A DNA stretch of 63,834 nucleotides, filler included, from Platydemus manokwari (taxonomy: Eukaryota), in the NCBI GenBank assembly GCA_037951405.1. It is 6 parts of 6 records of this genome, joined end to end, with 100 filler letters (N's around TTAATTAATTAA, not from the genome) between each part and the next. Parts side by side here need not be neighbours in the genome. Positions count along the whole stretch, not along the records: positions 1 to 9,036 come from JBBMOY011310316.1; 5 more parts are not named here. One strand, 5' to 3'. The notes under the pieces were generated by a model. That model saw nothing but the letters and a program-made list of their open reading frames with translations. It was not told the origin of the DNA and searched no databases. Below, one piece after another: positions 1-63,834 of the stretch (position 1 is the stretch's first letter; every line of letters starts with the position of its first letter). The position numbers and the translations under genes are program-made.

Positions 1-344
1 GCAAATTGAGAAATATTCTCAATTTTTACAATTATTTTATAAAAATAACCAATGATATTATTAAACATATCTGTAATTAACTAACCCGATTTATAATTAT
101 AAAAATTTAAATTTAAAAACTCAAATAATTATATAAAAGTGTTGTGATTAGAATTGGAACTTGGTTTTAAAACTTGGTTTTTTTTTACTATTAGACATCT
201 TAAAAGATGAGATATTAATTGAATTATATGAATAAATCAAATGTGGCAGTTATATATATAAAATTAAGTTATAAAATGATCTGATGCGCGAAAATCCATT
301 ATAACGAAAGTAGGTCAAAAGACCCTTTTCCTTAACTTAATCCC
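1..344 (+). mobile_element. MITE family A copy 1 (PIF/Harbinger-like), 5' part outside the window
   Basis: Aligns by eye along its length with 30035-30367 and, inverted, with about 42760-43090. It ends ...ttaacttaatCCC followed by TTA. Confidence 0.75.
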
Positions 345-610
345 TTATTTTTATTATTATTTGGAGATTAAAGCAAATTATCACAAAAAATGCGCATTAC
401 CTTTGGTGGACGAATAAGCTTTCAGATTTTTCTTAAATATTTGTGGACTATTAAACAAGATTTGTTGAACGTTTATAACAATTATAGTCCATCAAATCAC
501 TGATATTCTCATATTCATACAAAAAATAATAAATATATTTGAATTAGAAGGAAAAAATGTTTCTCGGTGGGATTAAAGTTGTCAGTAACTTTCTGAATAT
601 TATATCATTT

Positions 611-844
611 GATCAGGTATAATGCGTGACATCAAATGATTTTAGTAAGACTGATAATGAATGAATATTCTAGGTTTTAATTAATTAATTAAATAGACAG
701 TTCGGTTTATCATTAAATTCTATTAATTTTGGACATTAATATCAGTTGATCAGATATAATATTTGACATCAAAAGATTTTACTACGACCGATAATGAATA
801 TTCTGGGTTTTCATTAATTAATTAAATAGAAAGTTCGGTTTATC
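611..844 (+). repeat. Diverged direct duplication of about 100 bp (611-711 and 748-844)
   Basis: Both units read gatcag.tataat...tgacatcaaa.gattt...gataatgaat...attct.ggttt...ttaattaattaaataga.agttcggtttatc. Confidence 0.8.
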
Positions 845-1127
845 GAAAAATTTCGTTTTGTGAAACATCACTGAAAAAATGTGATTAAATTTATTGGCTT
901 GATTGATAAGAGAAAGATAATTTTAAAAATATCTTGTTACAATTTAGTTCGTTTGTTATAAAGATAAATTGACAATTCTTGTTCGAGTCATGACAAAAAT
1001 AATTGTTCGTTAAAATTGAATCTAAAATATCTCTCATTGTTGGTATTTATATCTTAATTATTTTTATAATAAAATCGATTAATATCATTTTTGCTATTTT
1101 AACGGATGTGAGCTCGTCCTTATAAAT

Positions 1128-1437
1128 CAGAGGTTCTCAGCCACGGGGTCGTGTTTTATGATGCTGTTAAATAAATAGTTTGTGATGCTGATTAAACTAC
1201 TTCTGTTTACAATTACCTTGACTACTACAGTTAAGTATTTTATAGGTATAGTATTTATTATCTGATAACCTTATTATTATTATAGGTAATTACTTGTTGT
1301 AAATCAATGTAATGTAAATCAAATGATAACTAAATATCATTTTATTCTATATAGTACATATTATATAGATATTTAGTTATATTTAATAATATTGATTTTC
1401 TTTGGGGTCGCCAGAGAAAAAAGGTTGAGAACCGCTG
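1128..1437. mobile_element. hAT (Charlie-like) MITE, 310 bp
   Basis: TIRs are CAGAGGTTCTCAGCC and GGTTGAGAACCGCTG. A perfect 8-bp target-site duplication TTATAAAT lies at 1120-1127 and 1438-1445. Confidence 0.9.
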
Positions 1438-1634
1438 TTATAAATACATATATTAAAATCGAAATGAAAGTAAATATTGTGAAGGTGTAATTTACAATGG
1501 GACAGTGCATCAAAATATAAAAGTATTATATCCTAACACCTAGAAATATGATGAGATGCGAAAATGAATTGAATCCTCATACTTTTACTTTTATAATTAG
1601 ATAATAATGACAATATAAATCTATATTATTGAAC

Positions 1635-4600
1635 CTGTTCTCCAGCTTCCAATGATGTCACTTCAAATTCAATTCGTTTACTGGATGAAGATTTGACTGA
1701 AACATTGGTGTTATCGGTTTTTATTTTTTCAAGAAGACTGATTTTTGCCGTTGAATAATTTGATGGCGAGAGTGCATCTTCTAAAAATACCGACACCCTG
1801 ATTGAGGAACAATCAATTTACAATTATTAATGAAAATATCTGATTTACTGAATCGAATAGACATCTTTGGATTCATTGTTTGTGATGGCTATCTTGATAG
1901 GATAGCATTCATTGACAAGAATCGGTTTGGAATGTATTAGTTCTAATGAGAACTTTGACTGTCGAGAAGTCAATCTGGAAAAAATTTTAATTAGACTTAC
2001 AAATTTAAGAAAACAATATTGGAAAAGTGAATTTAATATTATTCTTAATGAAAGTGATGAGACTATCGATCGACTAGAGATATTCTAAAAGTAAATTCTC
2101 AAATAGAATATTAAAAATAATAATAAAATATAAGGCTTTTACATGGTCATTTACATATTTTTCGATAACATAAAAACAAAAACACTAAACTCTTGATTAG
2201 TAAAATGTATAGATAAATTATTAAAATAGCTTTTTTAAAAATATTTCAATCACAAAAAAAATTGATGAAAAATGTTAAAATTTTACTCGACAAATGGTGT
2301 TACCAAAATCGATGACCATGGTACAAGAGATCCAACGGGTCTGAATACATCTGGTTTTGAAGGTTTGAAAGTTTTCCTCAAATATTCTTCCATACTAATC
2401 GTCCATTGTAGATAAGCATGACAGTAATTCATATCATCACCCAGTAAGACAAAAACCTTATCAACCTAAATACAATTAAATTGATTGCGAAACAAGCTTC
2501 TTTATAAGAGTATATAATAAAAGTTAAATAAACAAAACAGTTACGACCATGGATATTTGTCCAGTCAATGTCTAAGTTTTTCATGCAATAATTGTGAAGA
2601 TCAGCCCATAAATTAGATCAAGTATCAATTGCGAGAAATAGAAATTATGGCTTTATGATTAGCCTTTAATTTTCCAAATGGACTTTTCCATTTAATTTAA
2701 CTTATGATGTAGAGAATAATGAATTAGATTGGATGTCTTACGAAAACTGAAAACATAATTTCTGCGATTAATACTGTCTGACAATCTGTTAGTTTTAGAA
2801 TGATTTAATGATATAGTTTCATAGATTTTTCCTAAATAGTTAGATACTCTATTTCATTGAAGAGGCAGTCACACTCATATCCAACTATTCTAGCGAAATC
2901 CACTCTCGTTTATTTATAATATAATAAAACGCATATATTCAGTAAAAAAAAACCCAATGAATAATTCGCAATGCGAAAAAAATAATCAATAAATTTATAA
3001 AGAATAAGATAACCCTAAAACAATCTTTTAAGTTTAGCTAATTATGAAACCACACAATTTGATAAAATATAAAAATAATAATCTGATATGAATCACAATT
3101 TTTGACATATTTTACAATGCCAACACATTGATTATGATATTTATCTATAACTGTCAAATATTAGAGAGAACCTTAATAATCATATTAATTATTTTTAAAT
3201 TAATTAATTAAAAAATAAATTTAAAGAAAAATCTTGAAATTAAAAAATGTTCTTCAAATCTCACTAACCCTGATGATGTGAGTTCCTTCATCGGCAATCG
3301 GTACAATGGTAAATTTGAATTCATTCACAACAAATGGTTCCAAATCAAATGGAAACTGATCGTTATCCACCAGTGAGCAACGCTCATTGTATCTCTGAAG
3401 AAGTTGATCATAAAAATAAAGACAAGTATTTAGCGAAAATAAATTACATTGTCCAGGAAGTTGATCTCGACTTTTTGTATTAGAAGAGATTTCTTTGCAG
3501 TACATCTGAAATAGGTGGTAATAATTATCGATCAGTGATTTTCATCCTTCCGAGCTTATAGAATATTATTAAATCATATTTAATCAAAACATTACAGTCA
3601 ATCTGAACGAAATAAATATTCACAAACAAAACAAGTTATGAAACACTATATTTGCAGTATTCTTCTTCCTAATCGCCACTCCTTCTAACCGCCTACATTT
3701 TTAGGAAATTCAAAAATTATAATAGAAAATTCCTAGTTGCCAGTTCTGTAAACCGCCACATTTTTAAAAAAATATTTTGAAGATTTATTTTCATTTTTGA
3801 CATAATAACGTTGTTTTAATATTAATTTTTGATGAAAACATCTTCAATAGATCTTATTTATGGCTAAACGAAAGTGTGTAAAGTTAACTGTTGTTGAAAA
3901 AATTGAAATTTTGAAGTACATTGAATTTTATCTTGTATATTCAGATAACAGAGGTTTTCTAAATTTTAAAAAGAACTTTTAAGAAGAACTATCAATGATA
4001 TCAGAAGAAACAAGGATTTTCTGATTCAAAATGCTGATCTTGTACACAAAAGGCGTTGGCGAATTCCGGTTTTAAAGCTTAATCTTTTAAACAAAGAATT
4101 GCCCGTATGGGTGCTATCATTACGGATAATATAACAAAATAAATGCAGTTCAAAATAGCTGATTTAAATGACATACAAGATTTTAAATCCTCAAATGGAT
4201 GGTTAAGAAGTTTTAAGGAAAGAAATTTGTTGAAGTTAAGAAATCTACACGGTGAATCACATGCCATGTCAACCATATTCCTCCTAACCGCCACTTCTGG
4301 GGAATTGGAAAAATGTGGCGGTTAAGAGGAGTGTGTATATAAGAAAAATAATGAGTGACGGTTAGGAAGAGAAATACTGATACACTTGAAGAATAAAAAC
4401 AAGTTGTTAGATTAAAAAATTACAGAACTGATAAAATCTCACCAAAATTCAAATTAATTAATTTTTGTTCATATAGATTTCTTGTTTTGGACTTGAATTA
4501 AAAAAATCAATCATTTCTTTCCCCATGTACGGTTTTGATAAATATTAGCAAAATAAATTAAGCAGTAAACAAATAAATCAAAAGAATGCGATTTATTCCA

Positions 4601-7021
4601 TGGGGATTGTTTCGACAGGAAATGATGAAACAAGATAACACAATCATCATTATCACAATTTGCTTTGAATAAAATTTGGAGGAAATAACGATATAATTCA
4701 ATTATAAATGGTTATTAATATCAAATTTCTATGATTTAGCGGATCAATATGAAATTGATTTTGAGATTTTAAAAGCTCATTGTGAATTAAAATCATTCTC
4801 AATATTATAAATTAAATAAATATCACTAAAATTAAATTTCAAAACAAATTTACCTAAGAAAAATGGAAAAGTTAAAGCATTTATCCACTGAATACTTCTC
4901 ACTTGGAAAAACTACTTTACAATCCACTGAAACCAATGAATAAAAATGAAAACATCAATCGGAATTATTCATTTCAAACTCACCACAACTGGCCAATTCA
5001 TTCATATTGATACAAAAATCATCCCTTTTCACTGTCAAAGTATCATATTCTGCCATGGTTTTCTTCCAAAGATCCAATCCTTTCGAAATCTGATGTTCAT
5101 CAAAACCATATTCCGGTTCCGGTATTACATTCTTGAAATGGAAATCGTAATTGACACGATAACAAAAATCAAAAAAAACCCTTACAGAAATAATCCTATT
5201 TAAATTATCTTGTATTCTAATCTTTTCTTCGACACTTAAATCAATTTCTAATGACCAAAACGTTAAGAAAAACACAATGTTTTTGTTGTTTTTTTTGCGA
5301 ATTTAAACAATAAAAAATCGATTTATTTTTTTTGTAAATTATTACATGAAATTAAATTCAAAAATATCAGATTTAAATTTTAAATAAAGGCTCTTCAGCA
5401 ATTGCTAATTTAATATTGAATTTAATATCAGTAATTCTTGCCCAATCTCGGATAATTGTGATTCCAACACGATCGGAATGGGGATTGTTGATGATTCGTT
5501 GTGTTTCTTGATGTTGATAAAACTCCAGACGTGTCTGTGGAGTACAGAGTGAACAATTTGCAATGAGAAATGCAAAGAAAAACGGACAAAAACAACAATG
5601 GTGCCAAAATCTTAGAAATCCATAGAAAATATGTTGACAACCATCACACATGAAACTGTAACAACTTGATGATCGTTTGTGACGCCATATATGCCAAGCA
5701 AATGATGGACATTCCATGTGAACATTGAAACAATGTTGTTGCCATTCATTGTGAGTCAAAAAGATATTCCCACATTGACATCGATGGACAGGAGCCAATC
5801 TACAAGCATTAAAATCGTGATGATTTATCAAATCATTCTTGTTTTCAAATGATTCACCACACTTCTTACACACTTCATTGATCATTTCAAATGGTTTCAA
5901 AGATTGATTAACAAGATTTTCGACATGATTTTCTACAATTTTTATTAATTTATTCATCAATTTATGAGGAAATATATCAGTGATTTCGTAGTACTCCAAA
6001 AGTATTTCTCGAAATTCTAATTTTAAATGTTGTAAAAAACTTATTTTTTCCTGAACAATTGCAGCCTTTTTAAAATTATCATTGGAAGTATATTGTTCGG
6101 ATCCATTTGGAAACAAGGGATACCATTGAATGATTTGGTCTATCCAAATTCCGGGTTTGGGATTCGTATTTAATCGATACATAATAAGTGGAGAATTAAT
6201 AGTTAACTTTTCAAAGTACAAACAATAGGTAGAATTGAAATACAAACGTCGAAACATCCGACGACCTTGAATAAGATTTCTCAAAATCTCATCGGTCAAT
6301 CCACAATAAGCGATCTCACTAAAATGCATAACCAGGTCAATATTGGAATATCGTTCTGGAGAAAGATTATTATCAACTTTTGCTTCAAAAGGTCTGGCAA
6401 AATCTTCGGCATTAGCCAACATTCTGAATCGAGCAGTTGTTAAATCTACAGCGCTCTTCCGTTCTAATTCATTAGATTTTTGAACTGACGAATTATTATT
6501 CGTAAACTTATTTGCGAAACATTGTTCTGAAATAAAATTTTTGCTCTCCCTTGATGTAATTTTTTCTTTCTTAATCGTGGAGTGAGAAAGAGGAATTTTT
6601 CTCATGTTACTGTATTTTCATCAAAATCATTATCATAATATTATTATTTTCTCTTTAAAATGAATTAAAAAATAATTTATATATTGATTAGAGTTATCGA
6701 TCGTAAAAATTCTGCATAAAAGGATACTTTTACCAATTAATTCTAGACTAATTGATACATAATCTGGCATTTTGGCAATAAGATATGTGCATCTGAAGAT
6801 AATGTTCAGTAAAATATTATCAAATGTAATTAAAACAAAAATATAAATGTGTAAAAATAAAAAATTAATTAACGAATATTGCTGATATGTAAGGAAAATA
6901 TAAATTTTGTATAGGGCAGATTAAAAAATAGATATTAGAACAAGTATTAAAAAAGGAAGACAATGATATGAATTGAAAATGCTATTAATAAATAATTTTA
7001 TTATAAACAATAATAATAATG

Positions 7022-7059
<38 letters not shown>

Positions 7060-7605
7060 GAACACCCAATAAAAGAAGGTTATAAATAAATATTTTAAAT
7101 AAAAGACAAATTAAGACAGAGTATCAACTATAAAAGAAAATACAAGTGCAATTGCTGACAATTTTTACTGGAGCAATATAGTTCGAAGCCATACAAAAAT
7201 ATAGAATATTGGATTTTAATGTGCTAATTTTAGACAAAATATCGTCACTATATGCTAATATTTGTGATTAGATCAATTGCCAGCGGGCGGTGTAGAAAAC
7301 TGAATGAGGAAATATAAAGAACAATTTAACGACGTGGAATTAGTAGCCGACCATTGTTGAAATATATTTTCTAAAATCGGTATCAAAAGTAATTCAATTC
7401 CGATATTGGATGTCACAAATAAATGTCCCATATTTTTATTTACCCTATATAAAATTATAAATTATTAGATTAAAGGCTGTTCATGGAAATGATTATTTTG
7501 ATTGCAATATATTAATAGATATACTTGAGGGAATTTAACAGAGCAGATGTGAGAAGAGCATACCATCGTTCAGACCGATAATCCATAAACACTTTATAAA
7601 AGCAC
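1635..7605 (-). CDS. TRAPPC11: Trafficking protein particle complex subunit 11 (foie gras/gryzun), internal part of a multi-exon gene
   Basis: Frame-compatible GT-AG exons: 7605-7525, 6792-6728 (or 6734), 5247-5186, 5131-4984, 4926-4854, 3505-3448, 3394-3269, 2465-2287, 1974-1849, 1797-1635; a further exon probably starts at 1532. The spliced peptide reads DYRSERWYALLTSALLNSLKCTYLIAKMPDYVSISLELI...EEKIRIQDNLNRII...PEPE...LW...VDCKVVF...RYNERC...SRQSKFSLELIHSKPILVNECYPIKIAITNNE...LEAGEQ. This is colinear with recalled vertebrate TRAPPC11 ([40 protein letters not shown]...[22 protein letters not shown]...LHPGEQ). The 5' and 3' ends were not resolved. Confidence 0.9.
3655..4379 (+). mobile_element. 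Tigger/pogo internal-deletion derivative
   Basis: About 26-bp TIRs (CAGTATTCTTCTTCCTAATCGCCACT vs rc CAGTATTTCTCTTCCTAACCGTCACT). Degraded CENP-B-type HTHs: MAKRKCVKLTVVEKIEILKYIE at 3860 and FKSSNGWLRSFKERNLLKLRNLHGES in ORF 4143-4325. No DDE domain. Confidence 0.88.
5373..6605 (-). CDS. Intronless 410-aa protein with atypical C2H2-like zinc fingers, nested in a TRAPPC11 intron
   Basis: A 1233-nt uninterrupted ORF in very AT-rich DNA. Motifs: CKKCGESFENKNDLINHH, CQCGNIFLTHNEWQQHCFNVH, CDGCQHIFYGFLRFWHHCCFC. AATAAA lies about 45 nt after the stop. The ORF sits between the TRAPPC11 exon ending 6728/6734 and the exon starting 5247. Confidence 0.8.
   Translation of the reverse strand: MRKIPLSHSTIKKEKITSRESKNFISEQCFANKFTNNNSSVQKSNELERKSAVDLTTARFRMLANAEDFARPFEAKVDNNLSPERYSNIDLVMHFSEIAYCGLTDEILRNLIQGRRMFRRLYFNSTYCLYFEKLTINSPLIMYRLNTNPKPGIWIDQIIQWYPLFPNGSEQYTSNDNFKKAAIVQEKISFLQHLKLEFREILLEYYEITDIFPHKLMNKLIKIVENHVENLVNQSLKPFEMINEVCKKCGESFENKNDLINHHDFNACRLAPVHRCQCGNIFLTHNEWQQHCFNVHMECPSFAWHIWRHKRSSSCYSFMCDGCQHIFYGFLRFWHHCCFCPFFFAFLIANCSLCTPQTRLEFYQHQETQRIINNPHSDRVGITIIRDWARITDIKFNIKLAIAEEPLFKI
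7009..7058. repeat. (AAT)n microsatellite
   Basis: Direct reading. Confidence 0.9.
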
Positions 7606-9036
7606 CTGAATAAAATTATTATTTATAAATATATAAATTCAATATTTCTAAAATGACAAAATTGTGACAAAATGTTATCACTTCATCGATCATAGAGGGT
7701 ATCAATTAAATATTATTATTTTATAGGAATACGTTGATTAAGAATCAAGAATAATATCACAACAGGTACCTACAACCCTGTTTTAAGTTAAAGTAAAGTA
7801 AAATCAAATGGTCGTTAGTTCTAACACCATTGATGGACCAAAGTTACTATCTGATACTGATGAGTAAAAAAACGATACAAATCGTTCTACCAGTGAACTA
7901 CTCAGAATATTCTCATAATCTTTTCAATTATTATTATTATTATTATTATTATTATAACTGATAGAATCATAGGTATTTCATTGAAGTAAACAATCAATTA
8001 ATTCAGATATTTACGATACAAATTTATCATAACAATTTCATGCATTTAATTTGAAACATTGACGGTTCTTGGACTGTTTTCACACTCTTGAAATGGTTTA
8101 TTTATTATCACGTGAATATTAATCATAATATCTACATAAATTTATATACAGCAATAATTAATAATATCCAAAATTACTGGTAATAATATATCCATATAAA
8201 TTGAAATATATTGATGATAATATTCTCGGTGAATTTTTAAAATTAGATTGAAAGAACTGATAATGGGTCAACTCAAATTAAGAAGCATAGCGCTTTATCT
8301 AATTGGGAGAGAAATGACAATATTTTTATCTAACGGCAGTAAAAGAAACATAATTTTCTGATCAGAATGAAATGTCATCAAAATATCATGAATATTTTTT
8401 TGACAAAATGTTTATAAATTTGTATCTTTCTCAAATAAATTAGGAGTTTTTGGTAAATTTTTAAGCGGTTACTTATCAAATTTAAAAACATTCATAAAAT
8501 TCGTTATCATTATTTTATTATTGTATATTGGAAGACTTAAACTCGAAGTTTGCGGTGCGTTTCGAGTGGACTTTACCGTGATTAAAAATGTTTAAATGAT
8601 CAAAAACTAATTACTGAAGAAAATTAGAAAAAAATAGCGAGAAAACTGTATTACCATTGTTATTCAGTATTCTACTAAAAAATATTTCGATTTTATGAAT
8701 TGATGAAGCACTTTGAATAGTTAAGAGTACAATATTGATAACCGATCATCAAACAAACCGTATAAATAATGAATCCAGTCGGATCTATTTACAACTAAAT
8801 ATGAATCAAATATGTAAATTGATAATTTTATCAGTCTTGTAAATATCACATGTATGATAGCTCACTCCGGTTTATACTGGAAATAAGAAGAAACGTGTTA
8901 TCGACAAACTTATGCGACAATAAATAATTTAAAGATTTTATTTTTATAAAAAATTCTTACTAGTTGCGAGGATTGGATTTATCATGGAAGTGATTAGGTA
9001 GCACATTTTCTGCGCAGCTTATTGGAAGTATAAGTT

Positions 9037-9136
9037 NNNNNNNNNNNNNNNNNNNNNNNNNNNNNNNNNNNNNNNNNNNNTTAATTAATTAANNNNNNNN
9101 NNNNNNNNNNNNNNNNNNNNNNNNNNNNNNNNNNNN
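9037..9136. other. Artificial contig spacer 44N-TTAATTAATTAA-44N
   Basis: The identical 100-nt spacer occurs five times in the window. TTAATTAATTAA gives stops in all six frames. Confidence 0.98.
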
Positions 9137-9846
9137 TATAATAATCATAATCATCATCATAGTGACTGTGAAATAATATAATTTACTAATAATATGTTCT
9201 ATTTTTAATATTTCATTTCAACCACTAATAGGCTGTCGCAATACTGTTTGTGATTGTAGCACCTCCATATTAGTCATAAACCATCTATCATGCTTTTAGT
9301 AAAAAAAAATGCATATCAAGTTTAATTAAAGAAAAATGCATGAGTGGTTCTGGATGTGTGGCTAAACACTTTCAATGTTTTGAAATAGTTTACAAAAATT
9401 CGAAATTATCACCAAATTGAACCATCGGGTACAAGTGCCGAATCATATATTTGAATTGTTAATTTTATAAATCAATTAAGTTTCTCAAATAATAATAATT
9501 ATATTATTATTATTAATAATAATAATTACATGTTCCACTGGGATTAGTTCATGTAAAAATCATATATTACATCAGAAACTTATTCGTAAATAAGTTTTTT
9601 TCTTCAAAGATATCCTTATATATTACATTCGGAAAAGATTTGATAATTAACACTGGAATATAGTTCGTTCTATTTTAGAATGATATTGAATTGAACTTGT
9701 CAGGCAATTTTTCGGATGATAAATATTATGAGAAAAATTATACAAAACAATCAATCGATTTACGTATGACTTCAGCACATATTTGAAATCGTAAAATACA
9801 TTTTATTATTTCACCATATAAAATCCAATGAAAACAAAAAACTCAC

Positions 9847-9892
9847 CATTAACACCTAGAAATATTATTGCGAACTGAATGCAGAGTTTCAT
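9847..9892 (-). CDS. Putative first coding exon (signal peptide) of an unidentified secreted or membrane protein
   Basis: ATG...MKLCIQFAIIFLGVN(G) is followed by a perfect GTGAGT donor in phase 1, typical of signal-peptide exons. Downstream exons were not resolved before the contig end. Confidence 0.45.
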
Positions 9893-11787
9893 TACGAAGC
9901 ACGAATTGGCCGAGAGAGAGTCAAAAATAATTATTGTAAAACTAATTAATAAATGGAAAATCCACTAATATTCATCGCATTTGATTGTAATACCCTCACT
10001 GCACAATTACTGAAGATACAATATAATGGTTTTGAAACGATCCAGCAGATTATTTAATAATTTGAAACAATAACTCAAGTTACGTTTTTGGTTGTACGGT
10101 ACGCAATACACACACGCACACAGAGAGAAAATTTTTTAAATTTTATCAGAACTCTAACTCATGATCAGCACCAAAATACTGTGTTATTTACACACTTTGC
10201 AATCAATAAATAACCATGCCTCTCGTTATAAATAAGATTGACAGCTTAAATTTGGGTGGTTGGTTTTTCATTGGATGTATTAACCAATCAAATATTAGCT
10301 CTGTTACATCATGATATTTTCATCATGTAATATTTAATTTTAATAAGTAAATCGTGCTTGAGAACGAAATCTTGCAATTGCAAAAGTCTGTGTATGTGTG
10401 CAGTGCAGCAGAGTGTGCGTGTGTTTGTGTGTGTGCGAATGCATTTGCATTTTTTGCCAACAATGAAACAATAGAAGACCTACTATCGTAGAGAAAAACA
10501 AATTATCAGATTTGCTTGTTTTGAAAATTGACAATTACTCTGCAAATATCAGATTGCGAATCACAATTGTAATATTTTAGTAAGACTGAAAATTATTTTT
10601 TGTATTTAAAGATTTATCAATAGAATTTTCGGCTATTGCAAAGCCATTGGATTCATGAAAAATAAATATTTTCCAATTCCTCCTGCTAATTGTTGGAATA
10701 AACTCATCAAACTTGACATTTTCGAATCACCATTCGCAACTTAATATCCCAATGAAATTATATAATAATTATTAACATTTATTTATCCATTGAAATGAAA
10801 TCATTGTTTATTTCTTTCTCTCTCGACAAAATAGCGATACAAATTCTCGTCTAATCAACCCGTATGGAGATCACAAGGGAATTTCGTCGGTATCTATCGA
10901 TTATCCATAATAAGTGAATGAGTCATGCTATGATAATTCAACCGTAAAACATATGGCACGTGATACCGAGTAATTAATGTTTCCACCAACTAATTATTGG
11001 GATCTGCTTTTGAAAGGGGAGTTGTTGAACTTGAGAGATGAGGTTACATTGTCGTATTGCATCGATATAAATTCAAAGTTACCAAAGCATGAGTAATGCG
11101 CCTGTATGATAAGACGTAGTGATTTGAGATTAATCTTTTTCTCACCTACTCACATATTTTCATTAATTTTCCTACTAATGACTCGATATGTGTATTTTTA
11201 TATTTGTATAATTTCAATAACGAAAACATTCTCACGGTCTCGGGATTTCTAGCTGAATAGTTAGCTGAATAATATCAAATATACCCGATTCTTCAATACA
11301 ATGCTTGCCATACCTATTAATATCAATATCGGAAATCATTGTATTTACAATGCCGATTTTTGGTCACATTTGAATGTTTTCAAAAGAAAAGAATTTTTTA
11401 CCAAACATTTTCAAATCAAATTCACGTAGAAAGAGTTTAATTGACGATAGAATCGATTGGAATTAAAATAATAATGAAAGGTTCGAGTTATACAAATCGA
11501 TATCAGATGAAAAGTTGACTTACAATAACAAATTGAAACGACGAGTTTATAATTAAATCTATAATATCACCTACAATTGTATTTTGATAAATCATCTGTC
11601 AGCATAACTTCCTGATTTGTAAATTAAAATACAGAATCTTACAAATCGAATAATTAAAATATTCACGGAATACAGTTGAAATGATTTAGTGTTTATCAAT
11701 AAATTTTTGTACTTTTTTTGTAATTATAATTGAGTGAGATTAAGAAAAATTTTAACTATTTTACAGAATATGTTATATATGTATATA

Positions 11788-12313
11788 CCGTGCGATTCAT
11801 AAGTCTCCGTCTCTAAACCCAATATAATTTATACTCACATATTTGTACTCATTGATATTAATTATTATTCAATGATTAATAAACTTTATTTCTTATTTCT
11901 TATTAATCAGTTCCATTATTATAATATGACGGAAGCAGCTGGTGATAAAAATTTTTGGCTTGCGGATAGAGTGTTTATAGTTAGCCATGCAATAGTGTAC
12001 CAGAGTCGTGCCAAAGCTTGCCACGAATTTCAACAACATTTTAATCGTGCACCACCAGCTAGGACAAAGTGCAATACTGGAAGCAAAGGTTTGAATAAAC
12101 TGGAAACTTATATACTAGGTTGATATCAAGAAGTCCGTCTGATGAAATCATGAAGGAAAAGGTGGTAAATTTTGTAAAACGGAATGGTGGCACAAATCAA
12201 CGAGAAACTGCACGATTATTTGTGACTTCACAAACTTCAGTTCACAGATATCTCAAAGAAGAAAAAATGTTTAGAAAAAAAATTTTAGAGATGGAGACTT
12301 ATGAATCGCACGG
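11788..12313 (+). mobile_element. Tc1/mariner deletion derivative (DUF4817-type HTH N-terminus)
   Basis: 30-bp TIRs CCGTGCGATTCATAAGTCTCC(G/A)TCTCTAAA with TA on the left flank. Frameshifted transposase N-terminus: DRVFIV...FQQHFNRAPP / YWKQRFE*TGNL / QRETARLFVTSQTSVHRYLK. No catalytic domain. Confidence 0.88.
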
Positions 12314-13056
12314 CATATATATATATATATATATATAGATTAGTGAATACACAATGTATATATGCTCCCGAGTACTACGGTAACAAAAGCTTGAGATTTT
12401 ATGAAAATAAATAAATGAAATCCAAAGATAATTTAAAATGCAAAATTACAATTTATAAAATAAATTAATTAAAACACAAAACGAAAAATTAAAAAGGAAA
12501 AAAAGAAGCAAACCAAACCATTGATTTGTTGTTTAAAAAAGTAGTTAATTAGGCTTTGTCAAGCTAAAACGGAGAAAACAGAAAACCATGATGCTATGAT
12601 TCGTGTTGATTCATAGCAGATACAGAAAAAATTGGCGACACGTGTCACCAATCAGAAGAAAGCTATGTATTGTCAATAAAAAGCCCAACAGGTTGACAGG
12701 CATTTATGCTTATGACTTGGCCAGAATAGAAGAGTATAAATATCGCCTTTCCAGTCAGTTGTTCGTACGTAAATATCTGTCATAAAATTTTCACGAGTGC
12801 AAAATCTCCATTGGCTAGAGATTGAATTAGATTTCTTCATTGTTAATATTTCAAATATATGTAAACATTTTTCAAGATAAATGTGAAGACATTTGAGAAG
12901 ATATTTAATCTGAAGAGAAGACTTAAACTAGAAGATTTCGAGGGTAAATTTTTATTGGAATTTTGATTTAAATCAGGCCTAGGCTATTAATAGATCATTC
13001 GATCTTACTTAAAGGAATATAACTTATTCATTGTATATGCTCATTTTCATTTATAT

Positions 13057-13305
13057 CTGAGAGGCTTTTTCGCGAACCTCTGTCTGCAATGAACAAAGCA
13101 CATCATCGTCATTGTAAATCGTATTTTGAATTAACAGCAAAATAAATTTTCGATCATTTATTTTGATTTGATGCAAATTGTGTGAAGTGCGTAGGAAATT
13201 CTTCAAAAATCATGATCAAAAACCCTGAAATGAGGTCTAGAAAGATATACACAGTACCAAATACCACTCAATATCCAATAACAGGCCTTCGCGAATAACT
13301 CCCAG
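13057..13305. mobile_element. Possible old MITE (imperfect terminal inverted repeat)
   Basis: CTGAGAGGCTTTTTCGCGAACCTCTGT vs the rc of the right end CTGGGAGTTATTCGCGAAGGCCTGT. No TSD is visible. Confidence 0.35.
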
Positions 13306-16300
13306 CCTTTTTGATTCTTGTCTTTACTTTTTTTGATTTCTTATTTGTGATTGGTGTTCTGTTTGAGTGAAATGAAGGTGAAATTGGAATTATATTTTAT
13401 CATCTCCGAATTAATTATTAATCGCAACAATCTGTTTAGTTAACCAAAACACATTTATTATGATAATATTAAAATAATTTAAAAAATAATAAAATCTCTT
13501 GAAAGACAGAGACTAAAATAGAGAAAACAATATTGAAATGATCTTATAAGATTATGTGATGATGTTTAAATGCAAGTCACGTCAGATAAATACTGGTTCA
13601 TGATTTAAAAAGCTGATTAAAAGATGAACCAAAATAATCCCACGACTAAAGCTTTAATATACACCAAATAATCATCAGTTCCAATGTCAACCATGACCTC
13701 CTCGGTGGTATTGCATTCATTTTATTGTATTATAAACGCACAAACCTTTATAGCATACATTGTAACCAAGGTATGGATGATTGACCTCCAACAAATGCGC
13801 AATGGATTTAAAACTGGCATCGTATATTATTTATTTAATATATTTATAATGTTTTGACTACTCAATGTTACCATAACCATATTACTGTGTAACAAACAAT
13901 CACAGTATTACAGTAAAAATCAATCAAAATCTCATTAATAGTACTTCTTTTATTTTTTTTTAACATAATACATAAAGCCTCCTGGCTTCATGGTTGATTA
14001 AACGAAAACGATTGTTGAGAAGAAAATTGAAATATTTCTGCAACTAACAAAGGCTTACAAAATAATAGTCACTGCATTTTCAATTTTAAAATATACTTGG
14101 TCAATTTATCAATTGCAGTCCACATTGGTAAGCAAATTACTTTATCTTTACAATGATCTTGTCTGGTAAATGATTCGTCTCAATATCAATTAATTACTAC
14201 TTGCAGCCATTATCAAAGAGTAACGATGAGACCGCATGTGAAAATTTGATAGAAATTTATAGTTAATATTAAAATTGAAAACAAAATTATAATTGAAAGT
14301 AAAATTTAATTGATAAAAGCTTAGAAATGGAAATAATTAATGTTTTGAAATATTTCTCCGAATTATTATCGATTGTTCTAATTTTTCATTTTATATTTTG
14401 AAATTTTTAATATCATTATTATAATTTTTTATTTCGACCTTCTGAATAAATCTCATTTAATAATCTGTTTTGGAATCCACATATCTTTACTCAATTTCAT
14501 TTTTATCTGCCCTTGGTTACCGTGAAAAAATTTGTGAGAATTTCTTGATTGAATCATTGATATTGTAAACAGATATTTTACCGATTCGTTGTCTGAACAG
14601 TTCTTTCGAATGAGACATCAAATCCATAATTTACCTGAAATGACGTCATACAATCTCTTTGTATATTTGCAATTAGTTTCTCATCTTTAAATTGACTGTG
14701 AAATCTGTTTCTAAACATTACGTCATCAATATTTACATTTTTGTATAAAATAAACTCGATATAAGTACTCTCGGTAAATAATTTTTCCAGATTAGATAAA
14801 AATTATACATGGCTAATTTTACAAATTCTAAAATTGTGAATTCTATCATATGAAATTCGTCACACAAAGAAGATATTAATCAAAATAATATTTTCCATAA
14901 ATATTTGCAATTTTTTGATTTTGTTGAAACAAAGATGGGAGTTCAAACAAAACATAGGAGTCAAGAAAAATGGACGATCATAAATACCGAAACAATTATA
15001 GGAGAAATGCAAAAAAATACAACCAACCAATCAAAACCGTGAATCCAATTAGTAAATTACCTAGTAATGTAGATTTCATCAACAACAGATACCTCAATAA
15101 GAATTCTATAAGACCTATTATTAATCTAAAGGGTATCATTATGATATTTACTGGCAACTGCTGGTGAATTCCTTTTGTTTACTCTTTTCAAAAAAGTTAC
15201 CCGTTAACGAACGATCATCAACAGTAACAATAAATTGCTGTTAGAAGTTAAATATTTGAAAGTAAAAGCTCTCAACAAGCATGACCAAATATGATAAAAA
15301 TTCTCTTGGGTTTATTTTCTTCAATTTTAGACTTAATTCACCTTCAAATATGGACAAGATTTTCAAAAGAAAAGGAATACACAAATCATGCACGAGTATA
15401 ATCGATAATTACCATTGTTGATATATCGGAATATTAATCACCTAATATAATAATCACCTCATCACAACTTATTAATTTTCAGCTCTTTATTGTCTAGATA
15501 TCGGACGAGTCATAGACCTATAATTTATAAGATTTATTACTTTTGAGCTTAACATTCTGAGTAGAATTAAAAACCAGGTACTTGAGTATCAAGCACAAAT
15601 TTATGAAATGCGATATAAAATCACTGAACATAATAAACATATTTAAGTTTTGAAATATTGATTTACTCAATTGTTGTTACTTTCTGAAATAAGTCAAATA
15701 TTATAAGACATTATTAAATTTCTGCTACAATTGTTTAATTTGTTTTAATTTCTGTCAACTATAATTGATAGGAAATTAAATTGAATTGATTGTGTATCTC
15801 ACTCGAGGTGTTCTTTGTGATTATTGATTATCCTAAGTACAAGTAATCATATTCTAAAACATAATAAAGAGACAATTAATTGAATAATATAATGCAATTT
15901 GGAGTATCAAAATGTAATAATCGAAGACAAGTACTAAATCAGGTCAATTTATGAAGTATCGAATAACTAGAATCTGAATGAATTTTGTATTTGGTTTATT
16001 ATTATTATCGGAATACGCTGAATTTAACAACACTAATGATACCTAGTCCTCTAACAAAAGTCATATCTTAATCGGATCTAAGATCTAAGTCTTGTATTGA
16101 AACATAAGTTCTGTTTAAAGAATTTAACTCTTAGTTCACTTTAAATCTCTTTAGCGTTAAAACAGCATCGATAGTTTCGGACGATTTTAAGCAACGAATG
16201 CATTAATTTAATGAGGGTTGACGAACCCTATGGATCGGGCAAGATGATTGTAGATAAGTGAATTTATTAGTTCAAAGAAGGTTGTGGCACTCAATGAATC

Positions 16301-18107
16301 GTCAAAGATGATTACAGAAATTTGAGTTTTACGAATTTATGATTGATTGACGAACCTTATGCAATAACAGAATCTGAGTCACAAATGGGGTGCAGCACTT
16401 ACAACTATGTAAAATTACATTACTAAGCCTCTGATAAATTTCTTATATATGAAATATCCATACCCAGTTTGTAAAAAATGTCTGTGAAATTTCATTATAG
16501 GCCTATGTTACCATAAATATATAGCATAAAGATAACACTGATAAACAGAATATATTTGGACAAAAAACAACAAAAGACCAAAAAATGAATTTGTCATAGG
16601 TCTCTCCATACTGGTTGCCAGAGTAACATACTGAACTATCAAAGATTAGTTAAAATAACAAAGAATAACGATGGTTTACCTTCTAACAGAGTGCTGATAA
16701 TCTGTTAAATATTGATCTGGAATTGATATAAATTATTCTTACGTACTGAACTGACCTGCAACTGATTTGATCTTAGATTAATTCTAATTAAATTTTGCTA
16801 TAAGTGCGATGGGATTTCGCACCATATGTGTACTACAGAAATAAACACTATTACCCACTATTCGAACCTGACATTTCAGAAAGCAATATCAAAAATTGAT
16901 ACTGTTCTAAAGCATAACAAAGACAATATTTAGTCAAGGAGCCACGATTTCAAAACAAATAGCAATGAAAGACAATGCTCTTTGTGCCTTTGGTATTATA
17001 GAATGTAGTTACAAGCTAATTTCGCATTTCCCTTCGAGTCTCTGACATCTCATTTCAATAATTCGCACTGTCTTTCATGGTTTATGCATTACATAAGGAA
17101 GTATTCAAGCATTGCCATATAGCAGAAGCAGTGGATTTAGTATTGGAGATCTTTCGAATTCATCAAGATTTAAATCAAGCCTATGTTTTGTAATGATTGT
17201 GTAATCACTATACAAACTGATTTATCCGTGATTCCAATTATTACTGTTTTCATTTGCTCTTTCAACGAAGATTTGCAGTTCGACATCTAGACTTCATCCG
17301 GGTTTCAAACTTAAAATGGCTCACCCCAAATCCTATTCGGGTGCAGTCATATGGTCATGCTACCATTTAATTGTATTCTCTGCTTTTCAATTTCAATGTA
17401 TTCTGTAATTGAATAATATATTTATCGATAAAATCCACTTCCTTTTGTCTAACTAATTACACTCTGAATGATAGAAAAATAAATGATGACACTACAATTT
17501 GAATTTATTTTATTAAAACACTAAATAATAAAACGTAAACAAGAAGTGGGTAACTTTTTATCACTCAATTTATAAATACTCTGAAACAATTGATTTAATC
17601 GAATATCTTTTCAGAATTTACCGAATATAATAATCAACAATTACATCGTACAAGGAAATCTATTCCTGATTCATTCCACTATTTTCTGGAAAAAGAATTG
17701 TTAAAATCAATTTATTTATAAATCGAGTAAGATATAGAAATTGAACCAGAACATTATCATATTTGATATTGCTTACATTTCTCATTTATTGATGTCTTTA
17801 TTTTTTTAAACTAACCATTTAAAAATTGTTTTGCAAAATGTTTTCAAACTCCAACATTGTCGAATGACAAAATAATATTCTTTCTTTTTAACTATTCGTA
17901 TTCGAGGACAAATAAATCGAAATGTTTACATATTAATGAAAACTGTAATTTTAATTAAATTTCTCTTGATAATGTTATCAATGTAAATTCACTTTCAATT
18001 AAATCACATGTCTTAATAATTATGAAAAAAATAATGATTTTGGTTAATAATTGCATTTCATCGATTATTAATATTTCTCAATTGATTTACTATAAATGAA
18101 TTATATA

Positions 18108-18634
18108 TAAGATTGGGACGAAAGTCTTGTCCGATAGAAAATAATATTTATTTAACCAATAAAGAAAATATGTAAATTGAGAAATATAAACAAAACACCA
18201 TTCATCTGTAAATCTGAAAAGATGAAAATAGTCACTTTTAAGGCTCACACTTTTTTCGCTGGGAATTTTTCACAGACACAGTACCAGTGCCAAGCACGAA
18301 GTTAATTTTTTTCTCAATTGTTGGCGCATTCTTTCCATCTTTCCACAAAAGATACGTCAGCTGTTTCAAGTCGCTTTGCTTAAACTCCATTTCCCACAAA
18401 ATAATATTTTTTAAATGATAGCTATCTCAAACAATTATTTAATGATAAGATAGAAATTAAACATTTAAAAAAGGATTTGATAATGCATTTAAACTAAACA
18501 TTTCTTCATAAAACACTGAATGTTTTAGATTTACAGATGATTGATGTTTTGTTCATATTTCTCAATTTACATATTGTCTTTATTGGTTAAATAAATATTA
18601 TTTTCTATCGGACAAGACCTTTGTTCCAATCCTA
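18108..18634 (-). mobile_element. mariner deletion derivative with about 105-bp inverted termini
   Basis: Long TIRs (TA[A/G]GATTGG[G/A]AC.AA.GTCTTGTCCGATAGAAAATAATATTTATTTAACCAATAAAG...CATCTGTAAATCT) with TA on both flanks. Minus ORF 18390-18238 reads MEFKQSDLKQLTYLLWKDGKNAPTIEKKINFVLGTGTVSVKNSQR, resembling the Mos1-type first HTH. Confidence 0.88.
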
Positions 18635-21604
18635 TAATTTAAAAAATTTTTATAAATGATATTAATATTTAATAACATTAACTATCAAAGATGATTAAAA
18701 TTTCAGCCTAATCTAATAGTTGCATAGATATTTAACAATAAATTCAATCATATTTTTATGTCAATCGCCTAAATACTAGTTGACATTGAGATAATTTTGA
18801 ACAAAATTCATGCCAAAGGAATGTTTTACTAAATTAGTGAGTTACAACAATTATCTTGAAGAGTTATATGTAAAACACTAATATTTGTAATTATTTTCCA
18901 GCTATTCATCATGAAATGGATTAAATAGAATATTGGTAAATTGGAAATTATAAATACTAAATAATTATAAATTTATAAATACAAAATATAGTATTTGAAT
19001 GTCCCAGATAAATGTAATAATTGTATAATGAGAATCAGGGAGAAATTAGTCACAAGAAATCAGATGTTGTAAATATATTTAAATAGCTATTTTATATTAT
19101 CGAGTGTCAAAAACGACTAGAAATTACGGACAATAACATTTAATTAGGAATAAAAGGTATTCATACCAACATGTGACACTCATAACTTTAATAGCTAAAC
19201 AAAGGTTTCTAAATTAACACTATAATTGTACTTCAAGTTTCAATCGAAGCATGCCAACATGAAATAAAGAACTATCAAATTGAAGCAAATAATGAAGAAA
19301 ACATGCAATTCAAAACATTTAAACAGAAATTAGAAATCTTGAACAAATAAAAATCAATGCACAAGATATTCGTTGGTACTCAGAAAATCAATGGGACTCT
19401 TGACAAAATGCCAATGTCGGGCTGAACTCATTGTAATCCTGACATACGTTTTTTTGATTTTTATTTTTTCCTGAATGAATTCGATTTTCAAGCCACTGCT
19501 TGGTGTGATGATATTTGTTGAATACAAGAATTCGACAGCGAACGCTTGGCGTAGGAGAAATGAAATTCGAACAACCAGTGTGGACAAATATCGCGAGTTA
19601 CATCTCATTCGTTAGAAAATCTAGGGGGCAATCCATCCAGCAAGTCTGTTTCTTAATTATCAGATTCGTAGGCGTCGCAGATTAGGCATAATCCAAGGAA
19701 TCTCTCAAGCAATACAAGTCAAGATGTATGACACTTACATAATGAGGGTGAAAACATGATCACCGAAGATATAGTGGATGAAAAGGAAGAACGACTCTGC
19801 AGGAATGCAAATTTGAACTTTATAAATCATGACGGTAGCGTCAGACCAGGCAAACATAACACTAAATATTTTACCCTGCAAATTTGTTTACCAAAATGCT
19901 CCTGGTCAAATCTAATAACCCAGCATACTAAATTTATTAAGTTGGTTTTCAAAAGATCTTTAACCATGTGTCACTCCAGAAACAATCATGATTTGCATTC
20001 TTTTCATTTTCTTATCATTCGCTTAAAAATGTAATCCCGTAAATAGAATTTTTTCGTTTTTAGCAAATAATATTTATATTTCGTCTAGAGCTCTATAAGT
20101 AGCAAATTACAAAGTAAGAAGTATGTCCAGACTCAAAATCCCTTAAGAAATTTTATTTTCATCCACAAAATAGACCATTAATTGCAATATTGCAAATTCA
20201 GTATATTCATTTTTAGAAAACAAAATTACCATTTTAATCTTTGATCTTAAATTAATTTGTAGTTAATTAAAAAATTTAAAAAAATATTTTAAACAAATTT
20301 AGTCGCCTTTTGGTAGCGCCTCGCAGGTCATATTTTATATTCTTTTTAGCATCAATACTTTTGTTTTCAGGAATATCAATTTCACCAATATTTTTAATTT
20401 CATTTGGTTTTTGTACAGTTTTAGGGTTAGTCCGAAGAATTATACAGATAGACACTTATAGCAGAATTGATCATCAAACAATATAATTGTTATCTTGGAA
20501 TATATTAAAAAATGAGGTTAAATTTTATTTAATAATTTTGAACATTAAAAATTGTGATTGCATGATTAAAAGTCTATTGAGAACCTAATATATAAAAATT
20601 TCGACTAAAATCAATTTTAATAAACAAAAATCGGATTCAAAAGTAGCTATCAAACTTAAAAAAAGTTAATATTCAAATAACAAATATATCTGAATATCCA
20701 ACAATTTACAAATTCAAATTTTGTCTCAGGCCAATAAAAAATTTTGTACTAACTTTTGAATAATTACTGCTAACGAGAAAATAATTTACTTCATAAGTAT
20801 ATCATTAAATAAATAAAATCAAACTCAAGTGTCACAAAATTAATTAATACAACTCAAATGACATCTTTCAATTAATTAATAAAAGCCATTTATATCGATA
20901 ATAATTAATAACCTTTCGAAATAATTGATGTAATTGAAAGATAGAGGTCTATACTAATATAATCCTAAATAATTATTTAAATCAACATATCGCATGATTA
21001 GGAACATTTATTTGTAATATGATAATACAATTATTCAAAAAATTATTTTAACTGAATAAACAAAAATAAATTTTACTTACTGTCAACTTGTCATTTTTAT
21101 TTATTTCACCAAATAATTGTTGTATTCACTTTAAAATGTTATTCTTCATTTTAGTCATAATGGCAGTACATTGTAAATATATAATTACAAATACATATTT
21201 AAAAAATTGTAACAAATTCAATGATGAATACTGTATTGAAACAAAATTATTTTGAAACTAAATAAAAAATTGTAAAGAAATTTATATTCAGCTTTATCAT
21301 TAAAAATTTTTTATTAATATATATTTTTTTAATATTTCTATTTTTAAGAAACTAGAGAAAATTATATGATATTGTATACAAATTATACTTCCAGGTTAAT
21401 AATTCAAATACGAGCAGCAGTTTAAATTCATGAAATTAATAAACTTCATTTATTCACTTCATTCAATCAAATCACAAGCAAAAATTAATAAAGAAACAGA
21501 CATCCCTCAATCGTGATTCAAGCACAAACTATTATTTAAACATTAATGAAAAACAAAAATAATGCAAAAAATTATAACCTAGAATAATTTAGTGGTCACA
21601 GGTA

Positions 21605-22221
21605 TTCCACAACGGTCAACGAATTCTTTTTTACCGAACGTATTAATAGGTGAAGTTCAGTAATAAGAAAGTTTTTTCAATTTAATTAAGTACCAATGCC
21701 AGTCACTGATGGTTGAAGCCCTTTCAGGGCAAGTACCTTTACATTACAAATTTTTTTTTATTTATAATCAATATTTGTGTGTCACTTTAATTATAATTAC
21801 AATCTTCATTTCCAGTTTATCATATTTCTAAACAAGAATCATACAATCTATGATTTATTCACTGCCAAGGTTCAGATAATTGCTCTAATAATTCTGCCCA
21901 TACATCTTTACCTGACTTTCTAATTTATCATTCAAATTATTGACAATTTATTATGATTAACTTGAGAGAGTAGCATCACCAAGCAAAATCTTCATCATAT
22001 GTATTGAAAAATTGAAAAGTTTTTGGGGATTTTTACAAACATAATGAGCATGATTGTAATCTTAAATACATGATACAACATTACTTACTGAGTCTGGCTA
22101 TCTAATATTATTTGTTGGTGTTTTGTGTCTTTTACTATTTAGATATTACGTGAGTTCTGTATGCTACCGGTTGAAGCGCAATGTCAATCCGGTAGGTGCG
22201 TGCTCCTAGGTTATTATTATT
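21605..22221 (+). mobile_element. Degraded non-LTR retrotransposon 3' end with terminal stem-loop and (TTA)n tail
   Basis: RSTNSFLP-like C-terminal RT motif near 21610, a T-rich 3' UTR, a hairpin CTACCGG...CCGGTAG at 22164-22195, then TGCGTGCTCCTAGG and TTATTATTATT. Confidence 0.45.
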
Positions 22222-22732
22222 CAAAAACAAATGATAATTCAAAAAAACAAATAACTAATTATAAAATATATTTGCCCTTATAACAAGTGTTAAAATAAAT
22301 ACAAGCAAATTATTTTCACAACCAAACCAAAAATCAGTTTATTCACCACACAGATTGGAAAAGATTTTCAACAAGGGAAGGCTCCGATAACGAACCTCCT
22401 TTGTGTTGATATAGAGTTTATAAATATAAATATATATTTTAACAATATGGGCGGGCCCCTCAACTATATTTAAATGTCACACCTTTATGTTCCTTTGCGT
22501 CGTTTATTTTATCAACTCTTCACTGAATATCGCCGAGTACTTTTAATCGTTAGTTAAATTCGCCTGGTAACTTTTCGAGCTAAGTTTTTGTGAGTGAAAA
22601 TAGTGGCTTTGCCACTCCTTATATAGTGTTTTCTAGGACGGATTCTGAATAATCATTTTAAATTATTATTTTCTTTTTTCTTATTGGATATTGGAATTAT
22701 TTTTCAAATCCGCCTAGATTAATAATTTTGAT

Positions 22733-22832
22733 NNNNNNNNNNNNNNNNNNNNNNNNNNNNNNNNNNNNNNNNNNNNTTAATTAATTAANNNNNNNNNNNN
22801 NNNNNNNNNNNNNNNNNNNNNNNNNNNNNNNN
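22733..22832. other. Artificial contig spacer
   Basis: 44N-TTAATTAATTAA-44N. Confidence 0.98.
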
Positions 22833-23438
22833 CTAATTAATTGTCAAAATATTTCATTCCATAATACACAAATATTTTTTAATTCTTTCACATGCAAATC
22901 CCTTAATATTTCCAAACAAGAAATATATGACTTATACCACTTTCATAATCAAGGGCACAAATATAATTGAAAATTTTAAGCAACATATAGATATATTTTC
23001 TGGATTATCAATAATGGAATAATTCCAATTATTTTGAGAAAAATTATTGCATATTATATTTATTAGGTTATTATTAATACTAAAATTATTCATTTATTTA
23101 TATGGTTTATAAGGTAATGGGTGTAAATATGATTTCAGTCACAACCAATTCAGAATAGCTATTCAGGTTAACTTAGCTATTTAAATGAGCCAATTCAGAT
23201 AATATAATATGCAGGATCCGATTTTTAACCCCTCTAAATAAATTGGTTCAGCAGGTTACCGAAGCCTCAATCAGATCAAAATTGCGAAGAAAGTATGAAT
23301 ATATCCAATTAGATTTCATAATCAAATATTGTAAAATTTCTTTAATATATTCATTGATACAAATTTCATTTGCATATTATATTATCATTAAAAAATTATA
23401 AAATTTAAAATACATTTACAATTTATAAAAAAACTTAC

Positions 23439-26400
23439 ATAAACTTGTTTATTTATTTCATCTTTATCATTTCCAAATGAAACAATCAATTTCGATTGTG
23501 TATTCACATTTATTGTCAAATCTACAATTGTTACTATTGTTCCCGATTTCGGTAATAACTCGATTACGAAACTCAATTTTCCATCACTGATTTTAACTTC
23601 ATTCTCGTCTACAATTATTTATTTTATTTTATTTATTTATCAATATATATTCTCATTTACTTGTAAATAATTGTTCTACATTTTTTACTGAAACGTTTGT
23701 TACATTTTTGATAACTACTTTCATTCGATCGGACTCTATTAATGTTACTACCTTTTTCTCACATACTTCAGCAGTAGTAACAGTTGATTGAGTTGTTGGT
23801 ATTGACATTGTCGTTGTAATAGCTGATATATTTTATCATTTTTATCTTTATCAGTATTTACTTACCAGATTTTTCGCAGATAAATATTTCCAATTTTTTC
23901 ATTTCAAAATTTTCATTAGATACGGATTGTATTTTGAATTGAATATACTGAAAGTTTTCACCATCTGTGTCTATTGTTTTGAACATTTTTTCCAGTTGAC
24001 CTTTACCTTTGATATTCTTGAAAAATAAAATATTTGTCAAACTTTCACAAGTTGCTATGATAATTTTCATTAATAATTATTGTTGGAAATTACTCGATAT
24101 CATTTAGAATATTAATTATTTCATATCATATGTTAAGAAAAGAATTTTTAATTCTATTTCATTTTCCTGTTCTATTTATTTATGCTTATTAACTTTCTAA
24201 GTCCAATAAATATTTTTATTGTCAAATATTTTTTTAAAAATTTAATGTTTATCAAAAGGTTATTTAAAAATTACTGAACATTTTATTTTCTAGAAAGCCT
24301 GTTTACGTATATTAAAAAATATCATCATTAATCATTGTTATCCATATAAGGTTTTTAAAATTTCCATTTTATTTTAATATATTTTAGTTCTATAAATTCT
24401 AAAACATACATATAGATTGTGATTGACATCATCCACTTTATTTCCGAATGTTACTTGTAGTTTGAATTCTTCTGAAACGTCAATTTGAAATCCGACTATG
24501 ATTGTTCCAGTTCTACTCTGAGGATGCAGTCTTAAAGTGAAACTTACCGTTTTCGAATTTGTTTTCCAAACTGATCCGTCAGCTGGTAAAAAAATATTAG
24601 TGGTTTTAATGGTATTATTTAAAAATTTATATTTATAAATATCATTTAATTATTTCAAGAATTCTTTTACTACTTTATTTATTAGATATGGTTTAGAATA
24701 TTTTATATCAACGAGAATCATTGATAAAGTTCTTCTTGTCGATTTATATTGCGAGAATTTTTAAAGTTGGCATTTTGTTAAACTTTTTAATATCATAGAT
24801 TTAATTATTCTATGCATTTGCAACTAAAATTAACCTTTGAATAATTTTTCGACGTCAGTTTTAGATCCGTTTTGTACACTCACAATAGTAGCTTCGGAAT
24901 CGCTTGTAGGTCTCCATTTTATTAGTCTTGACACACACCTTTCATATGTTGTGGTAGAATGAGTTACAGTCCATGTCGTTGATGCTATTCAGTATTCATA
25001 GAATTAATAAATATTAGATCAAGTGTTTCAAGCAAACTTGTTGGCTGACATTCGCAGCATTTGTCTTGATATAATTTCAAAGCACTTCCTGAACTACACG
25101 TGATAAGACAAACTCGACTGACTTCGACTGAATTATTTCTTCTGCATCTTATTTGCTCACAACTTCCAGTTAGTATCACTTCATCAATTTTCAATATTTT
25201 TCCTTTATAATAACATCCTGTTGGGATTGTGGTTGAATATAAAGGTGGAGCAAATGAAGAAGTGCAATTGAGCTCATCTTTTCCGTCCGAACATTCAGGA
25301 ATTCCGTTGCAACGACGAGCACAATGACCATTTTTACATAAAACAAATGATTCTTCCGCACAGTCTATATGTTATTGTAAAGATTTTATTTTAATTTTTT
25401 TCAAACAGCTTACACAACAACGTTGACGTAATACATTTTGGATCTGGTTTACATATAAATTGATTTGTAGATTCTTGGCACTCGCTGAAAATTCATGGAG
25501 TTAAGATTTGAAATTAACAAATTTTATAAATTCTTTAATTGTTTTCACGATGATAATTGTGTTATTCATTAAATAAATCATAAAATGCGAATTTTAAAAC
25601 AGAAACCATTTTTTATAAAATACGTCTTAAATGATTTTTACGTTTTAAGAATAAGATTGGTCATTCTGTAGTGAAAGCCTTTCATTGATCAGTATAATAT
25701 TTATGACAGTGACTTTTTGTCGAAATAAGAAAAATTTACAAAGAAAATAAAACCTATTAAATAAAAATTCAAACTTATCCATAATAAACCAAAAAATGTA
25801 ACTTACCAATTTAAGCAATTTTTATTAACTTTATCTCCTTTTACATATCTTTTCTCGTCGTCTGGAAATCTGCAGAAACATTCGCTTTCTTTGATACATT
25901 TATCTAAAATTATAAAATAATGTTATATGTAAAATTAGCAGGTTATTCAACTTGATCCTTCTTCTTCTACAAGTCCCTGTTCGCATGAGCAACCTTCGAC
26001 ACAATTATTTTTACATTCTTCATGTACAGTGTTATTAAGATTAGGCTTGAAGCAATTCCGAGGACAGTTATCGATACAGGTTCGAAATGTTTTATTTGGT
26101 GGACACATAACAGCTACAATCATCGTAGTTTATAATATCATCAATTAATCTATAATAATTCTAGCTTACGACATAAGTCATTTGATCTCCATTTGTAATC
26201 AATTCCAAATTTCTTACAAGATGTGTAAAATGCCGATAAGGCAGAACACATGCATTCACAATCTCCTCCTTTATTGCAAGAACAAGTATCACTGAGGCAT
26301 TTCTGATAATAAAGTTCTGAGTCGACTTTCTTATGGCATTCGGCATATTTCTTATCCTTTATCAATATGCACATTTTATCAGCCCATATCTCTCGCTCGG

Positions 26401-29400
26401 GGTTTGATTTGCACATGTCAGGAACTTCTTTCGATGCAGGACAATTAACTCTTGCTTTCCAACTATCAACAAAGGCTAGAATGTTGTTTTCATAATTGCC
26501 AGCTTTTGATCTGAAAATTATACATACAACAAACAATTTTATGAAAGATTTTAAAATAGCATTTTTATTCAGGAATTTTTCTTTAATTCAGTTAATTAAT
26601 AATCAATCTTACTTTAAATCATTGTTAATATTTTGATCAAAATTGCCGCACAATCCACAAACTTTATTTTGATATTCTGGTGGCAATGTAATTTCGATTG
26701 TAAGTTCCTTATCCCAATGCAAAATGATATCATTATCCGTATAAATTATGAGTTGTGAAACCAAATCTCTGAATGACAATTTTCCTTCTTTACCGTTAAT
26801 TGGATAGTTTTCGTTTTTCAAAATAGTTGGCTTCGTTCCTCTCAGTAGTCGGAGAACCAAATTTTTATAATAGAAAATAATGGCCTTTGTGCAAGCACTT
26901 CCCTTGCTGCCACATTGAATGTTTTCAGTTTCCAGTCGAAACGATCCACCTCCTGCGCCACACTCACTGTCAACCATTGTGTATGAACATTTTGAAACGA
27001 AATCAAAATATTTTCCATCAAATGTCTTATAATGAGCATCACCCCACGATTTACAGCTGCTAAAACACTTTTGCTCTTGATGACAGGCCCATTTACCTTC
27101 GTTGCAAATGCTAAATTTAATAATTTAATAATCAAGAAATCATGAAGTTCCAAATTTACCATTTGGACAAACAATTAGTTGGGCCAGTATAAATAATTGA
27201 TCTATTCACATAACTTTGTTCAGACCACAAACACGGACATTGATGCTTTGGAACACACTTTTTATTGCTTATCAAGTAACCATCTGGACAAAAACATCCT
27301 GATTTGCAGGATTTTTCAGCACAAAATCCATCTTGATTTTCACATGTTTGGTCACAAGTGCCACATTCCTTCCATACCATTCCAGGAGGACAAAATGTGA
27401 CATCTATTTGAATTGTAAACATCTTTCTCATTTTATAAATAATATAACATACTTGAACAATCATTTTTCGTGCATATCCACAACCCATTATTACATACGC
27501 ATTCATTACATTTATCTTTCCTTTTACTACCGGCTACATAATGCTCATTTTCAAATTTGCATTGACATTGAGATATATTGACACACTGATTGGTGACTGA
27601 ATCAAATACCATTTCCTAAAAAACAGAGAAATCTTCTGAGAATATCAAAATAAAATGATCAAACCTTTTTACACTGACAACCATCAACACATTCTGTAGA
27701 ACAGTTGGTTTGTGTAATTGAAAAACAACTAACTGAACAACGATCTCGGCATTCTTTGTATTCCATGTTTGCAGGACATTTGGGATCTAAACTTAGATTA
27801 TTAGAGATCATAGATTTCACTAAGAATTTGCAAAAAATTCTTAATTGTAAAAATTAATTATCTATGAACAAAATTATTTGGGTGATCTTTGTAAATTACA
27901 TAGTATTTATAGATTAGCAAAATTCAGAATTAATTAACGCTGTCTCTGAATATACTTGTATGTGAAGTAAATAAATGGCGTAAATAAATTATTGGAACAA
28001 TTACTTCAATGTTAGCATGTTATTAAATAATCTTGCTTTCAATTTAAGCAGCATTTTATATAAATGGTGTGAGGTTTAATAATAAATCAGATTTTTATAA
28101 AATATTAATTTGTTTAAATAATTGTAATTAAAATATAAATTGATGTCGTGACGCTTCAGTTCGTTTTCAATACACGCTTTATTAAATAGTAGCGGATACA
28201 TTTTAAATATTTGATACCCACAATTTTATAATTTAAGATTTTGAAAGAAATTAAGCGAAATCATATTAAATAAAGATAAATTGAACTAATATTTCATATT
28301 TTACAAACCTTAATAATATATATTCAGTGTATATATTTTTTATTTTAAGATAAAACATATCTGTTTTATATTATAGGTAAAAATAGTGATTCTGTATATG
28401 TGAATCAGATATTTATTATAGTTAGAATAAATTTAATATATGAAAAGACAGATCGTTTTTGATTTATTTTTGAATATACTAATTATTATCAATAAATATT
28501 TCTAGTGTTTAAATACATTAGATTTTTATTATTACTTGTTTAATTAATATAAAATTGCCTTCAATTAAATTTGAATTATTTATATTTAAAGTTGATAAGA
28601 TATTTCATTTTTTCATCATTTCACTGTTTATAACAAATATGAAAATATAAATAGAATTTGAAATAATACTTATACGTAGATATGAAGAAAGAGTATATAA
28701 GAAATATTTTAGAATAAAAAAGTAAAAACCAATTTACCGCATAGGTTCTCTGATCTCCATTGTACACTAACTCCATTTTTCATACAAGCCCGTGAATATG
28801 ATGACATTGATTCACATCCACAATTATCTTTGACGTTTCCTCCACATAGACAAATATCGTGTTCACATTGTTTAACAAATGGGTTGGGATCAACTGATAA
28901 ATGACAAGAGGAAAAGGGTTCTAAGTATTGGACAAAAATTAAAAAATTGTTTCATTCATCTTTAAGTCACCTGATAGTAAACGTTGACAGAAATTTGTGG
29001 CGAATTGTGCATATTCATAACTTTTGGCACAGACTCCCAAATAATTCAATGACAATGTACTTTGACAATCAGTAGTTGACCAGGATACAGCTAATTCGTT
29101 GTCATTAGTTGTCAATTCACCACTTGATTTTCTGTTATCGTCTTCAGAATTTCCGTTATAATTTCCACAAAGACCTTGAATCTGAATTATATAAGGTTAT
29201 TTAATTAGTATGTTTGAAATTCTGTTAAGATTAAAAATTCGGTCCAGTTGTAGTAATTAATTGTAAAATAATTTTCAAATAAAACTATGATTTTAAAAGA
29301 CGAATTTTAAAGTACTTTATTACCTTTTCTTGATAGAACTCTGGTAGTGTTATTTCGATTTGGGTTTTGTGGTGCCATAATATACGAACACCGTTGAATG

Positions 29401-32020
29401 ATTCTACTAGCAATGTTTCATATGCAATCTCTTGAATAATAATCGGTAGAGGATTTTCAATAGTTACTGGTAACTTGTTTTGAATACCATTGATTATAAT
29501 ATTTTTGGTGGATATGAGTCTAAAAATTGTAAATATAAAGGACAAATAAACATTTATATTGCGATAACTAAAATATCTTTTATAATGATTAAAGTAAGAA
29601 AAGCATTGTTTATCTTATTATAAAATTGAACTAAAAATTGTTGAACAAGTTTGGATTTCATTACAGATATTATTACATTGCATATTAGACCAGAAATTTT
29701 TTTATCTATTATTATGTATGAATATTATAAAGAGTTTCTAAGTTAAAGATTACATGCAACAATACTTTGGATTAAGAGCAAATGGGCTAAAGTTAAAAAA
29801 TAGGATCCTAAAATGAAATTTTAAATTCTATACAGTTTATTTAATTATATTCTTTATAAACATTTGGAATTTTTTATTTACGTAATTAAGAAGAATTTTA
29901 GTTGTTTAAAATCAAATATGAAGTAAACTAGAGCATAAAAATCTCCTAAAATTCGATTATTTGAAAAAATGTAAAAAGTAGGTCGAATTGCAATTTATTG
30001 AAAATTAATGAGGACCCCCTTTTTAACATTAGAAACAAATTAAGAGATATTCTAGATTTTTACAATTATTTTATAAAAATAAGTAATTATATTATTAAAC
30101 ATGCCTGTAATTAACTAACTCGATTTATAATTATAAAAATTTAAAAACTCAAATAATCATATAGAAGTGTTGTGATTAGAATAGGAATTTGGTTTTAAAA
30201 CTATGTTTGTCCCTATTAGGCATCTTAAAAAATAAGATATTAACTAAATTACACGAATAAATCAAACATAGCAGTTATATATAAAATTAAGTTATAAAAT
30301 ATCTCATGCGCGAAAATTCATTATAACGAAAATAGATAAGAGGACCGTTTTTTTTTAATTTAAGCCCTAAATTCTGCTATCGTACGTGATAGGTCACGCT
30401 TTAAGAATCATTAACCACAAAATATAAATGTTTATCCAAAAAGTTATTATTTGAAGAGAATAATAATAAATTAAAATATGATATTTACTGAATAAATGAT
30501 TTGGTTTCTCCTTCTCCAAATTGCAAGTTCATCGATTTTGCACAATATACATCATTTGATTTCATGCAATGAGTGTTTTTAATCCAAATTTTCAAGACTT
30601 CCTTCCCAGTAATTGATGGTAGTGTATTAACCATAGTATACAAGCAGTTTCCTTCCACATAAATGTGTCTTTTGTCGAAAGTAGTATAGTGAGGATCGCC
30701 ACTGATTACACAAGTACTGCTGCAACCTTTTATTTTATCACATCTGAATATTCCACCTTTCGAACATTGACTGAAATAATTTAAATTTTAGAATTTAATA
30801 AAATTATTTAAAGGATGTTGTTAAATTATAATGAATTTTATATGAATAAAATGAAATCTGTATAATACATTGGAAGTACAGCTTGTTTCGCATTTTACAC
30901 CACATAAAATCTCAAATTTCTAAAAACTATTTAAAATAATTAACTTTCTTTACTTTGATTTTTCTCTAAACTTTGAAGATATCTAAATTTATCAAGATTT
31001 TATAAATCAAATTAAATTAATTACATTGCATTCTCATTACAATTCCCATTCCATATGACAAAACCCTTAAATTTATCTTTGATGACCACCCAACAATCCA
31101 TCTTGACCGCAACGAAACACAACTATGTTTTGAAAGAGCTAAAAGATTTGTAATCAGTTTCGACTTTAAAAATTAGAAAGATTTCCAAGTAACTGAGGTC
31201 AATTCTAATCTTAGACCGGACATTGCATTTGGAAATTGCAATATGATTCCCACACAAACTTCAATAACTGTCACAACTGGTAATGACCACAAATAAGTAT
31301 ATCTATTAATGAAAATGGAAGTGGAGAAGATTGGGGAAACTTCTTTTCAAATCCAGCAGGTTTGGAATAAACTCGTCTTCACAGCTTTCATTTATTTATC
31401 ACATATCTCTAAGATCATGCAGATAGAAATCAAACATCATTCAACTCTAGAATCTGACTAAGATAAGTAATAATTTATTATATAATTTCAAAAGTAAAAA
31501 AATTAAATTTTCAAAAATAGTAAAAATTAAATGTATTATTTTGAAAATTTTGATATGGTAAAGATATTAGAAAGTAAAATTTGCTGAAGGACAGAAAACT
31601 AAATATTGGATAACTATATTTTATACGGTAAAAGATTTAGACGCTGCTTTCAGTAGGATCTGGGCCATAAAATTGGTGAACTTAAAATATAAATAGACTG
31701 ATAATTATTATTATTACCATATTTCACAATCTCTTTTAAAAGACATTCCTTGTTGGTATACTACCATACTGTTTCCATTTTTACGAATACATGGACATTG
31801 GGGTTTTGGAACACAATAAGTACCATTCCAGAATCGATCTAGATCCCAAAAGATGTTTTCAGTCAAAATCATCATTACTACAATAGCATACCTTTAGGAC
31901 AAAAACAACCAGGTGTACAAAAGGACTTGCATTTATCATCTGATACCAGATTTTCACAATTTTGAGAGCAACTATTTCCACATTCTTGATATTCCTTGTT
32001 TGCAGGACAATCAATTGAAG
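23439..32020 (-). CDS. Large secreted VWD/C8/TIL/LDLa protein (hemolectin / SCO-spondin / gel-forming mucin family), internal fragment
   Basis: Twenty frame-compatible exons: 32020-31892, 31838-31718, 30770-30489, 29519-29324, 29181-28971, 28920-28738, 27786-27665, 27615-27453, 27403-27160, 27110-26613, 26510-26170, 26113-25952, 25903-25807, 25484-25414, 25364-25038, 24984-24835, 24582-24410, 24016-23866, 23822-23661, 23608-23439. Motifs: TIL (CPANKEYQECGNSCSQNC...GCFCP); VWD (CVISGDPHYTTFD...GLCGNYNG; CKSWGDAHYKTFDG...GLCGNFD); C8 (CHKKVDSELYYQKCLSDTCSC...WRSNDLC); LDLa (RRCNGIPECSDGKDELNC). Confidence 0.9.
29784..30367 (+). mobile_element. MITE family A copy 2, full length about 580 bp (PIF/Harbinger-like)
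   Basis: TIR GGGCTAAAGTTAAAAAA / TTTTTTAATTTAAGCCC followed by TAA. Homologous to 1-344 and 42760-43361. Lies in an intron of the VWD gene. Confidence 0.8.
31091..31240 (+). mobile_element. Degraded RLE-type non-LTR retrotransposon fragment
   Basis: TATKHNYVLKEL and EVNSNLRPDIAF are 80 nt apart. The element at 38542-39560 has ATSKHNTVLAIL and EVKTSLRPDIKI 81 nt apart. Confidence 0.65.
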
Positions 32021-32406
32021 CTGAAAACATCATCAAAAATCAATTTTTTGCCCTTTCATTTTTACTATTTCTTTACAAAAAAATTGATAAAATGTTAATA
32101 AATATTTATTTGTATTTTCAAATAAATAATATAATAATAATTTAAAAATAACAGGAACATTAATATATAATTGTAATGGATATTTGGATATTAAATCATA
32201 TCACAATTTCAATAGCTGCACATAGAATTGTGGCAAGTGATAGACAGTGCGATTGAAATAGCAATGACTTTTCATCAACCAATGAGTTTGAGGTATCTAC
32301 TCGATGAGATATCCACTAATGTGCCTAAATAACTACCAAATATATTTATCAATAGTCCACTTATTAGAATTCAACAGGATTTACAAAGTGAAAATAATGA
32401 TGATGA

Positions 32407-32506
32407 NNNNNNNNNNNNNNNNNNNNNNNNNNNNNNNNNNNNNNNNNNNNTTAATTAATTAANNNNNNNNNNNNNNNNNNNNNNNNNNNNNNNNNNNNNN
32501 NNNNNN
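32407..32506. other. Artificial contig spacer
   Basis: 44N-TTAATTAATTAA-44N. Confidence 0.98.
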
Positions 32507-32901
32507 GGACTGTACTTCGAGGAATAATATGTTCAGCGTTATAACAATTTGTGTTAATAAAATACCTGCATAAAAACATGAATTACTTTTGACTCAACCT
32601 GGTATTTGAGATATCGAAACTAACGGTGACTAAATAATATCGGAAACCACTTTTTATAGACTGCTTATTTAGTTTAATAAATTTTCGATAAGCATACAAT
32701 CTCAACGCTTAGAATCATTAAAAACTAAAATTGAAATTTTTATTTATTTATAATTTTGATAAAAAGCAACAATTTCTGATAAAAGTCCTTTGGTGCAGAA
32801 ATTCAAATATATTTTTTTTCGAATAACAAGTTATGTGAATCAATTATTTGTTTGTAAATGTTATTGATTAAATGATGATATCATTTCTAAATATTATTCA
32901 G

Positions 32902-35696
32902 ACATTACAGTGATTATAAACGAAATCGAGAATTGAAATGGTATCAAATGTTGGGTTCAGTCGAAATTGAAGTTGAATTGAACAACAAAGTATTACAACT
33001 AGAAGTTTCTCCTTTACAAGCTACAATAATATATTGTTTCTCAGAGAAACCGGTTTGGGAACTTGGTGATTTGGCTCAAGTAGAATATTTGAATACTTTC
33101 AATAATAACAAATCGAAAATATTGATTAGAATCTCCAGCTAAATTTATCCGTTGTTAGGAGAGCTGTCAACTTTTGGGTTCAAAAGGAAATGATTAAACG
33201 TACCAAGGAGCATGGAACTGTCGAAACATATGTTATATTAGATAATAATGAAGTCGAAATGGCTGATGATAAGAAAAGGATGATTGATATTGAGATTGAT
33301 GGAGATTCTGATGAAGACAGTGGAGAAACAAATTATAAAAAGGAAATGTATCAGGTATTTATTTTCAATTTCTATATATATACAATATTGTCAAATTATT
33401 ATTAAATGAAAATGTTTCTATATTATTATTATTCAATAGGTAAATTGTGATTAGTGAGGTGATATTATTCACTAATAATCATTTATTCCTCCATAACATG
33501 GATTTCTTTCATATTAAATGCTTAATAATGGAATCATTATTGATGTTTAATCGAGTATATCAAATAGATGAACATGATTTTTTTGTTAAGAAATTTATAT
33601 ATGCTTTTGAAATTATTAACAGTACTGTATGTCATTATCCCTAACGTTAATAACCTTACAGCTAAGTACAAATTATCCCATGGTTATTAATAATGTGATT
33701 TCAATTATTATACTTCATTTCAATCTCTATAGCTCAATATAAGAGATGAATTTGAGATTAGTTTGGTAATTGTTTACTTTGCCTCTGGCGAGGGGGATCT
33801 TTCGGATATTTATTATCCTCCCTGCTATTGTATTATTTGATATTTTATCATATAAATAACATCAAATATTATAAACATCTGATATCATGTATAGCATTTG
33901 TATTTTATATTTCATTTTAATTATTTTTTATTATTTTATTGATAATATGAAAAATCACTAAAAATAACAAGTTTGATTCAATTAACCTTTTATAATCACA
34001 AAATATCATTGAATTCTGATTTTTATATGCATCATTAATTTTGTACTAATCAAGCACATATATTCACAATTTTTATTGTTGCTATCGTTAAAGATATTTT
34101 TCAAATAAAATTGTCAACCATTTCTCATCGAATTTCTCGTCGGTATTTTCTTTAAACTTAAATAAAGTAATTTTTGAAATCTCCATTATTCTGCTCAATT
34201 GCTGAATTAAAGATATTTTAATTTCTCACAAAATATTTCTTATTGTCCATTATATTCTTAAATCGAGTAAATATTGAGGAATATCACTTATTTTTATTCA
34301 TAAAATACTGGCGGCATTATATTGAAATATGAATTGTTATAATTAATTATCTACAATAATAATCATCATTTCAATAAGAATCTTCAAACATTTCATAGCA
34401 CTACCTTGAAGCCTTGAAGATCTTCAAAAAACCGTAAAATAAAATGAATTCATTTTTATATAAGTGATAAATCTTTATTTCATTTCTGAATTTATTGAAC
34501 TAATTTATGTATTTTCATTCATTATTTACACGTATCGATCTCAAATGTTAAATAAGCTATTATATTGTTTCCTAAATTCTAAGTCTAAAATAACTGAATT
34601 TACATATAGGATGTGAAATTATTTTCGATTTCTTTGAAATTAGCTCGAATTTATTCAACGAATTTCTCGTGTGATCTCGCTGTTAGAAGTCCTTGAATTA
34701 GATAATATTTTAATAAGCACCAATAAATATCTTGGAATTTTTTTAATAATTTAAGCACCTACAAAACAAATATAATAATCGTAACCTCATATGTTTCATT
34801 TATGTGTGTATCAAAAATTAAATATTTAGAATTAATCGGCTCGGATTTCTCTCTTTTTACTTAAAGTTCAGAAAATTATTCAAGATCTAACATTTTATTC
34901 TTTTTAAATAATTCAATTTCTTAATTTCATTCAATCAATTTTATAAAAGCCATATTGAAATTTTGAAGAAAAACTTCAGGTCTCGGATAAGACTAACTTG
35001 ATGCGAAATGACTGCACAATTAACTTATTTGTAGTCAATGACAGTCAAATTACACAAGTTTTAAAGAAATTTATTAAATCGGTGATTCTGACTTCTCCTA
35101 GAGTGGTTTAGTTTAATCATAATCACTATTATAAGGTATATTCTTTGTCAGAATAAACAACTGCGATCAGACTGACTTGTTATTTAGGTGTTCTAGCCGA
35201 ATTATCTATCTCCATTGTATTCTTATTTTAACAAAGATTTTACGCTCATGGTGTTATTTTAGTTCATTTCTTATTGTTACGCGCTTATATTTGTTGTGCG
35301 CAAGTTAGCCATTAAAATACTTTGCCCGTTGCCCAGTTAAAAGCTGCTAAATATGATAAATCATTATATTCTGTTCAAATCATTATAATAATTTGATTTA
35401 TGATTTGCTATACAACATTTTTATGTGGGTATTTTTATACATAATTGATTATATTTTAACTTTATTATTACCAATAGAATTTATGGATGATTATAAAATT
35501 CATTCTAACACATGCTTCAACACAGAAGCAGTCGATGGATATTGATAAAATCTTCTCTACTCTTCCAACATATACCACTGGTGATCCAATAAAAATCACG
35601 AAAGAACAACTGGAAATATTTATGGACAATAAAGTTACGCAAAAATTACTAGTGGTAAATCACAAAAATTATTTTCTTAACAAAAACTTTATGTGA
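32902..35696 (+). CDS. ANAPC2: Anaphase-promoting complex subunit 2, last three exons (cullin C-terminus and WHB domain)
   Basis: Exons 32902-33079, 33130-33354, 35478-35696 splice in frame. They give RELKWYQMLGSVEIEVELNNKVLQLEVSPLQATIIYCFSEKPVWELGDLAQ...RRAVNFWVQK...DGDSDEDSG...LWMIIKFILT...IDKIFSTL...EQLEIFMDNKVTQKLLV. This matches recalled APC2 (RTLSWKHTLGLVTMDVELADRTLSVAVTPVQAVIL...FWTYIQAMLTN). Confidence 0.92.
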
Positions 35697-38541
35697 TTTG
35701 TGGTTGGCAGCTTTCGAGTGTATTTTTGGCTTTAATGAATTTTGGATTATTAGAGAATAAGAGATATCATCAATAAATGTATTTGTTGTGAATAATTGTG
35801 TTATGATAAAATATCTTTTTCATATAACATATATTGTTTGTGTATATAATAAAATGTTTCATAAGTGCTTTTGAATTTGTTTTGATATATTCAATAATGT
35901 TAAAGAAAAAATAATTGTATAATTTGTTACTAATTTGTACATTTAATTTGAAAGCCTGCTGATATGTTCTGTTGGATTGTGCTCTGATCCACTTATAAGG
36001 CAAATCCTTAAGAACATTAATTGAAAACAATTAATTGTCTTCTCTAACTGGTCATCGTTCAATAAACCTTTAATTCACGGTTCGAAAACAGTTGTCCCAG
36101 AAAAACTTTACACTTATGTGAAATCTAATAGAGACTTTAATTTAATTGTTTTATAATTTAAATTGATGTTTCTAATTCAATATAAAATTAATTTTTATAT
36201 TTAAATTGTTGAATGAAAAATATGTTTTTAGTTCACAAGTGGTGTCAATATTTATTAGAACTGATGCACACAAGTTTTAAATCAATAAAGATTAATAAAT
36301 TCAAATTTATCAATAGCTATAAAAGGATTTGAGTAATTTTCGATTAGTAAAACTATTCTTAAATAAATAACATCTATCAATTGAGAACAAGATTTTATTT
36401 CAATATTAGTCTATAAGAAAAGAAAATTTTAAGATAGAAATTTCAGGATCAACAGCAAATTGACAGTAATGAAGTTATTATTATTTTATTTAATATTATC
36501 GCATGCACTGGGTGTTTGATTTTCATTCTAATTTCTTGAGTATTACTGCATTTGCATTTACGATACCCGTTTGCAATTATTAATTAAACGCCATTTTATA
36601 ATGAGAAGTCAAATAATCAACAAAAATATTCATAAATTATTCGACAATCAAAGTACGTTTCTTTTATCGAAATCTTTATTGAGACAATTTTGATTTTCGA
36701 TTAAAATAATTTTCACTATTGTATACCATTAACAAATTAATGATTCCAATATAGTGTTTTCTGTAGTGCTGACAGATATTTAGATTGATGTATTTTCGTC
36801 GAACGCTGATGTATATTGGTTTTAGCAATATTGATTTGCTTTAATTCGGCACATCCCTTTGAATAATACTCACTGAAATTTGATATTATGTAACTGTTTA
36901 AATTCAGATATAAAATGATTCTTGATCAACATTTAATCCTTGCTACGACTGAGGCTTTCGTTGTTGTTCAAATGAGAATGAAAATCACAAAATCCAATGC
37001 ATATTAAATAAAGTAAAACTTTTTAAATAAGAAAAGTAAATATCTTTGAATTTTTGAGAGATCTTATTCTTAGCAATCAGGACGAGAACTTTAATTAGAT
37101 TATTTTAATGGTCAACTATAATGTTCAGTTCTCGAAGTTCTTGTACAATTTATTTATTGGGTTGCTATCACGAGAGACTTCAAGCCGTGTTGGTTGTTTA
37201 CAAATGGGCTGGATGAATTTGTTCCTGAAAATCAGTAACAAAATTATTTCATTGAGCTAATTTCAAGTTCGATTTTATTCATCGCAAGGGTTGTTGAAGA
37301 TTGACAATAAATATTATACTGACTGATAATCTCTAAATAATCCAGTTCTTTTTAGGTAATGAGGTTGTAGTTTCTAGAAATTATGTACCGGCAAATAGGA
37401 AGATTATATTAATTACAATTATCATGTATAACAATGCCAGTTAAATAATCAATGAATTACAAAACTTAAAAACCGAAGAATATCGATTAATTAAAAATGT
37501 TATTTTAAATGCTCAGAAGGTACTTAAAATTGTTATTACGTCCAAGCTGAACTCACTAATGAAAGATATAGAATGTGCCATCTCAGTGCCCAGACACTTC
37601 CTCACAATAAAAAATTGGGAGATGACGACAGAGAAACGTATTGATATTTAAAACAATTGCAGAGCTATGCAGCTAATCCAGAATTGTGTCATAATAAAAA
37701 TAAATTTTCTCAGGAATTCCTGTAGATAGAACTATAATAATACAATTAATTGGATTAGGAATGTCCAGATTTTCCAGGTGCAGATTTGTTTTCTCTATTA
37801 AGATACTATCAATTATTCAGATGAGAAGCTGTTTCAAGTTTTCCCATTAAAATGTGTTCCAAAATAAAATCCAAGGCTGATAAATATGAAACTAAATATC
37901 TCAATTCTTATTAAAAACATGTGAGCGAATCAATTTCTAATTTTTGCCAATCAAATTTTTATGCGATAAAATTGATTCACTTACAATTTTTATGCTGTCA
38001 TTTCTGGTTGAGATATGCGCCACACATCAATGATTCTCATTTTGATAACACATGTTTTCAATTCTGTCTTTTCTTCTGTATTTCACTAATTTGGTTTGTC
38101 TTTCCTTGTTCCACCTTTCCTTTTTTATTCTTGATTAGACAAATCATCATTTTTTCCTTGTTCATTATTATGAGATGCCATAACTCATGATGTCGTGTTA
38201 TTTATTCTTTTCTATTTTCTGAGTTAGCTAAGACCGATTAACTTTTTAATAAATTTTTATTTTTTCTAAGAATGTTTGAATTTCTTTTTTAAATTTTCTT
38301 TAATTATTTTATCAACTACTGATTATATTTTTCCATTGTTAGATCTTCGTAGATCTCTTTGGGCTTTAAATTTAATTCTTGTGTATGGTTTTAGTATCGT
38401 AGTGTTTTTAATGTTTAGAAAGTTCTTATTTAGTAAATTTTGACTGGCTATTTTTTCATTTTTATTCCTTGATTTTATTTAATTATTTATTATTACATTT
38501 AATGCACAAAGAATGGAAGATTTCCATCCAAATAACGATCC

Positions 38542-39795
38542 TTGGTATCTTGGAACTTCAATTTCAAAAATTTTTATACATACATATCCGAACATGCTGG
38601 ACCGGGCTCTTGGTGGTCGAAGGTTCGGTTAGGAGTCTGGGCTCTTCGGAAGAGAGGAATAAATTGTAAGTTCGTCTTGCTTGAAGGAAATATATTTGTT
38701 AAGGTTATCTGTAGGGATTTACAATATATGATAGGCAGGAAAGAGAAGGACAAATTGTGTTCTATTCTTCATGATGGGTTTGGTTTCTTGAGTTTTATCT
38801 CTTGGACTGAGAAAAAGTGCCAGGGTATATTAGTTAAGACTGTTGCGCTATCTAAGGTTTCAATGGGAGTTTTAGACTCAATTGTGTTATCACCACAGGT
38901 TTGGCACTTCCTGGTCTTGGGTAGAAATAACCTTTTACCGCTGAATTTCCAGCCTTTTCGTGTAATGCAGGGTAAAGATTTAAATTGCCGTCGATGCGGT
39001 ACTGCAGTGGAATCGATAGCCCACGTACTCAACCATTGCATTGGCAATCCTTATGGGGCGACCTCTAAACATAATACAGTGCTTGCTATTTTAACTAAAA
39101 GGCTTATTGCTTTAGGATATAATGTAGACGTCGACTGCTCGCCAACTGAGGTGAAGACTTCTTTACGTCCTGACATAAAAATCCGAACTTCGGGAAGTAA
39201 AAAATGAATAAACATACATTTCTCGTTGATATTAAGTTTCCGCTTGATAAGGAAGAAAACTTTAGGAATAACTTGGAGAGAAACTACCGAAAGTATGAAG
39301 GCCTGGTAGTTCAAATAGCTAGGCAATTCAGAACTTCAGTGAGTATGTACATGTTAAAAGTAGGTTGTTTAGGATCGTGGGATCCACAGAATGATGGAGT
39401 CTTGAGACGAATAGGGTTAGATAATAAGAGTTCGAATGAGTTGGCTTCACTTCTTGTTTCTACTTCTATTATAGAATCATATAGGTTATATAGATCTCAC
39501 ATAGCGAAGGAGGCTAGGCCTCCAATAAACAGCCCCGCCAATAAATCTAACATACAATAACAGAAAAATGACGGCTTGTACATACGTAAAAAAATACCAG
39601 TATAGGTATTGCTATGATTAGTGTTATTATTTGTTGTTTATAAGATGTATATGAGAGACAGTACCGTCTTCTCCACTTTTCTATTCATTTTTATGGAGTG
39701 GTAGTGAGCATCTATCTTGATTGCTGAGATCATCTCGTTATGGAGAAAGCCATGTATAAATCGATTATGGGATATGAAATAAATATTACCTTGCA
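38542..39795 (+). mobile_element. 5'-truncated RLE-clade non-LTR retrotransposon (NeSL/Utopia-like), frameshifted
   Basis: CCHC knuckle CRRCGTAVESIAHVLNHC, then KHN, LRPD, LVDIKFP, KYEGL and VGCLGSWD across ORFs 38542-39207 and 39204-39560. A 3' UTR follows, ending in AATAAA near 39780. Confidence 0.88.
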
Positions 39796-41827
39796 TTTTC
39801 ATTTTAGATCAGAAAAAAAAATCGCCACGGAGATGAGTTTTATTATTGTTATATGACTATATTTTGTTTATTTGATTTTAGCCTGGTAATTGATGAAAAA
39901 CGGGATGATCGCGGAACAAGACGATTGGATTGAAGAAAAGCGCGCAGTGAACATTTTCATGCCTGTGAAAACCGACTACGACGTACAAAAGTTAGACTAC
40001 AAAAAACCAAAATTTCGCACTTTGATTTTCAAAGAGATATTTTTATGTTTTTATATAAATCTTTACATCTTCTATATAACATAAAACGAAGAGTTTATTT
40101 TGGAAAATATTCAATTACATAATTACACATGCACAAGTATTGACCAATCCCACCCATCATAAATCAATAACTTCAATTAAAATCTTGAAAAAGAGAACAG
40201 CAAATGAAAGCTGAGCACAAGTTTTACGTTTATAAATACTCATAAATAATAACTAACTAAACACAAGGTACACATTTGATAATGATAACAAAATGAAAGA
40301 TTAAAAAAGATGAAAAACCATTACAAAGCAAATCACAATAGTTTTCGAGCATAAAAGACTAGCGGTTGTTCCTGAGAGTTGACTCTTTTTATAGGATATG
40401 TTTTGGGTACTTATTTAATGTTTAAGATTTCACATTTTATTTATTGAAACCATTTTAAACTTGACAATGAATCTAACTGTCAGATTTCTTTCAATCTTTT
40501 ATGTAATTGGTGCATTTCCCTGTTTGTTGGTTTTTTTTAGTGCGCACCAATGAAAACAGCAAACCAATCAAAGATCATTAATTTGAGTTTGTCATAGTAA
40601 TTAAGCTAGTCTATTTTGTCTGACAATGAATTTATCTCTGCATTCCTTGTTTGCAGATATTATTTTTGAGTAATTTCTGTCACATTTCTCAAAAGTAACA
40701 CTCTCAAACTCTTGACTATAGATCTTGTTTCAAATATGACCTATTTCCATTTGAAGAAAGTAAAATGTATTTGTTTTTTGATTGCATTCTGAAAACTGAA
40801 TATCAAGTAATGTGAGCAAAAAATTACTGAAAAAATTTCATGAAAAATTATCCAGAAAATGAATTGTTGGTAGCAGCTGTCACAGAAGTTTTCAACAGCC
40901 GCTGATTTTTCGTGATTATTTCATTATAAAAACAAGTCAGAAAATAGCACATTAACAGCCTTATTTCAACGTATGGACGCTGATATATAAAATTTGACAG
41001 ATTGAATAAGAGACAAGATTTATTGATTATTGATTTTAAATTCACTGAGATAATTCTTATTTGCGAAAAATAAAAATTTAAAGTGAACTGATGGAAAAAA
41101 TAAAGTGATCTAATCTGACTAACTGGTCGTTAATACTTCCGAATAGTTAGAAATCGGAAACTGATGATTCCACCAACGATCTGACAACCAACAGATAATT
41201 ATGTGAGTGCAATAAATCAATAAATAACAAAAAATATATTCACTATATTACAAATTGGAGAATGTGTAATACTAGATTTTAATAATACTTCAGTGTTATC
41301 ACCTCAAGATAATTAAAAATATACGGAGATAATTAATGCACCTTACTTCAATGTGAAACAATAGAAATGATTTTGTGCTCCAATAAATTCCTTGGACATT
41401 GTGGAAAATTGGTTTTAAAATTTATAACTAATCTACTGTCGGAGATTGATACCAATTGTCAATTTACTATAATGAGTTGAAAATTCAAATGTAACTGAAA
41501 TATAATATATGACTTATCGTATGATACGTAACCTAATTAGTGTTGATAGAGTTCTCTTAAAGATTTCGATCGAATCGAATAATTCACGTAATGAGAAAAT
41601 TAACGAACCATCGAATGAATGATCACGTCTGAAATTATTGTCCCATATTCTGTTATTTACTTTTCCTTTTATAATTTTTTGGTTGTGTGTTTTATGATTC
41701 ATTCTGTGTTCATTTGTAAGTTCCTATAGTTATTTTACAGGTTTTAGTGGTGATTTATCTTAAAAATTAAAAACTTAGTTTATCCCAATATTGCCATGGT
41801 AACAGAAATTATTCATATTGAATAACC

Positions 41828-41980
41828 ATGATAATTCGAACTTTTATACTACTTAATGCCCACAATTATTTATACTTTATATTATCAGTGACTATAATTA
41901 ATTATGTTTTGTATACAAATGATCTTTCAAATGGAGAACTACTTTTGGTAAATAAATTAGGAAGCAGGAATACCGAATAC
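41828..41980 (+). CDS. Putative first coding exon of an unidentified gene (hydrophobic N-terminus)
   Basis: ACCATG context, then MIIRTFILLNAHNYLYFILSVTIINYVLY..., ending at a perfect GTAAGT donor at 41981 (phase 0). No downstream exons were identified. Confidence 0.3.
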
Positions 41981-42759
41981 GTAAGTCTAATCAGAAATTT
42001 AAATTGTCAACCACAAGAATTTAATTTTATTTGATAACGTTATTATTTACAAGAATTCTACATTAAATAATTCGAAGTGTTAATACATCGATTGTTCTCG
42101 AGTCGGTCTTTGATCCATTTTTTTTATAAAACTATTTGTGCAACATTTTAACAAAACAGTTTTATGTTCTCTAATAGACAAATGAATTAAATCTGAAAAT
42201 CATATCGAATCCACCTGCTGGGATAAAAACTACAGTGTGAATAGAAATCGTCAAGACCCAACAAAATTAAGATTTTTTTAAGTGCTCTTTATTAATTTGA
42301 TTTTGATATTGAAACCAGATCCTTTGAGTGTAATAACGTATCAGAAATAATAATACACTGTTGATACGTCTATCGTTTTAATCAATCAACTTCCTAATTC
42401 AATATAGCGTTAATAAAAAAATTAATATTTCAATCCAAGATTACTGCCAGAATGACGAGCTCCTTTAATCAATGAATAAATTAATCCACTCCAATTCAAT
42501 TTAAAAATCCACATAATATCAATCAATTTTTCACAATATTTTTTCAATTCATTATTTTCAGGAATCTAATTTTTAAGCGTAATTTTGAATTCCTAATTCA
42601 AACCTTTAAAAGTGCCTCAATTTAATTTAGCTTTCTCCACTGAAATTAATTATACGTTTTTTAAAATCAATGTTTTCATTTTTTTAAATGATTGATTCTA
42701 AAAACAATGCAGAATAATTAAAAATTATGTGACCTTCAAATTTACAATCAAGTAATTCT

Positions 42760-43361
42760 AGCTTAAGCTAAGAAAAAGGATCCTTTGACCTATTTTCGTT
42801 ATAATGAATTTTCGCGCATTAGATAATTTTATCACTTAATTTTATATATAACTTCTATGTTTGATTTATTCGTGCGATTCAGTTAATATCTCATATCTTA
42901 AGATGTCTAATAGTGACAAAACATAATTATAAAAGCAAGTTCCTATTCCTATCACAACACTTCTGCATGATTATTTGAGTTTTTAAATGTTTATAATTAT
43001 AAAACCGAGTTACGTAATCACGGACATGTTGAATAATATCATTGCTTATTTTTAATAAAATAATTGTTAAAATTGAGAATATCTCTAAATTTCCTTCTAA
43101 TGTTAAAAATATGCCCTCGCTAATTTTCAATAAATTGCAATTCGACATGCTTTATTCATTTTTTCAAATAATCAAATTTTAGGATATTCTCAAGCTCTAG
43201 TGAATTTTATATTTGATTTCAAACAACTAGAGTTCTTCTTAAGTACCTAAATAAAAAATTCAAAATGTTTTTAAAGAATATGATTAAATAAACTATATAG
43301 AATTTTGCAATACACTCAACAAATTTAAAATTTCAGTTTGAGGACCCTTTTAACTTTAGCA
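42760..43361 (-). mobile_element. MITE family A copy 3 (inverted)
   Basis: The reverse complement matches 29784-30367 over its length (e.g. ttcgttataatgaattttcgcgcat; ggaccc...ttaactttagc). Termini are eroded. Confidence 0.78.
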
Positions 43362-44006
43362 GTAATTATTGTTATTTTGTGAAATTTGTGGATTTGACTT
43401 GACCCGGCAAAATAATAAAGATTTATTTTATAGAATTGTTCATGTACTTTTGATTTTATTTAAGCATTGTCAGTATTTCAAATATAAATAGCTAAGGTTA
43501 CGTTTAAAATATTAAAGAAATCCATAAAATTATAATTGACCACAACAAAATTGTTGAAACTCAAACCTAAACATTCTAAGAATAAGAATAATCACTCAAA
43601 AAATAAAGATAATCACAAGAGTTATGCAACATGAAGAGTTGTTCTCGACTAGTCTTATAGACTATGTTGTGTGTGTCTACTTACTGTTTAGAAGCCAGGT
43701 ATTTATTATAAATAATTGTGAATGACTAACAAATTTGTTGGGGTCAGGGACACGATAGGGTCGGTCTGTGGTAATAATGATTATGTTAGGTTAAGTTGTT
43801 TTCTGACTCAAGTAGGGTGGGTGCAATTGAGATATTAATTAATATTTAAATGATAATATATTAACCAGTAAATATAAAATAATTTGGAAAATATCGTTTA
43901 TTGTGATGAGTCAACTAGTAATAAGTATCAATTCAATTAACAATTTTCAAAGATATATTATAATCAATTAAAATGACACAATAATTATCAATAAGTACAA
44001 TAGCTC

Positions 44007-44119
44007 AAATGGTTTCCAATTAAAATAAGTAAATTAGATAAAATGGTTACCAAATAAAATAATAAGTTAGATAAAATGGTTACAAATAAAATAATAAGTT
44101 AGATAAAATGGTTACAAAT
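44007..44119 (+). repeat. Minisatellite, 32-34 bp unit, about 3.4 copies
   Basis: Unit AAATGGTTAC(C)AAATAAAATAATAAGTTAGATA. Confidence 0.88.
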
Positions 44120-44250
44120 TATCAAAATGAACTCCCAACAATAACCAGGGGTGATTTTGGCGCTTAAAAATTTGTTATTCACTATTGTTATGCTCGAGGC
44201 CGTAGCGACTTGAGCCCTGTAGCTTGGTTATTTTAATTAGTAGTAAGGCA

Positions 44251-44350
44251 NNNNNNNNNNNNNNNNNNNNNNNNNNNNNNNNNNNNNNNNNNNNTTAATT
44301 AATTAANNNNNNNNNNNNNNNNNNNNNNNNNNNNNNNNNNNNNNNNNNNN
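44251..44350. other. Artificial contig spacer
   Basis: 44N-TTAATTAATTAA-44N. Confidence 0.98.
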
Positions 44351-44533
44351 GCTTAAAAATTAAGATTATATAATTTCATTTTTTGTATTGTTTAAACAGT
44401 TTTAACCTTATTATAAAATGATTGGTCCACAAAATTTGCTTTTTTCCAATCAAGACAAAGTATATCTTGAATTTCATTGAGTTGTCATCATGTATGTTTT
44501 ATTAATCGTCATGTTAAGATTTTGTATTTTTAG

Positions 44534-47500
44534 ACTGAATGTTACCTTCAAGTGACTGGTACTTTCAGTTCTCAAAATAATGTTGCAGCATTTTTGCCGG
44601 AAAGTAGCTCTACAGCAGTCGGATTAGTTATTGTTCATGGTCATTTAGCAAATTCATTAAAAATATCAAAATCAGATGTATATATTTCTAGTGACGGTGG
44701 TTATAATTGGATAAAAGTGAGTTTGTTTTAATTTTCTTATATATATATATACCTTTTAAAATAAAATTGTTCAAACTGAGGTGTAGAGAAATATATAGAT
44801 CCGGTATCTACTGTGATGGCTATATTGATTCATATCCTTATCAACAGCATGACTTCTGCGGAATTACTATTCTACATAGCATATGTATCAAAATATTTTA
44901 AAAAATCACGAAAATTACGCAATATGAAATATCGGGTTTTACTATTTCTTTTAATTATTTGACACAATTTTCTTTATTCTTTAGATGCATTTGCTAGTTG
45001 TTGGTTTCTAATAACAATACTTAGTTCTGTTCAATCACACAACTTGTAAAGATTTGATTAGAACAGAATATTATTTTGCTTCAATTTTCATTATTGAGTT
45101 TTCGTGCACACCCTGAAGACTTATATTTATTAAGTTATGTTAAATTATGAAGATAAAATATAAAGATAGGTAATCAGAAATAGAAACGTTTTTAATCCCA
45201 TAGAACATTTCAATTACTAAAAGTTTACTTTCTCATAACAACTGAAAATTTGAATGAAAAAGAATATCTTCGTTTCCGGTATCTAATGTTTATAAATTGA
45301 TTGTATATCAAACCATTAAATCCGATTAAATTTACAAGACTTAATATTCATGGTAAAACAATTGGAGATTATTAAAATTTATTGTCTTCATGCACGAAGA
45401 AGAATCACATGATTACTTGTTGATTTTTTCTTTTTATGAGCATTGTAAAATTTTATATATATATATACAAAATATTCTAATATTTTAACCAGCTAAATTT
45501 TTTTAATGTTTCAAAATATTTTATGTTCTGTTCATTTGCACCACAAATAGCAATTGCTCAACACAACTCTATTGTTTATTTTTAATCTAAACATTATGAG
45601 TGAGATCTGTTGTTACAACTAAAATTCAATATTCAATATTCAATAACTTCAAAGTAATTAAAGTGATATTGATTATTAAATTTATTTTAAAGGCTTTGAA
45701 CGGTCCACACCAAACAGTGATAGCAGATCACGGCGGACTTCTCGTGGCTATCGGAGAAAACAAGCAATTCATTAAATTCAGTACCGACGAAGGGCGATGC
45801 TGGCATGAATATCAGTATACTACAGATGATATACAAGTGACTGGGCTATTAACCGAGCCAGGGAACAAGGCAATGACAGTACTTGTATGGGGATACGATA
45901 AATCTGTTTTTCGATGGGTCATTCACGTTGTTGATTTATCTGCATTGCTTAGCCGAGAATGTTAGAAATTTCATTTTATTTTATATATAAAGTATTGACG
46001 TATAAGCATAATAATATATCTTAAAATGAATAATAAATTTCAGATATTTGCATTAAGAATCCAGCGGTTTATTTGGCATCTAAATTCAAAAGTTTTTACG
46101 ATAAATTTGAAGGTTATATCCGTTGAATAATCAAGCATCCGATTACATAATAATATCTTAGTAATAATTTTAAATGTAAAAACAATGATATGGTAATAGA
46201 AGTAATGTTTCGATTCATATAAAAATGATTTAAAATTTCTAAACGTTGCACCATTATTTACACAACGTAAGCACGTATATTCAATAAATGAAGTTTTCCT
46301 TGATATTGATTTGGAAGAGATTGAAACTAGTAATTATGAAAAGTTTACAAATCATAAGGTTTAAAAATCTTGATTTATCACTATCTAAATATAATATTGT
46401 ATTAATTAAATTATAAACGCAGTTTGAATCTTGAGATATTACATCAGAAAATGAGTTTATCGTAATTAACATGATAATGTTTCAGGCAGGTGAGCAGAGT
46501 TGCTATTGGTTTCATCTAGCCATACAATGCTAATAATTATTTTATTTAAACATTCGATTTGGAAACAAATAATGAACGTTTTGTTAAACTTGATGGTAAG
46601 TATTAAAATGAAGATTCTGATTGCTCAAGATCTTGTGGTGTAAATTATGGTGATCACAGTTAATTTCTTTTAAACAATATCAGTAATTTATTATTTCTTG
46701 AAAAGGTTTTAAAAGAAACAATAAAATGAGGTTCACTTGTGGAACGAATAAATAATTCATTGAAAAAAAACAATGTTTGTCTTCAATTTCCACAAATTAA
46801 CGAAACGATATGTATAGTTATGTATAGTATATATGTATAGTATATATATAATAATCAATAAATATTATATATGTTGATATTTTTCAAGTATATGGACATA
46901 GAATTTGGGATTGTTTCACATTAATAGATTTTTCATTTAAATCTAATTCAGAATATATTATTGATTAATGAACTAATGGAAGATTTGCTTTCATTCAATA
47001 GATATTAATATTCTGAAATTATAATTTAATATATTATTTCATTTGATTTTAAATAATAATAACTGTAAAATATAAATAAATATCATTAGAAACTTAATTT
47101 ATAATTTTTATTGATTCATATCCGATTTTGTTATTGAATTGTGGTAATGAAAAGTTCTTCGATAAATCAGAATTTTTCGCTAAAAATATTTCAGCTTAAT
47201 TATTTTAGGTGAAACAAACATATTAACTACATGATAAATGAGACATAATGGTCAATTATTTCTATTATTGTTTCCAAAGTTTATTTGGTACATATTTTGA
47301 TAAAAACTGTTGAAATTATAATTAAGTTCAAGTCTATTTATTAAAGTTAATAAAGACTGAAAGTTTTTCGATCGTGGTGAATTTGATTTACTGACCTATC
47401 TGAACATGGAGCCTTTAGCCTGTCGAAGATTACTCACCAATTAGGCTCAAATTCCGGAAAAGTTAAGTGTCACTTGCTTAGAGGGTGTTTCTTTTACATG

Positions 47501-50500
47501 AAATTGATCCATTATTTAATGTATAAATTTTGATTGTTTTATTAGTTTTCACAATCTTGAATTTAATCGACAGAAAAATAAATTTCTAATTAATTAATTG
47601 TAAAATTATCCCAATTTTCAATGATATAATTCTTATCAAAAATATCATTTTATTTTCAATATTTATAATTTCTAATCGTTTTGAAACATTTTGTCTGATA
47701 TTATTCTGATATTTTGAATTGATTAAGCAATGATTTACAATTATGTCAATATTTTTACGTTTTAATTATTACTGTCCATAAAAAGGTGTTTTTGCAATTT
47801 ATTTATTCTAGTATGACACACTCACCATTTAAAATATACGATTCTATAAATAAATTATTGATTTTCACAATTCATTTTAATTTTGATAATTATTCGATCA
47901 ATAATTTTTTTATAAATTGATTCCACCATCAACATTTAAATGAGGTGATAATTATTTATTTTCCGGTGAATCATATTTCGCAAATAATGAGCAAAATATT
48001 ATCATTTAATATATTATTTTAATTATCAGGTAATTCCAGTGATTATGATGATTGGTATGCACATTCGGAAATGATGCACCCTCTTGGTGATAAATTTCTT
48101 GGATGTTTATTGGGAAAGAAAGAAGTTTTTCAACGATTGAAAAAAGATTCACTGTTAGTTTATAAATTATTGCTTTAAATTGAAAATATTTACAATTTAA
48201 AACTTTTCACGACTAAAATTATGGTATTTTATGGTTTAAGATGCAAAAATGGTTATTCTCATAAAGTTGATAAGAAAGAAGAAATTTGTCCTTGCACTGA
48301 AGATGATTACGAATGGTAAGATGATCTTGATAAATTCAATTATATATTTCTCAATTGTTTCTGTTAACGACCTTATTTTATTTTTTTTTAAGTTTTACAT
48401 ATTTATTCCCATTCCTCTTAAAATGAGATTCGAAACATAATTGTGAAATCAATAAAATATTTGGTTTTTTATCCACATTATCTCAAATTGAAATTATTCC
48501 ATTTGATGCCAAATTTATCATGTAATAATTCTGAATTTTCTTTTCATAATTTGAGAGTTCTTTCTTCGATATTAAAATTTGTTATTTGTGTCAAGATATT
48601 TTGAACTATTATACGAATCTATATTTTAATCCCATAGATCATATTGATAATTTCAAAAGTAAATCTGATTGTCTAAAATAGTAACAATAAAATATGATTT
48701 TATAGTAAATAATTCTGTTTGTGTCATGGGATTTTTCAACTTGCATTAACAACAAACCCTCTAATACTGTTTGTCACATTTGGAACTTATTTCCAATTCT
48801 GATTCCATAACCATGAGTAAAAAACAAAAGCAGTCATATTTTGTGATTCATGAAATTCTGATCATTGAAATATTTACTATCTCTACAAAAAGTCCAGATA
48901 TAGATCGGTTTCTCAGACATTTCCACTCATCAGTATTATAAATTACTTCGAAACTGATATTGAATTGTTCGCTCAATTTTGGATTTGAATGCATGATAAA
49001 CTGACTAAATTTTATTTTCACTTGGGTCGTAATTTGATTTTGTTTTCAAGTTAGCATACCAATATCGATGGTATCAATTTCATTCTAGATTCGGTAAATT
49101 ACTTTCAAATATTATATATCTACTGTCAATAAATCATGTTATTGAAAGATGTTAAATGAATGTGTTATGAATCATTTTAAATAAAATTTAATAATTTTCT
49201 TTACACGTGCATCATAGAAATTCACATTGTGAGTTTATACTGGTTTATGTGATATTCAATTTATAATGGTAAAATTTGTATTAAAATGTTACCAAAATGA
49301 TTATATTAACCACTTAAGCATCTCGAACGAGACCCTCTCGCGCATCAAATGTGTTCCGATTTGCGCTATCCCGAGTGCTTCTCGCCACTTATTAATATTA
49401 TGTTTACATTTTTATCTGGAGCGATACTTTCTCGTCCGTTTTTATATCATAGAGCTTAGTGTATATCTATTGTATTAAAGTCGGTATTATTGCCCTGACT
49501 GCAACGTGGGTTTATGAAATATCTTTTGCTTTATTTTTTATATAATTCTCTTGTTTTTCTTATTCTTTTGTGGATTTCAAGAATTTTAATGGGGCTAATT
49601 TATTGGTTACTGAACAACATATTCCACCTGAGTGGTTATTTTTGTAAGTTTATACTGTTTTAATGGACATTCTAAGTGGTGGAGCTTTTGGTTTTATTTT
49701 AATTTACCTTATGATTTGTAAGTTGTTTAAATTGTGAAAAATTCCAAATAAGTTCAGTTTTGAAGCAAAATAGGATTTTATAATAAATTCTTGAATCTGA
49801 TTCCTTATCTTATTCTATTTCTTTCACTTTTGAGAACAAATATGAGAGAGGCTTTATTTTATTGTAGAATTTTACTTTACCTTTTCTTATTGCACTTTCT
49901 AATATTCTTACTTAATGGAATATTCCGGTTATGTTTACTCATCATTTCTCGGAATAATAATCAATATAATCAAATATAAAATTTATCTTGTAAATATATA
50001 TTATTTTAGTGAATACGGTTATTTTCGAAAAGTCAATTCGAAAATATGTGTCAGAAATAAGTTAATCACCGAAGATATTTGCGTTAAAGGAGTTGTGGAA
50101 AAAATCATTACTCAAGGTTATAAAAAGATTCCATCTGATGTATGCGAAGGTGGATTTTTACCAGATAAAACTAAACAGAAAATGCTTAATCAAACATGTA
50201 AAGATGATGAGAATACACTTAAAGCAGAAGTTAGTATTGATTGTCACTCTATTTAAACATGAATTTAATGAAATTTTATTTATTAATATACATTTAAAAT
50301 GATCTATCAATGATGTTGATTCAAGGTTTTTATGTTGATTGAAACCCAAAATGATAATTTCGAGAATAGTGCAAATTTTGTCGACATTTTTGAAATAAAT
50401 TCTGATTTTTTAAGAACAAAATTTAATAAATAATTGCTCTATTTATTATTTATTATTATTTTTTAATTTTTTAATCAAATATTTCAAAGCCTATAAGAAG

Positions 50501-52771
50501 TTCCTATAAAATGAAGTACATATTTCCTAATGTGAATTATCTAAATATTTGTTCTGTTATTCACAATACTGTCAAAAGCATGTTTCGTTATTTTATTATT
50601 ATTAATTATTAATTATGAAAAAATCTCCCATGTAATTATTTCATTGTTTCTATTATTTATATCGATTTTTATCGAACTGTAATCAAGATAGAGTTGAATT
50701 ATCACTTAAGTAGATATAACCCGTTATTTCAATAAAACTTTTATTATATCTCAATATTAAATTGTGTTATTATCCATCGATTGTAGGGTAACAATTAAAA
50801 TAAATGTGATTTGTTCAAAAATCGCTGTAATCTTGATAGAGTTTTCGCACTTGACATTTGGTTTTTAAAGGCCATTTACAATAAAATATTGATTTGGAAA
50901 AATCTTCAATAATTAAACTTATGAAGAGAATTTTAATTTTTTGTTTATCTCTTATTGATTAAAATATTGGTTACTTGAATTCTTTTTTATCATAATTGAA
51001 AAGTTTGTTTTTGTTTTAATCATTTTTAAAATTACTAAAAAATAAAACGCATTCAAGGTTTAAGCTCACAAGGTTTAATCAATTTCAATGTCAAACTAAA
51101 TGTAGAACTAAATCAATTATCTTTGTGAAATAATGTAAAGCATAATTAATATATTTTCATTTGCCATATTATATTGTAGCTGATTATCCTTTGAAGCCTA
51201 AAAATACGTTTTATATTTCCTTATCTGAGGTATACCAATATTCGGTAAGTTACATGAATCAAGCAGCTTGAATTATTTTCTACATTTTTGTAATTGAAAT
51301 TCATTGAATCAAATCATTTTTAATCATGTTTTAAAATTGAAAATATCAAAATTTCTAAAAACTTGATTCACATTTTATAAAATTAAAGTTAAATATAAAT
51401 TAATATTATAAATTTATAATTGTTTTATTTTTAGTTATTTGAATCATTTACTTATTAATTTTACATCGACTCAGATAATTAATAAAGTTATTATTGATTT
51501 CAGTCTTTCAAATCACTAGTAATCCTTAGCATCACAAGGAATTTTGAATTTTTATTCTTCATTAAATGATTCATTAAAATAGCCAAACGTAAAGTCTCTA
51601 ATAGTATTACAGTTGTGTAATCGACAAACAACTTGTTTTCTTCCCAAGTTATCTTTAAAATTCATTATAAAGTTTTGAACCGCTAATCGATATTTAATAG
51701 CAATCAAATATTTTTTTCATAACTGTAAAATGTTCTTGGTGTGCACCATATGTATTAATCGAGTGCTGTAAAAACATATAATTTTCTTTGTGCCAATTTG
51801 AACACTTTGTAAAGGTTTGGTTAATGTTCTTTTTCCGAATCTCCACAGAGCAATGTATATCAAAATCATTCCATAATTAAATTTGTTGGGGAAGTTTCCC
51901 TTGGAATAGAAACTAAATTGACCCATTTGTACTGCAATGTTAAGTCACCCTTTGATTTGGACGCGGTCATCTGTAGCATCAAACGACATTTAAAATCTTA
52001 ATTCTTAATTAAATGAGTAATTAAGCAGACTCGAAATCATAAATCTTATATATGAGAAGTGATATTTGTTTATCTTAGATCAAGTAAATAGAAACTCAGT
52101 CTTTGACCTTCTAACTGATAAATCCAAAGTAATACAAAGGTTGATATCTACTTTGATAACAATATTTACTGTGAATGAATTTTGTAAATATTTGTAACTT
52201 TTGGTTTTCCATTATATTTTGAATATAATTTGGAAAATTGATTGTTTTTACAATTTATTGATTTTTCTAATAAACTATCTTGTTCATAAATCAAATAAAA
52301 TCTTTAATTTTATAATAAAAAATACATCTGAATTTGTAAATTTTATTGTACTTTTTTAGATAAATGATCATCTTGCCCCGGTTGTTAAGCAAGTATTGCA
52401 ATATAATTTGTTTCATAAAACAGTATATGTTCGTGTGTATATTTTAGGATAGTGGGAAAGTGAACAGTCTGAAACAGGATATCGTTCAAAATCATTCGAA
52501 TAAAACATTAGCAATCTCGATTTGCAGCGTTTTATTGATTATTTTGATTATCGTTTTGGCATTTATCATATCGAGTAGACGCCGAAATATAAGGAAACGA
52601 AATTCTAGTATTAAATATAAAATTCTTACCACAAATACCCAAGGTGACGCAGATGACGATCAACTACTTATTCGAAATGAAATTGGATATGAAAGTACCA
52701 GCCCATCTAAAAATTACAAAATTCTAGCTAAACACGGATCCGAAGATTCTGATGTTGTAAGAAATTCTTAA
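44534..52771 (+). CDS. SORT1: Sortilin (Vps10p-domain receptor), 3' half
   Basis: In-frame exons 44534-44716, 45693-45960, 48030-48153, 48241-48315, 50010-50229, 52360-52392, 52448-52771. Asp-boxes DVYISSDGGYNW and IKFSTDEGRCW. 10CC region GCLLGKKEVFQRLKKDSLCKNG...CPCTEDDYECEYGYFR...GYKKIPSDVCEGG. A TM helix follows directly with no PKD or LDLa domains, i.e. sortilin architecture rather than SorCS or SorLA. Confidence 0.93.
51700..51920 (-). mobile_element. Possible degraded LINE ORF1 (gag-like) fragment in a sortilin intron
   Basis: A minus frame reads FLFQGKLPQQI*LWNDFDIHCSVE...QTFTKCSNWHKENY, resembling the pre-knuckle and first knuckle region of LINE ORF1. Confidence 0.3.
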
Positions 52772-54375
52772 ATATAAAAATCTTGATAGTTATTTAACGT
52801 CATTACTACCGATATCAATCAAAAACCACATCCGATATTTTGCATCGTGTCGAGTGTTAATTATTGATATAAAATCAATTCAATGAAGTCCGAAATAAAA
52901 TTTCAATGAGCAGAATATTTTTATGTTAACATGAAATGGTATTTTAAAAATTATCCCCACCATGCCGCAAACCATAAGTAATATTTGAGAGGTTAAACAT
53001 AGTTAAAACACTAAAATATTGCACTTTTAGCACCGATTCCGAGGATAAATTTTCATTTTTTATTCATTGTAATTAAAAACATTAAAGCACAAATAATCTG
53101 GATGACTTCATCAATAAAGTGATTTGAAAATTATACCGAAACATACTGAAATCATCAATGTAAAGATAGTTTTCACAGTGTATCAATTATTTTCTGAAAA
53201 CCTCTATCACCTTCAAATTTCGATTTAATTCATTTGGACCGTTAACTCAGGCCACAATTATTATGTCGAAATTTGATGAAAGTATTTCTGAAAATAGGGC
53301 TTGCTGGAAACCTTTGCCAAATCAAAATTCGAATAATTTGAGTTATATTTTGAAAAATCGATTTATAACATGCTTATTTATTTAAAATGTTCCACTAAGA
53401 TTTTTTTACATTGTTTTCTAATTTCAGGATATGATTGACTAACATATTGATTGAAAGGAAAAACTGTTGCTTATTTTGTCTCATTGTTCTATCACCATGA
53501 CTACATCAAACCATTTAATATCATGTTACTGCAATTCTTATTTGAATTTAACTGTGTGATTCCAGTTTTTCTTTAATTCCAGTAAATTAAAAACGAAATT
53601 GCATATTTAAGCTTTGTAAATCTAAATATATTTTCATAGTTAATTGTTGTCGGCTATTTAATTAATACTTGTATAATAATTCAATGATGCTACCTTTGGT
53701 TTAGTGTGCTTTGACTTGGTATCAATAAGTTTTATTGATTGAAAATATTATATATTTAATAATAGTAAAATCGAAGTAAGTTAGCACTTGTTTTTTGAAC
53801 ACCTCTGTATTTGAGACGGTTTTTTAATGTATTGATTTATATTTTTTCTGATATTTTCATAAAAATTGAGTCTGATTTGAGTTTAGAGAATATGAAGCAG
53901 CAACAATATCCGACGATCAAAATTACAAATAGTTATTTTGTTTTAAAATAGAAAATTTATCAACTTTTACTTTGAATATTTATATATGTCAAGACAACTC
54001 ATCAAAATAAATATATTATTAATTCATTTCATGATTTATTTAAAGCATTGTAATATGGACAAATTTATGTAGCATTTAAAAATATTATGTTGAATCAAAA
54101 AGTTTGTTATCATAAATGTGCTCTAAAAATCCCGATCTATTATTAAATTGCGGATGCATATCGACTTCAAATTTATCAATTTTATAGTTTCACAGACAGG
54201 ATAGATGAAATCACTGTCCATTTTCGCTACGCATATAAATATAATAACTTGTTAGTTTTATATATAATTTTGTTCTAATTCAGTTTCCGAAATATGATCG
54301 CTTAAGACTGGCCAATTGGTAAAGATTTAGTGTTGATAACGATATTATTTTAACTGGTTATTAAGATGCTCGCTT

Positions 54376-55022
54376 ATGGTTCCGACCGGACTCCAGACGA
54401 TCGGCTGTGTTTCGTGTGAAGTAGATTACGGTTTAAGTATAAATAATAATATAATAAATAACAATAACGCAAATATACTAAAATATAATTATCAATCAAA
54501 TCCACAAATGTATTACTATAATTGTATAAAAACAGAACTGGCGAAGAGTGGCTTACTTAACCAGAGGGCAAGACTCACGATACGGGTGAACCGTGCAGTG
54601 AGTAAAAACTATTAAAAAGGTAGGATCAAAACGAAGAGATTTTTAGTTAATACCGAATCTATCGGCACGGTATGAAAATAACGATAAATAATTCGGTCTG
54701 TATCTCGATGACTAATCGATTGGCTTGTGGAGTAGATTTTCCTGCTTGTCTTGTCGCTGACTAATACTGCATGCTGTGACTAATTTTCTCTGACTGCTAC
54801 ACGATCGTCGTGTTTCTGCTAGGTGACTGTGCTTGTAGTCTGATAAGTGGTATTTGCAGTTAACTTTTTTGTCAATTTGTTCTATTTCTCCAGCTGCCTA
54901 TATACTATTTTCGTTATAAATTTGTTGCGTTTTGGAGTCACTCTCTTTTATATTGGGTCTATAACTTAAAAACCGGAATTTTTTTAGAACAATTGAGTGT
55001 TTATTAAAGAAAATCTTGTACA
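54376..55022. mobile_element. Probable repeat/LTR-like sequence at contig end
   Basis: Abrupt rise in GC, no credible ORF, a TATA-like TATATAG on the minus strand near 54900, and the assembly breaks at its end. Confidence 0.3.
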
Positions 55023-55122
55023 NNNNNNNNNNNNNNNNNNNNNNNNNNNNNNNNNNNNNNNNNNNNTTAATTAATTAANNNNNNNNNNNNNNNNNNNNNN
55101 NNNNNNNNNNNNNNNNNNNNNN
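55023..55122. other. Artificial contig spacer
   Basis: 44N-TTAATTAATTAA-44N. Confidence 0.98.
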
Positions 55123-55142
55123 TCTACACTCGGTAGACCCAA

Positions 55143-55143
<1 letters not shown>

Positions 55144-55200
<57 letters not shown>

Positions 55201-55218
55201 ATAATTATAATTATTATT
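55144..55218. repeat. (ATT)n microsatellite, possible retroelement tail
   Basis: Direct reading. It is preceded by a small hairpin TCTAC-ACTCG-GTAGA. Confidence 0.9.
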
Positions 55219-55489
55219 AATCAAGCAGTTTTCTTCATTCTAAAAGTGAGAAAATCGACCCAAGCTAATGGAAAAGTGAATCAATATTCATATGAAACAT
55301 TAGTTTAAGTAGATTTTGTTAACTGGTAGCTAGTTCAGACCACTGTTTCCTTTTAATAAGATAAAGTCAGTTTTATTTATGAATAATAATTGAACTAAAA
55401 ACTTTTATTATAATTTCTCAAATACTAAATTCAATTAAAGCAATCCACCGTTAACCATAAAAATTTTCTAAAAATCACTAGCACTGAAA

Positions 55490-56125
55490 TCAAAATTCAT
55501 CTCTAATGTATGTGTGAGCAATTTCGGTATCTTTTTCATTATTACAACCATTGGTTTTGCAACATTTCATTTCTCCTCCCATCCCTAAATTCTCTAATTT
55601 TTCTTGACCACCGAACGCATCGTTTATTTTTTCAATATATACATTTTTTTCCTGTTCTATTCTCATGGTCAAATAGTTTGTGACTTCCGGCGAAAATTGG
55701 CATTGGTCCATATAATGAAAATCACATACATGATTAGGACAATTAGGTGTGCAACCTCTGTCTAGGAATCGAAAAGTGAAAATGCTACCATCGGATTTGA
55801 CCTGAAATGAAACTTATCAATATTGTATACAGGTTGAAAATTATTCCACTTTGTACTTGATTAAGGCATGAGCTGTATAACAGGAATCTGCGTCACTATT
55901 GCACTCTTGCATGTACAAAGTCATGTTATTTCTCGTAAAAGGAAAGTTCAAACAATCGCCAACACAAGTGGCGTTTAGTATTGTAGATATTTCTTTCGCT
56001 TTTCCTCTATCAGCTTCTAAACATTCACTATTGCATAGATAGCAAAGCACTCTTCGAGCTACGATAGATGAAACAAAATATTGGAATAACAGAATCAGAG
56101 TTAAAATAATTTTATGGGAAATCAT
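55490..56125 (-). CDS. Secretory-pathway Ly6/uPAR (three-finger, quiver/sleepless-like) protein, 195 aa, two coding exons
   Basis: Exons 56125-55850 and 55801-55490 with a 48-nt phase-0 intron. Signal peptide, LCYLCNS start, CYT, RGC and the terminal CCKTNGCN signature. The C-terminus is RDEF. Confidence 0.82.
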
Positions 56126-56170
56126 TAGAAAGTTTGTTTGAATTCGATATCAAAATGAAACTCACCAAAT

Positions 56171-56302
56171 CTAACTTAAATAGTTAGAAATAGGGTAGGA
56201 AGGGAAATTTACTTACGTGGCTTTATGTTAATTGCACTCGATTGCACCTTAGAGAATTGTATTCTGACGACACTTATATTGACACAGATAATGGTCTTTA
56301 TA
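56171..56302 (-). promoter_or_regulatory. TATA box and 5'-UTR intron of the Ly6 gene
   Basis: TATAAAG at 56302-56296, and a 46-nt GTAAGT...TTAG intron at 56216-56171 upstream of the ATG. Confidence 0.5.
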
Positions 56303-58739
56303 CGTGTCTGTCCTTTGGCTTAACTAATCACCTTGCGAAGTAAGCGTAGAAAAAAGGATATCGGTTCCAAAATCGGTTTTGAATTGATTTGTAAAAAGAA
56401 GTCCAAATTTCATGTATAAGTACGGCTTTCGTCGAATAACAACTCTGGTTTAGGAAATAAAATTTGAATAAAATTTTCTGTGAATATCTTTTGCAATCGA
56501 TAATGCTCTAGAAATACTCGATAAATACAAACAATTTAAAAACCCGCATACGAAATTAAGCAAAACATGTTTCCAAGACCTGATTCATAATATTTTATGA
56601 AAAATGATTTCATGTCCTAAATTTAAAATCATTCCGGTATTTACATATCGATTAGATATCAAATTTTTCTTCACTCGGATTGTTAAAAATATTTCAAAAT
56701 AAAATGCTAATGAACTCACCGCTTGTACATGTTAAGTAATCTAAAATTAACATTAGTCCATTTTAATATTTGTTTATAGGAAATCAATAAGTTTCAAATG
56801 CTTCTTTTATAATACATCTTTATCAGTAATTAAAAATATCCAAAAATCAAATATTAAAAAATAAGGCAATAATATCAACAAATCAAATACGAATTTTTGT
56901 TACACATTTTCAAACATCGTGTAAGCAACACGTTGCTTGGATACTTTGAAACTAGGAACAAAGTCAGCAAGAATCAATTATATTTCAAAAAATAATTACA
57001 ATAATCCAAGTAAAACGTTGAATCGAAAGTAGAGATCTCTTTTTTACATCAATTACCAGAGCATCTCAATATCATATTAAGTTTTCTTAGATGCATAAAT
57101 ACTTTGCGAATTATGTAAACAATTTTTTATTTGTTAGCTTTATTGGTTTTGAAAAGTATTTCCAGCTTTACCGATGAAAATGTAGCCTTTTAATACAAAG
57201 TTTTGTGTGATATCTATCACGTAACAAGAGAACTTAGCGAATAAAAATAATTCTTTAAAAATGAATGGAAAACTAAGAGAAATTATACCAGAAAGTATAC
57301 CAGCAGGCATCTTACATTGGCTTAAAACTAACAATTGAATATACTGCAATATATTCACCAAATTAATCAAATCTCAATTATCTATTGACCACTGTTGAAT
57401 GATTTATTAAAATTTTAAAATTAGGCTTACCATAGCAGATTGTAGCTATTTGCAGCAAGAGATTAAAGCACAGTTGTTAAAGCACAGACCACTTTAGCGA
57501 TAGCAAATAAAAAAAATCTAAGCAGTCATCACAAAAATGGTCCGCGAAATTAATTACAAATACCAAGTCTAAACCAAGAAAAATACAAGGGATTACAATA
57601 ACGAAACTCAATAAAACTTAACCACCATTTACTGTACTTAGAATCAGAAATACTGGAAATCTCTCATGAAATTTTCTCAATCAAAGTAGAAGTAATAATT
57701 CCAACACGATATCGAAATTATTTGTAATAAGATAATTATCAGATTTTTCAGATCACGATCGGATTTTAGTTGATAATATTTTATTTTGACTATCACATCA
57801 ATTTCATACATATTATTGTTCATAATAAGCAAATTGATTTTCTATAATAAATCGTTAAATTGCCATAGATGGAGAACATTTATAACTTAAATTAAAATTA
57901 AAAATCATTCTTGCTACTTCTGTCATTAGTTCCATTGATATAGAGCATAAAGACTGTCACTTTCTGCAAACAATAGTTCACTCATTTGGTTCCTCTAAAG
58001 ATACTACTTTTAATCTAACAAATGAGTTCTACTATAGTTTAGCATTTAATGATAAGCTTATCAACTTTATTTAAGAAAAACCGCTAGAATAATTACAAGA
58101 ACTTTATTAAATTCGCTACATGTACTCAACCTAAGTCGTTAATGCTTAATTGCGAAAAGGGATTAAAGACTGACATAGGGATTTTCAACGATTAGATAAT
58201 TTCTTACAAATTTTATGCAATGATAAATAAGGACTTGACACCTAGTATACGATAAAATCTTTACCCCTGTATTGGAATCTTAATTGATTTGATGTATACT
58301 TATTTTCCTGGAGTATTTTTGATGCTAACGCTTCTTACATCTTTATTACTTAAATAGCTATGTTTTGTCTGGAGATGATCTCTCGATTCCTTTGGTATTT
58401 CAGCCAACCCAATTATTACACAAATATTCAAAATTACTTGATAACAACAGTTTTAATACTCTCGTTACTCAAGAATTCTCACAAAATAACCCTTTCGGAC
58501 AGAGTTATTAATAATCTTATCACTTCAACGAGTCTGATATTTCGGTTGCAATGTCTGGATTAATTGACTTTCTTTTCATATAATTTCTTATCAGCCAATT
58601 CGCCACCGATTATTAAATAACTTAAATTTATAAACCACAATGCAAGTTGCTACTATTATATAAATCACGAATTTAAAATGATTCAAATAGTCATGTCAAC
58701 AAATTATATTTAAACTCCAATAATTTAAACTTAATAATA

Positions 58740-59230
58740 TTTTATAAAAATCTGATTTTAAAATATTTTAAATATAATTCATTTTAAAATCCTCACATTC
58801 CATTTTCTTTTAGATTTTTGATTTTCTATATATACTTAATTAACTCTGTAAAAATCTCTAAATACTTGACTAATTTGAAATTTGTATTTCTTCTTCCTAC
58901 TTTATATCTTCTTTATATTTTCTTTATTTCTTCTCTATAGCTTCTTCATAGTTTCATTTTAAATTCTCTTTATATTCTTTTCATGCTTTCGATATCTTTT
59001 CTCTGGACGATTACTCATTCTCTTTTGTAGTTTCATGTCACAGACTTTCACAGAATGAAATCCAAGTGCGTGGTCGCCATGCAGGTTGTTACTATTTTAT
59101 AAAGTACGTATTTAGAATGAATTGAAAAGTCACGACACCAAAATATATTTTTATTACAATTATTCAAAAAATTTTTTTTTATAAAAATCTGATTTTAAAA
59201 TATTTTGATTCATTTTAAAATCCCCATATT
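58740..59230 (+). repeat. About 55-bp direct repeat (58740-58799 and 59177-59230)
   Basis: TTTATAAAAATCTGATTTTAAAATATTTT...ATTCATTTTAAAATCC.CA.ATT occurs in both copies. Confidence 0.7.
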
Positions 59231-60111
59231 TACTTTTAAACATAAGTATTTTATATATCATCTATATTCAGGACAACGACAGATTTATCTCCACCATCAC
59301 TTACCCATTTTTAATTGCAATTCAGTTCCATATCAGGATATTTCTCACAAATATATTTCTTTATTTTCTTTCTGCACGATGTACTCTTTACACATCGAGA
59401 ATTCTATACCATTTTTCTATGATTGTGTCCACAAATTAAAGGTTTAAACAGTCTTCGATAGAAACATACACAATTTAAAGATGTAGTCCACCGAATAAAG
59501 TGGGTAGTGTTTTCCAACCTTTTCTTTTAAAACAAAAATATTTTTCTATTCTTTCTGCTCAACAATATCAATACCATTTCATAGTTCGCTCATTCAATTT
59601 CATCGTCATCATCTATCGATGGATCTTGTATGTGAGTAAAATTGAAATGAACGAATTCAATAATAATTTAATTGAAAAATTTAAATCAATAATTTTAATG
59701 ATTTGATAATAATTTCAAAAATTAAAAAAATATTTTAAAATTTTGTTAAATTATTAAAAAAATTGACATTAAATAATTTAAATATATGTTTTACTATTTA
59801 TATACCTGATTAAGATTAGTAATAAAAGCTCTCTGGAAAAGATTTCTAATTTGTTTAAAAAATGTTTGATTTGTTTATATTATTAAATAATTTACGAAAA
59901 TCGTATAAATGAATTCTTTTATAGAATCTTCAATTTTAAACGCGATAGCTGCTACTAACATTGAACATGTTGGATATAAATGATAAACAATTGTGAATGA
60001 TTTATTGATCACAAATATACAAATTTACCTCCAAACAATCTAATAAAATGTTCAACATAAACGCAAAAGAACATCTAACACTTTGACAGCTAACTCTGCT
60101 GACCTCCAATA

Positions 60112-60652
60112 CACTGGCATTTGACCATCTCAGTCTCAATATTTATATTCATGTTTTGTGTGTTTCACTTTTAATTGATTGTTTTGTTTATTGTACGATC
60201 GTATATTCATTGGATCCATCGATCATAAGATGTGGGGATTAGTCAATCCCTATGCGTGTCTCCTCGTGTAGTTATATTTGTCGTAAAATTATGATATTTC
60301 TATTCAAGTCATCTGTGATTCGCTGGTTGTCAAGCTTGTATGATTAGGTGTGCCAATGTTTAAATTGCTAAAACAAGGGTTTCAAGGTACGAAATCGTTT
60401 TTCTTTTTAAGGATTTTGTCTTCACTCAACACATAGCAATCATAGTGAAGTTAAATGGTGGACTACAGTTTGAAAAAGGGGCATAGTTACAAAACAACAC
60501 GCATAGGGATTGACCAATCCCACTCATATAAAAACTTAAAAACCCAAAAAACAGAAAAATAGATATCAAATCAAAATATAATGTAACATGACACAAAAAA
60601 TACACACAGATCGTGGATATAAATATTAATGTAAAGATGGACAACTGCCAGT
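60112..60652. mobile_element. Two diverged retroelement-like 3' ends in tail-to-tail (inverted) arrangement
   Basis: 60112-60275 (+) and 60652-60497 (-) share ACTGGCA.TTG.CCATCT...AATATTTATAT.CA and GGGATT(A/G)GTCAATCCCTATGCGTGT. Confidence 0.6.
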
Positions 60653-62130
60653 TGGAAGCTAAGTTTTGGTTGAGATTTTGTAATTCGTGTATTGATTAAT
60701 ACACCTTTGAATTGGAATTAGGTCTTATTTATTGTTTTAAACAAAATCAACAATTTCGAATTTTAAAATAATCATCTCTTTATAGTTTAAAACATTTTCG
60801 AGGTTTTATCGATAGATTTCCTTTATTTTTTTAAAATATCATTTGTAATTATTCTATTTTTTGTAACATTTTATTCATTGGTAAAAACAATGGAAAACAA
60901 AGTTCAATTATCTTTTTCAAAAAAAAATTATTAATTCGCTCTTTTTGGATAATTTTTAAAATGATTTAATATTTTTCAATACTATCATAAATCCTTGCGA
61001 GAACCTTTTGCAATGTCATTGTTCACAATGTGAATACAAGCTTTATAATTTTCAATCACTACCTTGGTATTCTAGAACTCAAATACAAAATATAAATCTA
61101 TTTTTCGATTGTCAAAATACAGATTCTGAGAATATGAAAAAGTCGAAATTCTATAAATATAGGAATGAAAACACATTGCATCTGCAAATACAAATGAGAA
61201 CATAATTGATTTGTTTCTAATAATTTTAATGATTTTTATCTTATGTTTCTTTGGTGATTATAAATCGATTACTTACATTATCTTTCCATGTTATGTTATT
61301 ATTTGAGTTTATTTTATATAATCAATACATTCTTAATGGTCTTTTTGTTAAACATATAGCAGATCATTTTCGGTGATAAATTCAGATCTGTAATTGATTT
61401 TTGTTAGTCATCAAATATGAGCGCTTGTTTCGCAGACTTTAGGGTTACCCCAAAATCATATCAGTGATCCATTTGGTGATATAAAAATCATAATGGCACC
61501 GTTAAAATTCACTGAGAGACGCCTAATGCAGCATGCTGTGGCGACAGTTTGAAAATCACTATTATCATCTTTTCGCACCAAATATTAATTATGTATAAAT
61601 TTCTTATGGTTTTTTCTAAATATTTAAGTGCAGAAATTTTTCAAAAATCATTAGCTATTTTGAAATTAACTTTTGGGTATAATAATTGTTTATACTGTCT
61701 TAAATTTGGACTTAATGAATATAAATATAATTACTGATACCAAAACACAATTGTCAACCCAACAAAATATTAAAATAAACCAATTAACTAAATAAACTAC
61801 GTGATAATTATTTATTTATTGCCTTGGTCAGTATTTATAACTTGGCAAACAATATTTTAAATTAGATTTCACAGTTAACGATTATTACTTTTAGATTTTT
61901 TATTAAAAAATATTGACTGGTTGATGAAAATATTCACGAAATTAAAAAAATATTTAAAGTTTAATATTGTCAATAAAGTCAAACAGGCTTGAACGTAACA
62001 AAAAAATAAAATTAAGTTTAAATAAAAATATTATTATTAATCTAAAAATAAATACATTTAAAAATCTCATTTACAGATACTCTATATAAATAAGGTTTAT
62101 ATTTAATGATCACTAAATTTTATTTTATTG

Positions 62131-62200
62131 CAGTGATTCCCAAATTTTTCTGGCGTACCGCCCCTTTTCAGAATAAATATTACTTAGCGCCTCCAAACTA
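62131..62200 (+). mobile_element. hAT (Charlie-like) terminus, partner end not found
   Basis: CAGTGATTCCCAAATTTTTCTGGCGTACCGCCCCTTTT resembles Charlie/MER-type left ends. Confidence 0.4.
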
Positions 62201-63757
62201 ACCCACACCAATTTTTTTTAACTTTTAGTAGCAATTTATAAAAAAATCTTAATGTTACTTCTCTTTTGTTATTTAATTTTAACTTCTCGTAATATCACAA
62301 TAAACTAAACTTTCTTTTAGTTTTATTTCAGTCAATCATTACGGGGACTCCCAGAAATACTACCGCTTTACTACCAGATTTCGGCGTTGCAAGCGACAAA
62401 GCGAACAAGCAGTAGCATTGAGTGCGCGATTACACATACTTCATTAAAAATTACTGAGAACGTACAATACGTTGTTTAAAGACAAATTAAGCGTTTTGAG
62501 CAAACGAGATACATCAAAATTTTCTTTCATTCTTATAGTATTATCGCTCTCAAATTGGTTTATTAGCATAATTCACAATTCAATAATAAATAACAAATCA
62601 CTTGACTGTCTTCCAAAAAAGTTAAACATCTAGCTACTAATGCTGGTTTGAACTACCTTTCAGAATAATCTAAAAATGAGAACCACGGATACGAGTTTAC
62701 ATCCCTAATAACTTGAAAGACCACCGATGGCTTAGCTATAGCTTTAACATTCTTAAAATTTGACCCAATCGATAATTTAACTCCAACTTTATAAAATTTC
62801 ATCCATTAATAGTTTAACCAATACTCATCTACAACTCTAATGTCCTTAAGATTTTTTAACTATTGGTTATTAATTACAAGTCCTAAACTATCAAAACACA
62901 ACTCTATAACACTATAAAGATTACAAAGAAAAACTCAAAAACTCTATAATTTATTTACAAGCCGCAAAAAACCAAAGATATCGGTCGATACCTGAATATT
63001 TGACTTTGTTTCAATGATTCTCAAATAAGTCCTCATATTTTCAACCCCTGACTCATTCTTAGAATCACTTTAGTTCCAAATTTATGATGTTAAATTGTAG
63101 TCAAAACAACAATATAAATTATACGATATTTCCTGAATAGACGGTTATTTTAAAAATCGCAGACACAATTATCAGGTGGATGACTAACGATTATCAGACT
63201 GTGGACCAGTATATAAATATTAAATCACCCATGATAAAATTACAATTTCACCTTTTGAATTTTAAGTTGAATATATTAGTACAAAATTGTAAATTTGTTT
63301 TCTTTCAGTGACATGTTTTTGATGAAATTCTAGTTGTAATTCTGTAGCAAATCCCAAACTATTTGTTTATAGGAACAATAATTTAATATCAATATTTCTG
63401 TTATTGTAAACAGAAACCTTGAGTATCTCGGATTTCAGTAAAAATAATATTTAGTTATCTCTAAGTGTTTAAGATGGATGTTAAAAGTAACAGTCTTAGA
63501 GTAAAAGAACTCGGGTGAAGAAGACACCTTGTAAATATCTGCTAAGTGATACGATCAGGATTTAAAGTTTTAGAATAATCTTCCATGGGGCATAGACATT
63601 AATGAACTTGAATTGACTACAGGTTTTTGATCAGTTTAATAATTAATTCAGAAGTTAACTTTTATTTTCATTTTGGATTGGATTAAGAATTATGTGTAGA
63701 TTTTAATAGATAAAGCAAAATTAATTTACAATAAATTCAATTACAAACTAAAGATGG

Positions 63758-63758
<1 letters not shown>

Positions 63759-63790
<32 letters not shown>

Positions 63791-63794
63791 GTTA

Positions 63795-63834
<40 letters not shown>
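63759..63834. repeat. (ATT)n microsatellite
   Basis: Direct reading. Confidence 0.92.

Follow-up and report, generated by a model that had tools for sequence, protein, structure and literature searches.

A conserved gene for a C2H2-like protein nested on the same strand within an intron of a probable TRAPPC11 gene in Platydemus manokwari

Background

A long open reading frame (ORF) that lies inside an intron, and is read in the same direction as the gene around it, raises the question of whether it is a gene in its own right, and if so where it came from and how it can be expressed without disturbing its host. Such an ORF is found in the window analysed here, that is, the whole stretch of 63,834 nucleotides from Platydemus manokwari. 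A first-pass annotation of this DNA had described an intact zinc-finger gene filling most of an intron of TRAPPC11, and had suggested that it was under selection, that it might be a retrogene or a domesticated element, and that its expression might exclude, or be processed from, that of the host. These claims are examined below by means of sequence comparison, beginning with the ORF itself and ending with its resemblance to known nested genes.

The open reading frame and its position

The ORF occupies positions 5373-6605 on the minus strand, to which all coordinates of the nested gene and its host refer. It starts with ATG, ends with TAA and comprises 1233 nt including the stop codon, encoding 410 amino acids without an intron. 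Stop trinucleotides constitute 7.5% of the sequence outside the ORF, and at that frequency 410 open codons would be expected only about 2e-10 times per window, so the ORF is not a chance open frame.

The surrounding intron extends over 1486 nt (5248-6733), its limits being given by the positions of the splice sites and by flanking exons that join in frame, and 83% of it is taken up by the ORF. A 5' spacer of 128 nt (6606-6733) separates the host donor from the ATG and a 3' spacer of 125 nt separates the stop codon from the host acceptor. The 3' spacer contains an AATAAA (5327-5322) situated 46 nt past the stop codon and about 75 nt ahead of the acceptor. Together with the U/GU-rich stretch that follows, it forms a candidate poly(A) block (5298-5327). 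The host 3' splice region (5248-5275) consists of a T-rich tract, a branch-like motif TTAAC (5266-5262) and the AG at 5249-5248, and has its equivalent, TTTTTCTTGAC...TTAG, in the orthologous contig described below. The intact frame, its orientation, its share of the intron and the short gaps on both sides had been noted in the first-pass annotation and are all confirmed by these measurements, as is the AATAAA after the stop codon. The position on the same strand within a multi-exon gene is likewise confirmed, in that the exons 3' of the ORF are conserved internal exons that lack a start codon.

From sequence and conservation, the ORF and its signals (5298-6733) are enclosed entirely by the donor (6733) and the conserved acceptor (5248), which is the arrangement of a same-strand nested gene. 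Judged by its length, its signals and the comparative data that follow, the ORF is a genuine intronless protein-coding gene in sense orientation within a single intron of a multi-exon host.

Conservation and selection

A word-indexed protein search rendered one relative, P0001, with 415 amino acids and 73% identity. It is encoded on a Logan contig of 2,046 nt (L001), and its cluster has a single member on that single contig. Positions 266-1874 of the contig align collinearly to positions 6452-4833 of the window with 74% identity, and the collinear region spans the ORF, the 3' spacer and three host exons (C, D and E). No further orthologues were found in scans of metagenome and viral contigs, and the contig collection has no entry for the window protein itself.

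The pattern of change along the alignment follows the coding regions. Codons 52-410 of the ORF are 76% identical in nucleotide sequence with zero indels over 1077 aligned core nucleotides, and the three host exons are 78-82% identical, also with zero indels. The spacers and the two short host introns are 50-58% identical and contain indels. For codons 55-410, the NG86 method gives dN 0.13 and dS 2.9 (dN/dS approximately 0.044), and maximum likelihood gives dN 0.12 and dS 1.67 (dN/dS approximately 0.07). The corresponding dN for host exons C-E is 0.095, with dS saturated. The nested gene is as constrained as the host exons: with a dN/dS of about 0.04-0.07 against its syntenic orthologue and a saturated dS, it is under purifying selection, as had been suggested earlier from its intactness.

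The constraint is unevenly distributed. Amino acid identity to P0001 is 79% over residues 52-410 and 29% over residues 1-51. The 51 N-terminal codons (6453-6605) evolve fast, with 42% nucleotide identity. They are nevertheless open in both species, all indels in them are in-frame, and the chance of their staying open is 0.019. The start context TAACATGA is conserved in the contig, and the stop codon is found at the same aligned position in both species, as TAA in the window and TGA in the contig.

The encoded protein

Between the fast-evolving N-terminus and the C-terminal part lies a predicted all-helical N-terminal/central domain (residues 52-244, positions 5874-6452) with 78% amino acid identity to the orthologue. 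It belongs to no known family, having no relative in Pfam, among PDB sequences or in a library of 1.84 billion representative proteins. It is followed by a Cys/His-rich region (residues 245-376, positions 5478-5873), in which 26 of the 28 cysteines and histidines are kept between the two orthologues. The first module of this region, finger 1 (residues 245-263, positions 5817-5873), displays C246-x2-C249-x12-H262, which is present and conserved, with H263 (x0) or C268 (x5) as the candidate fourth ligand. The modules that follow are irregular and non-canonical, of the CxxC/CxC...H and CC-x-C kind, CxC being present in a second module.

Apart from the orthologue, the sequence matches to other proteins fall on finger 1. 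Pfam zf-C2H2 (PF00096) scores 16.5 bits on residues 245-263 and 15.8 bits on P0001, both against a cut-off of 25.2, so that neither protein is a member of PF00096 at the gathering threshold. A profile made from the two orthologues was used in an exhaustive HMMER search of the 1.84 billion representatives; the search had no length filter and therefore covers the domains separately too. It matched P0001 and one multi-finger C2H2 protein, P0002 (E=1.2e-4), in which finger 1 was matched repeatedly. Beyond P0001, no other relatives of the nested protein were found among these representatives, the remaining similarity being a generic C2H2 likeness to one finger. The PDB sequence search gave only the fingers of PRDM9 (E=2.6e-5), again on finger 1. 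Models from AlphaFold2, built on two-sequence alignments, were unusable, the pLDDT being 34 over the full length and 41 in the N-terminal/central domain. A protein-atlas feature search with the whole ORF returned generic small zinc-finger clusters with low recognition.

"Zinc-finger gene", the label given in the first-pass annotation, is thus reasonable for a lineage-restricted protein without a family. The label is backed by a C2H2-like finger and by the conserved cysteines and histidines, and it falls short of the Pfam threshold. The HMMER search that had been proposed as a check on the protein led to the orthologue and to a generic C2H2 match, and reached no curated family. The C-terminal cluster of C2H2-like, putatively zinc-binding modules suggests that the protein probably binds nucleic acid.

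The missing family and the low-confidence fold are what might be expected if the frame were non-functional or open by chance. The probability of this is practically negligible when set against the expected frequency of such a frame, the low dN/dS, the core free of indels and the retained cysteines and histidines. Taken together, the comparative data effectively refute it.

The host gene

Five exons of the host were delimited. Exon E1 (7525-7605) precedes the intron by 0.8 kb. Exon B (6734-6792), predicted, is 59 nt long and open in one frame alone, with a good acceptor (tcttcag) and a strong donor (G/gtaaaagt, GT at 6733-6732). Downstream of the nested gene come exon C (5186-5247, 62 nt, 81% nucleotide identity to the contig), which is internal and contains no Met, exon D (4984-5131, 148 nt, 78%) and exon E (4854-4926, 73 nt, 82%). 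The splice sites of exons C, D and E are kept in the contig, and conservation ends at the donor of exon E. Introns C-D and D-E measure 54 and 57 nt. The acceptor of exon C reads cattag (AG 5249-5248), and the adjoining intron is approximately 50% identical to the contig. Exon B lies outside this comparison, as the contig begins about 30 nt downstream of its donor.

As exon C has no Met, it must have a splicing partner on the upstream side of the nested gene. Nor is the interval a single long exon, because exon B read through its donor meets a stop codon at 6635-6633. Exon B receives two nucleotides of its first codon from the exon before it, and its own last nucleotide begins the codon that follows. 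Its phase 1 end (...ATT G) and the AA that opens exon C produce a GAA codon, in frame and without a stop on either side. An alternative donor 6 nt downstream is also in frame. A phase-aware enumeration gave exactly one stop-free path from exon E1 to exon B, a direct join. The chain E1-B-C-D-E is in phase without stops, gives a spliced peptide of about 140 amino acids and is consistent with one transcript that spans the nested gene. A 62-aa open frame at 7276-7461, first taken as an exon, is not phase-compatible and was discarded. A home-made exon-chaining script was rejected as a gene model; it had been biased by training on the ORF and gave micro-exons.

The identity of the host was sought with 28 minus-strand stop-free segments and two plus-strand transposon fragments in Pfam, and with six exon segments and one two-species exon profile among PDB sequences. 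Only exon E1 carries a family signal, from the end of the TRAPPC11 Foie-gras domain. In Pfam it matches model positions 212-236 of PF11817 (Foie-gras_1) with E=0.091 and a score of 12.9 bits, the cut-off being 23.3, and its sole match in PDB is Drosophila TRAPPC11 (7b6h_A, residues 475-497, E=0.86). Each match is weak, and both are specific, point to the same family and fall at matching positions. The exon is therefore regarded as a probable part of TRAPPC11, and the host of the nested gene is probably TRAPPC11 as well.

The exons that flank the ORF gave no TRAPPC11 match in single-exon Pfam and PDB searches, the TRAPPC11 sequence in PDB ending at residue 718. Single-exon translations 3' of the nested gene did not match Gryzun (PF07919/PF12742), which would be expected in the C-terminal half of TRAPPC11, a search with little power for exons of 20-60 amino acids. 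A protein-atlas search with a host exon gave nothing usable, and Rfam gave nothing in 3300-9036. The absence of a TRAPPC11 signal in the exons next to the ORF, and the end of the PDB sequence at residue 718, are the reasons why the host identity is graded as probable and not firmer. The first-pass annotation had named TRAPPC11 as host and had stated that the flanking exons splice in frame and encode contiguous TRAPPC11 sequence. The in-frame splicing holds, and the name of the host agrees with the weak matches of exon E1; the contiguous TRAPPC11 sequence does not hold for the flanking exons, neither of which matches TRAPPC11 on its own.

Origin of the nested gene

The composition of the ORF suggests a long residence in this genome: its GC3 is 0.26 and that of the host exons is 0.28, and the orthologue, at 0.46, follows its own richer genome. 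On the evidence of the collinear contig, the gene has been at this exact position since before a divergence at which synonymous change is saturated.

Could it nevertheless descend from a transposon, a virus or a retrocopy whose sequence was inserted into the intron and later retained? Such an origin would be compatible with any mode of expression. The gene lacks introns although its host is rich in them, the AATAAA is followed by an A-rich tract, and the next intron contains a decayed pogo/Tc5-like element, which indicates that introns here accept insertions. The look-alikes in the protein atlas are small C2H2 proteins of giant viruses, which is a lead only. These features are offset by several negative results. 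The nested protein contains no transposase, integrase, capsid or other viral domain in Pfam, it has no homologue beyond the orthologue among the 1.84 billion representatives, and metagenome and viral contigs gave no match to it. Around the ORF there are no terminal inverted repeats (TIRs), long terminal repeats (LTRs), target-site duplications or flanking direct repeats, the only matches being short AT-rich ones of the kind expected by chance. Neither an intron-containing parent gene nor a paralogue was found among the 1.84 billion representatives, and the A-rich tract is not conserved in the contig. An origin by domestication or retrocopying is accordingly graded as improbable.

As regards a transposable element in particular, a species with saturated dS has the gene in the corresponding place. 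The dispersed copies with TIRs or target-site duplications that had been named beforehand as the mark of a recent element were not found, the orthologue cluster consisting of one member on one contig. Since TIRs, LTRs, a parent gene and additional copies were all looked for and not found, the data support neither a recent transposon nor a retrogene, and the earlier suggestion of a retrogene or domesticated element finds no backing in them.

Expression of the nested gene

The spacers contain several short motifs that may bear on expression. An ATCGATA is found at 6701-6695, 96 nt 5' of the ATG in the window, and the motif recurs 91 nt 5' of the ATG in the contig. The contig has two copies of it, and both fall within the 97 nt that precede its ATG. 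Its value as an argument for a promoter is weak because ATCGAT is approximately 3 times over-represented across the whole window. A TATA-like motif, TATATAAA, at 6683-6676 is not conserved in the contig. The 5' spacer also holds upstream ATGs, among them that of a 10-codon upstream ORF (6636-6607) ending 1 nt before the nested ATG, and an AG (6611-6610) sits 4 nt before that ATG. A role of these 5' motifs in promotion or trans-splicing is putative. In the 3' spacer, the AATAAA and the U/GU-rich block are conserved (AATAAA at position 1403 of the contig), and the remainder is approximately 53% identical. We infer that this block is the poly(A) site of the nested gene, in sense orientation within the host intron.

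The reading preferred here, with a probability of roughly 60%, is that the nested gene is an independent transcription unit within the probable TRAPPC11 intron. Transcription would be initiated within or just upstream of the 5' spacer with its ATCGATA and TATA-like motif, and the 3' end would be formed at the conserved AATAAA and U/GU-rich block, about 50 nt past the stop codon. Host transcripts would read past the AATAAA and be spliced from 6733 to 5248. The conserved start context, stop position and poly(A) block are consistent with a unit of this kind. The points against it are a promoter space of 128 nt only, the presence of upstream ATGs and the lack of conservation of the TATA-like motif.

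The same narrow spacing gives some weight to a dependence on the host, in which the zinc-finger mRNA would be cut from the host pre-mRNA by spliced-leader trans-splicing at an AG near the ATG together with intronic polyadenylation. Any one primary transcript would in that case become host mRNA or zinc-finger mRNA but not both, in an operon-like manner inside an intron. With a sense orientation and spacers of 128 and 125 nt there is not much space for a promoter, the upstream ATGs would be lost if trans-splicing took place at the AG 4 nt ahead of the nested ATG, and the poly(A) signal on the sense strand is conserved. Acceptors of the TTTCAG type and host introns of about 55 nt fit spliced-leader lineages without proving the case. 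The proximal acceptor, on the other hand, is not conserved: the contig has no AG from -69 to the ATG. Processing from the host transcript is held to be unlikely. A further step would be to derive the host and zinc-finger products from a single conserved transcription unit as mutually exclusive alternatives, the choice being made between splicing and processing within the intron; this is tentative and rather more unlikely. The zinc-finger mRNA would in that case be made by trans- or cis-splicing at its 5' end and by use of the conserved intronic poly(A) site. If true, a decision between splicing and cleavage would link the level of a factor in membrane traffic to that of a DNA-binding protein.

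The ORF might also serve as an alternative terminal exon, with exon B joined to the acceptor-like ttttatttcAG (AG 6528-6527). The product would start with the N-terminal half of the host protein and continue with residues 27-410 of the zinc-finger protein, ending at the stop codon and poly(A) signal of the latter. The phase of this acceptor-like site fits the donor at 6733, and no other sequence in the 5' part of the ORF looks more like an acceptor. The contig has an in-phase AG one codon away, and the join was picked by the naive exon-chaining script. One third of all AGs would be in phase by chance, however, the pyrimidine tract at the site in the contig is poor (0.41), and the choice made by the script is biased since it was trained on the ORF itself. 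Moreover, codons 1-26 are open in both species and the context of the ATG is conserved, which a spliced exon would not need. A fusion of this kind is considered very improbable.

Comparison with known nested genes

In mouse and human, genes nested within host genes occur commonly, with only a slight bias towards opposite strands (PMC11694760). In the light of this slight bias, the premise of the first-pass annotation that nested genes are mostly antisense to their hosts was too strong. Nested genes in mammals prefer long introns (PMC11694760), and OMP, in an intron of CAPN5, has been described as an intronic gene (PMC6549253). The present locus resembles same-strand nested genes of animals in that one intron encloses an entire gene, from its start codon to its stop codon and candidate poly(A) signal. 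It differs from the mammalian genes in filling 83% of an intron of only 1.5 kb, with a poly(A) signal that close to the acceptor. Same-strand nesting is common in itself, and the compactness is somewhat unusual.

Drosophila Pcp lies within Gart on the opposite strand (Henikoff et al. 1986, as cited in PMC11694760). As in that pair, an unrelated protein is encoded within an intron of a housekeeping-type host. In the Pcp/Gart arrangement the poly(A) and splice signals of the inner gene do not appear in the host transcript, being on the opposite strand, whereas both kinds of signal here have the same orientation as the host.

A poly(A) signal on the sense strand upstream of a 3' splice site sets up a choice between cleavage and splicing. 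The likeness of this locus to intronic polyadenylation and to the processing of spliced-leader operons consists in a candidate signal of this kind before the 3' splice site. The compact layout could serve for studies of how an internal poly(A) signal is passed over or used by a host transcript.

The nested protein resembles C2H2 proteins of PF00096 in finger 1, where C246-x2-C249-x12-H262 aligns to fingers of PRDM9 and of the multi-finger protein. It differs from them in the irregular spacing of the second His (HH or H-x5-C), in the CxC and CC-x-C modules, in the lack of TGEKP linkers and in its 245 N-terminal residues, which have no known family. The locus adds a clearly selected and taxonomically restricted gene, and standard annotation could miss an ORF of this kind since it has no family and is located inside another gene. 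In its arrangement the locus is an ordinary kind of nested gene, and what it encodes is an orphan C2H2-like protein.

Candidate transcript features of the host and nested genes

A strong acceptor-like site, ttttatttcAG, lies within the nested zinc-finger ORF at 6526-6545 (codon 27), in a phase that matches the host donor at 6733. Such a site would permit a fusion transcript joining the host gene, probably TRAPPC11, to the zinc-finger ORF. Further upstream in the host, an open frame of 62 amino acids at 7276-7461 on the minus strand has the appearance of an exon. It falls within the 732-nt intron implied by a direct join of exon E1 to exon B (7525 to 6792), and it lacks a phase-compatible donor.

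The nested gene is preceded by a short upstream ORF (6607-6636 in the window, about 85-93 in L001, the contig carrying the orthologue from a second species). Its TAA is located exactly 1 nt 5' of the main ATG in both sequences; it has 10 codons in the window and 3 in L001. This arrangement may have a conserved role in translation, or it may be a by-product of the conserved sequence TAACATG.

Repeats and transposase remnants

Decayed pogo/Tc5-like transposase fragments are found at 3851-3979 and 4143-4322 on the plus strand, with stops between them. The match to HTH_Tnp_Tc5 (E=1.6e-4) reaches 22.0 bits, slightly below the cut-off of 22.2, and that to CENP-B_N is weak (E=0.04). The fragments are situated in the next large intron of the host gene and on the opposite strand to it.

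Host introns also contain the microsatellites (AAT)16.7 at 7009-7058 and (ATT)9.7 at 7927-7955. Two copies of a 60-nt direct repeat (660-719 and 793-852) are 90% identical and start 133 nt apart. A 20-nt inverted repeat (5347-5366 and 5411-5430, 85% complementary) has one arm on either side of the nested gene's stop codon; it may be a chance match because the sequence is AT-rich.

A conserved motif upstream of the nested gene

The motif ATCGATA is kept in both the window (6695-6701) and L001 (7-13 and 43-49), 91-96 nt 5' of the ATG of the nested gene. ATCGAT is enriched about threefold over the whole window, where it occurs 9 times for an expectation of 2.9; one of these occurrences (5322-5317) adjoins the AATAAA. 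The DRE core (TATCGATA) is a known element of insect promoters, and the conserved ATCGATA is similar to it.
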